From assembly GCA_016297005.1 (NCBI GenBank), contig JAEDHK010000007.1, positions 27,465-91,464 on the forward strand: a stretch of 64,000 nucleotides of DNA. Reading direction: 5' to 3'. Below are positions 1 through 64,000 of this stretch, in pieces; position 1 is the first letter of the stretch, and every line of letters begins with the position of its first letter. The stretch comes from Clostridia bacterium. Lineage in GTDB: Bacteria > Bacillota > Clostridia > Christensenellales > DTU072. The notes below the pieces were generated by a model that ran no database searches, had not been told where the DNA came from, and saw only the letters and a program-made list of their open reading frames with translations. A program made the translations under genes and the position numbers.

Positions 1-2
1 AA

Positions 3-389
3 GAAAGCGAAGAAGGATGGGAGGGCGTCCTTTCTCCGGAAAGCGCGGCCATTATCGCCCTGCTCCACGATCTCTGCAAAGTCAATATGTACAAGGTCGA
101 TTATCGCAATGTCAAAGTGAACGGCGAATGGGTGCAAAAGCCCTACTATACCACCGAAGACGACCTGCCGTACGGCCACGGAGAAAAGTCTGTCTATATG
201 ATCGGCGGTTTTATGCGTTTATCGCGGGAAGAAGCCATGGCCATCAACTGGCACATGGGCGCTTACGATCTACGCGTGCAAGGCGGAAGCTATGCGCTCA
301 GCGACGCATACTATAAGTTCCCCACGGCTCTTCTCTTTCACATTGCGGACGTACAAACCACTTACCTCGACGAAACCATCGAAAAATAA
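3..389 (+). CDS. HD-domain phosphohydrolase, C-terminal part (5' end outside the window)
   Basis: Frame 3 is open from the window edge. The translation reads ...AAIIALLHDLCKVNMYKV...PYGHGEKS...LFHIADVQ. It has an HD motif and an HD-superfamily-like C-terminus. The 17..316 ORF is the wrong frame. Confidence 0.55.
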   Translation, partial: ESEEGWEGVLSPESAAIIALLHDLCKVNMYKVDYRNVKVNGEWVQKPYYTTEDDLPYGHGEKSVYMIGGFMRLSREEAMAINWHMGAYDLRVQGGSYALSDAYYKFPTALLFHIADVQTTYLDETIEK

Positions 390-454
390 TCCTTTTAGGA
401 AAAAGAAACCTTTACGTCCGTTGTCGTGCCGAAAAGAAATAACCCTTTAAAAAA

Positions 455-489
455 GGCCGGGGAAGCAATTCCTCGGCCCGTTTTGTTTT
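455..489. terminator. Bidirectional rho-independent terminator between the HD gene and parB
   Basis: Stem GGCCGGGGA/TCCTCGGCC (455-478, one mismatch). It is flanked by an A-run upstream and by TTTTGTTTT downstream. Confidence 0.55.
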
Positions 490-500
490 ACCTTTATAAT

Positions 501-1376
501 TTATTTTTTTAAACTCTCAATGATATCGTAAATACGTTGCAGATCGTCGTTGGAAAAATAGTCGATACAAATTCTTCCTTTCGTTTCATTGCCCATCAGT
601 TTGACTTTGGTGGAGAACACGCGCGTCATATCGTTAACGAATTCTCTCATTTCCACCGTCATCTTGGCGCGGACTCTTTCCGTCATGCGGGAGGGCTTCG
701 TTTCCGGTTTGAAATAATACTTGACTTGTTTTTCGATCTCGCGGACGCTCCAACCTTCGTTTACGCATTCGGTTGCCATTCTGATCTGCGCCAAAGGATC
801 GACGACAGGCAGCAAGGCGCGCGCGTGCCCCGCGCTCAATTTGCCGCTTTTTACCAATTCTTTCACTTCGTTGGTCAGATTTAATAAGCGAAGCGTATTG
901 GCAAGGGCCGAGCGGGACTTTCCTAATTTTTGCGCAATCTCGTCCTGCGTCAGGCCATGCGCCGTCATGAGTTCTTTTATCGCTTCCGCTTCTTCGATGG
1001 CATTCAAATCTTCTCGTTGAAGATTTTCGATCAGACTGATCTCCTTAACTTGCAGATCGTCGTAATTTTTAATGATGACGGGTATTTCCGTAAGATCGGC
1101 CATAATGGCGGCACGATAGCGTCTTTCTCCGGCAATAATAACGTATTTCTCGTCCTCTTTACGAACCACGACGGGCTGAATGATACCGTTACTGCGGATG
1201 GATTGCGAAAGCTCGATCAAACTCTCGTTATTAAAACTTTTTCGGGGTTGGTCGGGATTCGGCCGGATCATCTCCACAGCCACTTTATAAACTTTTTCGT
1301 CCGCCTTTACTTCGTCCCGAACATCTTCGATGTTTGCAAGCAAAGCTCCCAATCCGCGTTTGAGTTGTTTCGCCAT
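501..1376 (-). CDS. parB: ParB/Spo0J chromosome partitioning protein
   Basis: N-terminus MAKQLKRGLGALL, ParB box IIAGERRYRAA, an HTH, and a Spo0J-like C-terminus KGRICIDYFSNDDL. An AGGTGG SD lies 5 nt upstream of the ATG at 1376. Confidence 0.9.
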   Translation of the reverse strand: MAKQLKRGLGALLANIEDVRDEVKADEKVYKVAVEMIRPNPDQPRKSFNNESLIELSQSIRSNGIIQPVVVRKEDEKYVIIAGERRYRAAIMADLTEIPVIIKNYDDLQVKEISLIENLQREDLNAIEEAEAIKELMTAHGLTQDEIAQKLGKSRSALANTLRLLNLTNEVKELVKSGKLSAGHARALLPVVDPLAQIRMATECVNEGWSVREIEKQVKYYFKPETKPSRMTERVRAKMTVEMREFVNDMTRVFSTKVKLMGNETKGRICIDYFSNDDLQRIYDIIESLKK

Positions 1377-1438
1377 GATAACCACCTGTTTTTATTTTGT
1401 ACAATAATTATATCATGCGTATTTTTTTTTGTAAACCC

Positions 1439-2125
1439 TCACAACGGCGAAATTCTTGGTTTATTTTGTAGCCTGGGATACCTATCCGGAGTTTTGGACG
1501 CTTTTTCAAACACAAGCACGGTCCGTTTATCGCCGTACAGAAGAAATTCTTCCCGGCAAAGCAGTTTTCCGCCGAGAATACGTAAAGCGCGTTCTGATTG
1601 CGTCAGTTCTTCTTCCGCGTTTCCTTTATAAGCGACGAAAACGCCCCCGACGCGCACCAAAGGCAGGACGCATTCGAGCAAGGTCGGCAAAGGGGCAACC
1701 GCGCGAGCTACCGCCGCGTCGAACTTTTCCCGATACGTTTTCGCGCCTTCCTCCGCGCGCATATGTACGGGCGTTACGTCGGACAGACCCATCTTTTCGG
1801 TCAAAGACTGCAAAAAGACGATTCTTTTATTCAGACTGTCCATCAACGTGAATTTCAGATCCGGACGAACGATCTTAATCGGTACGGCAGGAAATCCGGC
1901 TCCGCTTCCTACGTCTACGACGGTCGCGTTGCGCGGCAAAAACTTCTCGCCCAAAACGCTGTCCAAAAAATGCTTGACGGCGATCTCCCGATCGTCGGTT
2001 ATCGCCGTAAGATTAACTTTTTCGTTATACTCTTTCAGATATTCACGGTAGAGGACAAACAGATTTTCCTGTTCGACCGTAAGGCTTTTTCCTGCTTCCG
2101 AAAAGATTTTTGCAACGTCGTTCAT
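1439..2125 (-). CDS. rsmG: 16S rRNA (guanine527-N7)-methyltransferase RsmG/GidB
   Basis: SAM-binding motif VVDVGSGAGFPAVP and a GidB-like length. ATG 2125 immediately follows the upstream stop at 2128-2130. Confidence 0.9.
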   Translation of the reverse strand: MNDVAKIFSEAGKSLTVEQENLFVLYREYLKEYNEKVNLTAITDDREIAVKHFLDSVLGEKFLPRNATVVDVGSGAGFPAVPIKIVRPDLKFTLMDSLNKRIVFLQSLTEKMGLSDVTPVHMRAEEGAKTYREKFDAAVARAVAPLPTLLECVLPLVRVGGVFVAYKGNAEEELTQSERALRILGGKLLCREEFLLYGDKRTVLVFEKASKTPDRYPRLQNKPRISPL

Positions 2126-2127
2126 TA

Positions 2128-3696
2128 TCAGCTCACTTCGTTGATACATTCTTCCGTCATGACGAAATCAGCCGTTCCGCGGATGGTATCCTGACCTTCC
2201 GTACGATCGTACGTTATCGTGAGGGTATCTCCCGTACGCATCGTCAGCATCAGATCGACGATGATGAAAGAACGGTCCACTTCGTGTTCTTCATAGACGC
2301 TCTCCGGATCTCCGACGTGGTGGATCTTTACCGAAACAAGAACGTCCCCTGCTTTTAATTTTCCATCGGAAAGACTTCCCGAAGATATTTCCACAACCTT
2401 AATTTTTTCTTTTATTTTTACCTTTCCTGTACTCGCGTCCATCACGGCGCTACTCTGGCAGGAAGAAATGGTAATGCCGAGCATACATTTACGAACGTCG
2501 GCATTCTTATTCGCGCTATCTTTATAATAAAGAATATTTTCCACAATATACTTCACAACGTTGGAGGGGAGCGCATATCCGATGTTTTCTACGTTAATAA
2601 CGGTAGATTTCGCGTTGACAATACCAATTATTTTGCCTTCGTCATCGAACAAGCCGCCGCCGCTGTTTCCGGAGTTAATGGCTGCGTCGACGCGCATAAC
2701 GCGGAAAGAAGCGTATTCTCCGCTGTTGTCCAACAGCTCCATGACGAGGTTTTCGCTGTCCACGCTGACGACGCCCTTGGTTACGGAAATGCCCTTACTT
2801 TTGGCGTTGCCCACCGCATAGGCGGCCTGTCCCGCAACAACCTCGTTACTGTCGGCAAAGTCGACCGCCACCGCATTACTGTTCTTTAAAATCTCGCTGT
2901 TCTCTACGTACAAAACGGCAATATCGTAATGTTGAGACCCCCCGACGTAGGTCGCTTCGATTCCCATGCCGCGATAGTCCGGCACTCCGGTCAGGTTTTC
3001 TTGCTCGACAAAATCGTCCGTGTAGAACTCGGTGCCTTTTACCTCGCTGCCATACAGATAAACAAGAATATCGTCGCTGATTCCCTGTTGACTGGCCACG
3101 TTGTATACAAGATGATAGTTTGTTACGATATACGCGCTGCCTTCCTCTTTATTGATGGAGTAGATTGCACCGCTTCCGGCCGTCATGGCGATCTGCGTTC
3201 CCGTCTGGTAACCGCCGCTTCTATAGGTAAAAGACGTATTTTGCACGTCAAAACGGCAGTATACGGACACCGTGCCGAACAACGCGTTTTTCGATACTCC
3301 CGTTTCTTTACTGACGCTGAAATAATCTTCCAAAAAGTCGAAATACGATCCGGTATAACCTTTCTTCTGCGCTTCCGCGTAGAGATCGCCGGCGGTAATG
3401 GACGCGTCTTTACCGTTCATTCCGTCGTTTCCTTTTAAGTATTCGAGCCACTCTTTTTCCGTTCCGGAAAACCCGTTTCTGACGGCGATATCATAGGCGG
3501 ATTCTCCTTTGATGCATTTTAAAAAGTCATCCATCGTCCCTTCGAATCCATTCTCCACCGCCAACGCGTAACATGCGTCGAGAGAGACGTCTCCGCCGGA
3601 AGTCTTTTTTTCGCCGCTCTCTCCGCACGCCGCCAATGTTAGCAGCATCAGCATCATCGTTGCGACCGTAGCAATGATAAGTAGCTTCTTTTTCAT
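2128..3696 (-). CDS. Lipoprotein with three N-terminal helical repeats, a trypsin-like serine protease domain and a PDZ-like C-terminus
   Basis: Signal peptide with lipobox LAAC. Triad context: TNYHLVY (His), YDIAVLYV (Asp), GNSGGGLFD (Ser). C-terminal LKAGDVLVSV looks PDZ-like. GGAGG SD present. Confidence 0.8.
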   Translation of the reverse strand: MKKKLLIIATVATMMLMLLTLAACGESGEKKTSGGDVSLDACYALAVENGFEGTMDDFLKCIKGESAYDIAVRNGFSGTEKEWLEYLKGNDGMNGKDASITAGDLYAEAQKKGYTGSYFDFLEDYFSVSKETGVSKNALFGTVSVYCRFDVQNTSFTYRSGGYQTGTQIAMTAGSGAIYSINKEEGSAYIVTNYHLVYNVASQQGISDDILVYLYGSEVKGTEFYTDDFVEQENLTGVPDYRGMGIEATYVGGSQHYDIAVLYVENSEILKNSNAVAVDFADSNEVVAGQAAYAVGNAKSKGISVTKGVVSVDSENLVMELLDNSGEYASFRVMRVDAAINSGNSGGGLFDDEGKIIGIVNAKSTVINVENIGYALPSNVVKYIVENILYYKDSANKNADVRKCMLGITISSCQSSAVMDASTGKVKIKEKIKVVEISSGSLSDGKLKAGDVLVSVKIHHVGDPESVYEEHEVDRSFIIVDLMLTMRTGDTLTITYDRTEGQDTIRGTADFVMTEECINEVS

Positions 3697-3806
3697 GTAT
3701 CCTCCGAGGTTCTTTTTCCTTATTCTATATATAGTATTGCCCTTTACTTAAACACATATTTAAATACTATTATATATGTGCGCCGCGGGCAGAAGAATTT
3801 TCGCTC

Positions 3807-5330
3807 TCAGCCGATTTCGACAATACATTCTTCCGTCATCAAAAACTGTGCCGATTCTTCTTCGCCGTCACGGGAATAGGTCACGGTTACCTTATCGCCC
3901 ACGCGCATGGTCAGCATCAGATCAACGATGATAAAAGAGCGATCGATGACGTATTCTTCCGTTGTTCCGCCTATCCGTTCAACGGACAAAGTAAGCAGAA
4001 CGTCCCCTGCTTGCAATTCCCCGTCGGCAAGACTGTCTGCCGTTACTTCGGACACGACGACTTTCTCTTTAATCTTAGCCCGCCCGTCTTCGGTACGAAT
4101 GGCGCTGCTTTCTTCCACGCCCACGTTAATACCAAGAAGGCACTTACGTACGTCGAAAGATTTATTTACGTCGTCTTTATAATAGAGAATGTTTTCTACA
4201 ATGTATTTTACCACGTTTGACGGCAAAGCATAACCCATACTCTCCACGTTTTGTTCGACCGTACGCGCATTGACGATACCGAGCAACTTCCCGTCCGAAC
4301 CAAACAGTCCCCCGCCGCTGTTGCCCGAATTGATCGCCGTATCGATGCGCATTACGCGGAAAGTCGCATAACTGCTCTCATCGGCCGCCACAAGGGTTAT
4401 CTTTTCGCTGTCGACGCTGATGACGCCTTTGGTTACGGAAATGCCTTTCGCCTCCGCATTGCCTACGGCATAGGCCACCTGCCCGACGCCGATCTCGTTA
4501 CTATCGGCAAAAGTAACGGCCTGAACGTCAGCGCTCTTCAATCTGTCGCTCTGAATTTTCAGAACGGCAATGTCGTAATACATAGAGCCACCCACGTAGG
4601 TCGCCATGATGCCCATGCCCTCTTCGCTTACGGCGCTATCTCCGAATAACTCTTGCGTATAGAATTCGCTCCCGACGATCTCGCTGCCGTATAAGCTCAC
4701 GCAGATATGATCGCTGATGCCGGTGGTACTGCTTGAATTATAAACGACGTGGTAATTTGTGATGACGTAAGCTTCTCCCGTGTCTCTGTTAATACTGTAA
4801 AAAACGCCGCTTCCCGCCGAGGTGGTAGTTACTTCCTGTATTTCATAGTAAAAAAAGTTTCCTACACGCTGTTCCACAATAAAAGAGCAGATGATCGACA
4901 CCGAAGAAAACAGGTTGTCTCTGTTCAGGCCCGTTTCGCCGTTTAACGTCAGATATTGTGCCAGGAATTCGTAAAACGTGCCGCTGAAATCTTTTTCCGC
5001 CGCTTCTTCATAAACGTCGTACACGGTCATATGCGCGTCTTGTCCGTCTATACCGTTGTCTCCTTTCTCTCCTTTAAGCGACAAAAGCCATTCCGCTTCC
5101 GTCCCTTCAAAACCGTTCTTTACGGCAATATCATAAGCCGATTCTCCTTTCAACGTCGCCAAAAAATCAGCGAGCGTACCTTCGTATCCGTATGCCACCG
5201 CTTGCGAATACAGTTCTTCCGCCGAATTCGATTGTTCCTCCGTTTCCGTATTCGTATTATTGCACGCGACGAGCATGAGCATACAAATAACGACAAGAAA
5301 CGCGCCGGTTATGACAGTCTTTTTTTTCAT
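3807..5330 (-). CDS. Paralogous lipoprotein trypsin-like serine protease (tandem duplicate of 2128..3696)
   Basis: Lipobox LVAC, TNYHVVY, YDIAVLKI, GNSGGGLFG. The C-terminal block DRSFIIVDLMLTMR is identical to its neighbour. GGGAGGG SD present. Confidence 0.8.
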   Translation of the reverse strand: MKKKTVITGAFLVVICMLMLVACNNTNTETEEQSNSAEELYSQAVAYGYEGTLADFLATLKGESAYDIAVKNGFEGTEAEWLLSLKGEKGDNGIDGQDAHMTVYDVYEEAAEKDFSGTFYEFLAQYLTLNGETGLNRDNLFSSVSIICSFIVEQRVGNFFYYEIQEVTTTSAGSGVFYSINRDTGEAYVITNYHVVYNSSSTTGISDHICVSLYGSEIVGSEFYTQELFGDSAVSEEGMGIMATYVGGSMYYDIAVLKIQSDRLKSADVQAVTFADSNEIGVGQVAYAVGNAEAKGISVTKGVISVDSEKITLVAADESSYATFRVMRIDTAINSGNSGGGLFGSDGKLLGIVNARTVEQNVESMGYALPSNVVKYIVENILYYKDDVNKSFDVRKCLLGINVGVEESSAIRTEDGRAKIKEKVVVSEVTADSLADGELQAGDVLLTLSVERIGGTTEEYVIDRSFIIVDLMLTMRVGDKVTVTYSRDGEEESAQFLMTEECIVEIG

Positions 5331-5404
5331 ACGAAAATCCCTCCCGTACTATTTTTGTACACATTATAATACCGTTTCTTAAAAAAAAACTAAAAAAACA
5401 GATA

Positions 5405-5995
5405 TTATTTTTTACTAAACGCGCAACCGCAAAAGTTCTGGCGATACAGATCGTATTCCCGACATAATTCTCCGCTTCGGACGTTCCCTCCCCGCTTTTT
5501 GAAATCGGAGCAAAGATATTCCGGTCCGCCCTCCCTTTGCAAGGATAAGCCGATCGCGTTGAGTAGTTCGGCGTTTTTCAGTGGCGACAAAGTAAGCGTA
5601 GTTGCAAAAAAGTCGCACCCCTCTTCTTTCGCTTTCTTTTCGGTCTCCGCAAGGCGCAAACGGTAACACTTTTCGCACCTGGGGCCCCTTTCGGGCGCTT
5701 CTTCCAAACCTCTTGCTTCCCGCAAGAATTCTTCCGGATCGTAAGACGCCACGATCAACCTCGTTTCAGGCGCGTAAAGAGACAAAAATCGTTCCAACTC
5801 CCCAGCGCGCTTATCGTATTCTTCCCGAGTGGAAATATTGGGATTGTAAAAAAAGATCGTCACGTCGAAGTGCGTCAATAACCGATCGACGCATCCGCTT
5901 GCACAGGGGGCGCAACAGGCGTGCAGGAGCAGTTTTTTTTCGTCTCCCTTTTCCGCAATCTGTCTTTCCATGACCAAATCGTAATTCTGTTTCAT
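5405..5995 (-). CDS. queH: Epoxyqueuosine reductase QueH (DUF208)
   Basis: LLLHACCAPCASGC, FFYNPNI, CEKCYRLRL and NFCGCAFS blocks. I start it at MKQNYDL because the upstream M in the track is a TTG. Confidence 0.85.
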   Translation of the reverse strand: MKQNYDLVMERQIAEKGDEKKLLLHACCAPCASGCVDRLLTHFDVTIFFYNPNISTREEYDKRAGELERFLSLYAPETRLIVASYDPEEFLREARGLEEAPERGPRCEKCYRLRLAETEKKAKEEGCDFFATTLTLSPLKNAELLNAIGLSLQREGGPEYLCSDFKKRGGNVRSGELCREYDLYRQNFCGCAFSKK

Positions 5996-6054
5996 GTTTC
6001 CTATTTTAGCAAAATTTCGACTAAAAAACAACTCTTTAAAAAAAGAAGAGAATG

Positions 6055-6270
6055 TTACTTCCCTTCTTTACAATTTATTTGATGTCCAATCAACTCGTCT
6101 ATTGAAAGACCAAAAACATCCGCCAATGCGACACATTGACAGATATTGGGGATCCCTTTATCCAATTCTATCCAGCTAATGGTATTCTGTGGCAAACCCG
6201 TAAGTTTAGAAACCTGCGTTTGCGTCATACCGCTTGATATTCTTGCATCTCTGATTTCTTTTCCGTACAT
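6055..6270 (-). CDS. XRE-family helix-turn-helix transcriptional regulator
   Basis: 71 aa with an HTH_3 core MTQTQVSKLTGLPQNTISWIE. It is divergent from the 6363 gene. No SD is visible. Confidence 0.8.
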   Translation of the reverse strand: MYGKEIRDARISSGMTQTQVSKLTGLPQNTISWIELDKGIPNICQCVALADVFGLSIDELIGHQINCKEGK

Positions 6271-6282
6271 CAACTATAGTTT

Positions 6283-6296
6283 AGCAATATATTGCT
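6283..6296. promoter_or_regulatory. Perfect 14-bp palindromic operator candidate AGCAATATATTGCT
   Basis: Read directly. A second copy with one mismatch (AGCAATATCTTGCT) at 6313-6326 lies inside the spacer of the divergent promoter. Confidence 0.55.
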
Positions 6297-6305
6297 TCGC
6301 CAGTC

Positions 6306-6334
6306 TTGACTTAGCAATATCTTGCTGATATAAT
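6306..6334 (+). promoter_or_regulatory. Near-consensus sigma-70-type promoter TTGACT-17-TATAAT for the 6363 gene
   Basis: TTGACT at 6306-6311, a 17-nt spacer containing the operator copy, and TATAAT at 6329-6334. The AAGGAAAGGAG SD and ATG 6363 follow. Confidence 0.6.
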
Positions 6335-6362
6335 TATTTTGAAACTAAGGAAAGGAGTGATA

Positions 6363-6854
6363 ATGATGAGATACGACGATGATTATTCTTGGAAATATGA
6401 AAAAAAGGATGAAGATATCAATACCATATACAAATGCAATGATGAACCCGAAAACACGCCTCCTCAAAAACCCTTTTTAAAAATAAATAAAAAAACGACC
6501 CTTGTTGTCGTTGCTATTATAGTTTTTATTTTACTTTGCGTTTTTTTAATTCCCACGGGACCAAATGTTGTCGGAACATATTATGGGGCCGATTTTTTTT
6601 ATGACGATGTAACGCTTAAAACATATTATTTACAAATTATACTACGATTGGATAAAAATAAGGACTTCAAAATGACTTTGATTATGCCCTACGAAGCTAA
6701 TGAACCCTCTTATGTCTTGGGTAAATATACTGTCAATGATAATACAATTACTTTAATAACGGGTGCAACACAATCAAAAATTATATATAAATATAATGCA
6801 TCGAATAAATCTTTAAAAACGACTGTAAATGATATTGTTTTGTATAAACAATAA
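6363..6854 (+). CDS. Hypothetical single-pass membrane protein (163 aa), low GC and foreign codon usage
   Basis: Good SD. One TM helix (TLVVVAIIVFILLCVFLI) followed by a beta-rich ectodomain. It has 8 TTA/CTA/TCA codons in 163, against roughly 0.5% in neighbouring genes. Confidence 0.6.
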   Translation: MMRYDDDYSWKYEKKDEDINTIYKCNDEPENTPPQKPFLKINKKTTLVVVAIIVFILLCVFLIPTGPNVVGTYYGADFFYDDVTLKTYYLQIILRLDKNKDFKMTLIMPYEANEPSYVLGKYTVNDNTITLITGATQSKIIYKYNASNKSLKTTVNDIVLYKQ

Positions 6855-6908
6855 AAACGTAAATTCCTTTTAAGCTTACAAATTATTTATTCACATCTAC
6901 AATAATTT

Positions 6909-6932
6909 GGCGCAAGGAAAATTCCTTGCGCC
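6909..6932. terminator. Hairpin terminator between the convergent 6363 gene and the feo operon
   Basis: GGCGCAAGGAA-AA-TTCCTTGCGCC, followed by GTACGTTTTTATT on the + strand. Confidence 0.5.
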
Positions 6933-6940
6933 GTACGTTT

Positions 6941-7150
6941 TTATTGCTTTTCAATAAACTTCTTTACGTCCTCGGCCGTACGGACGCACCCGTGACAGCT
7001 TTGACAATGCCCACCGCAAGAACCGCCGCAATCGCAACAGGCGACGCTACCATTCTTTTTATTTTTCCTTTTTTTGACAACGGAACCGATGATTACGCCG
7101 ACGACGAAAAGAACACAACTTACGATTAATACGATTTCTGACGGAGACAC
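6941..7150 (-). CDS. FeoB-associated Cys-rich membrane protein
   Basis: One TM helix followed by CCDCGGSCGGHCQSCHGC. GTG start with an AGAGGAAA SD, one nt after the feoB stop. Confidence 0.75.
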   Translation of the reverse strand: MSPSEIVLIVSCVLFVVGVIIGSVVKKRKNKKNGSVACCDCGGSCGGHCQSCHGCVRTAEDVKKFIEKQ

Positions 7151-7151
7151 T

Positions 7152-9782
7152 TTATTTTCCTCTTTTTTCTTTAAACAATTTGCGATTGAGTTTTCCTTGG
7201 CTACCTAATACTATCCCTGCAATAATCAACGCCCAGACGACGATGAAGATAAAGACCGTCCACCACCACGTGCCGATGAGGTATACCATACACGCGGTTA
7301 CGTAAGAGGTCGCGATCCAGAACAGGAGCGTTGAACGGAAAGCCTTCTTGCCCGGCAGTTCCGCTTTGGCCGTGGCAACGGCGGCAAAGCACGGAATAGT
7401 CAGCATATTGAAAGCGATAAAGGCGATCAGACCGGCTACGTTGATACCCGTGCCCGAGATCATGGCGGCTACGGCCGCGACGCCCCCGTCCGCTTCGACG
7501 TCGATAACGGCGCCGGCAAGGCATGCTCCGAGCGTACCGAAGGTGGCGATGACGTTTTCTTTGGCAATGAGTCCCGTGACGGCGGCGACAACGAATACCC
7601 ATCCGTTGGCGCCAAGCTGGCTCCCGAAACCGAGAGGCGTAAAGAGGGGCTGGATCAGTCCGCCGATACCCGCAAGAATACTGCCGTTGATCTGCTCGTC
7701 TTCCAGAAATTGCCAGTTCCAACCGAAGTGGCTTACGAACCAGATGAAGATGGTGGAAGCGAGGATGATGGTAAAGGCTTTCTTGACGAAGTGCTTGGCT
7801 TTATCCCACAAGTGAAGCATGAGCGATTTAAACTGAGGCATATGGTAAGCCGGCAGCTCCATAATGAAAGGCGGGACCTCTCCTTTCATCGTGGTCGCTC
7901 TCATCAGGATGACGCAAACAATGGCGACCGCAACGCCGAGCAGGTACATTCCGTACGTGATCAGGTCGGCATTGCCAACGCCGAACATTTGCACGATACC
8001 GCCTGCGATAGCCGTCAGAATGGGGAGCTTTGCACTGCAAGAGAAGAACGGAATAACGCGAATGGTCGCCGTACGTTCTTTCTCATCGGCAAGAGTACGG
8101 GTATTAATCATAGCGGGGATACTGCATCCGAATCCCATGATCATCGGCATGAACGCTCTGCCCGACAAACCGAAACGGCGAAAAATTCTGTCCAGAATGA
8201 ACGCTACGCGCGCCATATAACCGCTGTCTTCCAAGATGGAGAAGAACAGGAACAGCAGAAGTATCTGCGGCAGGAAGGAAAGCACCGAAAACAAGCCTGC
8301 CAGAATGCCGTCGACGACCAGGCCGCTCACCCAGGGGGCCGCACCGGAAAGGACTTGCGTCATGCATGCGGATAAGAATCCGGTAAAAGTATCCATCGTA
8401 TTAAAAAGAACAATGCCGGGGGTGAATACGCTTTCTTCGTATCCGAAAAAGGTATTCACCGTCACTTCCGAACAGAATTCGTCTATCGCGGAAGCAAACA
8501 TTACGTCCTCGAATTCTCCGTCCTCGTTTAAGACGAGTTGGACTTTATATCCGTCCTTATTATAAAATTGTTCGTATTTGCGCCCCGCACCGTCGTATAG
8601 ATCGACTAATTCGCCTTTTTCGTCGGTAAGAACGGCCAATTCGTTTCCGTCCGCGTCAAAAAAGGCTTTAACAGGGTTTCCTTCTTTGTCGTAAGCATAG
8701 GGTACGATTTCGAGCGCGGCCGGTTCTCCGTTCTCAAAAACGGCGACGACTTCGTTTCCGTCTGCGTCGTAGTAGATACCGCCGTCTTCGACGTCTTCAA
8801 TAACGTTACCGTTCGCGTCGTATACAACGATCGGTTCTTCCTTATCGAAAACGCCGCCTGCGCCTAGATATAGCAGGTCTTCCGAGAATGTCAAATGGAA
8901 GATCAAAAATAATAAGACTAAGAAAATCGGAATACCAAAAATGCGGTTTGTGAGCACCTTATCCGCTTTGTCCGACTTTGTTAATTGACGATCGGAAGAG
9001 GCCTTTTTCTTCGTCAATACGTGAGAATAATTTTGAGAAATGTATTTATATCGGCTGTCCGCAATGATGGCTTCGAAGTCGTTACCGAAAACTTTGTCGT
9101 TAAAAGTAATCCTGGATTCCTCGATCACTTTCGCGACGTCCGGATGCGCGGCAACTTCCCGTTCGTCCGATTCCGCCATTTTTACGGCGTGGAAAAGCGC
9201 GTTTTCTACGCCGGCGTTTTCAAATGCCCCTTTGCATTTGTTTATTAAGGGCATGACGTCGGCGTCTTCCAGCACCGTCACGCCCTTACGCGGAAGTTTG
9301 CTGAAATCGTACGCCCGTTTCATCAATTCGTCCAATCCTTTCCCTTTCAATGCGGAAATAGGAACAACAGGCACGCCGATTTTCTTTTCCAAAGCAGCGG
9401 CGTCTATCTTGTCACCGTTCTTCTCCACTTCGTCTATCATGTTCAAAGCGATGACGAGCGGCACGTCGATCTCCATAAGTTGAGTAGTAAGATAGAGGTT
9501 ACGTTCCGGGTTTGTCGCGTCGACGATGTTGATCACGCAGTCCGGTTTTTCGTCCAAAATAAAATTCCGTGAGATGACTTCTTCCGGCGAGTAGGGCGAT
9601 AAGGAGTATATTCCGGGCAGGTCGACGATAAAAATGGGCTCTGCACACTTTTTGTAGATGCCCTCTTTCTTGTCTACGGTAACGCCCGGCCAGTTACCGA
9701 CGTGTGCCGTCGAGCCGGTCAGGTTATTAAATAAAGTTGTTTTTCCGCAATTTGGGTTGCCGGCAAGCGCAAATTTTTTCAT
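7152..9782 (-). CDS. feoB: Ferrous iron transporter FeoB with a ~145-aa insertion after the first TM helix
   Basis: G-domain GNPNCGKTTLFN and VDLPG, followed by a polytopic permease. At 876 aa it is longer than usual. Confidence 0.9.
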   Translation of the reverse strand: MKKFALAGNPNCGKTTLFNNLTGSTAHVGNWPGVTVDKKEGIYKKCAEPIFIVDLPGIYSLSPYSPEEVISRNFILDEKPDCVINIVDATNPERNLYLTTQLMEIDVPLVIALNMIDEVEKNGDKIDAAALEKKIGVPVVPISALKGKGLDELMKRAYDFSKLPRKGVTVLEDADVMPLINKCKGAFENAGVENALFHAVKMAESDEREVAAHPDVAKVIEESRITFNDKVFGNDFEAIIADSRYKYISQNYSHVLTKKKASSDRQLTKSDKADKVLTNRIFGIPIFLVLLFLIFHLTFSEDLLYLGAGGVFDKEEPIVVYDANGNVIEDVEDGGIYYDADGNEVVAVFENGEPAALEIVPYAYDKEGNPVKAFFDADGNELAVLTDEKGELVDLYDGAGRKYEQFYNKDGYKVQLVLNEDGEFEDVMFASAIDEFCSEVTVNTFFGYEESVFTPGIVLFNTMDTFTGFLSACMTQVLSGAAPWVSGLVVDGILAGLFSVLSFLPQILLLFLFFSILEDSGYMARVAFILDRIFRRFGLSGRAFMPMIMGFGCSIPAMINTRTLADEKERTATIRVIPFFSCSAKLPILTAIAGGIVQMFGVGNADLITYGMYLLGVAVAIVCVILMRATTMKGEVPPFIMELPAYHMPQFKSLMLHLWDKAKHFVKKAFTIILASTIFIWFVSHFGWNWQFLEDEQINGSILAGIGGLIQPLFTPLGFGSQLGANGWVFVVAAVTGLIAKENVIATFGTLGACLAGAVIDVEADGGVAAVAAMISGTGINVAGLIAFIAFNMLTIPCFAAVATAKAELPGKKAFRSTLLFWIATSYVTACMVYLIGTWWWTVFIFIVVWALIIAGIVLGSQGKLNRKLFKEKRGK

Positions 9783-10012
9783 TATTTTACCTCCGCAATA
9801 ACGGCTTCCGCCTCGCTTTTTCTTAAAGTCAGTTCGTATCCTCGCAAGGTTACCTCGACGGGATCGCCCAGCGGCGCAACCTTCCTTAAATAAACGATTG
9901 CGCCCGGGGTTACCCCCATGTCGAACAAGCGACGCCGTATCTTACCTTCGCCGCCTACAGACTTGATCACACCGGTCTGTCCAACAAAAAACTCACTCAG
10001 TTTTTTTTCCAT
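9782..10012 (-). CDS. feoA: FeoA family protein
   Basis: 76-aa FeoA/SH3-like domain (IRRRLFDMGVTPGAIV). ATGA overlap with feoB. Confidence 0.85.
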   Translation of the reverse strand: MEKKLSEFFVGQTGVIKSVGGEGKIRRRLFDMGVTPGAIVYLRKVAPLGDPVEVTLRGYELTLRKSEAEAVIAEVK

Positions 10013-10045
10013 ATTTTTTTGATTCCTCCTTTATTATTCGTTTAT

Positions 10046-10261
10046 TTATACTCTCACAAGAATTTTTGTCGCCAGGTTTTTATCGAGCGCGAGTCTCCCC
10101 TCTTTTACCATCAAAACGACGCTACCGCACTCTTCGGACAAAACGGTCACAGTCGACCCTGTGGTTATCCCCAGGTTTTCCAGATGCTTTTTTACTTTTT
10201 CTTCGGTCATAATTTTGATTACCGTAACCGGAACGTTCATAGGCGCCATAACGATCGGCAT
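10046..10261 (-). CDS. feoA: FeoA family protein (second copy)
   Basis: HLENLGITTGSTVTV...MVKEGRLALD. I start it at MPIV because of the GGGAGGG SD. The longer track ORF has no SD. Confidence 0.7.
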   Translation of the reverse strand: MPIVMAPMNVPVTVIKIMTEEKVKKHLENLGITTGSTVTVLSEECGSVVLMVKEGRLALDKNLATKILVRV

Positions 10262-10309
10262 TTTGCCCTCCCTATTATATAAATATAATTTCATATTCAT
10301 TTTAACAAA

Positions 10310-10338
10310 AATATACTCCTCTCCTTTTCCGTTGTCAA
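10310..10338 (-). promoter_or_regulatory. feo operon promoter TTGACA-17-TATATT
   Basis: Minus-strand TTGACA (10333-10338), a 17-nt spacer, and TATATT (10310-15). Confidence 0.5.
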
Positions 10339-10345
10339 GCAAAAA

Positions 10346-10370
10346 ATGAAATTAATTTCATATTAATATG
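10346..10370. promoter_or_regulatory. Two overlapping perfect palindromes upstream of the feo promoter (candidate metalloregulator operator)
   Basis: ATGAAATTAATTTCAT (10346-10361) and CATATTAATATG (10359-10370), both read directly. Confidence 0.35.
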
Positions 10371-10393
10371 GAAATTTGGTATACAATAAAAAT

Positions 10394-10413
10394 ACTCCCT
10401 TATATAAGGGAGT
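10394..10413 (-). terminator. Terminator of the lgt-iorAB operon
   Basis: Perfect 9-bp stem ACTCCCTTA/TAAGGGAGT, followed by ATTTTTATT on the minus strand. Confidence 0.65.
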
Positions 10414-10443
10414 AAAAATCTTTCGTTATGCGTTAAAAATTTT

Positions 10444-11001
10444 TCAGATTGCCCGATAGCCGTAGTCGAACGCTTTGTCGTTGATCTCCGTCAGTTTAGC
10501 CGGGATCGATCCCATCAGCGCCGCTTTCATCTTGTCGTAAGATAATCCCATGATTTTGGTAAAAGCGCCAAGAATGACAGAATTTGCCGCCTTAGAACTT
10601 CCTGCTTTTTCGGCGAGACCGAGCGCGTCGATGGCCTTGGAGTTTTCCGGAAGTCTTTTTTCTATATCAGTCGGATAGGCGCACGCGCCGGTTACGACAG
10701 GCATGGGCATAATTTCTTGCGAAGAATAGAGCAAGAACCCGTCTTTTTTGAGATAATGCGCGTAGCGCAACGCTTCCAATTTTTCAAAAGCAAGAATGAC
10801 GTCCGCCCCGCCTTCCTCGATCAAAGGAGAGGCGATATTATCGCCGATACGTACAAACGTAATAACGCTGCCGCCGCGCTGGGACATACCGTGCACTTCG
10901 CTCAATTTGCAATCGAGATCATTATCCAGGGCGTATTTGCCGAGCACTCTGCTGGCAAGTAAGGTCCCTTGCCCACCTACGCCGGTGATCAATATATCCA
11001 T
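10444..11001 (-). CDS. iorB: Indolepyruvate ferredoxin oxidoreductase subunit beta
   Basis: MDILITGVGGQGTLLASRVLG... and a typical IorB length (185 aa), downstream of iorA. Confidence 0.85.
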   Translation of the reverse strand: MDILITGVGGQGTLLASRVLGKYALDNDLDCKLSEVHGMSQRGGSVITFVRIGDNIASPLIEEGGADVILAFEKLEALRYAHYLKKDGFLLYSSQEIMPMPVVTGACAYPTDIEKRLPENSKAIDALGLAEKAGSSKAANSVILGAFTKIMGLSYDKMKAALMGSIPAKLTEINDKAFDYGYRAI

Positions 11002-11011
11002 AATATACCTC

Positions 11012-12727
11012 CTAATTCTTTTCTATCGCGCCGAACTTGCAAACGCTTTGACAAAGTCCGCATTCCGTACAGAGAGAAGTGTCGATTCTCGCTCCGTTTT
11101 CGGTAAAGCTGATCGCGGGACAACCAAGCTTCATGCAGGCTTTACACTTTTTGCACTTATCGTTAACGACAAAGCCTTTATAAAGCTTTTTCGTAAGAAG
11201 CACGCAAGGACGTTTGCTGATAATAACGGAAACGCCCTTCTTATTCAGTTCTTCTTTTACCGCTTTTTCCATTGCCGCCAGATCGTACGGATCGACGACG
11301 GTCACGGAGGGCACGCCGAGGCTACGACAGACGTTTTCGAGATCGACTTCATAAGTCGGATTGTTATGGATATCTTTGCCGTTGGCGGGGTTATTCTGAT
11401 GCCCTGTCATACCGGTGGTACGGTTATCGAGAATGATGACGGTAATATTGCTATGATTATATACGGCTTCTACAATGCCGGTCAGACCACTATGAATAAA
11501 GGTCGAGTCGCCGATGACCGCCACCGTATTCCCGGCAAAAGCAGGATCGGCCTTTTCTGCGCCTACAGCCATGCCGATACTTGCGCCCATACAAACGGTC
11601 GCTTCGATTGCGCAAAGGGGAGGTACTGCGCCGAGGGTATAACACCCGATATCGCCCATAACCGACACTTTCATTTTATTGAGCGTATAAAAGACGCCGC
11701 GATGCGGACATCCGGCGCACAAAACGGGCGGGCGGGCGGGGATTTGGGCGACGGATACTTCATTCTTGACGCCCAGGATCTTTTCTTTAATCAGGTTGAC
11801 GGAAAACTCTCCTTGAATACCGAAAATATTCTTTCCTTCCACGTTTCCGATACCGTTCGCTTTAAGCAGTCCTTCGATATGCCCTTCCAGCTCTTCGATG
11901 ACAATACAACGCTTCACGCTCGAAACGAATTCTTTCACGAGATCGTACGGGAGCGGATAGACCATGCCCAGTTTCAGAACGCTCGCCTCTGGCAAAGCCT
12001 CTCTTACGTAGTTATAGACACCGCCGGCGCAAATGATACCGAGATCGGCGCTTCTTCTTTCAATCCTGTTGATAGAAAAGCCGTTGCTGTCGGCAGATAA
12101 CCGCTTTAGACGGTCTTCCACAATGACGTGGCGTTTTTTTGCGTTGGCCGGCATCATAACGTACTTGCCGATATCCTTGACGTAAGGCTTGACCGGCACT
12201 TCTTTCCTCTCCCCGATCTCCACAAGGCTCTGCGAGTGAGCTACGCGGGTAGTAACGCGCAAAATAATAGGCGTATCGTACTTTTCGCTCAGTTCAAAAG
12301 CGAGCGAAGCAAATTCTTTACATTCCTGACTGTCGCCCGGTTCGATCACGGGCACGTTGGCGGCGCGAGCGATCAGACGGGTGTCCTGCTCGTTCTGTGA
12401 GCTGAACATGGACGGGTCGTCGGCAACGCAAACCACAAGCCCAGCGTTGATACCGGTATAGGCCACGGTAAAGAGCGGATCGGCGGCGACGTTCAGACCG
12501 ACGTGTTTCATCCCGACGATAGTCCTTGCTCCGTGAATAGAACTGCCGATAGCGACCTCCATAGCAACTTTTTCGTTCGGCGCCCATTCCGAATTGATTT
12601 CCGGAAAGCGTGATAATTCTTCGGTAATCTCCGTACTCGGCGTCCCCGGATAGGCCGTCGCCACATGTACGCCGGCTTCGTACGCGCCGCGCGCTATGGC
12701 GAAATCTCCCAATAACATCTTTTTCAT
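11012..12727 (-). CDS. iorA: Indolepyruvate ferredoxin oxidoreductase subunit alpha
   Basis: N-terminal AYPGTPSTEI, a TPP-binding region GDSTFIHSG, and two C-terminal 4Fe-4S motifs (CKKCKAC...CP, CTECGLCQSVC). Confidence 0.9.
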   Translation of the reverse strand: MKKMLLGDFAIARGAYEAGVHVATAYPGTPSTEITEELSRFPEINSEWAPNEKVAMEVAIGSSIHGARTIVGMKHVGLNVAADPLFTVAYTGINAGLVVCVADDPSMFSSQNEQDTRLIARAANVPVIEPGDSQECKEFASLAFELSEKYDTPIILRVTTRVAHSQSLVEIGERKEVPVKPYVKDIGKYVMMPANAKKRHVIVEDRLKRLSADSNGFSINRIERRSADLGIICAGGVYNYVREALPEASVLKLGMVYPLPYDLVKEFVSSVKRCIVIEELEGHIEGLLKANGIGNVEGKNIFGIQGEFSVNLIKEKILGVKNEVSVAQIPARPPVLCAGCPHRGVFYTLNKMKVSVMGDIGCYTLGAVPPLCAIEATVCMGASIGMAVGAEKADPAFAGNTVAVIGDSTFIHSGLTGIVEAVYNHSNITVIILDNRTTGMTGHQNNPANGKDIHNNPTYEVDLENVCRSLGVPSVTVVDPYDLAAMEKAVKEELNKKGVSVIISKRPCVLLTKKLYKGFVVNDKCKKCKACMKLGCPAISFTENGARIDTSLCTECGLCQSVCKFGAIEKN

Positions 12728-12745
12728 TCCTGTTTACTCCTTGTA

Positions 12746-13642
12746 TTATAAAGAGGCAAGCTCTTCCGTTTTTTTCTTCGGTACGGTCGGTAAAGGCGGG
12801 ATCCCTTCCTTATAAAAAATCTTTTGTCCTTTCTTCTTTGCGCGTATGCCCAAAAAGACGATCAATCCGATGCAAACGGCAGCTGCGATATAGCAGAACA
12901 AAATAACGCTGTTAAAACCCAACGCCTTATCCACAACGTTCGGTTCGTCCGCGCGGATAAATTCCAGACTGCCGCGCACCATGCAGTACCATGCCGGATA
13001 AGAGAGCGTCCCCATACCCTTGATGTCGATATGGTAATATAAATAGGCTAATACAAAAAAGCCGATAAAATTAAGCACGCCCTCATAAAAAAAGGTCGCC
13101 TGATACCAACCGCCTTCGTCGGCAATATAGATTGCTAACGGAAACCATTGATGCGTCGGATCGGTAACGAGTTGTCCGTATAATTCCTGGTTAAAAAAGT
13201 TCCCCCATCTTCCGATGACCTGAGCAATCAGAACGGTAGGCAAAACAAGATCGACCGTCCGCACAAAATCCACTTTGTAAATCTTGCACCAAATAAGACC
13301 GCCAAGCACGCCCCCGGGCACGCCCCACATAATGGTTAGACCCCCTCTCCAGATTGCGATGGTATTAACGAAAGCGTCCCAGTCGTACGGAGAGGTAAAA
13401 TAATACTTATAGTTAGAAACGACGTACCCGAGACGGGCGAAAATGATCGCCATAGGGATACAAATCAAAAATAGCGTCAGCACGTCGTCGCTCTTTACGT
13501 TAATCCTCTTAAAACGGCGAATACAAATAGCCAGAGATAATAGCATACCGATGGTAATCAGTATTCCATACCACGCTACCGATACCTTACCGATGGAAAA
13601 AGCGATCGGCGTAACTTCTCCAGTCCAATGCATCGACGACAT
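12746..13642 (-). CDS. lgt: Prolipoprotein diacylglyceryl transferase
   Basis: GRWGNFFNQELYG signature and a polytopic topology. I start it at MSSMHW with a GGAGG SD. Only 18 nt separate it from iorA. Confidence 0.85.
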   Translation of the reverse strand: MSSMHWTGEVTPIAFSIGKVSVAWYGILITIGMLLSLAICIRRFKRINVKSDDVLTLFLICIPMAIIFARLGYVVSNYKYYFTSPYDWDAFVNTIAIWRGGLTIMWGVPGGVLGGLIWCKIYKVDFVRTVDLVLPTVLIAQVIGRWGNFFNQELYGQLVTDPTHQWFPLAIYIADEGGWYQATFFYEGVLNFIGFFVLAYLYYHIDIKGMGTLSYPAWYCMVRGSLEFIRADEPNVVDKALGFNSVILFCYIAAAVCIGLIVFLGIRAKKKGQKIFYKEGIPPLPTVPKKKTEELASL

Positions 13643-13976
13643 TACAGAGCCTCCATAGAAAAAACTGCTTATTATTATATAACAGAAACAATAAATATGC
13701 AATTCTTTATTTTTATCAATAAATGAAAGATGTTGAGAAATAACAACCTGCTCTCCTTTTGCAAAGTGTGAAAACTTACGTCCTTCCCGTACATAGCGTG
13801 GGAGAAAAGGGAGATTTTGTCCGCACGCCTAATGGCGTGGAGAGATGGTTTTTAATGGACTCCGCGCAAAAAGATAGCTTTATTCTGTTGCCTGTTTTTT
13901 TAAAACCCCCACCACACAAAGTGTGTCCATCCCCCTTTACAAAGGGTGTAAACAACCTTTGTACTATAAAAAAATT

Positions 13977-13996
13977 CGCCCCGGCTCTGCGGGGCG
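13977..13996 (-). terminator. Terminator of the ABC transporter operon
   Basis: CGCCCC-8 nt-GGGGCG, followed on the minus strand by AATTTTTTTATAG. Confidence 0.7.
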
Positions 13997-14010
13997 AAAT
14001 AAAACTTTTT

Positions 14011-15138
14011 TTACAGAACTTTCGATAAAAATCCTTGCAAACGCTCGTTCTTCGGATTTCCGAACACCTGTTCCGGCGGGCCATCCTCGGCGATCTTACC
14101 TTGGTCGATAAAGAGCGCGCGGGTGGCGACTTCTCTCGCAAATCCCATTTCGTGCGTTACGATGATCATGGTCATACCTTCTTCGGCAATCTGCTTAATA
14201 AGATCAAGCACTTCGCCCACCATTTCCGGGTCGAGCGCGCTGGTCGGCTCATCAAAGAGCATCACCTTCGGATTCATCGCAAGAGCACGTACGATGGCAA
14301 TACGCTGTTTTTGTCCGCCCGAGAGGGTAGACGGATAGACGTTGGCCTTTTCGGCAAGTCCGATCCGCTTCAAAAGCTTCATGGCGTTTTCTTCGGCGGC
14401 GGCGACGATCTCTTTCCTGTTCTTATACGGCGGATCGATCTTCGTCTTCGGCGTCGGATAGGTTACCCTCTCGATAAACCGTTCGGCATTTTCGATCTTG
14501 GTCTGAATGGCAAGACGTTGTTTGGTCAACTTCGGATCGTAATGGACCTGCTTTTTCCCGGCCTTTTCTTCCACTTTCTTAGTTTGTTCCCAGGCTTTTT
14601 CGATCGGAACAAGCTCGTCTTGCAACTTCTTGATCTCTTCCTTCTTCTGAGCGATCTGTTTATCGATGCGCGCGTTCAGCTTCTCTTGATTTTTGGCAAG
14701 CCACTTGTTATACGTCGGCATAATGAAGTTATTCCACTTTGCCTTTCTCAGCTTTTCCGTCTCCACCTTAACAGGCGCAAGAGTAATGTTTTTCATTACG
14801 GTCAGGTTATTGAACAGATTAAACTGTTGGAACACCATACCGATATTCCTGCGACATTCGTTGATATTGATCTTCAGGTCGGTCAGGTCCTCGCCCATAA
14901 AGATAATCTGTCCCGCCGTAGGGTCCTCCAACACGTTCAGACATCGCAAAAAAGTAGTTTTTCCTCCGCCGGACGGTCCAATAATGGCAATACGATCGCC
15001 CTCGTAAATATCAGCGGAAATATCATCGAGAACGAGAAGAGAACCAAAACGCTTGGTCAGGTGTTTTACCTCGATAATAGTCTTCTTTTGCACGGAGGTC
15101 TCCGCAACGTTATTTACTTTATCTGTCACTTTTTGCAA
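14011..15138 (-). CDS. Polar amino-acid ABC transporter ATP-binding protein with a ~115-aa helical insertion
   Basis: Walker [11 protein letters not shown]-loop MVFQQ, signature LSGGQKQR, Walker [13 protein letters not shown]-loop VTHEM. An alternative GTG start at 15092 with a GGAGAC SD is possible. Confidence 0.85.
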
Positions 15139-15841
15139 ACCTCCTTTCGATCAGTCTGATAAGTGCGGTAATAACCAAAACAAGGATCAGGTAAACAGCA
15201 CCCAAAATAAGATACGGTACAATATACTCATAGTTACTGTCGGCAATAGATTTAAATGCTTTGGTCAAATCGACGACGGCAATAAAACTGACGACCGATG
15301 TTTCTTTGATAAGCACGATAAATTCATTACCGAGAGTGGGCAAAATATTCTTTATTGCCTGCGGTATAACGACCTTAAACATTGTAAAACCGTAACTGAG
15401 TCCAAGCGTGCGCCCTGCTTCCAATTGTCCTACGTCGACCGACTGGATACCGCTACGCATGATTTCGCTGACATACGCGCCGCTATTCATACCATATACA
15501 GACATGGCAACGATTACTCGATATAGCGTGATATTGATATTCAACGTAGCCGGTTTCAGATTCATCGCCGGGAATAACACGAAGTAAACAATCAACAGTT
15601 GCACCATGATCGGTGTTCCGCGGAAAATGGCGATGTACGTATCAGCAATCTTGCCAAGGACTTTTGTGACGATATTGTTCTGAGGCGTAACTTTAATAAC
15701 GGCAAGGATGGTACCGATGAGTATTCCCAATAACAGACCGACAACGGCAATAATTACCGTTGTCTTCAGTCCGTCTAATACGTCTTGGTATCCACCGTTC
15801 GTGTAAAACGAACGCCAGAATATATTCCAACTTTGTTCCAT
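15119..15841 (-). CDS. Amino-acid ABC transporter permease (His/Glu/Gln/Arg/opine family)
   Basis: EAA loop [22 protein letters not shown] and about 5 TM helices. Confidence 0.85.
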
Positions 15842-16737
15842 TATTTTTTATTCTTAAATACGTTGATCACATCATCAGCCGTCGAGCAAGCATCAAATTC
15901 CGTATTGGATTTCTTAACGATAAGAACCTGAGCGGCACCTTCTTCATAGGCATGGGAAAAAGTAACCGATTGAGCACGCTTGGCATTAACGGTCAAGCAA
16001 GCAAGAGCAATGTCCGCATCTCCCTGCTGAACGGAAGTAACAACAGCGTCAAAGTCCATATCGCTGATAACGAGTTCCATTTCCAATTCAGCGGCTATGA
16101 TCTTAGCAATTTCCATGTCAATACCATAGAATTTGTTTCCGATCTTGTACTCATAGGGAGCAAATTGAGCGTTAGTAGCAAGGACAAGCTTATTGGTGGC
16201 GTTGGCATTTCCGTTCTCAATACCGACATAAACATCGGAATTGGGAGCGGAAGCACTGGCTTCATCATCTGAAATATCGATATCCGCATAAGCGGCATAA
16301 ATAGCATCCAAAGTTCCGTTAGCTTTGATATTATCAATGATGGTGTTGATACTGGCAAGCAGATCGGTCTTATTTTTATTAACGCCGATTGCGTATTGTT
16401 CAACAGTCAAAGCAATGTCGATCATCTTGATATCGTTGGGGTTGGCAGTAACAAGAGTATTCGCAGTAGCCTTATCAACAACAGCGTATTCGATGTTGCC
16501 GTTCTTCATATCGTTAACAGCAAGACCGATAGTCTGATAAGAAGACACCGTCCCGTTCGGAATTCCGGCAAAGCCCCAATCGGCGTCGCCTTTGATATAG
16601 GCTTCTCCGGTAGTACCGGCCTGAGCCCCGATGGAAATGGTTTTTTCACCCTTATTGCAAGCGGCAAAGGCACATACGCAACCGACGGCAAGAACGACTG
16701 CCATGATGGCTATTAAAATTTTCTTTACGTTTTTCAT
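15841..16737 (-). CDS. Family-3 (polar amino-acid) solute-binding lipoprotein with its two halves in permuted order
   Basis: Lipobox FAAC and an AAGGAGAA SD at MKNVKK. It contains GlnH/HisJ-like blocks, but the C-terminal-half blocks come before the N-terminal-half blocks. Confidence 0.8.
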   Translation of the reverse strand: MKNVKKILIAIMAVVLAVGCVCAFAACNKGEKTISIGAQAGTTGEAYIKGDADWGFAGIPNGTVSSYQTIGLAVNDMKNGNIEYAVVDKATANTLVTANPNDIKMIDIALTVEQYAIGVNKNKTDLLASINTIIDNIKANGTLDAIYAAYADIDISDDEASASAPNSDVYVGIENGNANATNKLVLATNAQFAPYEYKIGNKFYGIDMEIAKIIAAELEMELVISDMDFDAVVTSVQQGDADIALACLTVNAKRAQSVTFSHAYEEGAAQVLIVKKSNTEFDACSTADDVINVFKNKK

Positions 16738-16918
16738 TTTAAAGATTTCTCCTTCTTTTATTTGTCCATATCTTACCACCGAAAACGTATCCTAGCAAAT
16801 ATTTGAATGAAAAAATAAAAAATATTCATTATTCGGTATTAAATTATATATTTATGCAAATATTTATGAATAAATTCGTGCATTAAACGAAATTCTTCTG
16901 GATTTTACTCAACAAAAA

Positions 16919-16938
16919 AACGATCTATCCCGATCGTT
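16919..16938 (-). terminator. Terminator of the acyltransferase gene
   Basis: AACGATC-GGGATA-GATCGTT, followed by TTTTTTTGTT on the minus strand. Confidence 0.6.
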
Positions 16939-16957
16939 TTCATATATTTTTACAAAA

Positions 16958-17707
16958 TCAGCCGTACACGACCGGTTCATGCTCGGGTAAAGAGTCGCCG
17001 AGTTCGGCAATTTTATTTTCCAGATAGCGACAGATATCGTCGGCCTGCGTCTCCATAGAGACGGTGGGGTCGTAAGCAATAGGGTCTCCAACCACGAAGG
17101 TATGAATTTTTTCTGCGCAGTAGACGGGGAAAAAGCGCAATATCTTGCCGGTCTCTTGATAATATCGTTCGGCCACCTTAGGAAAACCGTGATTGAACTG
17201 AAAAATATACCTGTTGACTTTGTTTTCCGTGCGCTCGGGGAAGATAACCTGCGGCATACCCGCTTTCATCGTCTCGATAGACTTTTTAAAGGTCATCTTT
17301 TCCACCCGTTCGTCCTTATGAAAAACGGGAATGGGCTCAAACGCCCGGAAAGTCAGTATGATAACGGGCATTAACAAAAACGCAAGCGGATAGAGGATGA
17401 ATTTCGGCTTTCTTTTGTTGAGCACTTTCGTCTTCATGTGACGCCAAAAAACCTTGGAATACAAAAAATAATAGTTCGCCCATACGCGCGCGCGATGTTC
17501 CTTATTAATAATAAAATAAGTGGGCGCGTATATCTTAGTATGATTACAAACGAAAAAAACAGGCTCGTCGTCCGACGGTTTTTCCGTCTTCCAGATAAAA
17601 TCGTTCTTAGGAAAGAACCATCCGACGATCGCCCGCAAGAACTTAAAAACCAAATGCGGTCTCTTGCAACTGTCGTACTCCTTGACAGGGCTGTAAAATT
17701 TTTTCAT
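16958..17707 (-). CDS. PlsC/LPLAT-like acyltransferase
   Basis: FFVCNHTKIYAP (HX4D-like block) and VIFPERTENK (FPEGT-like block). I start it at MKKFYSP. Confidence 0.6.
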   Translation of the reverse strand: MKKFYSPVKEYDSCKRPHLVFKFLRAIVGWFFPKNDFIWKTEKPSDDEPVFFVCNHTKIYAPTYFIINKEHRARVWANYYFLYSKVFWRHMKTKVLNKRKPKFILYPLAFLLMPVIILTFRAFEPIPVFHKDERVEKMTFKKSIETMKAGMPQVIFPERTENKVNRYIFQFNHGFPKVAERYYQETGKILRFFPVYCAEKIHTFVVGDPIAYDPTVSMETQADDICRYLENKIAELGDSLPEHEPVVYG

Positions 17708-17713
17708 GGGCTT

Positions 17714-17742
17714 ATTATAACACGGATTTATTTTATCCGCAA
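17714..17742 (-). promoter_or_regulatory. Promoter TTGCGG-17-TATAAT placed 6 nt from the ATG (leaderless candidate)
   Basis: The minus strand reads TTGCGGataaaataaatccgtgtTATAATaagcccATG. No SD is present. Confidence 0.45.
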
Positions 17743-17775
17743 TCCCATTACAGCAACCATCAATAAACAACAAAA

Positions 17776-17797
17776 AACGCGGAAATACCTCCGCGTT
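17776..17797 (-). terminator. Terminator after the sugar-oxidoreductase cassette
   Basis: AACGCGGA-6 nt-TCCGCGTT, followed by TTTTTTG on the minus strand. Confidence 0.6.
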
Positions 17798-17955
17798 CTT
17801 CTTTTTACCCCTAGCCCTTATTGAGGGAATAAAGGGGGCTTGATTCCTGAACGAAGTAAAAAAATGGGATTTTTTTAAAATGCCACTAAAAAAACCTTTC
17901 CTTTTTTTTCTTCACGTTTCAACGGCATATAACTTGCCGCAAGGCAAATATAACT

Positions 17956-17986
17956 GTAGTTTAGCGATGAAAAATCGCTAAACTAC
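17956..17986 (-). terminator. 13-bp perfect hairpin directly after the stop codon of the TIM-barrel gene
   Basis: GTAGTTTAGCGAT-gaaaa-ATCGCTAAACTAC. The U-tract is weak, so it may instead be a stabiliser or attenuator. Confidence 0.4.
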
Positions 17987-18952
17987 TTACGCCCACGACA
18001 TCGTTCCCGGCTTGGGATTTTCTATCATCAATCCTTGCAGATACCTGACTGCTTTTTCCAGTCCTTCGGTGGGAATCATGACGCTGTCTTCGTGCTCGAT
18101 GCTGACAGGGCCGTTATAGCCGACGAGATTGAGCATGGAGAAGATATCTTTCCACATTGTGTCGTTACTGCCATAGCCGACGGTACGGAAGACCCAGGCG
18201 CGGTTTATCTCGTCCGAGTAGTGACGGGTATCGAGGACGCCGCTTACGGCGGTGTTATGTTTATCAATACGAGTGTCTTTGGCATGGAAATGATAAATAG
18301 CCTTGCCGAGGTAACGAATAGCTTCCGGCACGTCGATTCCCTGCCAGATGAGATGCGAGGGATCCACGTTCGCGCCGATCATGTCGCCTACGGCTTCGCG
18401 CAGTTTCATGCAGGTAAGCGGATTATATACGCAGAATCCGGGGTGCATTTCCAAAGCGATCTTCTTAACGCCGCAAGAAGCGGCAAAGGCGGTCGCTTTC
18501 TGCCAGTAAGCAACAAGTTTATCCCATTGATAGTCAAGGATCTGCAAGAAGTCTTCCGGCCAGGGACAGGTAACCCAGTTGGGGTACTTGGCGTTATCCG
18601 AATCGCCGGGGCAACCGGAGAAAGTAATAATAGTTTCGACGCCGAGGAGCCCGGCCAGTTTGCAGGTCGCTTCGAAGTCTACCTGGAATTCTTTTGCGAT
18701 CTCCTTGTTAGGATGAAGGGCGTTACCGTGAGTGGACAGAGCGCAGATCTCCATTCCGTATTTATTGAACAGGTTCCTGATTTCTTCCGCCTTGCCCGGA
18801 TCTTTTACGAGTTCGCGCGCGTTGACGTGCGCCGTCCCGGGGAACCCACCGCACCCTACTTCCATGGCGTTAACGCCCAGTTTTTTCAGGTAAATGATGG
18901 CTTCTTCCAGCGTCTTATCGTAAAGGATGGGATTAAAAACGCTCAATTTCAT
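17987..18952 (-). CDS. Sugar phosphate isomerase/epimerase (xylose isomerase-like TIM barrel)
   Basis: 321 aa with an AP-endonuclease-2/xylose-isomerase-like TIM pattern (ALEMHPG, HFHAKD, SIEHED). Confidence 0.8.
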   Translation of the reverse strand: MKLSVFNPILYDKTLEEAIIYLKKLGVNAMEVGCGGFPGTAHVNARELVKDPGKAEEIRNLFNKYGMEICALSTHGNALHPNKEIAKEFQVDFEATCKLAGLLGVETIITFSGCPGDSDNAKYPNWVTCPWPEDFLQILDYQWDKLVAYWQKATAFAASCGVKKIALEMHPGFCVYNPLTCMKLREAVGDMIGANVDPSHLIWQGIDVPEAIRYLGKAIYHFHAKDTRIDKHNTAVSGVLDTRHYSDEINRAWVFRTVGYGSNDTMWKDIFSMLNLVGYNGPVSIEHEDSVMIPTEGLEKAVRYLQGLMIENPKPGTMSWA

Positions 18953-19755
18953 TATTCGTCTACCTCCTTGCCGTGATTAACTTTGCCGACGTGATGGAAC
19001 AGTTTATGGATCTGTTCGCACGGAAGCACGCTTGGCGCGTCCTTATACTTCTTGTTGACCTTAGCGATCTTGTCTTCTTGCTTACCGCACCAAAGAACGG
19101 CGTTATTGATGATTTTGCGGATATTGGCGTTCTTGTAGGTGGGGAAAGTTTCGTGTCCGGGCTGAAAGTAGAACACCCGGCCCTCTCCTCTTGTGAAGGT
19201 CACGCCGCTCCGGAATACGTTGCCGCCTTGATACCAACCGATGAAGACGACGTCGTCCGGCTTGGGGATATTAAAGTGTTCTCCGTACATCTCTTCGTGA
19301 GGGAGACGGAAGCCCTGTTCAACGCCCTGACTGATCGGATGGTCAACGTCGGCCGTCCAGATTCTTTCCGCTTCGCCGCACTCTCTCCAAGTAAGGGAGC
19401 AAGGCGTGCCGAGCAGTTTTTTTATGACCTTAGAAAAGTGAGCGGAGTGGAGGAAGATAATGCCCATACCTTCGTGTACTCTCTTAATAACCGCGTCTAC
19501 CACTTCGTCCGGAACCTTGTCATGGTCGCAGTGGCCCCACCAGATAAGGACGTCAATGTCGGCGAGAGTCTCGACAGTGACGTCGTTTTTCGTATGTTCG
19601 AGCAAATCTTTAAGCGTAGAAAGGAATTTAACTTCCACGTCTTTACTTCCGTCGAAAATGGAAGCGATCTCTTTATGCAACCCTTCGGCATAGGCCTTTT
19701 TGCCGGCGCCGTGAAGTTGATTTCTTGTATATTCGTTATAGATGGCAAGTTTCAT
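18952..19755 (-). CDS. ThuA domain-containing protein
   Basis: ThuA-like blocks VLIWWGHCDHDKVPDE and GIIFLHSAHFSK. ATGA overlap with the downstream gene. Confidence 0.8.
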   Translation of the reverse strand: MKLAIYNEYTRNQLHGAGKKAYAEGLHKEIASIFDGSKDVEVKFLSTLKDLLEHTKNDVTVETLADIDVLIWWGHCDHDKVPDEVVDAVIKRVHEGMGIIFLHSAHFSKVIKKLLGTPCSLTWRECGEAERIWTADVDHPISQGVEQGFRLPHEEMYGEHFNIPKPDDVVFIGWYQGGNVFRSGVTFTRGEGRVFYFQPGHETFPTYKNANIRKIINNAVLWCGKQEDKIAKVNKKYKDAPSVLPCEQIHKLFHHVGKVNHGKEVDE

Positions 19756-19767
19756 GCGTCGTTCTCC

Positions 19768-20850
19768 TTACAGCTGAACCTCTTTGCCCGTCCTGGCAGA
19801 CTCGTAAATCGCACAGAGGATCCTGATCATGTCAATCCCTTGGTCGATAACGAAGTCGGGCTTGGTTCCGTTCAAAATAACGTCCAGGAAGTGGAGTAAG
19901 TTTCCGCCGTGGCCGTTCAGCTTGTTGCCGTAGAAAAGTTGCTTTCTCATGAGCATAAAGTCTTTCAGTTTATTGTTCCTCTTTCCGTCGTAAAGGGTAA
20001 AGAAGTTATCTTGCCACTTGGCGCCCTTCCTGGTGCCGCGCAGTTCTACAAAGCGAGTCTCTTTTTCGATATTGGAGGCCCAGCTGAATTCGATCTGCAA
20101 AGACGCTCCGTTTTCAAACTTGATGAAGCCGGTAGCAAGGTCTTCTACGTCAAAGGTTCCGCCCTCGACCTTTTCGCCGAAGTTACTGTGAACGCTATCG
20201 CTTTCTTCCTCGTCGTTAGCAAACTTGCAATACGTGGAGCCAACGACGGAAACGGGACGAGGATTACCCATCATGTACAATGCGAGGTCGATCATATGTA
20301 CGCCGAGGTCGATCAGCGGACCGCCGCCGGATTGCGCCTTCGTCGTGAACCAACCGCCCTTGCCGGGGATACCTCTCTTACGGATCCAACCGCAACGACC
20401 GGTATAAACTTCGCCCAGCTCTCCTTTGGAGATCATATCTTTCAGCAGTTGCGAGCCGCCGAGGTGGCGGTTATTACGCATTACCATCAGTACTTTTCCG
20501 CTTCTTTCCTGCGCTTCTTTCATTTTAACGACGTCTTCTACGCTGATAGAATCGGGTTTTTCGCAAAAAGTATGGCAACCGTGATCCAGCGCATAGCAAG
20601 CAATGGGAGAATGGACGTAGTTGGGGGTGCAAATATCCACAACGTCCGGTTTAATAACGTCGATCATTTCTTTATAATCGGTAAAGTACTTCGCTTTACT
20701 GCCAAATTCGGCTTCCGCTTTCTGTAATTTTGTCGGATTAATATCGCAGATCGCAACGATCTCCGCTTTGTCCGTGCTTTTCCACGTCGGTTTATGGGCG
20801 CCGTTAAAAATTCCTCCGAAACCGACGACGCCGACTCTAAGTTTTGCCAT
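19768..20850 (-). CDS. Gfo/Idh/MocA family oxidoreductase
   Basis: N-terminal Rossmann LRVGVVGFGGIF, EKP motif (FCEKPD), 360 aa. Confidence 0.85.
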   Translation of the reverse strand: MAKLRVGVVGFGGIFNGAHKPTWKSTDKAEIVAICDINPTKLQKAEAEFGSKAKYFTDYKEMIDVIKPDVVDICTPNYVHSPIACYALDHGCHTFCEKPDSISVEDVVKMKEAQERSGKVLMVMRNNRHLGGSQLLKDMISKGELGEVYTGRCGWIRKRGIPGKGGWFTTKAQSGGGPLIDLGVHMIDLALYMMGNPRPVSVVGSTYCKFANDEEESDSVHSNFGEKVEGGTFDVEDLATGFIKFENGASLQIEFSWASNIEKETRFVELRGTRKGAKWQDNFFTLYDGKRNNKLKDFMLMRKQLFYGNKLNGHGGNLLHFLDVILNGTKPDFVIDQGIDMIRILCAIYESARTGKEVQL

Positions 20851-20866
20851 ATTATTCTCCTTTTTA

Positions 20867-21961
20867 TTAAAAATCAGTTTTGATAACTTCGTTCTTCTCC
20901 GCAGACTCGAAAGACAACTCGATCAGCTTCATTACGCGCATGAGTTGCTTGCCGGTGATGATAGACTTTTCGGGCGTCTTATCCATCACGCATTTATAGA
21001 AGTTACGATACAATTCCAATCCGTCGTCGACGATCTTCGGAAGACGCGATTCCTTAACCGTGCCTTTGGAGCGGTCGGCCATGGTCTTGGTAAAACCGTT
21101 ACCGGCCTGTACTCCTTTCAGTTTTTCGTCGTGACGAGTCTTAACGGCGATCACTTTACCCTTTCTGCAATTAAAGGTTTCGATAACCGCCGTACCGTCC
21201 ATACCGTAGATCATCCAGCGAGGCACCTTAACAAAGCTATTGGTGTCGATAGTGATGGTCACAGCCACGTCGTCGACAAAAGTGATCTCCAATTCGAATC
21301 CGTCGTCCACTTCTTCCTGATAAACGTACGAAGTGGTACACTTGACCGAAGTAATGGGCGTATCCTGTTTAAAAAGCAAGATCTGGTCCATGAGGTGTAC
21401 GCCCCAGTCGTAGATCATACCGCCGCCCTGACTCTTGATCTTTCTCCACGCGCCGGGGATACCGTTAGAACCGACGACTTTGGACTCGATCTTATAAACG
21501 CGACCGATCATACCGCTTTCCGCAATCTTCTTCATGCAGAGATAGTCGGGATCCCAACGACGATTCTGATGAACGGAAAACAAAGTTCCGTTCTTTTCGG
21601 CGGCGTCGAGCATTTCTTGCAGATCGGCGCAAGAAAGCGTAACCGGCTTTTCGGACAGAACGGCCAGGCCGTGTTCCGCCGCAGCGACGGCGTACGACTT
21701 ATGCGTATCGTTCGGCGTAGCGATCAGTACCGCCTGCAACCCCGGAAGCGCGAAAAACTTTTCCTGTTCTTCCGGTTTAAAAAACGGAATGCGCCTTAAA
21801 TCGGCTTTCTTTTTTACGGCAGGATCAATATCGAGGATGCCGATAACGTCGAACAATCCGCAAATGGACATCTTGTTCAGATGATATCCGCCCATCCCGC
21901 CGCAACCGATAATGCCGATCTTGACTTTTTCCTTAACAATCTCCCTTTTTACGAAACACAT
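20867..21961 (-). CDS. Gfo/Idh/MocA family oxidoreductase (second)
   Basis: VKIGIIGCGGMGGYH, LSEKPV, GGGAG SD. Confidence 0.85.
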   Translation of the reverse strand: MCFVKREIVKEKVKIGIIGCGGMGGYHLNKMSICGLFDVIGILDIDPAVKKKADLRRIPFFKPEEQEKFFALPGLQAVLIATPNDTHKSYAVAAAEHGLAVLSEKPVTLSCADLQEMLDAAEKNGTLFSVHQNRRWDPDYLCMKKIAESGMIGRVYKIESKVVGSNGIPGAWRKIKSQGGGMIYDWGVHLMDQILLFKQDTPITSVKCTTSYVYQEEVDDGFELEITFVDDVAVTITIDTNSFVKVPRWMIYGMDGTAVIETFNCRKGKVIAVKTRHDEKLKGVQAGNGFTKTMADRSKGTVKESRLPKIVDDGLELYRNFYKCVMDKTPEKSIITGKQLMRVMKLIELSFESAEKNEVIKTDF

Positions 21962-22078
21962 GGTAAACTCCCAAATAAAATATATTTAAGTATGTATATT
22001 ATAAAAAAACAAGGGCGGTTTTGTCAACCCCCTTTTTATCGACGATTACCCCGGCTCTCGCTTCCCGGAGACGGACCG

Positions 22079-22732
22079 TCAGGCTTTACCGAGCGTCAGA
22101 CAACATACGGAACAAGAACATCGGTTCATGATCGCTTGGATCGCGTTGGAAAGGGTTGCGCCGGTGGTAATAAGGTCGTCGAGGAGCAGAACGTTCCGTC
22201 CCGATAAGTCCTCTTTACAAACGAAACTCCCGCGCACGTTATCATACCTCTGACTTGCGTCGACTTCTGTCTGGTCGGACGCTTCTTTAATACGTTCGAG
22301 CGCGTGCACAAGAAGCATTCCCGATTGTGCGGAAAACTCTTTGGCAATCAATTTCATATGGTCATAACCGCGCCGTGAAAAAGACTTCTTACCGCATGGG
22401 ATATAACAGACCGCGTCAGCAATGATTCCCTTTTCAACGTAAAACCTGTACATCAATCGTCCGATCGTCGTAGCAAGATACGGACGACCGCCGTCCTTGC
22501 ACCGCAGAATGATATCTCGGACGGATTCGTATTTAAAAAGCGAATAAACGTCGCATTTCGACACGGAAGACGGGCCCGATCGCCCGACTTCCATACGACT
22601 GTAACAATAGGGGCACAGTGACAAGAACCTATCGTCGCCGTCCGTCAACTCCTTTCCGCATATGTCGCACGTGATCCCGCGCGGATATAAAACGTCCAGA
22701 ATACGGTTCCGGATCTTATCCATTCTTTCCAC
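22079..22732 (-). CDS. comFC: ComF family protein (ComFC-like phosphoribosyltransferase fold)
   Basis: N-terminal zinc-ribbon cysteines CDICGK...CPYC and a PRTase motif VLLLDDLITTGATL. Confidence 0.8.
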   Translation of the reverse strand: MERMDKIRNRILDVLYPRGITCDICGKELTDGDDRFLSLCPYCYSRMEVGRSGPSSVSKCDVYSLFKYESVRDIILRCKDGGRPYLATTIGRLMYRFYVEKGIIADAVCYIPCGKKSFSRRGYDHMKLIAKEFSAQSGMLLVHALERIKEASDQTEVDASQRYDNVRGSFVCKEDLSGRNVLLLDDLITTGATLSNAIQAIMNRCSCSVCCLTLGKA

Positions 22733-24899
22733 CCCACAGAAGATCGTACTTTTTTTTGTTTTTCAACAGAAAATACTTTAACAAAGAATACCTTTTTACG
22801 GTATAGGTATTGGCGACCATGCGCTTTACCGTCGCTTCCGAACCGATGATAACGACCATTCTCTTTGCTCTTGTGACGGCAGTATACAACAAGTTACGGG
22901 TAAGTAGCGTATAGCCGCCGCTGCCGAGGACCAGTATTACGACAGGGAATTCGCTTCCCTGCGATTTATGAACGCTCACGGCATAAGCAAGCATGATCTC
23001 GTCGGCGTCGGCGCCGGCGTATACCACTCTTTTACCATCCTCGAACAGTACCGTCATCCCCTCTTTATCGAAAGAGATTACTTGACCGAGGTCGCCGTTA
23101 TAAACGCCCGTTCCGCGTTCGCCGTCGTCACGCTTCCATTCCAGTTGATAATTATTGCTCGTCTGCATAACCCGATCGCCCACACGAAAACGAGACTCGC
23201 CGATCTCTTTTTCTTTCCCGCGCGGATTAAGCGCGTTTTGCAAAACGATATTCAGGTTTTCTACGCCGACCACGCTTTTTTTCATAGGCGCAAGAACCTG
23301 AACGTCGGACGAGGCTATGCCAAGATACGCAGGAATGCGCGTTTTTACCATACTGACCACTTCTTGCACTGCGTCTTCTTCCGTTCTCGACAAGAAAAAA
23401 AAGTCCTTCGCCCCTTTATAAACGGGCATTTGTCCGTTATTGATGCGGTGGGCGTTGGTAACGATAAAACTTCCTTCCGCCTGACGATGGACTTCGGTCA
23501 AAAATACGGTGTTAATAAGCCCGCTCCCGATGACGTCGGACAAAATATTGCCGCAGGAAACGCTTGGCAACTGATCCTTGTCGCCGACCAGAACCAATCT
23601 GGTTCCCGCCGGAACGGCCTTTAACAACGCGTTGAAAATATAAATATCGGCCATGCTGATCTCGTCGACGATAAGTACGTCCACAGAAAGCGGATTGACT
23701 TCGTCAAAGCTTCTGCGATCGGTAGAAAAGTCGATCCCGAGAAGACGATGGAGAGTCTTAGCCTCTTCCCCCGTCGCTTCAGTAATCCTTTTACAGGCTC
23801 TGCCCGTCGGCGCGGCAAGAGAAACCTTTTTTCTGCGTAAGCGCATCAAAGCGACTACCCCTTTGATAATAGTGGTCTTACCCGTTCCCGGTCCGCCGGT
23901 AATGACGGTCACACCGTTTTTAAAAACGCTTTTTATCGCCTCTTTTTGTTTTTCGTCAAGGGTAATCTTATTGACCTTTTCATAAATAAAAAGATCGTTA
24001 TCCAGAGTGTCGTCCGTGGCAGGAGTATTATCGATGAGTCGTAACAACTTGGACGCAATTGCGTTTTCCGTTGCATAATTTCTGCTCTCGGCCGCCACGT
24101 CCACACCGTCCACAGCCAAAATTTTCAGATTCGTTTGCAAAAGGTTTTCCCGACATTCTTCTTCGGTCACGCCGAGAAGTCTGACGGCGGAAGAAACCAG
24201 TTCGTCTACCGGCAGACAGGTATGTCCGCTACTGTGCGACGCCTCGGTAAGAACGTGCAGGATCCCTGCCCGAATGCGAAAAGGACTGTGCTTATCGATC
24301 CCCAGTTTAAAAGCTATTTTATCCGCGGTAACAAAGCCCACGCCGTCGATATCTTCCACCAATCTGTACGGGTTATCCCGTACGACGTTGATGGTCACGT
24401 CCTCGTATTTTTTATAGATCTTGACGGCGAGTCCCATCGTAATATCGTATTTCTGTAAAAATAGAATACTTTCTTTCATTTTTCGGCTTTCGTTATATCC
24501 GCGAATGATGTCCAAGCACTTCTTGTTGCCTATGCCTCTTACCTCGCATAGGCGTTCAGGGTGCTCGTCCAACACTTTCAGGGTATCCAAACCGAAATAA
24601 TTAACGATAAGCATGGCTGTCTTTTCTCCCACGCCGCGGAAAAGACCTCCGGCCAGAAACTTATAAATTCCTTCCAATGTGTCCGGCTTATAAAACTCCA
24701 CTCTGTCGACCACAAACTGCTCTCCGAACCGTGAATTGGTTTTGAACTCTCCATAAATGCGAAGCATTTCTCCCTCCGCAATAATAGGAAAAATGCCGAC
24801 GGCAGTAAAATAATTGTCGTCGGCACTGAAATTCAAAACGGTGTATCCGCTTTCTTCGTTCACGTATACGATTTCTTCAACCTTTCCGTCAAACGTCAT
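22716..24899 (-). CDS. recD2: RecD2-type SF1B ATP-dependent DNA helicase
   Basis: Walker [10 protein letters not shown], an [11 protein letters not shown] motif, a C-terminal SVHKSQGSE motif, and N-terminal HhH-like repeats. Confidence 0.85.
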
Positions 24900-26065
24900 C
24901 GATACAGTTTTCTGATCTCCTCTGCTTTATCGGTTTGTTCCCATGCGTAGGTCGGATCCCCGAAGTGTCCGTACGCAGCCGTAGGAGCGTATTGCGGGCG
25001 ATTGAGTTTTAGTCCGCGAATAATGGCAAGCGGCCGGAAGTCGAAAACTTTTTTTACAATTTCCGTGATCTTCTCGTCCGAAACGACGCCCGTACCTTCC
25101 GTTCTTACGTCAATACTGACCGGCGTAGCCCGCCCGATGGCATAGGCCACCTGTATCTTGCATCGGTCGCAAATACCGGAGGCGACGAGGTTCTTTGCTA
25201 CGTATCGCGCGTAATAGGTGGCGCTTCTGTCGACCTTGGTAGGATCTTTGCCGCTGAAACTGCCGCCGCCGTGCGCAACAAATCCGCCATAGGTATCGAC
25301 GATGATCTTTCTTCCGGTCAAACCGCTGTCGCCGGCAGGTCCGCCGATAACAAATCGTCCGGTCGGATTAATGAATACTTTCGTATTTTCGTCGATATAT
25401 TCTCCCGCAACGGGATTAATTACGTTTTCTTTAACGTCGGCCGTCAATTTTTCCAAAGTCACGCTTTCGTCGTGCTGTGTTGAAAGAACAACGGTATCAA
25501 CGCGGACGATGTTGCCCTTTTCATCGTATTCCACCGTCACTTGAGCTTTTCCGTCCGGACGGAGATAGGGCAAAAGCCCGATCTTCCTTACCTGTGCCAG
25601 TCTTTTACAAATCTTATGACTGAGAGTAATGGCGAGAGGCATTTTTTCTTCCGTTTCGTTACCGGCATAGCCGAACATAAGCCCTTGGTCCCCGGCGCCC
25701 ATACGGTCGTATTCTTCGTTGGTATCGGCGTACTCCATACTGTCGTTGACACCCTGGGCGATATCAGCGGATTGTACGTTCATACGAACTTCGATCTTAA
25801 CGGTATCGGCATCGAAACCGATCCCCTTTTCCGTATAACCGATCTCACGGATCTTGTCGCGCGCGATCTTATCAAAGTCCACCTCCGCGTTCGCGGCGAC
25901 CTCGCCCATAATAAGCAAAAAGTCTCTCGTACAACAACACTCGCATGCAACGTGCGCGTTAGGATCCTGCGCTAATATAGCGTCCAGAACAGCGTCAGCT
26001 ATTTGGTCGCACACTTTGTCCGGATGCCCTTCCGTTACGCTTTCCGATGTAAAAAATCTGTTCAT
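24896..26065 (-). CDS. metK: S-adenosylmethionine synthetase
   Basis: [39 protein letters not shown]. Confidence 0.95.
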
Positions 26066-26086
26066 AAATTTTCCTCTGTTTAAATT

Positions 26087-26123
26087 AAAAGGGTCCTGAA
26101 ATTAAAATTTCGGGGACCCTTTT
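26087..26123. terminator. Long hairpin between rpoC and metK
   Basis: AAAAGGGTCC...GGACCCTTTT with an inner GAAAT/ATTTC pairing. A/T runs lie on both sides. Confidence 0.55.
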
Positions 26124-26135
26124 ACTGTTTTTTGA

Positions 26136-29804
<3,669 letters not shown>

Positions 29805-29816
29805 ATTTCACCTCAA

Positions 29817-32800
29817 TTAATTCTCATCGTCGTCGAAGCTGCCGTTAAAGGCGCTGTCGTCGACACCGATCACACCCATTTCTTTCAGGATGTCTTCCGC
29901 TTTTTCGTCTTCGGCGTCTTCGTCCGCGTCGGTATCGAGACCCTCTTCGGACTCGCTGAAACCGAGCAGATCGTCAAGGTCGTTGCCGTCGACGCCGGAA
30001 ACGGGAGCGTCGCCGCCCAGAATATCGTCCAGACCTCCCAATCCGTCGGTGTAGGTATCGTCGTCGTCATAGAGCGAGTCTTTGGCCGGATCCATACCGC
30101 CGGCGCCCAATTGAGCCGGGCTGAAACCGAGGTCTTCCAAAGAGATCTCTTTGGAATCATCCTTATCCGCACGGATCGGACGCGCCGCGTCGTGTTCGTC
30201 TTCGAACGTCTCGGGCAACGTGATCTCTTCGTTGTCATCGCTATAAAGCTTGACTTCCAGCCCGAGAGCCTGAATTTCTTTTTTCAGAACCTTAAAGGCT
30301 TCCGGAATTCCCGGTTCGGCCGCAACGGAAGACTTGATAATGGAATCGAAAACTTTCTGACGACCCATGATGTCGTCCGACTTGACTGTCAGGATCTCTT
30401 GGAGAATGTGGCTTGCGCCGTACGCTTCCAAAGCCCAGACTTCCATTTCGCCGAAACGTTGTCCGCCGAATTGCGCTTTACCGCCGAGAGGCTGTTGCGT
30501 AACGAGACTGTACGGACCGACGCTTCTGGCGTGGATCTTATCGTCGACAAGGTGGTTCAATTTAAGCATATACATACATCCGACGGTAACGCGGTTTTCA
30601 AACGGTTCGCCCGTTCTTCCGTCGTACAATTGTACTTTACCGTCGAGAGGCAGATTGTTCTTTTCAAACATTTCGCGGATGTCGCTTTCGTTGGCTCCGT
30701 CGAATACGGGCGTAGCGAAGTGATATCCGAAGAGTTTGGCGATCAAGCCGAGGTGAACTTCCAGAACCTGTCCAATATTCATACGAGAAGGAACGCCGAG
30801 GGGGTTCAGAACGATCTGAAGCGGGGTTCCGTCGGCCATAAACGGCATATCTTCACGAGGAAGCACGCGGGAAATAACACCCTTATTACCATGACGTCCG
30901 GCCATCTTATCGCCGACTTGGATCTTACGTTTTTGCGCAATGTAGACGCGTACTAACATGTTGACGCCCGGATCCAATTCGTCCTTGTTTTCGCGCGTAA
31001 ACTTCTTGACGTCGACGACGATACCGCTTTCGCCATGGTTGACCTTCAAAGATACGTCTCTTACTTCGCGGGACTTTTCGCCGAAAATAGCGCGGAGTAA
31101 TCTTTCTTCGGGGGTCAGCTCGGTTTCGCCTTTCGGAGTAACCTTACCGACGAGATAATCGCCGCTTCTTACTTCGGAACCAATCATAACGATACCGTCT
31201 TCGTCGAGGTTTTTAAGAAGATCGTCGCTGACGTTCGGGATGTCGCGGGTAATCAGCTCCTTGCCGAGCTTGGTATCTCTCGCTTCGATCTCGTACTCTT
31301 CGATATGAACGGTAGTAAAGACGTCTTTCTTAACCAAATCTTCGCTGATCAGAATAGCGTCTTCGTAGTTATAACCTTCCCAGGTCATGAAGCCGATCAG
31401 AATGTTACGTCCGAGAGCAAGTTCGCCTTGGTCGGTAGCCGGTCCGTCCGCAAGAACGGTACCGTGAGTAACGTAATTGATATTGCCGGCGTCGTCCGTC
31501 TCGATCACTTCTCCGACGACTCTGTCGCCGTCGTTTACGATGGGCTTCTGATTGACGCAAGTGCCCTGGTTGCTACGTTTGAACTTCAAAAGATCGTATA
31601 CGTCGATCTCTCCGTCGTCGCGTTGAACCTGGATCTGATCGGCAGTAACGCTCTTGACTACGCCGTCATGCTTTGCAATGACGCAAACGCCGCTGTCGTA
31701 AGCAACCTTGTGTTCCATACCGGTACCGACGAGAGGAGCTTCGCAACGAAGAAGCGGAACTGCCTGACGCTGCATGTTACTACCCATCAGAGCACGGTTG
31801 GCGTCATCGTTCTCAAGGAACGGGATCAGGCTGGTTGCGACCGAAACGAGCTGTTTGGGGTCGACGTCCATATAGTCTACCATGCTCACGGGATATTCTT
31901 TGATATCGTCGCGGTAACGGCAGGTAGCGCGTTTATTGATGAATCTCCCGTTTTCGTCCAGGGGTTCGTTGACCTGAGCGACGACGTACTTATCTTCGAT
32001 ATCGGCAGTCATGTAAGTTACTTCGTCGGTAACGACGCCAGTCTCTTTATCCACCCTTCTGTAAGGAGCTTCGATAAAGCCGTATTCGTTGATACGAGCG
32101 TAAGAGCTGAGCGAGGTAATAAGACCGATATTCTGACCTTCCGGCGTCTCGATCGGACACATTCTCGAATAGTGAGAATGGTGAACGTCACGAACCTCGA
32201 CGCCCGCTCTTTCACGGTTCAGACCGCCGGGGCCGAGGGCGCTGAGCTTTCTCTTATGCGTAAGTTCCGCGATCGGGTTGGGCTGATCCATAAATTGCGA
32301 CAACTGACTGCTACCGAAGAACTCGCGGATGGCGCTCGCCACGGGACGGATGTTGATCAGGGATTGAGGAGAAAGATCGGCCGGATCGGGCGCGATGCTC
32401 ATTCTCTCTTTGATGACTCTTTCCAGACGAGCGATACCAATACGGAATTGGTTATGAAGAAGTTCGCCTACCGAACGTACCCTACGATTGGAGAGGTGGT
32501 CGATATCGTCGCAGAAGTAATAGCCGTACTTCATAGAAAGGTTATAAGAAACGGTTGCCACGATATCGTCCACGGTGATGTGGTTGACGACGAGATCGGC
32601 GATGTTCGCCACGCAAGCCGCTTTTAAACCTTCCATATCTCCGGCAAACTGTTCGAGCAGCGGACGGAGAGCGGGATAATATACTTTTTGACGAATGCCG
32701 AGGGTACGGGGGTCGACGTCGATATATGCGGCAAGATCGACGGTGTTGTTACCGATGACCTTGAATTCGGGACGATCGCTGCCGTCCGGCGTCTTGATGA

Positions 32801-33785
32801 AGACGTAGTTGATACCGGCGTTCTGGATATCCTTGGCTACTTGTTCGGATATCTCTTCTCCCGCGCTGACCAGGACTTCGCCGTCTTCGTTGATAACGTC
32901 GCGAGTCGCAATCTGCTTTTCGATCCTCTCGGCGAGGCTCATCTTTTTATTGAATTTATATCTGCCGACGTGGCGTACGTCGTAACGACGCTCGTCGAAG
33001 AAAACGTTGTTGGCGAGGACGTCCACGCCGTTCTGGGTGGGCACTTCGCCCGGTTTCATCTTGCGGTAGAATTCTATTTTCGCGGCTTCTACGGTAGCGA
33101 CGTCGCCGTCTTTTTCGGCCGTTTTGACGATCATGGGATCGTTATCGAACAACTCGAAAAGATCGCTGTTACTGCCGTAACCGAGCGCACGGAGAAGCAT
33201 GGTCGCCGTCATTTTGCGATTGCGGTCCACGCGGACGGACAAAGCGCCGGTAGAGTCTTGTTCAAATTCGAGCCAGGCGCCGCGGTTGGGGATGACGGTG
33301 GTAAAATAACGCATCACGCCCGTCTTGTCGCGTTCGCCCTTGGTGTAGATACCGGGACTGCGGACGAGCTGGGATACGACGACGCGTTCGGCACCGTTGA
33401 TGATGAAGGTACCGTTTTCGGTCATCTTGGGTAGATCGCCCATAAAAATTGTGTTTTCTTTCATCTCGCCCGTTTCTTTATTGGTCAGCCTGACCTTAAC
33501 TTTCAGCGGGAAAGTGTAAGTGACGTCTCTCTCTTTGCACTCGTTGATGTCGTATTTGCAAACGCCGTCGAGAGTGTGATCCAAAAATTCCAATTCCAGC
33601 TTTCCGCTGTAATCGGTAATGGGAGAGAAGTCCTTGAAAACTTCGCCGATACCTTCTTTCAAGAAGTTGTCGTACGATTTTTTCTGCACTTCAATCAGAT
33701 AAGGCATATCGAGAATGGGCTTGATCTTACTGAACGTCCATCTTTCGGTATTGCCGCACTTAATCTTGTGAGTTCTTTGAGACAT
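29817..33785 (-). CDS. rpoB: DNA-directed RNA polymerase subunit beta with an extended acidic C-terminal tail
   Basis: Conserved RpoB blocks throughout ([22 protein letters not shown]). 1322 aa. The last ~134 aa are D/E-rich. Confidence 0.97.
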
Positions 33786-33922
33786 GCTTAACTCCTTTTA
33801 AAAAAATTCTATCCAGACGCATTTTAGAAAAAATGCAGAGTTTCTTTAAAATACCGATAGTCTCCCCTACCCTGATTTCCATGCTTTTCAGGTCAAAGGC
33901 GAAACTATTCATGATATTTATA

Positions 33923-33951
33923 CAGTCAAGAATTATAACTCGGTTTGCAAG
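33923..33951 (-). promoter_or_regulatory. rpoBC promoter TTGACT-17-TATAAT
   Basis: The minus strand reads TTGACTtaacttgcaaaccgagtTATAAT, about 130 nt upstream of the rpoB ATG. Confidence 0.55.
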
Positions 33952-34017
33952 TTAAGTCAAACGATTTTTACTATTTATTTTATTTAAATATGTAAAAAAG
34001 GGATAAAAATTTGATTA

Positions 34018-34046
34018 TTGACAAACATATAAAGCCATGCTACACT
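34018..34046 (+). promoter_or_regulatory. Promoter TTGACA-17-TACACT
   Basis: Read directly. It lies inside the 5' end of the track ORF 34011, so that ORF start cannot be real. Confidence 0.5.
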
Positions 34047-34073
34047 TTAAAAAAATACGAAGAAGGCTTAACC

Positions 34074-34709
34074 GTGGAACAAGAACAACCGAAGAAAAGC
34101 GCCCGAATAGAGTTTACGGAAGGCATGAAAGCCGCGCCGAAAGGCGAAAAAGGACGTTTTGCAGTCGAGTTTATCAAATCGCATGAGGATCTGAGACAGT
34201 TCGTGCTGTTTTCTTTGTTTTCGTTTTTATGCTTCGCCGCGGAAATGGCCTCTTTTTACTTCGTTTACTATATCTGCTCCGCGACCGGATATACCGAGCC
34301 TTTCAAGTGGTTCGTGTTCGACTATTCCGCGGCCGAAAGCGGCGGCAAGGGCGGCTTTCTCGCTTTTTTGATCTCCACGGCAATCGCACAGGCGCTTACT
34401 TTTATCCTCAATCGTAAAAAGACCTTTAAAGCAAACAATAACGTCGTGTGGGCGGCAATTATGTACTCGCTCATGGTCGTCGTTATTATCATCGCCAATA
34501 CCGCCCTTTGCGGCATCATCAAAGACGGCATTGCCGAAGCTATGTTGAAAGGGAACTGTACTCAGAGCGCGACCGATTTCGTCAGCGGTACCGTTTCTAA
34601 AATGACGGGCGGCGCGCTGGCGTGGATCATCGCCTTCCTGATGAGCAAATTCGTCATCATGAAAAAGAAAAAAGAACCGGAAGAAGGAAGTACGGAAAAT
34701 GCGGCTTGA
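34074..34709 (+). CDS. GtrA-like polytopic membrane protein
   Basis: GTG start 7 nt after GAAGAAGG. Four TM helices and an FILNRKKTFK block resembling the GtrA family. The family call is tentative. Confidence 0.45.
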   Translation: MEQEQPKKSARIEFTEGMKAAPKGEKGRFAVEFIKSHEDLRQFVLFSLFSFLCFAAEMASFYFVYYICSATGYTEPFKWFVFDYSAAESGGKGGFLAFLISTAIAQALTFILNRKKTFKANNNVVWAAIMYSLMVVVIIIANTALCGIIKDGIAEAMLKGNCTQSATDFVSGTVSKMTGGALAWIIAFLMSKFVIMKKKKEPEEGSTENAA

Positions 34710-34947
34710 TAAATATCTGAAAGTTGCGCGTATCATAAAGAGAAGAACGGTAGCGAACGAAGCCTGTTCCGGCGATCGGGTTACCGTCAACGGCAAAGAA
34801 GCGAAGCCGTCCAAAGAAGTCAAGGTCGGCGACGTCATCGGCGTAGGATTCGGCGATCGCGTCCTTACGATCCGCGTCCTTGTCGTACCCGAAGGAAACG
34901 TGGGCAAAAACGACTCCGCCATGCTCTACGAAATCGTCTATGAATAG
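34699..34947 (+). CDS. rqcP: S4-domain RNA-binding protein RqcP/YabO
   Basis: MRLDKYLKVARIIKRRT..., 82 aa, close to my recollection of B. subtilis YabO. Confidence 0.75.
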   Translation: MRLDKYLKVARIIKRRTVANEACSGDRVTVNGKEAKPSKEVKVGDVIGVGFGDRVLTIRVLVVPEGNVGKNDSAMLYEIVYE

Positions 34948-36022
34948 CTTTTTCGACGCAATAGTCGTAGCCGGCGGTCTTTCTACCCGCATGGGCTTCG
35001 ATAAATTAGCTTCTTTTTTGGGCGAAACAACGGTGCTGACCCGTGCCATCGCCCCCTTTTTATCCCTTTCTTACGTCAAAAACGTCATTGTTGTCACCGA
35101 TAATCCGCCTATAGATATGCCGGAAAAAGTAATTTTTGCCCCGGCGGGAAAAACGCGTTCATTGTCCGTTCTGTCCGGGCTCTCGAAAGCGACTGCTCCG
35201 TTTGTTATGATCCACGACGGCGCCAGACCCTTTTTGACGGAAGAATTAATCGAAAAACTTTGCGCCGACGCCGAAAAATTCGGCACGGCGATCCCTTTTA
35301 TTCCCGTTACCGATACGCTCCGCCGACAATCGGACGGCGAATACGTTTTGTGCGACAGAAGCGAGTATTTTCTTTTACAGACGCCGCAGGTCTTCCGCAC
35401 AGAAGAGCTGAAACAGGCTTATTTTCTTTCCAAAGGAAAGAGCGAAACGGACGATAGTACGGTCTATACCGCTCATATCGGCCCCTGCCACTATGCGTCC
35501 GGCGATTTTGCCAATAAAAAGATTACCCGTCCGGAAGACGTTTTTTCCGCAAACGCCCTGGTTGGGACCGGTTTCGATCTCCATAAGCTGATCCCCGGTC
35601 GACCGCTCAGATTATGCGGCGTAACCGTGCCGTATCCGCTCGGAGAAGAAGCGCACAGCGACGGCGACGCGCCTATCCATGCGTTGATGGACGCTCTTCT
35701 GACCGCCCTTTCCCTCCCCGATATAGGCCATCTCTTCCCCGATACCGACCCGGCCTATAAGGACGCCGACAGCACTCTCCTTTTAAAAGAAGTCGTCGCG
35801 CTTGTTTCTGCGCGCAATCGCGAGATCCTGTCCGTCGATCTTGCCATTCTTTTGGAAAAACCGAAAATCGCGCCCTATCTCGCCGAAATGCGCAACGTCC
35901 TTGCCCATATCCTCGGCGTTACCCCGAAAAAAATCAACATCTCCGCCACAACGACGGAAAAAATCGGTCTGATCGGCGAAAACAAGGCCGTCGCCGCCTT
36001 GGCCGTCGTCGGCATTCTATAA
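34940..36022 (+). CDS. ispDF: Bifunctional IspD/IspF (MEP cytidylyltransferase / MEcPP synthase)
   Basis: IspD VVAGGLSTRMG at the N-terminus. IspF GTGFDLHKL...HSDGDAPIHAL...ATTTEKIG at the C-terminus. Start MNSFFD overlaps the rqcP stop. Confidence 0.85.
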   Translation: MNSFFDAIVVAGGLSTRMGFDKLASFLGETTVLTRAIAPFLSLSYVKNVIVVTDNPPIDMPEKVIFAPAGKTRSLSVLSGLSKATAPFVMIHDGARPFLTEELIEKLCADAEKFGTAIPFIPVTDTLRRQSDGEYVLCDRSEYFLLQTPQVFRTEELKQAYFLSKGKSETDDSTVYTAHIGPCHYASGDFANKKITRPEDVFSANALVGTGFDLHKLIPGRPLRLCGVTVPYPLGEEAHSDGDAPIHALMDALLTALSLPDIGHLFPDTDPAYKDADSTLLLKEVVALVSARNREILSVDLAILLEKPKIAPYLAEMRNVLAHILGVTPKKINISATTTEKIGLIGENKAVAALAVVGIL

Positions 36023-36095
36023 TATAATTTCTTGAATTAAAAATCCGTTCGGTCGGAATCTGTTCGCGGAAGAATTACCCTTCCGTTAGTTTTTC

Positions 36096-36113
36096 AGGGG
36101 CCGTCCGGCCCCT
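36096..36113. terminator. Bidirectional terminator between the convergent ispDF and DUF1540 genes
   Basis: AGGGGCC-gtcc-GGCCCCT with T/A runs on both sides. Confidence 0.6.
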
Positions 36114-36114
36114 T

Positions 36115-36417
36115 TTACGGCTTCACGCGCGTCGCGCACTTTACGGAAAAAATGGTATCCGTAATCTTGATTGCCGTCGCGTGACAACGATTATCCTCAT
36201 TATAAACGCAAAGGGCGTCGCATTGTACGACGGACGGAGCGTCTTGCAAAAATTCTTCGCTCGCTTCCATTTCTTTAAAGGTCTGTTCAAGGGCGCCGCC
36301 CGGACGCTTGATACGGCTTTGGCAGTTAGTCTTTTCCGACACAGAGATCAATCCGGCGTCGCAATGACCTTTAAGATTGTGTTGGCAGTTATTACATGTG
36401 CATTTTAATTGTAGCAT
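36115..36417 (-). CDS. DUF1540 domain-containing protein
   Basis: Two Cys/His-rich half-domains (CTCNNCQHN...HCDA and CDALCVYN...CHA). Confidence 0.6.
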   Translation of the reverse strand: MLQLKCTCNNCQHNLKGHCDAGLISVSEKTNCQSRIKRPGGALEQTFKEMEASEEFLQDAPSVVQCDALCVYNEDNRCHATAIKITDTIFSVKCATRVKP

Positions 36418-36490
36418 TATACGTTTCTCCTTTATCGAAAAGTAGTATGTGAAGTTTTGTTTATCTTATGAAAAACTTTTTCGGCCCGCG

Positions 36491-36519
36491 TTGACAATGA
36501 AAAAAAAGTAGGCTATACT
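36491..36519 (+). promoter_or_regulatory. rplI promoter TTGACA-17-TATACT
   Basis: Read directly. The AAAGGAGG SD follows. Confidence 0.55.
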
Positions 36520-36543
36520 GATCCAAAAAGGAGGTAAGCGGCA

Positions 36544-36984
36544 ATGAAAGTTATTTTACTTACCGACGTTAAATCTTTGGGAAAAAAAGGCGATCTCGTG
36601 ACCGTCGCCGACAGCTATGCGAAAAACTTTTTGATTCCTAAAAAATTGGTTGCCGAGGCAACGAAAACAGCTCAGAACGAACGTAATCAGCGTATCGCCA
36701 GCGAAGAAAAGAAAAAGGCCGAAGAAAAAGCGGCGGCTCTCGCCATGTACGAAAAAATCAACGGTGCGTCCGTATCCGTCCATATGAAATGCAACGACGG
36801 GAGGATGTACGGCAGCGTAACGAACGCGGACGTAGCCAAGGGTCTGGCCGAACTCGGTTTCGACGTGGATAAAAAGAAAATCACTCTGCCTGCCGGCATT
36901 AAGAATCTCGGTTCTTACAGCGCCGAGGTCTGGTGCTATAAAGAAACGGTGGCAAAGATCACCCTGAACGTTATACCCGAATAA
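36544..36984 (+). CDS. rplI: 50S ribosomal protein L9
   Basis: [36 protein letters not shown]-like N-terminus. 146 aa. Confidence 0.92.
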
Positions 36985-37298
36985 TACGACTATTCTTCGT
37001 GCGTGCGCGCGCAGACACGTCAATATTAATTTAATAATCGCCCATAAAAAAAGCGGTTCTTTTCAATGCCGCGGCGACGAGACTCGTCGTCGTTACGGTA
37101 CGGTTGTTTTTGCCTGACGGTAAGTTATATTGCTATCGCAGCGATATTTTGCCGAGGCAATTTTTTTCGGAAAAAATATATACTGGGTATCATACGACTT
37201 AGACCATAAGTCAAAATACGTTTTTCAGAGGAAATATAAAAATATCTCTTTACTGAAAACTCTACTTAGTTCTGTTTTCTTTTTATTCACGAAATTAT

Positions 37299-37326
37299 TT
37301 GAATTGAATTTGGTTTTTGATATAAT
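37299..37326 (+). promoter_or_regulatory. Promoter TTGAAT-16-TATAAT in an AT-rich stretch upstream of the DUF5131 gene
   Basis: Read directly. A GAGGTGAT SD lies 9 nt before the ATG at 37371. Confidence 0.4.
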
Positions 37327-37370
37327 AAATCTACCGATTAACAAGAATCTGACGAGGTGATCGTAAAGCG

Positions 37371-38120
37371 ATGTGGGATCCATGGAAAGGTTGTAAAAAG
37401 TGCAGCGACGGCTGTACCTATTGCTATATCCATAAGGGAGACGCAAAACGCGGAGTCGATACGAGCAAGATTGAAAAGACAAAGGACTTTTCAAAGCCCA
37501 TAGAACGCCTGAAAAACGGCAACTACAAGATGAAGTCCGGGATGATATATACCTGTTTTTCGACCGATTTTCTGATTGAAGAGGCTGATGAATGGCGTCC
37601 CGAATGCTGGCGGATGATCAAGGAACGCGAGGATTGTACGTTTTTGTTTCTTACAAAGCGCATTGACAGATTTATGGACTGCATTCCGGGCGATTGGGGC
37701 GACGGATATGAAAACGTGGTTGTTTGTTGCACGATAGAAAACCAAAAGAACGCCGATGATAGGTTAAGAATTTTTGAAAGACTTCCGATCAGACATAAAT
37801 GTATAACGGCCCAACCGCTGATCGAAGCCGTCAATATGGAAAGATTTCTTGACGGTATTGAACTTGTGGTAGTCGGCGGCGAATCGGATACGAACGCAAG
37901 ACCCCTTGACTTTGCCTGGGTGCTGGATATCAGAGAACAATGTATCCGAAAAAACGTGGCGTTTGAATTCAGACAATGCGGAACGCATTTTATTAAAGAC
38001 GGAAAGAAATATAAATTACAGACAAGAGATCTGTGCTCTCAGGCGAAAAAAGCCGGTATTAACTTCAAGCCGGATGATGAATCGACTCGATTGACGGAGA
38101 TGATGATAAATGAATTATAA
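37371..38120 (+). CDS. DUF5131 (phage Gp37/Gp68) family protein with an N-terminal Cys cluster
   Basis: MWDPWKGCKKCSDGCTYCY is typical of PF07505. It contains CX3CX2C. It uses AGA-rich Arg codons, unlike its neighbours. Confidence 0.75.
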   Translation: MWDPWKGCKKCSDGCTYCYIHKGDAKRGVDTSKIEKTKDFSKPIERLKNGNYKMKSGMIYTCFSTDFLIEEADEWRPECWRMIKEREDCTFLFLTKRIDRFMDCIPGDWGDGYENVVVCCTIENQKNADDRLRIFERLPIRHKCITAQPLIEAVNMERFLDGIELVVVGGESDTNARPLDFAWVLDIREQCIRKNVAFEFRQCGTHFIKDGKKYKLQTRDLCSQAKKAGINFKPDDESTRLTEMMINEL

Positions 38121-38772
38121 AGTGATTGACAAAGAAAAGTATTATCGCAAAGGCGTATTCCGTCATTTTTCAGAGGATTGTAAGTGCTCAACTTCCATGA
38201 CGGCAAGAATCGACGTTACGGATTTTGTGCAATACTCTAAAAATACGGAAACTAAGTTTTATATCAACTTTCTGTATATCCTTTCTAAGGTTCTTAATTC
38301 CCGCGATGATTACAGAATGGGATATCTTTGGCAAACGGATGAGTTGATCTGTTACGACGTAATTAATCCAACGCAGTATGTTTTTCACGAGGATACGGAA
38401 ACCTGTACCCCTGTATATACAAAGTATTATGATGACTATAAAAAGTTTTATGCGGCGGCTTTGCGGGACGTTGAAGAAGCAAAGAAGACGCGGGAATACG
38501 GGTTGGATATGGCAAATCACCCTAACTGGTTTGACGCGTCGTTTATATCTTGGCTTTCTTACGACTCCCTGAATATAGAATTGCCCGATGGGTATCTGTT
38601 TTTTGCGCCGATTATCAATTGGGGAAAATACAGAGAAGAAAACGGAAGACTGGTCATGCCTGTGAGCGTGCGTCTGAACCATGCAATTGCCGACGGATAT
38701 CTGCTGGCTAACGTATTTCGCCTTTTGGATCAGGAAATCAAAGCTTTTATCGGGCAGTCGTCTATCCAATAA
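38110..38772 (+). CDS. Type-A chloramphenicol acetyltransferase (CAT) family protein
   Basis: FHEDTETCTPVYTKYYDDYKKF and FFAPIINWGKY...LVMPVSVRLNHAIADGY align to CAT blocks (FHEQTETF..., FFAPVFTMGKY...HHAVCDG). 11-nt overlap with the upstream gene. Confidence 0.8.
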   Translation: MNYKVIDKEKYYRKGVFRHFSEDCKCSTSMTARIDVTDFVQYSKNTETKFYINFLYILSKVLNSRDDYRMGYLWQTDELICYDVINPTQYVFHEDTETCTPVYTKYYDDYKKFYAAALRDVEEAKKTREYGLDMANHPNWFDASFISWLSYDSLNIELPDGYLFFAPIINWGKYREENGRLVMPVSVRLNHAIADGYLLANVFRLLDQEIKAFIGQSSIQ

Positions 38773-38970
38773 TTCGCGAGATTTTGCAAAAATTCTTTTG
38801 TTCCAATCTCTTGGTACGGTATAAACAATAAAGTCGCTCGTGAAATGGTGAATACTTTTGAGCCGTCAGAGTCCGATTTATATAACGGTTTTTATTCCAA
38901 TAAACGCACTCCCTGAGCGTAACGCGCAACGCTTAGCAAGCAGAATCAGGTGTTCTCGCAATACAAAAGT

Positions 38971-39002
38971 AAAGGATAGCGAAAAAATTTCCGCTATCCT
39001 TT
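38971..39002. terminator. 11-bp-stem hairpin terminator between the islet and the 490-aa gene
   Basis: AAAGGATAGCG-10 nt-CGCTATCCTTT, followed by a T-run. Confidence 0.55.
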
Positions 39003-39076
39003 TATGTTGTGTATAAGAGTCGTAAGGAAACGGCGCGTATCAAAGGCCGTATTCTTTTTGTCGGCTATATCGACGT

Positions 39077-40549
39077 TTATTTCCCCTTACGTTCTTTTTT
39101 GGCTCTTCTACGCATGGGCCAATAGAATATCAGGAGGACCATCAGAATGACGGTGCAGAGAGCGGAAATCCACGTCAAGGAGCTGACGCTGAGTTTAATC
39201 ATCTCCAAAATACTCATAATGCTGTTCATGCTCTCTTGCATTTCCGGCTGACTTGCCACGATCTTTTCCGCAAATAAGGGCAGATACTTTATCAGGAACA
39301 TCGGCAAGCCGACGAAGAAGACGTGGGGCATCCAACCGAACATACGGGGGAAGAAAAGTCCGACCGTCTTGTTTTTGCAGAAGATGGTCTTAACGATGAT
39401 CTTAATAAGAACGTATGCCCAGCAAGCCATAACGAAGAACAAGAAGTATCCAACGTAAGAAAGTACTTTACCGACCATATCTATCGTGTCGGGGCCGATC
39501 TTGCTCAAAATCAGTTCTATAACGTAATTCTTTACGTCTTCCATGTTATTGAATTTTTTATCCGAAGACGATCCTTCGCCACCGGCACCTTCTTCCGCGG
39601 CGTTGGCTGGACCGTTTTCTATATCCTCTACCTTATCATCTTTTTCATCGGTTGCGTTTTCATCTTCAAAACCGAAGCCGTTAAAGAGGCTGACGATCAG
39701 GGTTTCCGTCGAGAACTGACCGTCAACGGAAAGCTCGTCAATAACTTTATTGAATTCTGCCACGATCTGTTTCTGATATTCGCTTGCTTTGGCTTCAATA
39801 TCTGCTTGGGTGTAGGAGTTGCCGGAGCTCTTTAATTCTTCTTCCGCGGCGATGCATTCCATTTTGTAAAGGACGGATGTATCGGCCGTGCTTTCCAGAA
39901 AAGCTATGGTTTCCGTCCTGTCGCCTTCGAGAAGCTTCTCGATCGTCGCAGCGAACTCGTCGATTGTCCGATCAATGTCTGTTTCGTAAATGCCTTTTTC
40001 ATTCAACATCTCCCAGACCTCTTCTTCGGTTACATCGCTACCCTCCATTCCCTCTTTAATGGCTTCTTTAATGGTTGCCTTGATCTCGTCGACCGCGGCG
40101 CGGACGACGGCTTTCATGGACTGCTCCACGACCTGATCGACGGTAGCGGTAATATTATCGATCAATTTGTCGATATTGTCGTTAATAAGGCCCTTCACTT
40201 CCTGATCGGCGTTCCCGAGAGCGCTCTTGGCAATCGAATCGCCTTTTAACGCGAAAGAAGCCGAGAACGACAGCTCAAAATCATCGTCAAGATACTTTGT
40301 GATATCGCCCATATTAAAACCGCCCTCTTCTCCCGCGGCTTTGATGGCTCCGTTTTGGGGAGCAGATTCCTGTTTCGGCATCATTTTTACAAGCGTATCT
40401 TTGTTTACGGTAAGCGTGATCTCCGCTTTCATAAAGTCGCCCACGTACAAAGTAACGATGGACGCGATACACAATGCGGCTATAATAATATTGAAAATAA
40501 TAATTTTCAAATTATTTCCGCCGCCCGAATTTCTTTCTTTTTTACTCAT
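39077..40549 (-). CDS. Hypothetical membrane protein (N-terminal TM, long acidic helical ectodomain, C-terminal 4-TM bundle)
   Basis: GGAGG SD. 490 aa. I recognise no family. Confidence 0.6.
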   Translation of the reverse strand: MSKKERNSGGGNNLKIIIFNIIIAALCIASIVTLYVGDFMKAEITLTVNKDTLVKMMPKQESAPQNGAIKAAGEEGGFNMGDITKYLDDDFELSFSASFALKGDSIAKSALGNADQEVKGLINDNIDKLIDNITATVDQVVEQSMKAVVRAAVDEIKATIKEAIKEGMEGSDVTEEEVWEMLNEKGIYETDIDRTIDEFAATIEKLLEGDRTETIAFLESTADTSVLYKMECIAAEEELKSSGNSYTQADIEAKASEYQKQIVAEFNKVIDELSVDGQFSTETLIVSLFNGFGFEDENATDEKDDKVEDIENGPANAAEEGAGGEGSSSDKKFNNMEDVKNYVIELILSKIGPDTIDMVGKVLSYVGYFLFFVMACWAYVLIKIIVKTIFCKNKTVGLFFPRMFGWMPHVFFVGLPMFLIKYLPLFAEKIVASQPEMQESMNSIMSILEMIKLSVSSLTWISALCTVILMVLLIFYWPMRRRAKKERKGK

Positions 40550-40589
40550 ATAAACCTCCTTGTTGTGTATGAACTTTTTTCTTTAAATT

Positions 40590-41384
40590 CTATTCGGCAA
40601 TGTCGCCGAGTTTATCCAATATGTATCCGGGACGATAAGGAAACTTTTTTATGTTCTCCAGGTCTGATACGCCTGTCAGAACAAGTACGGAAGTAAGACC
40701 GGACTCGATCCCCGCGATAATGTCGGTATCCATACGGTCGCCGATCATTACGGCGTCGGCAGAATGGACGTTCATCATATGGAGCGCTGTGCGCATCATG
40801 AGCGGATTGGGCTTACCGACATAATAGGCTTGCACGCCGGTAGTAAGCTCCAACGGGGATACAAGAGCCCGACAAGCGGGCACGTTACCTTCTTCATTCG
40901 GGTAGGTCAGGTCGCTGTTAGTGCCGATCAGGCGCGCGCCCTTTTCAACAAGGCGCATCGCTTTGCACATGGCGTCGAGATTATAGTTATACGTTTCTCC
41001 GATAACGACGTAATCGGGATCGTAATCGTTGATGGCGATACCCGCCGAATAGAGCGCGTTATAAAGATACGGCTCGCCAACAACGAAAGCGCTGCATCCG
41101 GGCGACTGCAGGGATAAAAACCGCGCCGTCGCTTGCGCGCTGGTATAAAAGTGGCTTTCGTCTACGTCCAGCCCCATACGGCTGAGCTTGGTCTCCAACT
41201 CTTTCGGCGACTTGCCGCTGTTGTTTGTCAAAAACAGAAACTTCTTTTTATGCTTTTTGACCCACGCGATAAATTCCTTCACGCCCGGTATGATCTCGTT
41301 GCCGTGATACACAACGCCGTCCATATCGCAGATGAAGGCTTTTTTCTTACGTATTTCCTCTATGTCTTTCTCAAAGTAAACCAT
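40590..41384 (-). CDS. HAD-IIA family hydrolase (NagD/AraL-like sugar phosphatase)
   Basis: FICDMDGVVYHG (DxDG), LTNNS, GDRMDTDI. Confidence 0.8.
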   Translation of the reverse strand: MVYFEKDIEEIRKKKAFICDMDGVVYHGNEIIPGVKEFIAWVKKHKKKFLFLTNNSGKSPKELETKLSRMGLDVDESHFYTSAQATARFLSLQSPGCSAFVVGEPYLYNALYSAGIAINDYDPDYVVIGETYNYNLDAMCKAMRLVEKGARLIGTNSDLTYPNEEGNVPACRALVSPLELTTGVQAYYVGKPNPLMMRTALHMMNVHSADAVMIGDRMDTDIIAGIESGLTSVLVLTGVSDLENIKKFPYRPGYILDKLGDIAE

Positions 41385-41896
41385 TATTTCTTTTCCACAA
41401 AATAGACTTCTTTCATCCGTTGCGGCACGGTGGGCTTATCCATCCGATCGGTGGGGACGGAAGCGATCTTATCGAGTGTCTCTTCCCCGGCGATCAGTTT
41501 TCCGAAAGCGGCGTATTGCCCATCGAGATAGGGTACCTTTTCCAGACAGATAAAGAATTGGCTGGTTGCGCTATTCGGATCGGCAGTACGGGCCATGGAC
41601 AGGACTCCTTTGGTATGTTTGAGCGGGTTATTAACGCCGTTGTATAAGAATTCGCCTTTGATCCTATTTTTGCTGCCGCCGGTACCGTTACCGAGAGGGT
41701 CTCCTCCCTGAATAACGAATCCGGGAATAACGCGGTGAAAAATAAGACCGTTAAAAAAGCCCTCTCCTACCAATTGGCGGAAGTTCGCGCAAGTAAGAGG
41801 CGCGGCGGTATCGTCCAACTCGGCGATCATGCTGTCGCCGTTTTCCATGTCTATCTTAATTAAAGAAGTTGCTTGCTCCGTTCTGAAAAATTCCAT
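41384..41896 (-). CDS. ppiB: Cyclophilin-type peptidyl-prolyl cis-trans isomerase
   Basis: FHRVIPGFVIQGGDP and SQFFI. Confidence 0.9.
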   Translation of the reverse strand: MEFFRTEQATSLIKIDMENGDSMIAELDDTAAPLTCANFRQLVGEGFFNGLIFHRVIPGFVIQGGDPLGNGTGGSKNRIKGEFLYNGVNNPLKHTKGVLSMARTADPNSATSQFFICLEKVPYLDGQYAAFGKLIAGEETLDKIASVPTDRMDKPTVPQRMKEVYFVEKK

Positions 41897-41946
41897 TTTT
41901 TCTCCTTTTATCTAAAACAAGAAGCGGCCCTCGCCGCTCCTTTATC

Positions 41947-42498
41947 TCAACCATAGATATTATAGTCGGCGATCAGTTTTTTCATGGCCTTAAAAAACTT
42001 ATGCCAGAAGACAAGGGGACCGATACCGACGAGTAAAACGCCGAAGACGTTCCAACCCCAATAAGAAGCCTCGCTGAACTTATATTTGATATTCCGGCGT
42101 TTCAGTTCGTTACCGATACGGGCGCAAAGATTATTCATATAAATAACGCCGTAAATGCCGAGCGTAATAAACGAAAGAAACGCTGCCAAGCAATAGTAAG
42201 GCGTGTTCTTGCGGTCGTAATCGCTTGCGATCAGATTGATCTCCTGGCTGACGTGGGAAAGAACAACCAGTCCGTAAATGCCGAGCGTAACGATATTCAA
42301 AAGAACGAACAAAATCATGCCGCGCGCACGCTTTTTGATGGGTACCGGCTCGTACGTAAAGGCGTTCGCATACGCGGGCGGAATGGGCGCGCCGTATGGA
42401 TTATTTGCGACAGAATAAGCGCCGCCGCACGCTTGCGGATAGTTACCGGGCATGGTCGGAACGACTTGTTTTGTCTTTTTTGAAGATTTACGCGCCAT
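41947..42498 (-). CDS. DUF4234 domain-containing membrane protein
   Basis: Pro-rich N-terminus followed by repeated TLGIYG TM hairpins typical of DUF4234. Confidence 0.55.
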   Translation of the reverse strand: MARKSSKKTKQVVPTMPGNYPQACGGAYSVANNPYGAPIPPAYANAFTYEPVPIKKRARGMILFVLLNIVTLGIYGLVVLSHVSQEINLIASDYDRKNTPYYCLAAFLSFITLGIYGVIYMNNLCARIGNELKRRNIKYKFSEASYWGWNVFGVLLVGIGPLVFWHKFFKAMKKLIADYNIYG

Positions 42499-42802
42499 AA
42501 AATACCTCTTATTATTATATTGCTATAATAATATAACATGACTTGGTAAAAGTCAACACCGAAAAGCACATCGAATAAATTTATTGTCTCGTTTTGAACC
42601 GAAAACAGAAAAAAAGCTTGCCTTACGATATACGTGCCTGACGTTCTTACGCCGATCGCATGGAAAAAACGTTTTCCCTCTTTCCGTCTTTTCACGATCC
42701 GATCCCAAATCATAACGGAACAGCGGTAAAAACATGTCTTTCTTTCTTCATAGGCATTTCCTCGCCTGCCTGGGCTCTCGAAAAAACTTCTTGAAACCGA
42801 CT

Positions 42803-43609
42803 CTATAACATTCTTCTTGCCGTGATATAGTTATCCCATCTGCTTGCGGTCATTTTTTCAATGACGGCATGATCGGAGGCGGTATGCAGAATATAATTGT
42901 CGCCGAGATACATCGCTACGTGCCCGATACGCTCCGTCCCCGTATTGTTTTTCCGCGAAGAATTTGTCATAAAAAGCAGATCGCCGCGTCGGATATCTTC
43001 TTTTTCGACCGACGTACCTTGCGCGACCTGCGTACGCGTCGTCGATTGCAGAACGACCTCCGCTCCGTAATAAAATATGTACTGCATCAAGGAGGAACAA
43101 TCGAATTCGTCCGTCGTAAAACCTTTCAGCTTATTGCCGTAGCCGTCGTGCAGGCGCGTCGCGCCGTAGACGTACGGAGTGCCGAGATAGCGTTCTCCCA
43201 AAGCGATTACGCTTTCTGTGCGCTCGTCCTGAACACTCATTTCCGTCAGCGTGGTATATCGGACCGAAACATAGGCCTTATTTCCCCGATAAAGGGTGCG
43301 ATACCACTCTCCCTCTTCGCCATAGTACGCTACCATGTCTCCTTCGTCCAGCGTTCCGATTACCTCGGCGGTAAGACTCGGTCCCGACCGGACGTTCAAA
43401 GAGGACGATTTGCTTTTTACGTACTTTTTCGTAAGGACATGTGCGGTTTCTTCCGGTTCCGTCGTCGGAACGGATTCTTCCTCTTGCGTCCTATCGGATA
43501 CATATAAATCCTGAAAATCAAGAGTTTGGGATTCTGAACTTTCGTTAGCGGAACACCCATAAAAGGAAAACAGTAATATTACGGATAAAAACAGAATTAA
43601 CTTTTTCAT
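42803..43609 (-). CDS. SH3b + NlpC/P60 (C40) cell-wall peptidase lipoprotein
   Basis: Lipobox FYGC, an SH3-like region (LNVRSGPS...), catalytic FDCSSLMQY and GHVAMYLG...H. Confidence 0.8.
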   Translation of the reverse strand: MKKLILFLSVILLFSFYGCSANESSESQTLDFQDLYVSDRTQEEESVPTTEPEETAHVLTKKYVKSKSSSLNVRSGPSLTAEVIGTLDEGDMVAYYGEEGEWYRTLYRGNKAYVSVRYTTLTEMSVQDERTESVIALGERYLGTPYVYGATRLHDGYGNKLKGFTTDEFDCSSLMQYIFYYGAEVVLQSTTRTQVAQGTSVEKEDIRRGDLLFMTNSSRKNNTGTERIGHVAMYLGDNYILHTASDHAVIEKMTASRWDNYITARRML

Positions 43610-43668
43610 AGGTGGATTTTATCATGAAATCCACTCTTCTTTCCGTGTAAAATAGTGGAAAAACTAAC

Positions 43669-44859
43669 TTATTCGACGGTATTATCCGGCAAAGCAGGGG
43701 CAAGGCCCTCCGCTTTATCCAATTTTTTCCGGATTATATCGTTTCTGCGAGACGCTTCGCCAAGTATCCTGTTGACGCCCTCGATCTGCCCTTGCGCGCG
43801 CGTAATCTGATCGGCGAACTGAACGAAGTCTTTTTTAAATTTCATCAGCAGGTCAAAGACTTCTCTGGAAGACTTTTGTACGGCCAGCGTGCGAAATCCA
43901 AGTTGCAGACTATTGATAAGAGCAGTGATAGTCGTCGGTCCTGCGGGGATAACTTTTAATTGCCCTTGCATTTCTTCGGCCAGGCCGGCGTTACGGATGA
44001 CTTCGGCATAAAGGCCCTCCGTCGGCAGATACATAACGGCAAAATCGGTTGTTTGCGGAGGATTAACGTAGTTATCGCGGATACTTCTCGCCTGCTTTTT
44101 TACGGCGGCGGCGAAAGCCTTAGAGGCTGCTTCTACCCCGGCGACGTCGCCCTTCTCGGACGCGTCCAACAGGCGTTGATAGTCCTCGGACGGAAACTTG
44201 GCGTCGATGGGTAAAAAGACTCTTTCGCTTTCTTTTTTTCCGGGCAAGACGATAGCGAAATCGACCAACCCCGAGTCGTCTCCTCTTCTTCGACCGGTAA
44301 CGTTATATTGTGTGACGTACTGCTCTTGCGTCAGGATCCCTTCCAGAATATTGGCCAAACTGACTTCGCCCCATACGCCGCGTGTTTTTACGTTGGTAAG
44401 AACCTTTTTCAGATCGTTGACCCCTCCGGAAAGACTTTGCAACTCTCCAAGGCCTTTATTCACTTCATCCAGGCGTTGATTGATGGTCGTAAAGGTGGAC
44501 GAAATGCGCTCGTTGACCGTCTTCGTCAGTTTTTCTTCCACAACTTCGCGCATGGCGTTCAATTGCTTTTCGTTATCGGCACGGATTTCAGTCAGATTTT
44601 TTTCCACCTGTGTACGCACTTCCAGGATCCGCTGTTCGTTGGTTGTGCTGATGGTTCTGACGTTTTCCATCACGGCGCTCAACGTAGAATTAATGCCGCT
44701 GACAACAGCGTTATTGGAGAGGTTCGTTATTTCCGAAATATAGGTGCGTAAGCGATCGTTTTCTTGGGTAACGTTTTCGAGCTTTGCCGAAACGGCGTCT
44801 AAAGAAGCCGCCATACATTTTTGTTGTTTTAGCAATTTACAAATGGAAAAAAAACACAT
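43669..44859 (-). CDS. rmuC: DNA recombination protein RmuC
   Basis: Coiled-coil N-half and an RmuC nuclease-like C-half (DFAVMYLPTEGLYAEV). It starts 9 nt after the upstream stop. Confidence 0.8.
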   Translation of the reverse strand: MCFFSICKLLKQQKCMAASLDAVSAKLENVTQENDRLRTYISEITNLSNNAVVSGINSTLSAVMENVRTISTTNEQRILEVRTQVEKNLTEIRADNEKQLNAMREVVEEKLTKTVNERISSTFTTINQRLDEVNKGLGELQSLSGGVNDLKKVLTNVKTRGVWGEVSLANILEGILTQEQYVTQYNVTGRRRGDDSGLVDFAIVLPGKKESERVFLPIDAKFPSEDYQRLLDASEKGDVAGVEAASKAFAAAVKKQARSIRDNYVNPPQTTDFAVMYLPTEGLYAEVIRNAGLAEEMQGQLKVIPAGPTTITALINSLQLGFRTLAVQKSSREVFDLLMKFKKDFVQFADQITRAQGQIEGVNRILGEASRRNDIIRKKLDKAEGLAPALPDNTVE

Positions 44860-44868
44860 ATCCCACCG

Positions 44869-47800
44869 CTACCGGATTTTGTTTCCCTTGGGTATGCCGC
44901 GCGCCTGACGGCGATAAACGGAATTTCTGTAAGCGCGGTTATAGCTGTTCATAAAGCGGCGTTGACGGATTCCCATGATAATAAATACAAGGAAAATAAG
45001 TCCAAAGAGAGCGCCGCCGATATAGAGCAGATACTTGATCATCGTTGCAGTAAGAGGAATGCCGAAGATACTGCCGTACGTATCGGTACGAACCTGCTGT
45101 TCCTGAATGTCGGCGGTAACGCACAGTACGAACGTACCTAAACCGGTTGTAGAGAAGCGGACCGATTTACCGTCGGGCTGAATGATACTGCCATCGACCT
45201 TTCGCATCGAACCGTCGTCAGCCAAAGAATAAACGTCGAAGTAGATATACGAGCGATACTCTTCGGGTATAGGCAATTGCACCTGGATATTGCTCGCAAC
45301 CGTTTGCGCATAAGCTCCGGTAAGCGAAACGCGGTGGATAGATACGATAGCGCGTGGAGAACCGGCCTCAACGGTGTTCATCAGCAACGCCTGCGCGTTC
45401 TTATATGTATCGGTATCAACGTTATAATCGGTCACCGCGACCGTTGCGCCGGGCGCAAAGTCGCCGTCGAGCATGACGCCCGTTTCTTTATCGGACAAAA
45501 GCAAGACTTCGCAGGCTTCTTTCATATCCATCAGTTTGTTATACAGGTTCGACGTAAAGCAAGACTTCTGATCCTGCGACAGATCGAAATACTCGTCGTA
45601 CACGCGTAAAATTTCGGTATAGTCTTCCGCCTCGACCATGTTAATGGCAGGCAGTTCGGTCACGTGTTGCTCGACCTTTTCCACCTGTTCCATCAGTGCG
45701 AACAACTTATCAAACTGATTCAGAAAGTTTTTATAATACGCATAATACCTGCTCGTAGAGTCGCCGGTAATAGCCGTCTGAATCCACTTTTGACCATAAA
45801 CTTCGTAGTTTTGGAAAGTGGTGCGATAACGGAGCATTTCTTCATAGTCGGAACGAAGCTCGAAACTGCTTCTGTTCGCCAATTTTTCGAGATAATCTCT
45901 GTATCCGTCAATCTCCGTTTGCAACGTTTCCATTCTGTCGCGCAGACGAGAGATCAGGTTCTCGAAATATTCAATACGGCTCTTCTCCATATAGCCGGCT
46001 TCCACCGCAAGTCCGAGCGTATGTTCCAAGTTATCGACCATGGTTTTGTCTTCGTCCGTCAGTTTTATGGTATTGACGGTGAGCGGGAAGGGCACAACGT
46101 ACATCTCAAAATGGACTTCGTGTCCGGCCTTATCGCGTACGTATACGTTAACGTAACCGCGATAGTTGATATCGGGGTTGGGTTCGGACGCCTCATGACG
46201 GATCGAGTTATCGACGCTGCTGGTCGACAGGACGTATCCGGTCGGATCAAACGTAAAGCCGCGGCTGTCTTCCTTGACGGTAATATATTCGACGATATCG
46301 AGGTTATCGCCGTGCACGACCACTTGCAGGTCGATATACTGTTCAGAACCTTCGATGACGTTGATACCTCCGGAGAATTCGATAGTAGGCGGCGTGGTAT
46401 CGATATTGATATCGAATTCCACGGTATAAGACTTACCCTTAGAAGGATCGCCGTTGGCACTGGTCGCCGTAACGATCAATTTACCGGTCTTCTTGCGAGA
46501 AACACTTACTTCGGTATCACTCCATATATGGCTTTCCGGCTCGTTCATCGTTTCGTCCTGCCAGGTGTAGGTATATACGACGGGGGACACGTTGTCGATC
46601 GATCTTTCTTTAGAAACGCTGACCGTATTCATGCCCGTCCATTCTCCGCTGGCAATGATCCTTTCGATACCGCTGGCCACCCCTTCGTCGTTTTCTTCAT
46701 ACGCTTTACCCGTCATCGTAAAGACGGGGATTTGCTGATCGACGCTGACGCGGACGTTGACTATTTTCGGCTCGATATTGCTTGCGCCCGAACGACTGAC
46801 GGCGGTAATAACGATGATTGCGTCCCGGTTCAGATTAAAGCCGTCCAGACGATCGGTCGTGAACTGCTCGTAGCTGACCAACTCTTTGCCCTTTCCTTCG
46901 CTGGAAGAGGCCAGAGGCGCCTCGATCGACTTATTGGAGTTAAGATAACGTAAGTAGTAATAAACGCGCACGCCGGAAGCGGGCATTCTCGTAATGTTGA
47001 TATTGATAGTAACGGGTCCGTTGGTCCAGTTTTCGTCGCCGCTGAACAAGTCGATGGTGTTTCCGCCGATATAGAGCAATCCGTTATGATCACGCATAAC
47101 AACCTCGAACTCAGGCACAGTCTCATCAATTGCGACATAAATATTGCCACAGTCTACGTAAGACCCGGCCTTGTTAACCGCCCGGAAGGAGAAGGTCGCC
47201 ATAACGCCGTTCTCAAAAGGATGGTTTCCGTTCGCGTCCACATAATCTGCCAAAGAATCGGCCGTAAAGCGGATTTCTTTCATTTCGTCCGAAGAGTAGT
47301 ACGCGACGGCACCGGCTTCCATATAATTATACCAGGTGTTACCGCTATCCACGGAGAACATAAAACGATAGTAGTCGGGGACGTTGTTACGCTTATTCGA
47401 CTTAACGGTCATACTGACGCCGACCACTTCTTGCCATAAGAATTCGTACATTCCGTTGGTACCGTAATCGGCGCTTCCTGAGCTCGGCGCAAGCGTAGTC
47501 GCGGAAAGTTCGCTCGGGTCGTAGTTGAATTCGTATATCGTGGTGAGCGTTACCGTATAGCCGCCGGCAAGTCCCGTCTCCCATTTTGAAGAACCGGCAA
47601 AACCGGTAGAATGCGTCGCAACGCCATTGATGGCGAAGATCATCAGATAGACGGTACAAAAGTTTTCTTTTGAGAAGTTATTCGCAAGGGAAAAAACGTT
47701 GAGTCCCGCATTATCGAGCAGCGTCATATCCGAAACGGTAGAATACTTCTTTTCGGTAACGTCGGTGGGAATAGACGGCAACCGCATATAATAATAGGAG

Positions 47801-50800
47801 ATCGACGAGTGCGTCAGATCGGCGTGAATGGCCGAAGCGTTAAGCGTGATCTCGTCTTTGGTGTTGACGGAAACGATCTTTCTCGTCGTCGCCTCGTCAA
47901 TACGCTCTTCGATCAGTCCGTCTGCCGTTTTCCCTTGAATGATATGGAGAATATCGGGAGTCGTATTGTCGACGCGCAGGATCTTGACGGATTCAAAACC
48001 GATCGAACGGTATTTGGCTTTATTACACACGCTGAGCCCTATATAACCGTAGAAAGATCGATTGGTAAAGGGAATGGTAAAGACGTATTCGTCCAATCCG
48101 TTATACTCTCCGGACGCCGCGATCCAATTGCTTTCGGTAGAAAGGATGGTATTGACGTCGGGGATTTCGCCGCGAGTGCCAAAAGAGATCAGCATGTAAT
48201 AGTAAGTATAGCCGTCGCCCGCCTTGATCTTATTTCCCTTGTCGTCGATAGGAAGCGTCACGTATATTTCGAGCGCGCCGCGCTTCCAGATACCGGCAGC
48301 CATATTGTCTTCGTCCGTCTCCCCTCCTTCCAACGAAGAAAGCGCGTCCAGACGATATTGGATGGTAATGTTCAGGGTGTCGTACTCGACGCAAACAACG
48401 TAAAAACCGCTCGTATTCGAAACGTTCTGCCAGTTACGCGCTTTACTCTTTAAGTAAATGGCAAAATACAGCGTGCCCTGACTGTCCGAGGCAATCTGCG
48501 CGTTAATGGCGTTTTCGGTCAGCTCAACGTATTTTTTAATGGAAGAAAGGTTATCTTCGGCGGCAATACGGCTTGCAAAAGCAAGCAGTTCGCTGTCCGT
48601 CGGCACGGCGCCGGCCATATCGATCATATCCGCGGTAAAGGGATAATAAAACAGTCTGTAATGATCTTCGATCCCCGCCGCGTCCAAAGAACTTGAGAAA
48701 GTCAAAGAGATATCCTCGCAAACGGAAAACGCAGAGTCGGACAACACACCGGAACCGGCGTTAATCGTCCAGGAATGACTGTTCTTGCCCGTCGCGCTGT
48801 TAATATCCGCGCTCTTCAAGCGGATCACGTCGGTCGAGTCGAACTTGGCGCTGAAAGAAATATCGGTGGAGATGCCGCTACCGGTATAAATACGATAACG
48901 ATACTCGGAAACGGCGATCGCTTTGCTCGCGTCGTTGTTATTCAGACTGAAAAAGTAATAATACTTACCGAAGCTGCTTCCGGCCGTATTGGCTTCGTGG
49001 AAGTCGACCGTGTGCACGCCCGCCACTTCCTGCCAGACGAGGTTGCCGGCGGTATCGTACATGGGATTGCCGTTGCTATCCTTGGCAAAATCCATATCTT
49101 TAAGATTAATACCGGATACGCCAACGTCGACAGCCAGGACCAGGTAGATAGATCCGTTTACCCAACCGGCGTCCGGATTGTCCTTATCGGCTATTTTAAG
49201 CATCCGCCCGTCATTGGCAAATTCTTTTATTTTTTCAATGTTTTTCAAGTCTTCGGAACTGATCTCGCCCGTTGTCGGGTAGACGTACGCGTCCCAGGTA
49301 TACGTCGGCTCCAACACGTCGATACGAATGATATCATAAGTCGTCTTGGTATCGGCATTGAGTTTTTTTGCGGCGTTCATAGCGCGTATATTGAAGAATG
49401 CGTTTGCGCTGGCGACCAGGTCGAACTCATAGATCCAAAGGATCTCTCCGTTCTTCTCGTCGTAAAACTCGGACGGAACGCCCACCGAACTCGACGCTTG
49501 CGATTTGATCTTAGCCTCGGTCGTGCCTTCTCCCGTCAATTCGTCCGTCCAATAATAGAAGGTATATTGCGTTGTGGGATGATCGGCCGAATCAACCGAG
49601 ACGATAGCGCGGATAGTCGCTTTATCCGCGATCCATCCATCCTGATTATATTGTGCGATAAGATAGTTCTCTTCCGGAAGCGTAAACGTAAACACGCTGT
49701 TTACGACGGTTACGCATATTTCCAACTCGCCGCTGGACAATCCGGCGCCGCTGACGATCTTGAACTTAACGTATTGCGTTCTCGAAATATCAGTTCCGAT
49801 CCCCAAAGAATAGTTATAGGATTTTTCATCGCCGGAAATCTCGAAATCGGTCATCTTCTGCCAATTGTTAGTATATTGGTCACGCGCGCGCGCTTCTTGA
49901 TAATAGAAAGTCGCGCCGCTGGCGTTAAAAACAGGCTTCCCCTCGGCGCTTCTGTTATACACCTTAACGGTGACCTTATTGTTGGCGTAATCGTATACCG
50001 TAACGGCCGATACCGTTCCGTTCAGTTCCATCGCCTGTTCGGTCGAAGAAAGTCTTTTGTCGCAAACGTCCGTCGTGTTTTCTCCGTCCGGGTCAATAGT
50101 GTACCCTTCGCTGAGGATCTGCGGAGGCACGCTGTCGATATTAACGACGTAACGGAAAGAATACTCGAAGTACTTACCCGCTTCGGTTACCGCACGGAAA
50201 AGCACCGGATTGGTCGAAACGGTAATTTCCAGATCGGTACCACCCATCTCGACAAAACCGGCTCCGTTGGCAGAATATTGATAGGTAATGGAAGAAATAC
50301 ATCTGCTCGTGTCGCTCAGTCTGAAATGAACGCTGTTGCTCGTCCACGAAGCCGATTGATAGTCGATCAACTCCGCCGCTACGTTATAGGTTTGCGCCGA
50401 AACGTCGAAGTTGGGCGTAGCGGGGTCGATTTTGATAAAATAAGGTTCGCCGCCCAAGCCCTCCGGACCACTGCCATAATAAGAAAACTTCGGATATTCT
50501 CCGGCGATATCCGTCACACGGAACCAGATCACAACGCTGTCAAGGCTTTTGGAAATGGACACTTCGTTATTTCCGTTCCGGAAAAACTGCCAGTTAGAGA
50601 GTTTCGCCGCGGCAACTTGCGCAAGTTCCTGCGCTTCTGCGTCGGAATAAAGCCCCGTTTCGCGGTATTCTCTGTATTTCGCTTCGTAATAGCCGTTGAA
50701 GTTTTCCGAATAAGAAATCTTCTCGCGGGATTCGTTATAAACGTAATTGCGTTCGCCGGCCTCGTTCGTCGTCGCGTTGGCCTCCATCGTCGCCGTCGTT

Positions 50801-51474
50801 ACGGTAAAGGTAACCGGGTTGGCCGTCCACGTACCGTCGTACTTCGATTCTACCGTCGCGCCTTTCGCAAGATACCTGGCCTGAATGGAGCGAAAAGCGT
50901 TTTCGTTGCCGTCGTTCACGTTGACGGTAATATACCAATAGATGGGAGAAAACTCCGTACCGTTTTCCCATGCGTAATACTCTTTTTCTCTGACGAAAGT
51001 ATCTCCGGAGGCCACTTGATAAACGTGACGGAAGTAGTAATAATCTCTGCTGATACCGCCATCCGAAGTGTCGACGGTATAAGAACACTTAATATAATCG
51101 ACGCCGTTGATCGTCTCCACGGAAGTGCTGCCGGACGCGTTAATAAGAGTCCAATCGCAAGCGTCCAGATCTTCTTTGGTTGTTTTCGGCGACTTAGTAA
51201 CACAGTATTCGTACGAGTCGTTAAGAGAATAACCGGACACGAAAAACCAAAGTTCTCTTTGTTTACAAACGCCTACCTGCGTGATATCGGAATAGACGGC
51301 GCCGTCTCTGTACTTAACGAAGACTTCCCAACCGAGGTCTCCCGCGGCAAGAGCGGCGTCTTCATGCGGAGCCGCCGTATAGACGGCAACGCAAAAAAAC
51401 AGCGTCAATACGACCGCCGCAAGCAGCAAACGAGTAATTTTTTTCATGCCAAAAAACAAACCCGACGATTTCAT
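44869..51474 (-). CDS. Giant (~2200 aa) secreted, C-terminally membrane-anchored surface protein with multiple Ig-like modules
   Basis: Signal-like N-terminus MKSSGLFFGMKKITRLLLAAVVL. At least 7 D-x-x-x-P-x-[IF] module boundaries. Helical stalk, a C-terminal TM helix and a basic tail. I chose the start at the promoter-adjacent ATG 51474. Confidence 0.75.
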   Translation of the reverse strand: MKSSGLFFGMKKITRLLLAAVVLTLFFCVAVYTAAPHEDAALAAGDLGWEVFVKYRDGAVYSDITQVGVCKQRELWFFVSGYSLNDSYEYCVTKSPKTTKEDLDACDWTLINASGSTSVETINGVDYIKCSYTVDTSDGGISRDYYYFRHVYQVASGDTFVREKEYYAWENGTEFSPIYWYITVNVNDGNENAFRSIQARYLAKGATVESKYDGTWTANPVTFTVTTATMEANATTNEAGERNYVYNESREKISYSENFNGYYEAKYREYRETGLYSDAEAQELAQVAAAKLSNWQFFRNGNNEVSISKSLDSVVIWFRVTDIAGEYPKFSYYGSGPEGLGGEPYFIKIDPATPNFDVSAQTYNVAAELIDYQSASWTSNSVHFRLSDTSRCISSITYQYSANGAGFVEMGGTDLEITVSTNPVLFRAVTEAGKYFEYSFRYVVNIDSVPPQILSEGYTIDPDGENTTDVCDKRLSSTEQAMELNGTVSAVTVYDYANNKVTVKVYNRSAEGKPVFNASGATFYYQEARARDQYTNNWQKMTDFEISGDEKSYNYSLGIGTDISRTQYVKFKIVSGAGLSSGELEICVTVVNSVFTFTLPEENYLIAQYNQDGWIADKATIRAIVSVDSADHPTTQYTFYYWTDELTGEGTTEAKIKSQASSSVGVPSEFYDEKNGEILWIYEFDLVASANAFFNIRAMNAAKKLNADTKTTYDIIRIDVLEPTYTWDAYVYPTTGEISSEDLKNIEKIKEFANDGRMLKIADKDNPDAGWVNGSIYLVLAVDVGVSGINLKDMDFAKDSNGNPMYDTAGNLVWQEVAGVHTVDFHEANTAGSSFGKYYYFFSLNNNDASKAIAVSEYRYRIYTGSGISTDISFSAKFDSTDVIRLKSADINSATGKNSHSWTINAGSGVLSDSAFSVCEDISLTFSSSLDAAGIEDHYRLFYYPFTADMIDMAGAVPTDSELLAFASRIAAEDNLSSIKKYVELTENAINAQIASDSQGTLYFAIYLKSKARNWQNVSNTSGFYVVCVEYDTLNITIQYRLDALSSLEGGETDEDNMAAGIWKRGALEIYVTLPIDDKGNKIKAGDGYTYYYMLISFGTRGEIPDVNTILSTESNWIAASGEYNGLDEYVFTIPFTNRSFYGYIGLSVCNKAKYRSIGFESVKILRVDNTTPDILHIIQGKTADGLIEERIDEATTRKIVSVNTKDEITLNASAIHADLTHSSISYYYMRLPSIPTDVTEKKYSTVSDMTLLDNAGLNVFSLANNFSKENFCTVYLMIFAINGVATHSTGFAGSSKWETGLAGGYTVTLTTIYEFNYDPSELSATTLAPSSGSADYGTNGMYEFLWQEVVGVSMTVKSNKRNNVPDYYRFMFSVDSGNTWYNYMEAGAVAYYSSDEMKEIRFTADSLADYVDANGNHPFENGVMATFSFRAVNKAGSYVDCGNIYVAIDETVPEFEVVMRDHNGLLYIGGNTIDLFSGDENWTNGPVTININITRMPASGVRVYYYLRYLNSNKSIEAPLASSSEGKGKELVSYEQFTTDRLDGFNLNRDAIIVITAVSRSGASNIEPKIVNVRVSVDQQIPVFTMTGKAYEENDEGVASGIERIIASGEWTGMNTVSVSKERSIDNVSPVVYTYTWQDETMNEPESHIWSDTEVSVSRKKTGKLIVTATSANGDPSKGKSYTVEFDINIDTTPPTIEFSGGINVIEGSEQYIDLQVVVHGDNLDIVEYITVKEDSRGFTFDPTGYVLSTSSVDNSIRHEASEPNPDINYRGYVNVYVRDKAGHEVHFEMYVVPFPLTVNTIKLTDEDKTMVDNLEHTLGLAVEAGYMEKSRIEYFENLISRLRDRMETLQTEIDGYRDYLEKLANRSSFELRSDYEEMLRYRTTFQNYEVYGQKWIQTAITGDSTSRYYAYYKNFLNQFDKLFALMEQVEKVEQHVTELPAINMVEAEDYTEILRVYDEYFDLSQDQKSCFTSNLYNKLMDMKEACEVLLLSDKETGVMLDGDFAPGATVAVTDYNVDTDTYKNAQALLMNTVEAGSPRAIVSIHRVSLTGAYAQTVASNIQVQLPIPEEYRSYIYFDVYSLADDGSMRKVDGSIIQPDGKSVRFSTTGLGTFVLCVTADIQEQQVRTDTYGSIFGIPLTATMIKYLLYIGGALFGLIFLVFIIMGIRQRRFMNSYNRAYRNSVYRRQARGIPKGNKIR

Positions 51475-51481
51475 ATATACT

Positions 51482-51510
51482 ATCATACCATACTCGTTTT
51501 TAAAATTCAA
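51482..51510 (-). promoter_or_regulatory. Promoter TTGAAT-17-(TGg)TATGAT, 7 nt from ATG 51474 (leaderless candidate)
   Basis: The minus strand reads TTGAATtttaaaaacgagtatggTATGATagtatatATG. No SD is present. Confidence 0.5.
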
Positions 51511-51594
51511 TGCTTTTTTTATTTTCTTTAAATAATTATAATTATTTTAAAGACTGCAACCGAAAAGAACGAAAAAGTGCCCGCTCACTTCCGA

Positions 51595-51623
51595 TTGACT
51601 CCGCCTTTTTTTCTTGATATAAT
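51595..51623 (+). promoter_or_regulatory. Promoter TTGACT-17-TATAAT for the AP-superfamily gene
   Basis: Read directly. Confidence 0.55.
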
Positions 51624-51663
51624 TGATGTAATACTAAAAAAAATCTGAAAAAGGCGACTTATC

Positions 51664-52779
51664 ATGGCTTTTATTTATCCCGATTACAACGGAAAAAACG
51701 TACTTAACACAGCGGCTTCGCTCGCCTCGTTCCTGGGCTGCCCGAACGGCAATAAGACCATTCCCGAATTAGACGAGGAATTGAAAAAAGGTTATAAACG
51801 GGTTTTTTTCCTTGTCTTCGACGCTTTGGGTAGCTATCCGCTCGCACTCAATACGCCCGCCGACGGGTACTTTCGTTCTCATACAATCAAAACGCTGACC
51901 ACCGTCTTTCCGTCCACGACGGCATGTGCGTCGGCTACGATGATCTCCGGTCTGTATCCGTCCCAACACGGTCGCTTCGGATGGTGCATGAACGTCCCTT
52001 CGCTGGGTGGGCGGGTGGATATCCTTGTCGGCACCCGTTCCGAAAACAGAAATGAAAAAGTGGACCGGACAGCCCTGAAAAAGATCTTTCCGCTACGCGG
52101 GTTTTATTTGAACAACAAGACCGATTATCGAGTTTATTCCATTCTTTCCGCCATTATCGACGACGGTAACGAAAAACGCTTCGTCGAGGAAACGGTCGGC
52201 GGCGTTTTCGATCGCCTGTACGAACTGGCAGAACGCGACGAAAAGCAGTTCGTGTACGTTCATTGTCCGCAACCGGACAGCATCTTTCATCACCGCGGCA
52301 TAGACGCCGAAGTCTCCCGGAAGATGGTGGAAGATATTCAGAACCGCACGAAAAAACTGGTCGAAGATCTGACCGATACGTTAGTGATCGTCACCGCCGA
52401 TCACGGACAAATCAACATAAAAGGTTACGTACCGATGTACGAAGACAAAGAACTGGAATCCATGCTCGACGGGCCTCTGCACGTAGAAGTACGCGCCGTT
52501 TCTCTTCACGTCAAAGAGAGCGAAAAAGGTCGATTCGAGAAATATTTTACAAATAAATACGGAAAACATTTCACGCTGATGAAGACCGAAGATCTGATCG
52601 AAAAAGGAGTTTTTGGCCCGAAAACGGAAAAATTAGACCTACTCGGCAACTATTTTGCCGTCGGGACGGAGACGCACGTGCTCGCGCTTCTGCATCCTTT
52701 GACGTCCGTTTTCGCAGGTCAGCACACATCGATGACGGAAGAAATGGAAGTTCCTTTAATTATACTCAAACAAGAGTAA
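51664..52779 (+). CDS. Alkaline-phosphatase superfamily protein (type I phosphodiesterase/nucleotide pyrophosphatase-like)
   Basis: VFDALGSYP, VFPSTTACASATMISGLYPSQHG, VTADHGQ. Confidence 0.7.
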   Translation: MAFIYPDYNGKNVLNTAASLASFLGCPNGNKTIPELDEELKKGYKRVFFLVFDALGSYPLALNTPADGYFRSHTIKTLTTVFPSTTACASATMISGLYPSQHGRFGWCMNVPSLGGRVDILVGTRSENRNEKVDRTALKKIFPLRGFYLNNKTDYRVYSILSAIIDDGNEKRFVEETVGGVFDRLYELAERDEKQFVYVHCPQPDSIFHHRGIDAEVSRKMVEDIQNRTKKLVEDLTDTLVIVTADHGQINIKGYVPMYEDKELESMLDGPLHVEVRAVSLHVKESEKGRFEKYFTNKYGKHFTLMKTEDLIEKGVFGPKTEKLDLLGNYFAVGTETHVLALLHPLTSVFAGQHTSMTEEMEVPLIILKQE

Positions 52780-52793
52780 TTTATATTTAGTAA

Positions 52794-53720
52794 TCAGGAA
52801 TTTTTCTTTTTCAGCAGATCCTGGAGTTGCGTCAGAATCACAGCCAAAAACATCAATCCGCACCCAAGCCCTTCTCTCCACGTCATGCCTTCGTGCAAGA
52901 TCACGATCCCTCCGAGCAGAGAAAAAACGGACTCCATGCTCATAAGAAGGGACGCAATGGTCGGGTTGGTCCCCTTTTGCCCCACGCTCTGCAACGTGAA
53001 CGCAATACCGCACGAGCCGACGCCGGCATAAACGATCGGTAGCCAGCAGTCCAGGATCGCGGCGACGGAAAAATATTGTCGCTCAAAGATAAGAGCGATG
53101 ATCGCGGAAAACAACCCGAGCGTAGCGAATTGAATGCAACTTAATTTAACGGCGTCCACCAGATTGGCATAATGATCGACCACCAGGATATGCATGGTAA
53201 AACAAAAAGCGCACGCAATCAGGAAAAAGTCGCCGACGCTGACGCTCTCCACTCCTCCCGCAAAGCTGATAAAGTACAGTCCGACCACGGCGATGACCAC
53301 CGATATCCAAACGATCCAATGGCTCTTTTTCTTCAAAAACAGACTGAAAATGGGCACCAGAACGATATAAAGCGTGGTAATAAATCCGGATTTACCTACG
53401 GTAGAATACATAACGCCGAACTGCTGTAAATTGCTGGCGAAAGTCATCACAGTGCCGCAAATAAACCCGCCGAGCCAAAGCGTTCTTTTGCTCTTTTCGG
53501 TAGGGGGCGTCCACGTGCCTTTTTTCTTTTTCACACCGTCCATGATTAAAATGACGGGTATCAGAACAACGGCGCCCAGAACGGCGCGCATGGCGGTAAA
53601 AGTAAACGGTCTGACCAGTTCCGACCCCTTACTTTGAGCGACGAACGCCGTTCCCCATATAAAAGCCGCAATAAGCAGCGCGAAATATCGAAGAAACTTC
53701 GCTTTATCTGTATTTTCCAT
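52794..53720 (-). CDS. DMT superfamily (EamA-type) transporter
   Basis: Ten predicted TM helices in a duplicated EamA pattern. 308 aa. Confidence 0.8.
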   Translation of the reverse strand: MENTDKAKFLRYFALLIAAFIWGTAFVAQSKGSELVRPFTFTAMRAVLGAVVLIPVILIMDGVKKKKGTWTPPTEKSKRTLWLGGFICGTVMTFASNLQQFGVMYSTVGKSGFITTLYIVLVPIFSLFLKKKSHWIVWISVVIAVVGLYFISFAGGVESVSVGDFFLIACAFCFTMHILVVDHYANLVDAVKLSCIQFATLGLFSAIIALIFERQYFSVAAILDCWLPIVYAGVGSCGIAFTLQSVGQKGTNPTIASLLMSMESVFSLLGGIVILHEGMTWREGLGCGLMFLAVILTQLQDLLKKKNS

Positions 53721-53743
53721 ACGATGAAAAAACCCCCGAAAAC

Positions 53744-55246
53744 CTAAATCTTCCTGCGCTCCTTCTCTTCGTGCTCGCCGATCTTTTCCCGATAATAATC
53801 GGCTTCTACCTTGGCGGAACCTGCAATAAGTCGATTTAGTTTATGTTTGTTTCTGTCATGGCTATGGAAGATCAGAAGAGAAATTATTATTAAAAGCAAC
53901 GTCGCGCCGGCAATAATATACCACATGTAGTTATGATATGCGACCACGTAGCCGGACGTTTGCGTCAAAACGAGCGTGAGCCGTTTGTTTTTGTCGTCGT
54001 ACGTATAGGAAGAGATCTTTTCCGTCTTCCCTTCTTCGTTGACGAAGCAGATATTTTTGACCCAGCCGGACAACTCGACGTCTTCCATCACAACGGTATA
54101 CGTTTCCTGATTGGAAGAACCTGTGAATTTCAACTCGTATGTGGCGGAAGGATTCTGCCAGAATTTAAAAGCCGACTTGACGGCCTCCTTGTCGGTTTCG
54201 GTTATAGAAATGGAAGCATCGAACGAAAAAGAACCTTTCGCCTTTCCCGTAAAACCGGATACGGAATCCCCTTCAAGGGTAGAACGGTTTACCTGCACCG
54301 TTCCCGGCACGTATGTAATCTCGTAATTTTTGTCCTCCCTCGGCCCGTCCGGCGTTACCTGATAAAAGCCCGGCTCCCGATGTCCCAGATCGACGCCGTT
54401 CATTGCCGGAGGATACTGCAAGCAATTCACGTCGTCCGTTCCGCAGAAGCCCTCGTACGTAATCTTAACGTCGTAAGAATAACCGGCAAGCACAACGACG
54501 TCGCCCGCCGTAATGGTCAAGGGCGCTTTCTTAATCACGAACGTAACGTCTTCCTTTTCTATCAGATAGTTTTGGTTCGTCGTAAAAACGAAAGCATTAT
54601 AACTGCCTGCATCCGCGGGAGCGCGGTCGTATTCCACCATGCAATTGGCAGGATGACCGGCGACTTCGCCGGTAACGATATAACCGACCTCTTGCGCCTG
54701 AGCGTTATAGACTACTTCGGTCGTCGTGTATTCCACGGTCAGTTTTTTCGGAAGAATGCGAATAACGATATCCTCCGAGCGCCCGTCGAAAGCGATCGGA
54801 TTGCCGGCGCCGTATTTGATGTTGGTAAGTTCAATATGATATACTCCGCTCTGATCGCAGTCGGTCAACGCCAAACGTACGTTCGTCTCCCATACTTTGC
54901 GGTCGTTGAGAGCAGTCGGCGCATTCTCGCCGTCCGAATAATACCATTGATACAAAAGATACACGTCGTCGTACAGGTCGATCGCGTTATCCTCGTCGGC
55001 GTCGTCGAGACGGGCCCTCAGAACGAGCACACTACCATACGTTATTTCGTACGCGCCGTCCTTCGCGGGCGTAAGCACCATAACCTCGCCATCCTCGTCT
55101 ACCGCAACGAGATCGATCACAACGCGATCTACCGCGTGCAGATCCACGTCGGCGGCATAAGCGTAAGACCCGGCTTGCGCGGCAAACGCGGCAAAAAGGA
55201 AAACCGTCAAAAAACAAATAATGTACAATGATCTTTTTTTAATCAT
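53744..55246 (-). CDS. Secreted, C-terminally anchored protein with an MBG-like domain
   Basis: Signal peptide. The segment VVYNAQAQE...AGSYN...NYLIEKEDVTFVIKKAPLTITA...YEGF...NYEITYVPGTVQV looks like an MBG (YGX-type) domain. C-terminal TM helix plus a charged tail. Confidence 0.6.
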   Translation of the reverse strand: MIKKRSLYIICFLTVFLFAAFAAQAGSYAYAADVDLHAVDRVVIDLVAVDEDGEVMVLTPAKDGAYEITYGSVLVLRARLDDADEDNAIDLYDDVYLLYQWYYSDGENAPTALNDRKVWETNVRLALTDCDQSGVYHIELTNIKYGAGNPIAFDGRSEDIVIRILPKKLTVEYTTTEVVYNAQAQEVGYIVTGEVAGHPANCMVEYDRAPADAGSYNAFVFTTNQNYLIEKEDVTFVIKKAPLTITAGDVVVLAGYSYDVKITYEGFCGTDDVNCLQYPPAMNGVDLGHREPGFYQVTPDGPREDKNYEITYVPGTVQVNRSTLEGDSVSGFTGKAKGSFSFDASISITETDKEAVKSAFKFWQNPSATYELKFTGSSNQETYTVVMEDVELSGWVKNICFVNEEGKTEKISSYTYDDKNKRLTLVLTQTSGYVVAYHNYMWYIIAGATLLLIIISLLIFHSHDRNKHKLNRLIAGSAKVEADYYREKIGEHEEKERRKI

Positions 55247-56474
55247 TCTGTTCCTCCGGGTCCTCGTACGGGTCGTCGTTGATGTCCACGACGAATCGGA
55301 ACGTCACAAAATCTTTATCCTTGTAAGAATAACAATCGATATATACGTTCTGCTCGTTCGTCTCCAACGCCCGGTAGCCGATCAACTCTTCGCCGTTATA
55401 CAACGGCTCCAACTTGGGCGACTTGGTACTGACGCCTATGATATCGAACGGAATGGTCGACTCGTATTCTTCAAAAAGGAATTTTTGTCCTACGGACAAA
55501 TAAATCTGAGCCTGACGAGGTTCGGCGGTACATTTCCACCGCCAGATCTCGCTGTTGTTTACCACGGCGACGATAAAAAATTCTTCCAGCATCGCGTCCG
55601 AAGCGATCGTTCCGCGTTGATCAAGCACGATCGGGAAGTCTTCTTGCACACTCTGCAAATAATAAGAGACATACCCCTCCGAGGCGATTTTCGGTTCCAA
55701 TTCTATCGGAGAACCGCAAGAAAAGACAAGCTCTTCATCCACGCGATCGGGAATTTCGGGCAAGTCGGCTCTTGCTTCGGCAAGCGCCTTCTCGTACTCT
55801 TCCGTCTTCGCCTTTTTTTCTTCCTCCGTCGGTACGAGGTACACCGTCAGAACTCCCTTGGTAGAAAAGTCTATCCCGTTCCTTTTGGAAGGAGAACCCA
55901 CCGAGAAAAAGGCGGGCGCCGCGTCTTCCGGAACCTCCCCGACGACAACGTATTCTTCTTCGTCTTTTTCGTCGTTCCACGTGCTTTCCAGCTGCTCGCG
56001 TCCGGAAACGGAGATAGATCCGAGATCGCTTGCGACGTTAGAAAATAACTTATAAACGTCCGACTGCGTAAAAGTGTCGCCCGTCGTCAGATACCAGGCG
56101 GCCGCATACGGATAGACGTTGACGGCGACTTCATACTTCTTAACGCCGAAATCGGCGGTAATGACCGCAATCCCTTCGTCGTGAGCGATCAGAAAACCGT
56201 TTTCTTTGGCCTCGACGACGTAAGGTCGACTGGAAGAATATTTGGGCTTACGACCGGAATCGGACGAAACGACCAGATGGTAAGAAGAGTTAACGTACAT
56301 TTCTATGCTTTTCGGCGTATCCGTCGTGATTTCAATCGGCTTAACCGTATCGAAAACGCCTATAAAATACATCCATACGAAGCTGACGGCGATCAGGACG
56401 GGCACTACTACGAACCAGTACCAAAATCTCCGCATGAACTGCTTAAAAGTTATTTTTTTGCTCTTCTTTTCCAT
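55239..56474 (-). CDS. Hypothetical N-terminally anchored protein with an Ig-like (Big_2-like) module
   Basis: TM helix FWYWFVVVPVLIAVSFVWMYFIGVF, followed by YHLVVSS...GIAVITADFG...VAVNV. 8-nt overlap with the downstream gene. Confidence 0.55.
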   Translation of the reverse strand: MEKKSKKITFKQFMRRFWYWFVVVPVLIAVSFVWMYFIGVFDTVKPIEITTDTPKSIEMYVNSSYHLVVSSDSGRKPKYSSSRPYVVEAKENGFLIAHDEGIAVITADFGVKKYEVAVNVYPYAAAWYLTTGDTFTQSDVYKLFSNVASDLGSISVSGREQLESTWNDEKDEEEYVVVGEVPEDAAPAFFSVGSPSKRNGIDFSTKGVLTVYLVPTEEEKKAKTEEYEKALAEARADLPEIPDRVDEELVFSCGSPIELEPKIASEGYVSYYLQSVQEDFPIVLDQRGTIASDAMLEEFFIVAVVNNSEIWRWKCTAEPRQAQIYLSVGQKFLFEEYESTIPFDIIGVSTKSPKLEPLYNGEELIGYRALETNEQNVYIDCYSYKDKDFVTFRFVVDINDDPYEDPEEQND

Positions 56475-56483
56475 TATAGCAGT

Positions 56484-56513
56484 ACTATAACACAGACGCG
56501 CGCGAATTGTCAA
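56484..56513 (-). promoter_or_regulatory. Promoter TTGACA-18-TATAGT, 9 nt from ATG 56474 (near-leaderless candidate)
   Basis: The minus strand reads TTGACAattcgcgcgcgtctgtgtTATAGTactgctataATG. No SD is present. Confidence 0.45.
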
Positions 56514-56685
56514 GAACAGAGTTTTTTCAGAGCGTGGGTTTATCCCACGCTCAAAACCGGATTTTTCTCTCGTTATCGATTATTTTTTTTTGAATAAAAC
56601 AGAAGAAAACGCTAAAAAAACGAGCATCGAATAATTAGGTTAAAAGAAAAAAATGTTTTAATGGTTTTTTGTCGTTTTTAAAAAA

Positions 56686-56709
56686 ATACGCTCTCCGAAA
56701 AGAGCGTAT
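56686..56709 (-). terminator. ftsH terminator
   Basis: ATACGCTCT-6 nt-AGAGCGTAT, followed by TTTTTTTAAAAA on the minus strand. Confidence 0.7.
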
Positions 56710-56742
56710 TTTAATAGGTATCCGATTTTTTTTAAATATGAA

Positions 56743-58854
56743 TTATCCGTTATCCGAGGCGTTCTCGTCCTTGTCGGTTTTTTCCGCTTCGGCCGTTTTT
56801 TCTTCTCGAAGCGTCTGTTCCGTTTCTTCCGGTTTTTGCTCGTTTTCGTCTTTTTCTTTCTTTTCTTCTCCGATAATAATGGTGTCGGCAGGCTCAAAAA
56901 CCGGCTTGATGATCGGCTTTTGTTTAGGCTTCATCTTCTCGTCTTCTTCTTTACGTCTTTGTTGCTTCTGCGCAATAAACTCGTTGATCTCTTCGATGGA
57001 CTTACCTTGGACGAGCATGTCCACTTCGTCCATATAAATGGTTTCGTGCTCGTACAAAAGGCGAACCATGCCGTCGATGACGTTACGATGCTCGTTCAGA
57101 CAATCAAAGGCGCGCTTGTAGTTGATTTCGATGATCTTCTTGATCTCTTCGTCGATAATGGCGGCGCTGTCCTCGCTGTAATTCGTCTGCGTCTGATAGT
57201 CGCGTCCGATAAAGACTTCCTGATCTCCGCCGAAATACATATTGGGGAACTTTTCGCTCATACCCCACTCGCAAACCATCTTACGGGCGATATCGGAAGC
57301 GCGCTTGATATCGTTACTGGCTCCCGTAGAGATATCTTTAATAACGATCTCTTCCGCCGCTCTTCCGCCGAGCATCATGGCGATGGTATCGTTTAATTTA
57401 TTAAAGGTAATATGATTATTGTCGTTTTTCGGAATGCTGAGGGTATATCCCGCCGCCATACCGCGAGGAATGATACTGACTTCCTGCACCTCGTCGCAAT
57501 GCTTCATAAACTTGGCGACGATAGCATGACCCGCTTCGTGATAAGCGGTGATACGCTTGTCGGACTCGGTGATCAGGCGGGACTTCTTCTGCGGACCGGC
57601 AACGACCTTATTGATGCCCTCCGTAATATCTTTCATAAGAATGATCTTGCGGTTATCTCGCGCGGCCAGAATGGCGGCTTCGTTGAGGATATTGGCGATG
57701 TCCGCGCCGGAAAAGCCGCTGGTAAGACGAGCCAGGTTCCGGAAGTCGACTTCGGAAGAGATCGGTTTGTTGCGGGCATGCACTTTAAAGATAGCTTCGC
57801 GACCTTTAACGTCGGGAATATTGACGTAAATCTGTCGGTCAAAACGGCCGGGACGCATTAAAGCGGGGTCAAGAATATCGGCCCGGTTGGTCGCGGCCAT
57901 GACGATGATGCCGTCGTTAGACTCAAAACCGTCCATCTGAACGAGGAGCTGATTAAGCGTCTGTTCTCTTTCATCGTTGCCGCCGCCCAGTCCTGCGCCT
58001 CTTTGACGTCCTACGGCGTCGATCTCGTCGATAAAGATGATACAGGGCATATTCTTTTTTGCCTGCGCAAACAAATCACGCACGCGGCTTGCGCCTACGC
58101 CGACGAACATTTCTACAAAGTCGCTGCCCGAAATGGAGAAGAACGGCACGTCCGCCTCGCCCGCGACGGCTTTGGCAAAAAGCGTTTTTCCCGTTCCGGG
58201 AGGGCCAACGAGAAGCACGCCGCGCGGTATTTTTGCGCCGATCGCAGTAAACTTCTTCGGATTTTTCAGAAAGTCGACGATCTCTTTCAGTTCCGTCTTT
58301 TCTTCTTCGGCTCCGGCCACGTCGCTGAAACGTACTTTAACGTTGGTAGAAACGCGGGTCTTGGTCTTACCGAAATTCATAGCGTTGCCGCCGGCGCCGC
58401 CTTTACGGATCGAAATGATCAGAAAGACGCCGAGCGCGGCGATGAGAACGAACGTCATGATAGACGCAAAAGTCGTCCAACCCGACCCGGAATTGGGATT
58501 ATTGAGAGTAATTTTCGGTTGAGAAGCCAAAATCTCGGCTTTTTTTGCCGCGTCGGTTTCTGCCTCAGCCAGTTCATCATAGTATTTTTTTACTTCGTCG
58601 CCGAGAGTCCGGGATACGACCATGACGAAATATTGCGATGTTTTTTCTCCGTCTTTTATCGTAACGATGGCTTTATAACTGTCCTGAAAGGTAATTTCCT
58701 GCACCTTACCCGCGCGGATATCCGTCCACAATTCCGAATAGGACTTGGTGGGCGTCCTGTTCATCTGACTGTAAATGATCATCGCCACGGCAACGATCAG
58801 AACGATGGCGATCACCGTAAAAATAATCGCTCTTCTGCTATTTCTTTTTTCCAC
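56743..58854 (-). CDS. ftsH: ATP-dependent zinc metalloprotease FtsH
   Basis: Walker [12 protein letters not shown] region, HEAGH zinc site, and a K/E-rich C-terminal tail. Confidence 0.95.
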
Positions 58855-58979
58855 GAATAGTTCCTCTGTTTTGAAAATTCTGTTTCACAGTATAGCAAAA
58901 TTATATGCATTTTGCAAGGACAATGAATAAAATGGTTTGTTTTTTATCCTTTACGAGAACTGCTACGCTTGAAAATACA

Positions 58980-59453
58980 TTACGAAGTATAATCTAACCT
59001 TAAAATCGAACATAAAAGAAAAATTTTTGCGGCAATTTTTTCGGCCAGCTCTTCCACGCAATTTTTATCCGCGCCGGATAAGGAGCCGAAGTTGTCCTTT
59101 CCGCTTTCTCCCACGATCCCCAGAAAGGCCACGTCGCCCACTCGTCCCAATTCCTTTTTTAACGCCGTGCCCGCTTTCAACCCTTTCAGACTGTATTTGA
59201 CCTTCCCTACTTCTTCTTTGCGGCCGAGGCATGCGTCGACGGCAATGATCATGCTGTCCGGATGAAAAACGCGTACGTGTTCCAGATAGGAACGGAAATT
59301 GAGCCCCGTTACGGGGGAATCGGTAGTGCCGTAAACGTAGGCGGGCACGTCGTAGGCTTGCTTTAAACGATCTCCCACCCTCGGGCCTAAACTGTCTCCG
59401 CAGATTTTCGGCGTTCCAACGCAAAAAACGACGGGATATCTTCCTTTCTTCAT
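58980..59453 (-). CDS. yyaC: Spore protease YyaC family protein
   Basis: VVFCVGTPKICGDSLGPRVGDRL resembles the YyaC/GPR-like N-terminal block. Confidence 0.65.
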   Translation of the reverse strand: MKKGRYPVVFCVGTPKICGDSLGPRVGDRLKQAYDVPAYVYGTTDSPVTGLNFRSYLEHVRVFHPDSMIIAVDACLGRKEEVGKVKYSLKGLKAGTALKKELGRVGDVAFLGIVGESGKDNFGSLSGADKNCVEELAEKIAAKIFLLCSILRLDYTS

Positions 59454-59531
59454 AAGCAGATTTTTGCCATCGAAAGGAAAAATTATACAGCGAGCTCGGA
59501 AGGTCGGACGTCGCTATTCCCATAAAAGACC

Positions 59532-59560
59532 TTGACTAAGTATTTTACTATGTGTATAAT
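59532..59560 (+). promoter_or_regulatory. Promoter TTGACT-17-TATAAT for the cvpA-like/1151-aa operon
   Basis: Read directly. A GGAGG SD follows. Confidence 0.55.
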
Positions 59561-59597
59561 TTATATAAGTATACCTTAAATACGGAGGTAAATCCTG

Positions 59598-60470
59598 ATG
59601 AACAATTCTATGATAGGTCTGATCGTCGACGCGGCAGTCGTCCTCGTGGTGGTCCTTCTGATTATTTTCGGAACTTGGCGCGGAATGTACAAACTGATCT
59701 TCGGCCTAGTGTCCGGCTTGCTTTCCATTGTCCTTGCCATCGTCCTGGTCGGTACGGTCACGAATTTTGTCGTAGAAAAAACAGAGTTGGAAACGGCTCT
59801 GAACAACGCCTTGAATCCATCCATCGTAAAAGTAATCCCCGCCGATCTGAATGCGGAAAAAGTGCACGTCGTCTTTTCCGATGAAAACGGCGTTTCCGTC
59901 GTCGATGACGAAACGGGTACCATATACGAATCCATAAGCGCTTACGTCGAGCAATCGGGCAGCTCGTTAAAACCCGTTGCCTCCCTCCTCGACTCCCTGA
60001 CCAATAACGAAAGCGTCCGCGCGAGTTATACCTCGACCGACGAAAACGGCGAAACGATTTTTCAGTCGCCTACTCTTGCAGACCTTCTTTGCGTTACTAT
60101 CACGACGTATATTCTGCTCGCGATAGTCTTTATTGCGTTATGGATCGTCGCGTACGTCGTACTGCGCCTGTTGATGCTTCTTCTCAAAAAGATCGTCACG
60201 CACACGTACGTGGGACACTTCGTCAATAAGTTGATCGGTTTTGTGATCGGCGCGGCCATCGGCATGATCGTTGTCTGGGGCACGCTCGCCGTAATACGTC
60301 TCCTCGGCACTTATACCTGGATCATCCCCGTCAATAACGTCATCGGCAGTTCTACGTTGACCAAATGGCTTTATGATAACAACTATCTTTATACTTTCCT
60401 TGTCGAAACAATGAACCTGCAAGAAACCATCGCGTCGATCGTCGGATCCTTCTCCGGCGGCGGACAATAA
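59598..60470 (+). CDS. CvpA-like membrane protein with a ~90-aa extracytoplasmic insert
   Basis: The N-terminus IDAAVVLVVVLLIIFGTWRGMYKLIFGLVSGLLS resembles CvpA. 290 aa. Confidence 0.5.
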   Translation: MNNSMIGLIVDAAVVLVVVLLIIFGTWRGMYKLIFGLVSGLLSIVLAIVLVGTVTNFVVEKTELETALNNALNPSIVKVIPADLNAEKVHVVFSDENGVSVVDDETGTIYESISAYVEQSGSSLKPVASLLDSLTNNESVRASYTSTDENGETIFQSPTLADLLCVTITTYILLAIVFIALWIVAYVVLRLLMLLLKKIVTHTYVGHFVNKLIGFVIGAAIGMIVVWGTLAVIRLLGTYTWIIPVNNVIGSSTLTKWLYDNNYLYTFLVETMNLQETIASIVGSFSGGGQ

Positions 60471-60486
60471 TTAATGGAGGCTTCGC

Positions 60487-63400
60487 ATGAAATTCTTGGG
60501 CAGTTTTTTGGGGAAATTAATCCGCTTTTTGCTCGCCGTTCTACTCGGCGTCGTCCTTACGCTCGGCGGTATCGTCGGAGCCGGATACTATGCTCTCATG
60601 ACCAAAGGAATGATGGGTACCGTCTCGGACAAGGTCGGCAGTTCTGCGGGCTTTACGCTTGAATTTACCGACGAAGTACGCGACATGAGCCTCCTCGAGT
60701 GGGGAAAAGGCCTCCTCGACCTTACTTCTCGCCTTACCTCCGACAACGGCACCACGATTGGAGAATTGGAAACGTACATAGGCGTCGACAAAATAAGTTC
60801 TTCTTTGTCGGACGTCCTGAAAATCGACCGGGACGTCATAAAAAAGGCCTCTCTTACCGGTTCCGAGACCGGTCTTGCCGCCGTTCTGATGAAAGAAATG
60901 ACAATGACCTCTCTTGTCGAAATGGTCGGAGAAGAAAACAACTTTCTGCCCGATCTGCCCCTTTTTAAAGACGAAAACGAATTTATGCACAAGCCCCTGA
61001 AAGAGGCTTTCTCTCATCTGACCGATTATACTATCGGGGACTTCATCGAAGTAAAAGAGGACTCGGCAAGCGTTATCAAGGCTATCTCCGCCATTAAGAT
61101 CTCGGAAGTGAGCGAAAGTTTACCTACCCTTCCGATCGGAGACTTCATCGACCAGACGGAAGACGCGCACCCGGTTATCAAAGCCATCGCCGATCTGAGC
61201 ATCAACGATCTCGGCACGTCGAAACTGACCGAGGCCATCAATAAGATGAAACTTTCGGAAGTGCTTACCGGCATGGACGAGAACACTACCAATAAGGTGC
61301 TTTTTTCTTTAAAAGACACCACGATCGGAGAATTATCCGGTTCGGAAACGGACAAACTGATCAAATCGATGTTCCTTTGCGAAATTATGGATATCGACGC
61401 TTCTTCCAATCGTACGTTGCAGACGCTGGAACACGCTTGCATCGCTTCTCAGTACGTCGTGCTCGAATCCCCGACGATCAACGACGGATATGCGTACGTT
61501 CCCGGCGAAAATTACTCTTTGATCAGCCGAAACACGGACAACAGCTGTTACGTACTGTATTATCCGGAAGAAACCGTTTATACTTGCGTGAAAGACGGAG
61601 ACATCATTCCCGTACGCAACGACGGCTATCCCGTTTCTTACCGCGTCTATCGCCCGACATACTCTTTGAGCGACGGAAAGACGACCGTTAACGGCGTTAC
61701 GTTTACCGCCGTTCCGGACGAAAACGGTAATCCCTTCGTCTCCGGAGGAAATACGCTCGTCGGCGCTACTCTGTACGTCAACCGGAAGGACGCTACGTTG
61801 TCCGAAAAAGACGGCACGGTCACTACAAAAAACCGCTATCATTGCCTTTACGACGAAGACGGGCATTACCTCTTCATAAACGGTTTTGACGACGCTACCC
61901 CCAAAGGCGCGCTCTACCTCCCCTCTTCTTGCGTCGGCGCGATCGACGTTGATACGAGAGTGGTTTCTTCTTTGACCGAACATAAGATCTCCGACGCGCA
62001 GTATCTCGATTGCAAAGCGATCAGGACGAGCGAAACCTATACGAGCGGAGAAAATACTCTTCCCGTTTATCGTTACTACCCGCTCGAAGGTATCAACGAA
62101 AAAATGAACGATCTGACGCTCGGAGGCGTTATTGACATCACGGAAAGTTCGCCGAAACTTCTGAAAAGCCTACGCGACACGAAGATCACTCAGATGGGCT
62201 CCAAGATCGACTCCATGACTCTCGGAGAAATGGTCGACGTTGGTTCTTCCAAGTTACTTCAAAGTCTTGCCGATACCACGTTGAATGGTTTCAGCGACAA
62301 AATAAACACCCTCTTCATCGACGAGATCATCACTTTGGACGAAAACAGTTCTCAGATGATTCGCTCTCTGCGCTACGCGACGCTGGACAGTCAGATAGAA
62401 TATCTGAACCCCGCCGATCTCACGCCTTCGGATTCTTTGGCGACGGCCGACGCCGCCTTCTACCACGCGCAGGAAGCGCCCGAGTACGCCAATTACGAAA
62501 AAGCGGATAAAACGGTCGTCAATCGTTATTATTACAGCATAAACGGCGGATTGGTAGAAAACGCGTACGTTCTGTACTTTGATGAAAACGACGAAGAAAA
62601 AACGCAAGGCACCGATAAGGCTTATTACAAAACGCGTTCATACGAACAAAGAAATTATTCTTATATAGATCTGTCCACGTTGACCTTGCCGGAGGACGTA
62701 AACAAAGCGATCGGCGAAAACCAATCCATTCTCGACGCGCAAGAAGCAGATAAAACCTATTATTATAAAGTCAATGAAGCCGGAGCGATCGAAGCGACCT
62801 ATATCCTCGCTCTGATTGACGGCCGGCCGGAAACGGATCCGGGCGACCCGACGAAGTCCCGCGTCTATACGGTAACGGAAAAACACAATCGACCGATGAT
62901 GGGGCTGTCCGATAAAACCAACGAACTGACGCTCGGCGACGTATTCAGCGCCGAAACGCTTGAAAAAGGTGTTCTTGGCTTGATTGACGCAAAGACCAAA
63001 CTCAATAACATCTCGAGTCAGGTCGCCGAGGCGGTACAGAACTCCACCGTTGCCATTCTTGCCGATACCGGCGTCATCTCCAAGAGTACTTTTACCGGAG
63101 GCGATTTCAGCGCCCTGTCGAAAGAAAGAAAGTGCTTTATCTATAACAGTTCTATGACGGATATGCTAAACGGCATGATCGGTTTTATCGCGCATCCGCT
63201 CCTTGATCCGTCAGATCCGAACTATCTGCTAAATCCGATTGATTATAGCAAGGTCAGTCCCAAGCACGTTGATATCGAAGCAACGACGTTCGGTTCTCTG
63301 ACGCAATTCGTCGCGACCTATTCTCAATATAACGAACTGGAATTTACCGGCGGAGCTGTGACCGTCACCGTCGATACGTCCGACGGCTCGGACGATAACA

Positions 63401-63942
63401 GGTTGTGGGGGAGAGACGTCAACGGCGACGGCAGTATCGATTACTACGCTATCCCGATGTTCTCTCTCGTGGGCACGAACGGCGTCGTTTTTGAAGATAC
63501 AACGTCAGCGGCAGTAAACGTATTTATCGCCGTCTATAACGTCAGATTGGAAAAGACGGCTATCGAAACCTCATATACGTCTTTGTGCGATTTCGTCAAC
63601 GCCTACCGGCAGTACGACGAGCTCACTTTGAGTGGCGACGTGACCGTCACCGTCAATACGTCGGACGGTTCCGAAGATGTTCTTAGCTGGGGCGTGGATT
63701 CCGACAACGACGGCGTGATCGATTACTTTAATATCCCAACCTATTCTACGGACGGTTCTTATACGATCACTTTCGAGGACGCCGGACATAACGGCGTTAC
63801 CGTCAATCCCATTTGCTTCGACCATTTGCCGAACAGGTACACAACCTATCATCAACATCAGGTCGGCTACTATTACGACTCAACGGGCACTTCTTCGATT
63901 AGTCCCGAATCGACCAACTTGAAGATCGAAAAAGTCGGATAA
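60487..63942 (+). CDS. Large (1151 aa) N-terminally anchored repeat protein
   Basis: GGAGG SD 16 nt after the upstream stop. N-terminal TM helix. About 9 degenerate T-x-G-[DE]-[LFV]-I...L-K-[AS]-L repeats. C-terminal tandem ~96-aa duplication with DxNGDGxIDY loops. Confidence 0.7.
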   Translation: MKFLGSFLGKLIRFLLAVLLGVVLTLGGIVGAGYYALMTKGMMGTVSDKVGSSAGFTLEFTDEVRDMSLLEWGKGLLDLTSRLTSDNGTTIGELETYIGVDKISSSLSDVLKIDRDVIKKASLTGSETGLAAVLMKEMTMTSLVEMVGEENNFLPDLPLFKDENEFMHKPLKEAFSHLTDYTIGDFIEVKEDSASVIKAISAIKISEVSESLPTLPIGDFIDQTEDAHPVIKAIADLSINDLGTSKLTEAINKMKLSEVLTGMDENTTNKVLFSLKDTTIGELSGSETDKLIKSMFLCEIMDIDASSNRTLQTLEHACIASQYVVLESPTINDGYAYVPGENYSLISRNTDNSCYVLYYPEETVYTCVKDGDIIPVRNDGYPVSYRVYRPTYSLSDGKTTVNGVTFTAVPDENGNPFVSGGNTLVGATLYVNRKDATLSEKDGTVTTKNRYHCLYDEDGHYLFINGFDDATPKGALYLPSSCVGAIDVDTRVVSSLTEHKISDAQYLDCKAIRTSETYTSGENTLPVYRYYPLEGINEKMNDLTLGGVIDITESSPKLLKSLRDTKITQMGSKIDSMTLGEMVDVGSSKLLQSLADTTLNGFSDKINTLFIDEIITLDENSSQMIRSLRYATLDSQIEYLNPADLTPSDSLATADAAFYHAQEAPEYANYEKADKTVVNRYYYSINGGLVENAYVLYFDENDEEKTQGTDKAYYKTRSYEQRNYSYIDLSTLTLPEDVNKAIGENQSILDAQEADKTYYYKVNEAGAIEATYILALIDGRPETDPGDPTKSRVYTVTEKHNRPMMGLSDKTNELTLGDVFSAETLEKGVLGLIDAKTKLNNISSQVAEAVQNSTVAILADTGVISKSTFTGGDFSALSKERKCFIYNSSMTDMLNGMIGFIAHPLLDPSDPNYLLNPIDYSKVSPKHVDIEATTFGSLTQFVATYSQYNELEFTGGAVTVTVDTSDGSDDNRLWGRDVNGDGSIDYYAIPMFSLVGTNGVVFEDTTSAAVNVFIAVYNVRLEKTAIETSYTSLCDFVNAYRQYDELTLSGDVTVTVNTSDGSEDVLSWGVDSDNDGVIDYFNIPTYSTDGSYTITFEDAGHNGVTVNPICFDHLPNRYTTYHQHQVGYYYDSTGTSSISPESTNLKIEKVG

Positions 63943-64000
63943 CGTTTTTCTTCAAAAACTTTTTATCAAAATAAAAGACTGCTTCGTAAACAAGAAGCAG

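Follow-up and report, generated by a model that had tools for sequence, protein, structure and literature searches.

The window (the whole stretch of 64,000 nucleotides of Clostridia bacterium DNA that was analysed) encodes an ABC importer ATPase of the PAAT type (GlnQ/ArtP/HisP-like) whose helical subdomain is interrupted by an arm of 121 amino acids, and this insert is a selected, folded, lineage-specific module. The ATPase gene is the last of a three-gene unit, preceded by the genes of a solute-binding protein (SBP) and a permease. The unit and the conserved parts of the ATPase are laid out as follows, from upstream to downstream.

16843..16870, minus strand: promoter-like site upstream of the SBP gene (10/12 consensus matches; a consensus match only)
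15841..16779, minus strand: gene of a lipoprotein solute-binding protein (Pfam SBP_bac_3, 312 aa)
15119..15841, minus strand: permease gene (Pfam BPD_transp_1, 240 aa), translationally overlapping the ATPase gene
14011..15138, minus strand: gene of the arm-bearing PAAT-type (GlnQ/ArtP/HisP-like) ABC importer ATPase (375 aa; ABC_tran E 1.2e-35, ArtP E 8e-84)
14764..15138, minus strand: N-terminal core of the ATPase, aa 1-125 (aligns to ArtP residues 24-132; more than 90% conserved across 122 homologues)
14956-14979, minus strand: Walker A, GPSGGGKT, aa 54-61, in the N-terminal core
14011..14400, minus strand: C-terminal core of the ATPase, aa 247-375 and stop codon (aligns to ArtP residues 135-262)
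14311-14325, minus strand: signature LSGGQ, aa 272-276 (LSGGQKQR, aa 272-279), in the C-terminal core
13975..13998, minus strand: terminator-like hairpin of 9 pairs (7 GC) with a T-run, following the ATPase stop codon immediately, at the end of the three-gene operon

Translation of the ATPase gene starts at TTG (15138) or GTG (15129), the start overlapping the permease stop codon, and the product contains a single Pfam ABC_tran domain that is stretched across residues 37-300 (E 1.2e-35). Besides Walker A, the N-terminal core has the Q-loop (MVFQQ, aa 101-105) and a post-Q-loop helix that lines the coupling-helix cleft; besides the signature, the C-terminal core has the Walker B (MLFDE), D-loop (SALD) and H-loop (VTHEM) motifs. 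The preliminary description had the ABC motifs of this GlnQ-type ATPase as intact, and all of those it quoted were found in the sequence and aligned to ArtP; from Walker A to the H-loop they are more than 90% conserved in the 122 homologues. The order SBP-permease-ATPase is kept in every related locus, with the permease gene upstream of the arm-bearing ATPase gene in all of them, and among the neighbouring genes of the related loci compared none is conserved beside the SBP and permease genes. Since the ATPase gene always lies in such an operon, its product is still an importer subunit and not a soluble ABC protein. By motifs, fold and operon it is a PAAT-family (GlnQ/ArtP/HisP-type) importer ATPase, for which amino-acid uptake is predicted from the sequence.

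None of the NCBIfam equivalog cut-offs (GlnQ, TcyN, EhuA, HisP, ArtP) is reached, the best score being that of GlnQ (302.6 versus 379 bits), because the insert splits the match into two stretches; thus, no substrate can be assigned. Rfam gave no element in the interval from 13500 to 17300, and there is no riboswitch or T-box in it to hint at a substrate. Database names for members of the family are "amino acid ABC transporter ATP-binding protein" and, in some records, just "ATP-binding cassette domain-containing protein". The annotation of arm-bearing ATPases would gain from a profile of their own.

The best matches of the ATPase among PDB sequences (phmmer) are ArtP, ArtN, TTHA1159 and HisP (E 8e-84 to 2e-67), each match being split in two. 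Residues 21-129 correspond to residues 24-132 of ArtP (2olj), and residues 247-374 to residues 135-262 of the same protein (E 8e-84), so that about 115 residues of the ATPase have no counterpart; these follow the post-Q-loop helix and precede the helix that comes next in the helical subdomain. The core superimposes closely in Foldseek on ArtP (2olj_A, TM 0.95, rmsd 1.9 Å) and on the ArtN chain of the complete transporter (4yms_A, TM 0.96, rmsd 1.5 Å), and the query-normalised TM score (TMq) of 0.62 indicates that no solved ABC chain covers the arm. The insertion of about 115 residues in the helical subdomain that had been proposed earlier is thus confirmed by the ArtP alignment and by the core match. 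It had been placed at 14416-14763 (aa 126-241); the block as defined family-wide, and as used here, is aa 126-246 (121 aa, nt 14401-14763). The block contains 24 Lys, 14 Glu, 6 Arg and 4 Asp residues, with zero Cys and zero Ser, and the dip in GC content over the insert is explained by Lys and Glu codons. The mean net charge of the insert in the family is +15.8 (range +5 to +22), versus -5.5 for the core; the proximal stalk has a mean charge of +8, together with high sequence entropy.

A predicted structure is available for the arm from two AlphaFold2 models. The model of the full protein, built on an alignment of 122 fairly similar sequences, has a mean pLDDT of 90.1 and a pTM of 0.84, with values of about 88-95 in the insert; a model of residues 110-262 alone, from 30 diverse sequences, has a pLDDT of 92.7 and the same secondary structure. 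In order of the protein, the predicted parts of the arm are these.

14665..14763, minus strand: proximal stalk helix, aa 126-158 (part of the predicted helix 114-184, pLDDT above 90; continues the core helix unbroken)
14587..14664, minus strand: distal long helix, aa 159-184 (heptad-spaced I162, I169, L176 and W183; invariant P178 and E184)
14536..14586, minus strand: β-hairpin of the arm tip, aa 185-201 (predicted strands 188-192 and 195-199)
14467..14535, minus strand: return helix, aa 202-224 (a/d positions L204, K208, L211, I215, A218 and I222)
14401..14466, minus strand: extended Pro-rich return strand, aa 225-246 (leads back to the core alongside the stalk helix)

In the model the core helix after the Q-loop is prolonged by about 60 residues, or about 90 Å, into a continuous helix of 70 residues (aa 114-184). 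Its proximal stalk portion is strongly basic and variable in sequence, with an invariant P141-x-Y143-N144 motif and an invariant N155, and the return helix presents a conserved charged face (K214, E216, E219, R220, R224). Residues 225-240 are predicted with no regular secondary structure, yet with high pLDDT; the sequence of the return strand differs between two subclades, and the normal core helix resumes at aa 241-258. The lengths are self-consistent: 59 residues at 1.5 Å lead out (about 88 Å), and 23 residues at 1.5 Å plus 16 residues at 3.3 Å (about 35 + 53 Å) lead back over about 88 Å. The arm as modelled is a stalk (helix and extended strand) bearing a head (two helices and the β-hairpin). 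The head carries a conserved mixed-charge surface, and many of its conserved residues may be kept for folding alone. Of the antiparallel helical hairpin suggested in the preliminary description, the projection from the core is borne out by the model and the symmetric two-helix form is not, its place being taken by a long helix, a β-hairpin, a short helix and a Pro-rich strand; likewise, the heptad-like spacing suggested there holds for the distal third, where both helices have conserved a/d hydrophobic residues.

The arm has no match in the resources searched. Pfam, with the insert as query, gave nothing above its cut-off and no intein match; NCBIfam, with the whole protein, has no model that covers the arm. 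No PDB sequence was matched by a profile built from the insert, and the arm-only model found no PDB structure in Foldseek with E below 0.1. In the literature searched, no insertion of this kind is reported for the NBD of an importer. The earlier view that the arm is without a known counterpart in importer ATPases agrees with these results. Homologues, close and distant alike, were found to carry the segment commonly, one of two circumstances that had been named as counting against the finding; the other, correspondence to a known domain, was not found.

The distribution of the insert, for which a survey of homologues had been proposed at the outset, extends to at least 120 protein clusters and to 22 GTDB species. 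With the whole protein as query, the best 120 clusters listed are 63-96% identical to it at 95-100% coverage, and nearly all are 357-411 aa long, a length that implies the presence of the insert. When the insert alone was the query, a word-indexed search returned two fragments only, and an exhaustive phmmer search of 1.84 billion cluster representatives returned six proteins, all GlnQ-type ATPases or fragments (34-47% identity), and no free-standing homologue of the arm; most carriers of the insert presumably belong to 50% clusters whose representatives are ordinary NBDs. The 22 species were found by scanning GTDB, each species being represented by one genome, for a single peptide pattern that misses the common GKxF variant, and at all 22 loci the ORF is intact (356-395 codons). 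The genomes behind these hits are MAGs that go by the labels Christensenellales, Christensenella sp., Clostridia, Candidatus Stercoripulliclostridium or Firmicutes CAG:475 and were obtained from gut samples (human, chicken, roe-deer and others); some few bear doubtful "Bacteroidaceae" or "Butyrivibrio" labels. The carriers found are all gut Clostridia, Christensenellales-like, and the arm family forms a compact system that is well predicted and confined to gut Clostridia with small genomes.

Within this family the length of the insert is fixed and its sequence is not. The block is 121 aa long in 119 of the 122 aligned homologues and exactly 121 aa in all 24 species-level sequences, with zero indels, and in the latter set identity to the window protein goes down to 31-41% in the insert versus 69-80% in the core. 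The comparison of the window with the related locus L002 gives dN/dS values of 0.05-0.12 for the insert and of 0.01-0.05 for the cores (0.014 for the C-terminal core); as to the comparison with the flanks that had been raised earlier, the insert diverges more but is still under purifying selection. About 22 positions of the insert are invariant or altered in at most one of the 24 sequences: P141, Y143, N144, N155, L172, L176, P178, W183 and E184 in the proximal and distal helix; T186, K187, G194, K195, T199 (His in the window protein), Y200 and D201 in the tip; and L204, T205, K206, K214, E216 and R220 in the return helix. The head is the most conserved part of the arm.

The chances are about even, in our estimation, that the arm acts as a rigid docking or regulatory lever on the permease-coupling subdomain. 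The helical subdomain of importer NBDs docks the EAA coupling helix and rotates relative to the RecA-like subdomain on ATP binding (PMC6906923, PMC3150292). Being rigidly continuous with a helix of this rotating subdomain, the arm could serve as a lever, its tip moving through tens of Å as the nucleotide state changes; because of this rigid extension, a rotation of 15-25° would shift the tip by about 25-40 Å. The conserved head on its length-locked stalk would dock on a defined partner, be it a protein of the cytosol or a different portion of the transporter itself. The stalk keeps its positive charge though its sequence varies, and may for that reason lie near an anionic surface, such as the inner membrane leaflet or nucleic acid. 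Docking would either report the state of the transporter or restrain the rotation of the helical subdomain and so gate ATPase activity and transport, a gating role that by analogy would correspond to that of the C-terminal regulatory domains in MalK, MetN and ModC. The SBP of the window has segments that are circularly permuted relative to its relatives, and contact of the arm with this permuted protein had been suggested; the suggestion is contradicted by topology, the SBP being an extracellular lipoprotein and the arm cytoplasmic, and by the equal conservation of the arm in loci with canonical SBPs. At locus L028, for example, the arm is 90% identical to that of the window, though the SBP is canonical and only 29-42% identical to the SBP of the window.

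The features that suggest a lever can also be read in other ways. A strictly fixed length fits a geometric, ruler-like constraint, and this, together with the conservation of the head, would suit a tether in which the β-hairpin heads of two arms pair, within or between transporters, or in which the arm embraces the partner NBD. Such a tether would hold the ATPase subunits together in the nucleotide-free state and would replace the C-terminal dimerisation domains that are missing from GlnQ/ArtP-type NBDs; the regulatory domains of MalK hold the dimer like tweezers (PMC6906923). The nominally best Foldseek matches of the arm are to prefoldin β subunits, whose β-hairpins mediate oligomerisation, but these matches (E 0.4-0.8, the best 0.4; prob 0.8; TM 0.35-0.49; rmsd above 16 Å) are not significant. 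Moreover, the helical subdomains are at opposite corners of the NBD dimer, so that rigid 90-Å arms probably point apart and contact between heads within one transporter is doubtful; we consider dimerisation through the arms rather unlikely. Still less likely is that the arm is an electrostatic outrigger only, its basic residues resting on the anionic inner leaflet and stabilising or positioning the NBD with no specific partner. The net charge of about +16 throughout the family, concentrated in the proximal stalk where charge is kept and sequence is not, speaks for such a role, as does an insertion site that adjoins the membrane-facing coupling cleft (PMC3150292, PMC6906923) and aligns to residues 103-108 of MalK. 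A purely electrostatic role, however, leaves both the exact conservation of length and the approximately 20 invariant mixed-charge residues of the distal head unexplained, and no free hydrophobic face is evident, the conserved residues of the stalk appearing to pack on the return strand.

That the arm has no function at all, and is an old in-frame insertion tolerated in a permissive surface loop, is very improbable. The helical subdomain is the most variable region of importer NBDs (PMC6906923), and in one relative (P0117) yet another insertion, nested and about 265 aa long, is tolerated, but a mere passenger would not account for the dN/dS of the insert, the lack of any indel across 24 species despite a 60-69% turnover of residues, the invariant motifs or the confidently predicted fold. 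It is barely credible that the insert is an artefact or a mobile element, whether assembly chimera, frameshifted gene, intein or repurposed soluble ABC protein. This explanation could draw on weak Pfam matches to SMC_N and AAA_21 and on L001 and L002, contigs from related metagenomic loci (samples ERZ27257207 and ERZ27317927) whose proteins are 85-89% identical and in which the gene is broken inside the insert at the same base, equivalent to nt 14572-14583 of the window, in the arm tip. There the intact loci L028 and L029 read ACC AAA AAG GTG, and L001 and L002 read ACC AAA AGG T, a one-base contraction from A5 to A4 that is absent from intact relatives (P0002 is 97-99% identical to intact proteins of 359-364 aa, on contigs up to 248 kb). 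The frame downstream is under purifying selection: between L001 and L002, the first 13 codons past the break have 6 substitutions, all synonymous in the downstream frame, and the 54 codons past the break have 8 synonymous and 0 non-synonymous substitutions in the C-terminal frame. A split gene whose halves are held together by the arm was rejected on account of the contraction, the intact relatives and the synonymous changes, and a programmed -1 frameshift was rejected by inspection, C-AAA-AGG not being a slippery heptamer; the break most probably stems from an error in sequencing or assembly, or from a slip that is very recent, and the ATPase is not truly split. The intact insert is present in hundreds of independent assemblies, and an assembly artefact was rejected since the same in-frame block of 121 aa recurs in independent assemblies (119 of 122 homologues, and the 22 species loci plus L028). 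An intein was rejected by the lack of Cys, Ser and intein end motifs, by the length of only 121 aa and by the lack of a Pfam intein match. The SMC_N score (33.6 bits) is below the cut-off of 40, and the gene is always in an operon with permease and SBP genes.

ABC importers are known to be regulated by C-terminal domains of their NBDs (MalK, MetN, ModC, OpuA) or by external proteins. If the arm has a partner, as the docking or regulatory lever would, it would point to another means by which the power stroke is controlled or read out, and the insertion hot spot between Q-loop and signature (ABC-F, SMC/Rad50, UvrA) would also be used by transporters. A bolder and rather doubtful proposition is that this importer has independently evolved an effector arm in the style of ABC-F and SMC proteins, coupling its transport ATPase cycle to a second cellular partner, for which a regulator in the cytosol, an adjacent transporter or even the ribosome or nucleic acid would be candidates. 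If that were true, binding-protein-dependent importers would have a new way of being regulated or of signalling, one that acts directly at the coupling subdomain and not through a C-terminal domain.

The closest known systems are ArtP, ArtN, GlnQ and HisP (2olj, 4yms, 1b0u), which have the same catalytic motifs, about 60% identity in the core and an operon with BPD_transp_1 and SBP_bac_3 genes, but are only 240-260 aa long and have a loop of about 6 residues (RKWPRE in ArtP) in place of the 121-aa arm. The C-terminal regulatory domains of MalK, MetN, ModC and OpuA are also accessory modules on importer NBDs (PMC6906923); the likeness is one of functional analogy only, since those domains have unrelated folds and are appended at the C terminus, whereas the arm is inserted in the helical subdomain. 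Prefoldin β has the same order of helix, β-hairpin and helix, but the return helix of the arm is much shorter than the outgoing one, and there is no sequence similarity. Long insertions between Q-loop and signature have been described for UvrA, RecF and RecN (PMC3688454). Those of SMC, Rad50, RecN, RecF and UvrA proteins comprise hundreds of residues and end in a hinge, zinc hook or DNA-binding domain, unlike the arm, which has no Cys and no hinge; besides the SMC_N profile score below its cut-off, the Foldseek matches of the arm to Smc2 and the Rad50 hook have E above 2.

A further comparison is with the Arm of ABC-F proteins, a partner-binding, Lys/Arg-rich and Pro-rich insertion in ABCα1 (PMC6723617; bioRxiv 10.1101/2023.06.15.543498) that binds the L1 stalk and is a polyproline hot spot (bioRxiv 10.1101/2023.06.15.543498; PMC6723617). 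In a MAFFT alignment the ABC1 Arm of E. coli EttA (residues approximately 95-139) falls in the same gap as the insert, so that the topological equivalence to the ABC-F arm site pointed out in the preliminary description is sustained (bioRxiv 10.1101/2023.06.15.543498). Exhaustive phmmer and Pfam searches gave no sequence homology between the two. Like the Arm of EttA and Uup, the importer arm has its insertion point in ABCα and is protruding, helical, rich in Lys and Arg and in Pro, and predicted to move with ABCα. ABC-F proteins, however, are soluble, have two ABC domains in tandem joined by a PtIM linker, and lack a permease, whereas the arm described here belongs to a single NBD whose gene overlaps a permease gene; and whereas the ABC-F Arm is a simple helical hairpin of about 45 aa, variable in length and often lost, the importer arm has a fixed length of 121 aa, a tip predicted to be a β-hairpin and a return strand predicted to be extended.

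Comparison of the window with its intact close relatives, loci L028 and L029, indicates that the permease gene and the mature part of the solute-binding protein (SBP) gene have been swapped as a cassette. The regions compared are:

Window 15119-16650, counterpart L028 1408-3014: replaced cassette comprising the permease gene and the mature part of the SBP gene

Between the window and both relatives, the genes on either side share 87-97% identity (IorA, 96%; Lgt, 92%; the arm-bearing ATPase, 92%), as does the signal peptide of the SBP (amino acids 1-44, 91%); identity is just 52% for the permease and only 29-42% for the mature SBP. Nearer matches to the window permease are found in the distant loci L020, L021 and L023 (60-62%). 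One end-point of the recombination appears to be shortly after the signal peptide of the SBP, the other where the permease and ATPase genes meet.

The window SBP (15841-16779, minus strand) is a circular permutation relative to the SBPs of related loci: when aligned with the SBPs from L007, L014, L018-L021, L023 and L028, its residues 197-304 correspond to their first part and its residues 50-157 to their second, and residues 198-293 match positions 1-95 of the Pfam SBP_bac_3 profile.

The start of the ATPase gene is ambiguous, and a long open frame lies antisense to it:

Window 15119-15138: candidate ATPase starts, TTG at 15138 or GTG at 15129
Window 14035-15159, plus strand: open frame of 374 codons, antisense to the ATPase gene

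With either candidate start, the ATPase gene shares 11-20 nt with the 3' end of the permease gene, and the overlap is approximately 14 nt in relatives; this arrangement suggests that permease and ATPase are translationally coupled. The antisense frame, which has no homology support, is almost certainly a shadow ORF. No further ABC ATPase was detected in the 64-kb window at E ≤ 1e-3 (tblastn, with the ATPase at 14011-15138 as query).

Two related loci carry an ATPase gene that is interrupted within the arm:

L001 ~2070 and L002 ~812, equivalent to window 14572-14583: A5-to-A4 contraction inside the arm

The contraction is identical in these two distinct metagenome contigs from separate samples. 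Near-identical relatives with an unbroken ATPase gene exist, and purifying selection persists in frame downstream of the break. The contraction probably reflects an error or slippage that happened very recently, but this leaves its recurrence at one short homopolymer unexplained.

Several metagenome-assembled genomes with this Clostridia-type operon (GTDB records L005, L006, L012, L018, L024 and L009) bear the title "uncultured Bacteroidaceae" or "Butyrivibrio crossotus"; they are likely mislabelled bins.

One family member is considerably enlarged:

L027 4001-5878 (GCA_045535785.1, contig JAZSMH010000028.1): P0117, 625 amino acids

P0117 contains an additional in-frame, AT-rich insertion of approximately 265 amino acids, nested within the arm's Pro-rich return strand. 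This insertion, which begins with CCLNKYTT and ends with ISGRCC, had no match in a Pfam search and lacks the canonical C-terminus of inteins; the operon context of P0117 is normal.

Follow-up and report, generated by a model that had tools for sequence, protein, structure and literature searches.

A natural circular permutant of a family-3 solute-binding lipoprotein encoded in a GlnPQ-like transporter operon of Clostridia

The DNA stretch analysed here (the window) comprises 64,000 nucleotides and contains three adjacent genes coding for a solute-binding protein (SBP), a permease and an ATPase. The features of the locus are listed below; coordinates are those of the window, and amino acid (aa) numbers of the SBP parts are those of the 298-aa protein.

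16843..16870, minus strand: promoter-like site TTCATA-16-TATAAT, from a consensus scan only, such sites being no more numerous than in shuffled sequence
15841..16737, minus strand: permuted family-3 solute-binding lipoprotein, complete gene, 298 aa, ATG start, stop codon 15841-15843
16657..16737, minus strand: signal peptide ending in the lipobox (aa 1-27, MKNVKKILIAIMAVVLAVGCVCAFAAC), from inspection of the sequence
16642..16656, minus strand: short tether NKGEK (aa 28-32) and junction J1, from codon-level comparison with the canonical orthologue L001
16288..16641, minus strand: C-half (aa 33-150), matching AncQR 119-229, with ligand-site mapping
16192..16287, minus strand: linker (aa 151-182), from homology to the canonical tail and likeness to the tether
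15844..16191, minus strand: N-half (aa 183-298), matching AncQR 12-109, with ligand-site mapping
15119..15841, minus strand: permease, 240 aa, GlnP-like (E 3.5e-39), BPD_transp_1
14011..15138, minus strand: ATPase, 375 aa, GlnQ-like (E 1.6e-90)
13975..13998, minus strand: intrinsic-terminator-like hairpin directly 3' of the ATPase stop codon, 9-bp stem with 7 G-C pairs, followed by a T run

The SBP gene lies on the minus strand, a point to be added to the first-pass annotation. A Shine-Dalgarno sequence (AAGGAG, 16754-16749) is present 5' of the gene; an alternative GTG start at 16779, called in one NCBI record, gives a 312-aa form. By pattern and hydropathy the protein is a lipoprotein: it begins with MKNVKK..., continues with a hydrophobic core and carries the lipobox FAAC, and its one hydrophobic segment spans aa 1-30. 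Cys27, which is invariant in the 114 members of the permutation class described below (class A), is the predicted site of lipidation. The signal peptide is near-identical to that of P0009, an orthologue with canonical order. At J1 the signal peptide and the tether run straight into the C-half (CNK-GEK/TISIGAQ, the slash marking the junction). Canonical L001 reads CNKDNNGKEK/LTLATN at its start and ...VFQAKGSK/TYIGAQ at the boundary between its N-half and C-half. A leader RNA that might hint at the ligand was sought in positions 16600-17100, with 0 Rfam matches.

The SBP stop codon and the permease ATG overlap by 1 nt (TAATG). Permease and ATPase, both of the polar-amino-acid type, are encoded directly downstream of the SBP, and the promoter-like site and the terminator-like hairpin bracket this three-gene unit. 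A tblastn extension to 15814, past the SBP stop codon, was considered as a vestige of a C-half and rejected, because it corresponds to the conserved start of the permease. The ATPase contains an insertion of ~110 aa at aa ~127-236 and is matched by the GlnQ model in two stretches. The first-pass annotation had called this ATPase aberrant and placed it beside the unusual SBP. The insertion is indeed present, but it is unlinked to the permutation, since the same long ATPase (372-375 aa) adjoins permuted and canonical SBPs alike (canonical: L006).

It had been proposed from the translation that the two halves of the SBP are exchanged, and the family-3 residue blocks cited in support were found where they had been placed. 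Alignments to PDB, NCBIfam and Pfam entries all gave swapped coordinates, that is, the order C-half, linker, N-half. With phmmer, 81 PDB chains matched the SBP at E up to 0.01. On AncQR (4zv1), aa 184-281 were aligned to chain residues 12-109 (E 8.7e-14) and aa 35-149 to residues 119-229 (E 1.4e-10), and the next two chains in the alignment, 6svf and 4i62, were matched in the same swapped manner. None of the PDB matches listed was colinear with the SBP over its full length. The PF00497 profile (SBP_bac_3) matched in two stretches with 99.1 bits (cut-off 26.4), the best placing aa 184-279 at model positions 1-95. NCBIfam model TIGR01096 covered aa 177-278 with positions 18-120, and PRK11260 covered aa 54-155 with positions 163-264. 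The protein thus matches the family-3 profile and departs from the colinear block order of the family, which is the permutation itself. The swapped coordinates are far beyond chance, and a colinear full-length alignment, the outcome at odds with an exchange, was not seen.

The same order was looked for in homologues: 114 of the 120 best ones, with 47-78% identity to the SBP, were colinear with it (class A). At 90% identity the SBP falls in a cluster of 9 members from NCBI, ENA and Logan. The protein conforms to the definition of a natural circular permutant given in PMC3320104: aa 33-173 correspond to residues 152-292 of P0007 (79% identity) and aa 184-297 to residues 36-149 (85% identity).

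An AlphaFold2 model of the SBP had a pLDDT of 92.1 and a pTM of 0.81. Its secondary-structure elements map one-to-one on those of the model of a canonical orthologue, with offsets of +120 and -147. A structure search with the canonical model retrieved family-3 SBPs (E 1e-18 to 1e-14); with the permuted model, the sequential structure aligner returned no family-3 SBP in the top 50. Most of lobe 2 would come from the C-half and one of its helices from the N-half; lobe 1 would take its core from the N-half and its last helices from the C-half. Of the hinge elements, the first strand (QVLIVKK) would belong to the N-half and the second crossover to the C-half. The shared beta-alpha pattern of the model may suggest that the cut lies at an ancient pseudo-repeat boundary between lobe 1 and lobe 2; hhalign comparison of the halves was not significant (E 0.2-0.7).

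Residues of the putative ligand site are contributed by both halves: Q39, T42, D88 and Y115 by the C-half, and N189, F192, F229, T249 and R254 by the N-half. They were mapped by way of the contact residues of GlnH. R75, D157, F50, K115 and T118 of GlnH correspond to R254, D88, F229, Q39 and T42, all five of which are invariant in the 114 members; position 192 is F in 113 of the 114, position 249 is T or S, and position 115 is Y or F. The residues for binding an alpha-amino acid (Arg, Asp, Ser/Thr and an aromatic pair) are therefore all present. K115 and H156 of GlnH are substituted by Q39 and V87. Estimates of dN/dS were ~0.09 for the N-half and 0.2-0.3 for the linker, with dN of 0.10-0.18 and dS saturated. 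As judged from these substitution patterns, the permuted order is under purifying selection.

Related genomes have orthologues of canonical order at the same locus, with 77-85% identity in each half. In two of them (P0009 and P0016) the flanks share 78-84% nucleotide identity with the window and the two blocks are exchanged. At the DNA level, window positions 16632-16241 (C-half) correspond to L001 3260-3651 with 73% nucleotide identity, and positions 16182-15869 (N-half) to L001 2909-3222 with 82.5%. Aa 151-176 of the linker are homologous to the C-terminal tail of the canonical orthologues, and aa 177-182 (NANATN) resemble their post-lipobox tether. A linker made up of canonical tail plus tether was found in several lineages, and this is what a head-to-tail fusion of two copies predicts. 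The linker is D/S/N-rich, as had been described, but it does not appear to be merely a floppy spacer: pLDDT was 74 for aa 151-160 and 89-98 for aa 161-180.

The SBP belongs to a large group of proteins of gut Clostridia in which the order has apparently been reshuffled repeatedly. These proteins are annotated today only as 'transporter substrate-binding domain-containing protein', which is a warning about annotation. Among the relatives at least three cut sites can be counted on a canonical ruler, near 150, near 217 (a second permutation class) and probably near 54 (a third); the sites near 150 and 217 are both in lobe-2 loops. Tandem N-C-N-C forms (P0207, P0210, P0249 and P0251) and a 1.5-domain C-N-C form (P0202) were also found. 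The hallmarks of permutation by duplication are thus present, namely a linker from joined old termini and tandem or partial forms among relatives. The tandem and partial forms are 31-39% identical to the SBP, and no tandem intermediate of high identity was found among the relatives. The relatives further include domain arrays fused to permeases and in the same phase as the SBP; the permuted phases are the phases of these multi-domain arrays. In such arrays the unpaired C-half at the start and the unpaired N-half at the end may assemble a binding domain out of separate stretches, either in cis or across the transporter dimer.

On a tree of de-permuted sequences (neighbour-joining, 238 columns, weak deep nodes) the order changed at least 17-26 times, and five sister pairs of mixed order had 94-100% bootstrap support. 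Within the clade of the SBP itself bootstrap support was low (32-42%), and the canonical members nested there could be reversions. A comparison of permease and SBP halves at four loci fits two switches, or one switch plus an allele exchange. No evidence was found for a site-specific rearrangement mechanism at the junctions, which show only short A-rich microhomologies (AAR/AACGG).

We conclude, with a probability of roughly 0.85, that the gene codes for a functional, membrane-anchored, amino-acid-binding lipoprotein, which has a permuted two-lobed family-3 fold, acts as the receptor of a GlnPQ-like ABC importer and most likely arose by truncation of a tandem. The 32-aa linker would connect the old N- and C-termini, which are both situated on lobe 1, and a loop at the surface of lobe 2 (AncQR residues ~109-119, GlnH ~108-110) would hold the new termini. 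The binding cleft would still be formed from both halves. The lipid anchor, only five residues before the first strand, would have moved from lobe 1 to lobe 2, where the C-terminus would also be placed. The SBP would serve the importer made of the one permease and the one ATPase encoded immediately downstream. As for the origin, two copies of a canonical gene would have been joined in-frame head-to-tail, giving a tandem intermediate, and loss of the outer halves would have left C-half, linker and N-half. Such duplication-truncation probably took place many times in this Clostridia lineage.

Other explanations were weighed against this reading. Two adjacent or paralogous SBP genes could have been mis-joined into a chimeric order, as the source genome is metagenome-assembled and the SBP family is rich in paralogues and repeats. 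An independent Logan assembly (L018), however, carries the identical 298-aa protein in the same context, the 90%-identity cluster draws on three sources, and class A shares the order; moreover, the 64-kb window contains no second SBP copy or paralogue from which a chimera could have been made. Mis-assembly, recognized from the beginning as fatal to the claim, can thus be excluded, and its probability is negligible. A decaying relic of a tandem duplication, devoid of ligand binding and of a transporter role, would be left with the same architecture after partial deletion of a tandem pair, and divergence is greater in the C-half (73% nucleotide identity) than in the flanks (82-84%). Decay is nevertheless very improbable for a gene with an intact reading frame, a Shine-Dalgarno sequence, a lipobox and translational coupling to the permease, whose dN/dS is ~0.1, whose ligand-contact residues are invariant throughout class A, whose fold is confidently predicted and which is the sole SBP gene of its operon. 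The first-pass annotation had left the choice between a circular permutant and the trimmed relic of a tandem duplication. Permutant and trimmed product are both supported, being the same thing at different stages, whereas the notion of a relic has to be dropped.

Function could also depend on an obligate domain swap, in which the C-half and the N-half pair with the complementary halves of a second chain to form a dimer or a chain of domains. Swapping of the C-terminal helix is known in Thermotoga ArgBP, and the array-permease fusions have a C-half first and an N-half last, so pairing in trans across a permease dimer would be allowed. We consider such an arrangement improbable for the SBP: the 32-aa linker is long enough for closure within one chain, the monomer model positions the second part of this linker with confidence, and the same segment forms a tail in the canonical orthologues. 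A different origin was considered as well, from an SBD-permease fusion of class-A phase (SP-[C]-(N-C)n-[N]-TMD) by deletion of the internal repeats and fission into two genes. When concatenated, the SBP and the permease of the window formed one colinear HSP with each of P0223, P0185 and P0238; P0264, where a class-A domain leads straight into the permease, also aligned (35% identity). Because of the TAATG overlap, loss of 2 nt would be enough to fuse the two genes in frame. This relation can be read either as fusion or as fission, the fusions are only 27-35% identical to the SBP compared with ~80% for the canonical stand-alone orthologues at the same locus, and canonical tail plus tether matches the linker equally well. 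Descent from a fusion is therefore possible but rather unlikely, and truncation of a stand-alone tandem remains the preferred route.

A broader suggestion can be made only tentatively, and we give it somewhat less than even odds: this Clostridia lineage would be a hotspot of recurrent permutation, and the switches, by which the attachment to the membrane (through a lipid anchor or a fused permease) would pass from lobe 1 to lobe 2, may be adaptive rather than neutral. It draws on the multiple cut sites, on the apparently many independent switches between canonical and permuted order, orthologous loci included, and on the relatives, among which all stages of duplication-truncation seem to be still present.

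Canonical family-3 proteins (SBP_bac_3), such as GlnH, HisJ, ArtJ, ArgBP and AncQR, are homologous to both halves of the SBP (E 1e-10 to 1e-14 each). The Arg, Asp, Thr/Ser and two Phe contacts are kept, the partners are likewise a GlnP-like permease and a GlnQ-like ATPase, and the role, substrate capture for an ABC importer, is expected to be the same. Unlike in these proteins, the termini and the lipid anchor would be on lobe 2, and a 32-aa linker stands between the former termini.

A natural, permuted and lipid-tethered SBP that still binds its ligand has been described in Treponema pallidum, TpMglB-2 (Tp0684), for which a 'Type Ic / Cluster Bc' was proposed and a link between topology and tethering was speculated on (PMC4990184). 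Its permuted part is ~13% identical to EcMglB, a fourth hinge crossing is needed, and neither close canonical orthologues nor intermediates were reported (PMC4990184). TpMglB-2 is a type I (cluster B) sugar binder without sequence relationship to the SBP, which matches only family-3 (type II) models and is thus analogous to it and outside 'Type Ic / Cluster Bc'; the SBP, unlike TpMglB-2, has canonical orthologues of ~80% identity. Natural permutations within the type II superfamily are known from the glycine-betaine binders (OpuAC) (PMC2395249). Those concern another family, are seen by structure only at <24% identity, and are ancient and without intermediates. Natural permutation as such is therefore known in other SBP families, and the earlier statement that the arrangement is undescribed does not apply to SBPs overall; it holds for family 3, where no natural case was found in the literature searched.

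Family-3 binding proteins reportedly tolerate circular permutation with binding kept. Permutants of ancestral arginine- and glutamine-binding proteins were engineered as FRET sensors (Whitfield 2015 and Clifton 2017, as cited in PMC7683729). Those are man-made, without a membrane anchor and outside any transporter operon, whereas the SBP is natural. The tandem SBD-permease fusions of the GlnPQ type in Gram-positive bacteria (PMC8025302; PDB 6h30, 4kpt and 4kqp) share with the SBP the SBD family and the transporter type, and with their SBDs arranged in tandem and in frame they exemplify the sort of intermediate on which permutation by duplication depends. GlnPQ SBDs have canonical order and are fused to the permease via the C-terminus of lobe 1; the SBP is a separate lipoprotein, divided from its permease by the TAA stop codon at 15841-15843, and its array relatives are in a shifted phase relative to the GlnPQ SBDs.

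Many biosensors are built on family-3 binding proteins, which gives natural permissive cut sites a practical use. Matched natural pairs would allow the effects of chain connectivity and of the anchor's position to be studied, be it on folding, on hinge dynamics or on docking with the ABC importer. The traceable linker, the surviving tandem, 1.5-domain and array forms and the apparently repeated switches make duplication-truncation testable within one family. Well-documented natural permutations are usually ancient and their intermediates lost; here permuted and canonical orthologues of ~80% identity occupy the same locus, which makes the SBP an unusually clear natural case of circular permutation.

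The three-gene unit encoding the solute-binding protein (SBP), permease and ATPase is flanked by a promoter-like site (16870-16843) and a strong terminator-like hairpin (13998-13975). The SBP reading frame (15841-16737, minus strand) starts with ATG, with AAGGAG ahead of it at 16754-16749. In one NCBI record a GTG at 16779 is used as start, which gives a 312-aa form (P0001; additional codons at 16738-16779, minus strand). In the query's 90%-identity cluster most calls are 298 aa long, others 312 or 329 aa. As judged from the sequence, the ATG at 16737 was favoured over the GTG, since a Shine-Dalgarno sequence precedes it and MKNVKK is a typical beginning for a signal peptide. The translation, encoded on the minus strand, reads:

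aa 1-27: signal peptide and lipobox, MKNVKKILIAIMAVVLAVGCVCAFAAC
aa 28-32: five-residue tether, NKGEK
aa 33-150: C-half, TISIGAQAGTTGEAY ... GTLDAIYAAY
aa 151-182: linker, ADIDISDDEASASAPNSDVYVGIENGNANATN
aa 183-298: N-half, KLVLATNAQFAPYEYK ... QVLIVKKSNTEFDACSTADDVINVFKNKK

The order C-half, linker, N-half, proposed in the first-pass annotation, was borne out by exchanged coordinates in PDB, NCBIfam and Pfam searches. Query 184-281 matched residues 12-109 and query 35-149 matched residues 119-229 of the canonical family-3 protein AncQR (4zv1). The next two chains with an alignment shown (6svf and 4i62) gave the same swapped match, and no full-length colinear stretch was present among the 60 PDB chains listed. 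In NCBIfam, query 177-278 corresponded to 18-120 of TIGR01096, and query 54-155 to 163-264 of PRK11260. The Pfam profile SBP_bac_3 matched in two stretches (99.1 bits in total), favouring permutation; a single colinear full-length alignment, which would have spoken against it, was not seen for the query. The swapped order is real, and the observation is confirmed.

Canonical order was found in six of the 24 closest matches (P0007, P0008, P0009, P0016, P0022, P0024), which are 55-85% identical to each query half and have practically the same signal peptide. The gene for P0009, on contig L001, has the same context as the window gene, and the flanks are 81-84% identical (blastn). Window 16632-16241 aligned with L001 3260-3651, and window 16182-15869 with L001 2909-3222: the two blocks are cleanly exchanged. 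A second permuted/canonical pair, P0004 (contig L003) and P0016 (contig L002), shows the same behaviour in another upstream context. Relative to L001 the C-half is clearly more diverged than the N-half and the flanks. Identities are 73% (nucleotide) and 77-79% (aa) for the C-half (16241-16632), 82.5% and 85% for the N-half (15869-16182), and 92% (aa) for the permease. The divergence of the C-half could reflect relaxed or altered constraint on the anchor-carrying half, or a different history.

The canonical C-terminal tail (...AAYGDINISDDEATASAPNSTVFVGVNG, then stop) is homologous to query aa 151-176, and the remainder of the linker, NANATN, resembles the N/G/S/T-rich tether following the canonical lipobox (e.g. 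CNNGDNGSTNNGSTNSGNTAKAKLTLATN in P0016). From these homologies the linker can be read as the old C-terminal tail plus the old N-terminal tether. The junctions (boundaries marked by slashes) are:

J1: window CNK-GEK/TISIGAQ; canonical ...VFQAKGSK/TYIGAQ
J2: window VYVGIENG/NANATN/KLVLATN; canonical VFVGVNG (stop)
J3: window VFKNKK (stop)

The linker's make-up fits a course in which two copies would have been fused head to tail, with later loss of the outer halves. Only short A-rich microhomologies are seen at the junctions. In outline, tandem fusion plus truncation is well supported as the origin; for the query lineage its steps are presumed. The earlier reading of the gene as a circular permutant or trimmed tandem duplication is supported.

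Two other explanations, mis-assembly and decay, were considered. Mis-assembly of the query gene was ruled out by three observations. The identical protein is encoded on L018, an independent Logan assembly, in the context seen in the window (ThuA, AP_endonuc_2, a 271-aa ORF, SBP, permease, ATPase, Lgt). Nine members from three sources make up the 90%-identity cluster. Homologues with the query order, for which a search had been suggested, made up 114 of the 120 best database matches (47-100% identical); the probe for order was either GlnH or a canonical member of the family. Colinear relatives are present in reference MAGs from human and ruminant guts that are assigned to Eubacteriales, Oscillospiraceae and other Clostridia. 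A decayed relic is very unlikely given a confident model, invariant ligand-contact residues and low dN/dS. Between the query and its orthologues dN was 0.10-0.18 and dS was saturated; where calculable, dN/dS was 0.09 (N-half) and 0.2-0.3 (linker).

The AlphaFold2 model, computed from the 114-sequence alignment, had a pLDDT of 92.1 and a pTM of 0.81, with pLDDT 89-98 in the second part of the linker. Its elements are beta-alpha-beta-alpha-beta-alpha-beta-beta-alpha-alpha in aa 33-150 and beta-hairpin-alpha-beta-alpha-beta-alpha-beta-beta-alpha in aa 183-298, pairing one-to-one with 154-269 and 36-149, respectively, of the canonical P0009 model. In the control structure search the P0009 model found family-3 binding proteins over their full length (E 1e-18 to 1e-14). 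Such proteins were absent from the top 50 matches of the permuted model, which were weak (E about 1e-7, 8-14% identity, TM 0.3-0.5) and included the other type II folds PstS, HisG, MetQ and OpuBC. PDB sequence and structure searches found no solved chain in the query order (class A) or in the second permuted order described below (class B). Because the pattern beta-alpha-beta-alpha-beta-alpha-beta-beta-alpha is common to both modelled halves, the cut may fall on the boundary of an ancient pseudo-repeat in the fold; no repeat between the halves was detected by sequence profiles.

The ligand contacts of GlnH were mapped onto the query. R75, D157, F50, K115 and T118 correspond to query R254, D88, F229, Q39 and T42, all invariant in the 114 sequences. 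Of the other contacts, F13 has its counterpart in F192, which is F in 113 of 114 sequences; T70 has its counterpart in T249, which is T or S, and Y185 in Y115. Since these contacts sit in both halves, the cleft would still be built from both. The linker would bridge the old termini on lobe 1, and the new termini would lie in lobe 2, in the loop connecting the helix after the first hinge strand to the strand that comes next. With five residues between it and strand TISIGAQ, the lipid anchor would therefore hold lobe 2, not lobe 1; we hypothesize that this relocation is the adaptive meaning of the permutation. In other respects, ligand would be captured and passed to the homodimeric permease as in GlnH and GlnPQ.

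To the operon's other genes the following applies. The SBP stop codon overlaps the ATG of the 240-aa GlnP-like permease (TAATG, 15841-15845, minus strand), whereas L001 has a 3-nt gap (GGT TAA AAT ATG). In the GlnQ-like ATPase after it (14011-15138, minus strand; 375 aa), a K/E-rich stretch of about 110 aa (aa ~127-236) is inserted between the Q-loop region and the signature motif, and family models match the enzyme in two stretches. Long ATPases (372-375 aa) are kept beside permuted (L003, L005, L018) and canonical (L006) SBPs, so the insertion is independent of the permutation. Just downstream of the operon lies a gene for prolipoprotein diacylglyceryl transferase (Lgt; 12746-13702, minus strand; Pfam LGT match on L018). 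This enzyme would lipidate the SBP; its adjacency is probably coincidental.

Representatives of 50%-identity clusters were searched exhaustively with HMMER. This gave 176 clusters (E up to 1e-30), the best 150 of which were measured on canonical P0007 numbering (N-half ~30-149, C-half ~150-272). These 150 comprised 37 canonical single domains, 17 of class A ([150-272][30-149]), 21 plus about eight probable of class B ([217-272][30-216]) and about 60 long proteins. Class-B proteins begin with what are the last ~55 residues of the canonical sequence and continue through a linker into residues 30-216; their cut corresponds to AncQR ~177. Examples are P0133, P0157, P0164, P0169, P0174, P0180, P0184, P0201, P0211, P0214, P0233, P0241, P0244, P0245, P0247, P0261 and P0266. 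P0220 begins at ~54 and ends with a linker and QLVVLTNVPFEPFEYVD, the opening strand and loop of the N-half, probably representing a third cut site; its sister is class-B P0241 (97% bootstrap). Tandem N-C-N-C proteins (P0207, P0210, P0249, P0251) and a C-N-C protein (P0202) were also found. In P0135 (716 aa) a class-A SBP_bac_3 domain is followed by a Bmp/PnrA-like binding-protein domain in a single polypeptide.

Sequences were de-permuted computationally (48 of class A, 42 canonical, 19 of class B), and a neighbour-joining tree was built from them (238 columns; outgroup GlnH). Every basal lineage was canonical, and the three orders were interleaved within the derived clade. The Fitch minimum was 21 order changes (17-26 over 100 bootstrap trees); shuffled labels gave a mean of 48 and a minimum of 41. 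Five mixed-order sister pairs had 94-100% bootstrap, each with both segments similar in identity (BLAST):

P0245 (class B) and P0162 (canonical)
P0211 (class B) and P0209 (canonical)
P0266 (class B) and P0191 (canonical)
P0241 (class B) and P0220 (canonical)
P0139 (class A) and P0203 (canonical)

The C-terminal tail is almost absent from basal canonical proteins. In canonical proteins nested among permutants the tail (in P0209 the N-tether) matches the lineage-specific linker of the permuted sister, e.g. P0162 tail SGGEIKPVTTVAKK and P0245 linker GSEVKPVPTAKKDAS. This match argues for repeated, lineage-specific switches, not one ancient event, and some apparent switches could be mimicked by gene conversion between paralogues. 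In the query clade the permeases group the window with L001 (92%) and L002 with L003 (88%), and the SBP halves are about equally similar in same-order and same-locus pairs. Either two switches or a single switch with allele exchange would fit these sequences, and either order may be derived.

The long proteins are arrays of substrate-binding domains ending in a BPD_transp_1 permease. Many (P0183, P0185, P0188, P0200, P0143, P0223, P0238 and others), with two to four binding domains, open with a C-half and close with an N-half ~20 residues before the membrane domain: SP-[C]-(N-C)n-[N]-TMD. Their halves may form class-A units, close into a ring or associate in trans across the dimer. The concatenated window SBP and permease aligned with P0223 in a single colinear HSP (query 36-538, target 292-746), and likewise with P0185 and P0238. 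P0264, a class-A domain running into a permease, matched query 4-393 at 1-365 (35% identity), and P0138, a class-B domain plus permease, was 42% identical. By these colinear HSPs the query operon is the split counterpart of a class-A-phase fusion, and either fusion or fission may have come first; in the window an in-frame fusion is a 2-nt deletion away at TAATG. In these fusions the chain departs for the membrane after the strand at which the glutamate-receptor S1 model of Pfam (PF10613) stops, at query aa 276. The likeness to glutamate-receptor architecture is one of analogy.

Taken together, the query is very probably (about 85%) a circularly permuted amino-acid-binding lipoprotein that is functional and serves the importer encoded next to it. 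Source records label such proteins only 'transporter substrate-binding domain-containing protein', and a full-text literature search found no description of natural permutants in family-3 amino-acid binders. Circular permutation of SBPs as a phenomenon is already known. TpMglB-2 is a natural, tethered type I example, proposed as 'Type Ic / Cluster Bc' (PMC4990184), and natural permutation occurs at <24% identity in type II proteins, glycine-betaine binders among them (PMC2395249). Engineered permutants of ancestral family-3 proteins are cited in PMC7683729, and GlnPQ represents well-studied tandem fusions of binding domains to permease in canonical order (PMC8025302). Set against these systems, the apparently new features are the family involved, how close canonical and permuted orthologues are, the presence of several cut sites, the survival of intermediates and the apparent recurrence.
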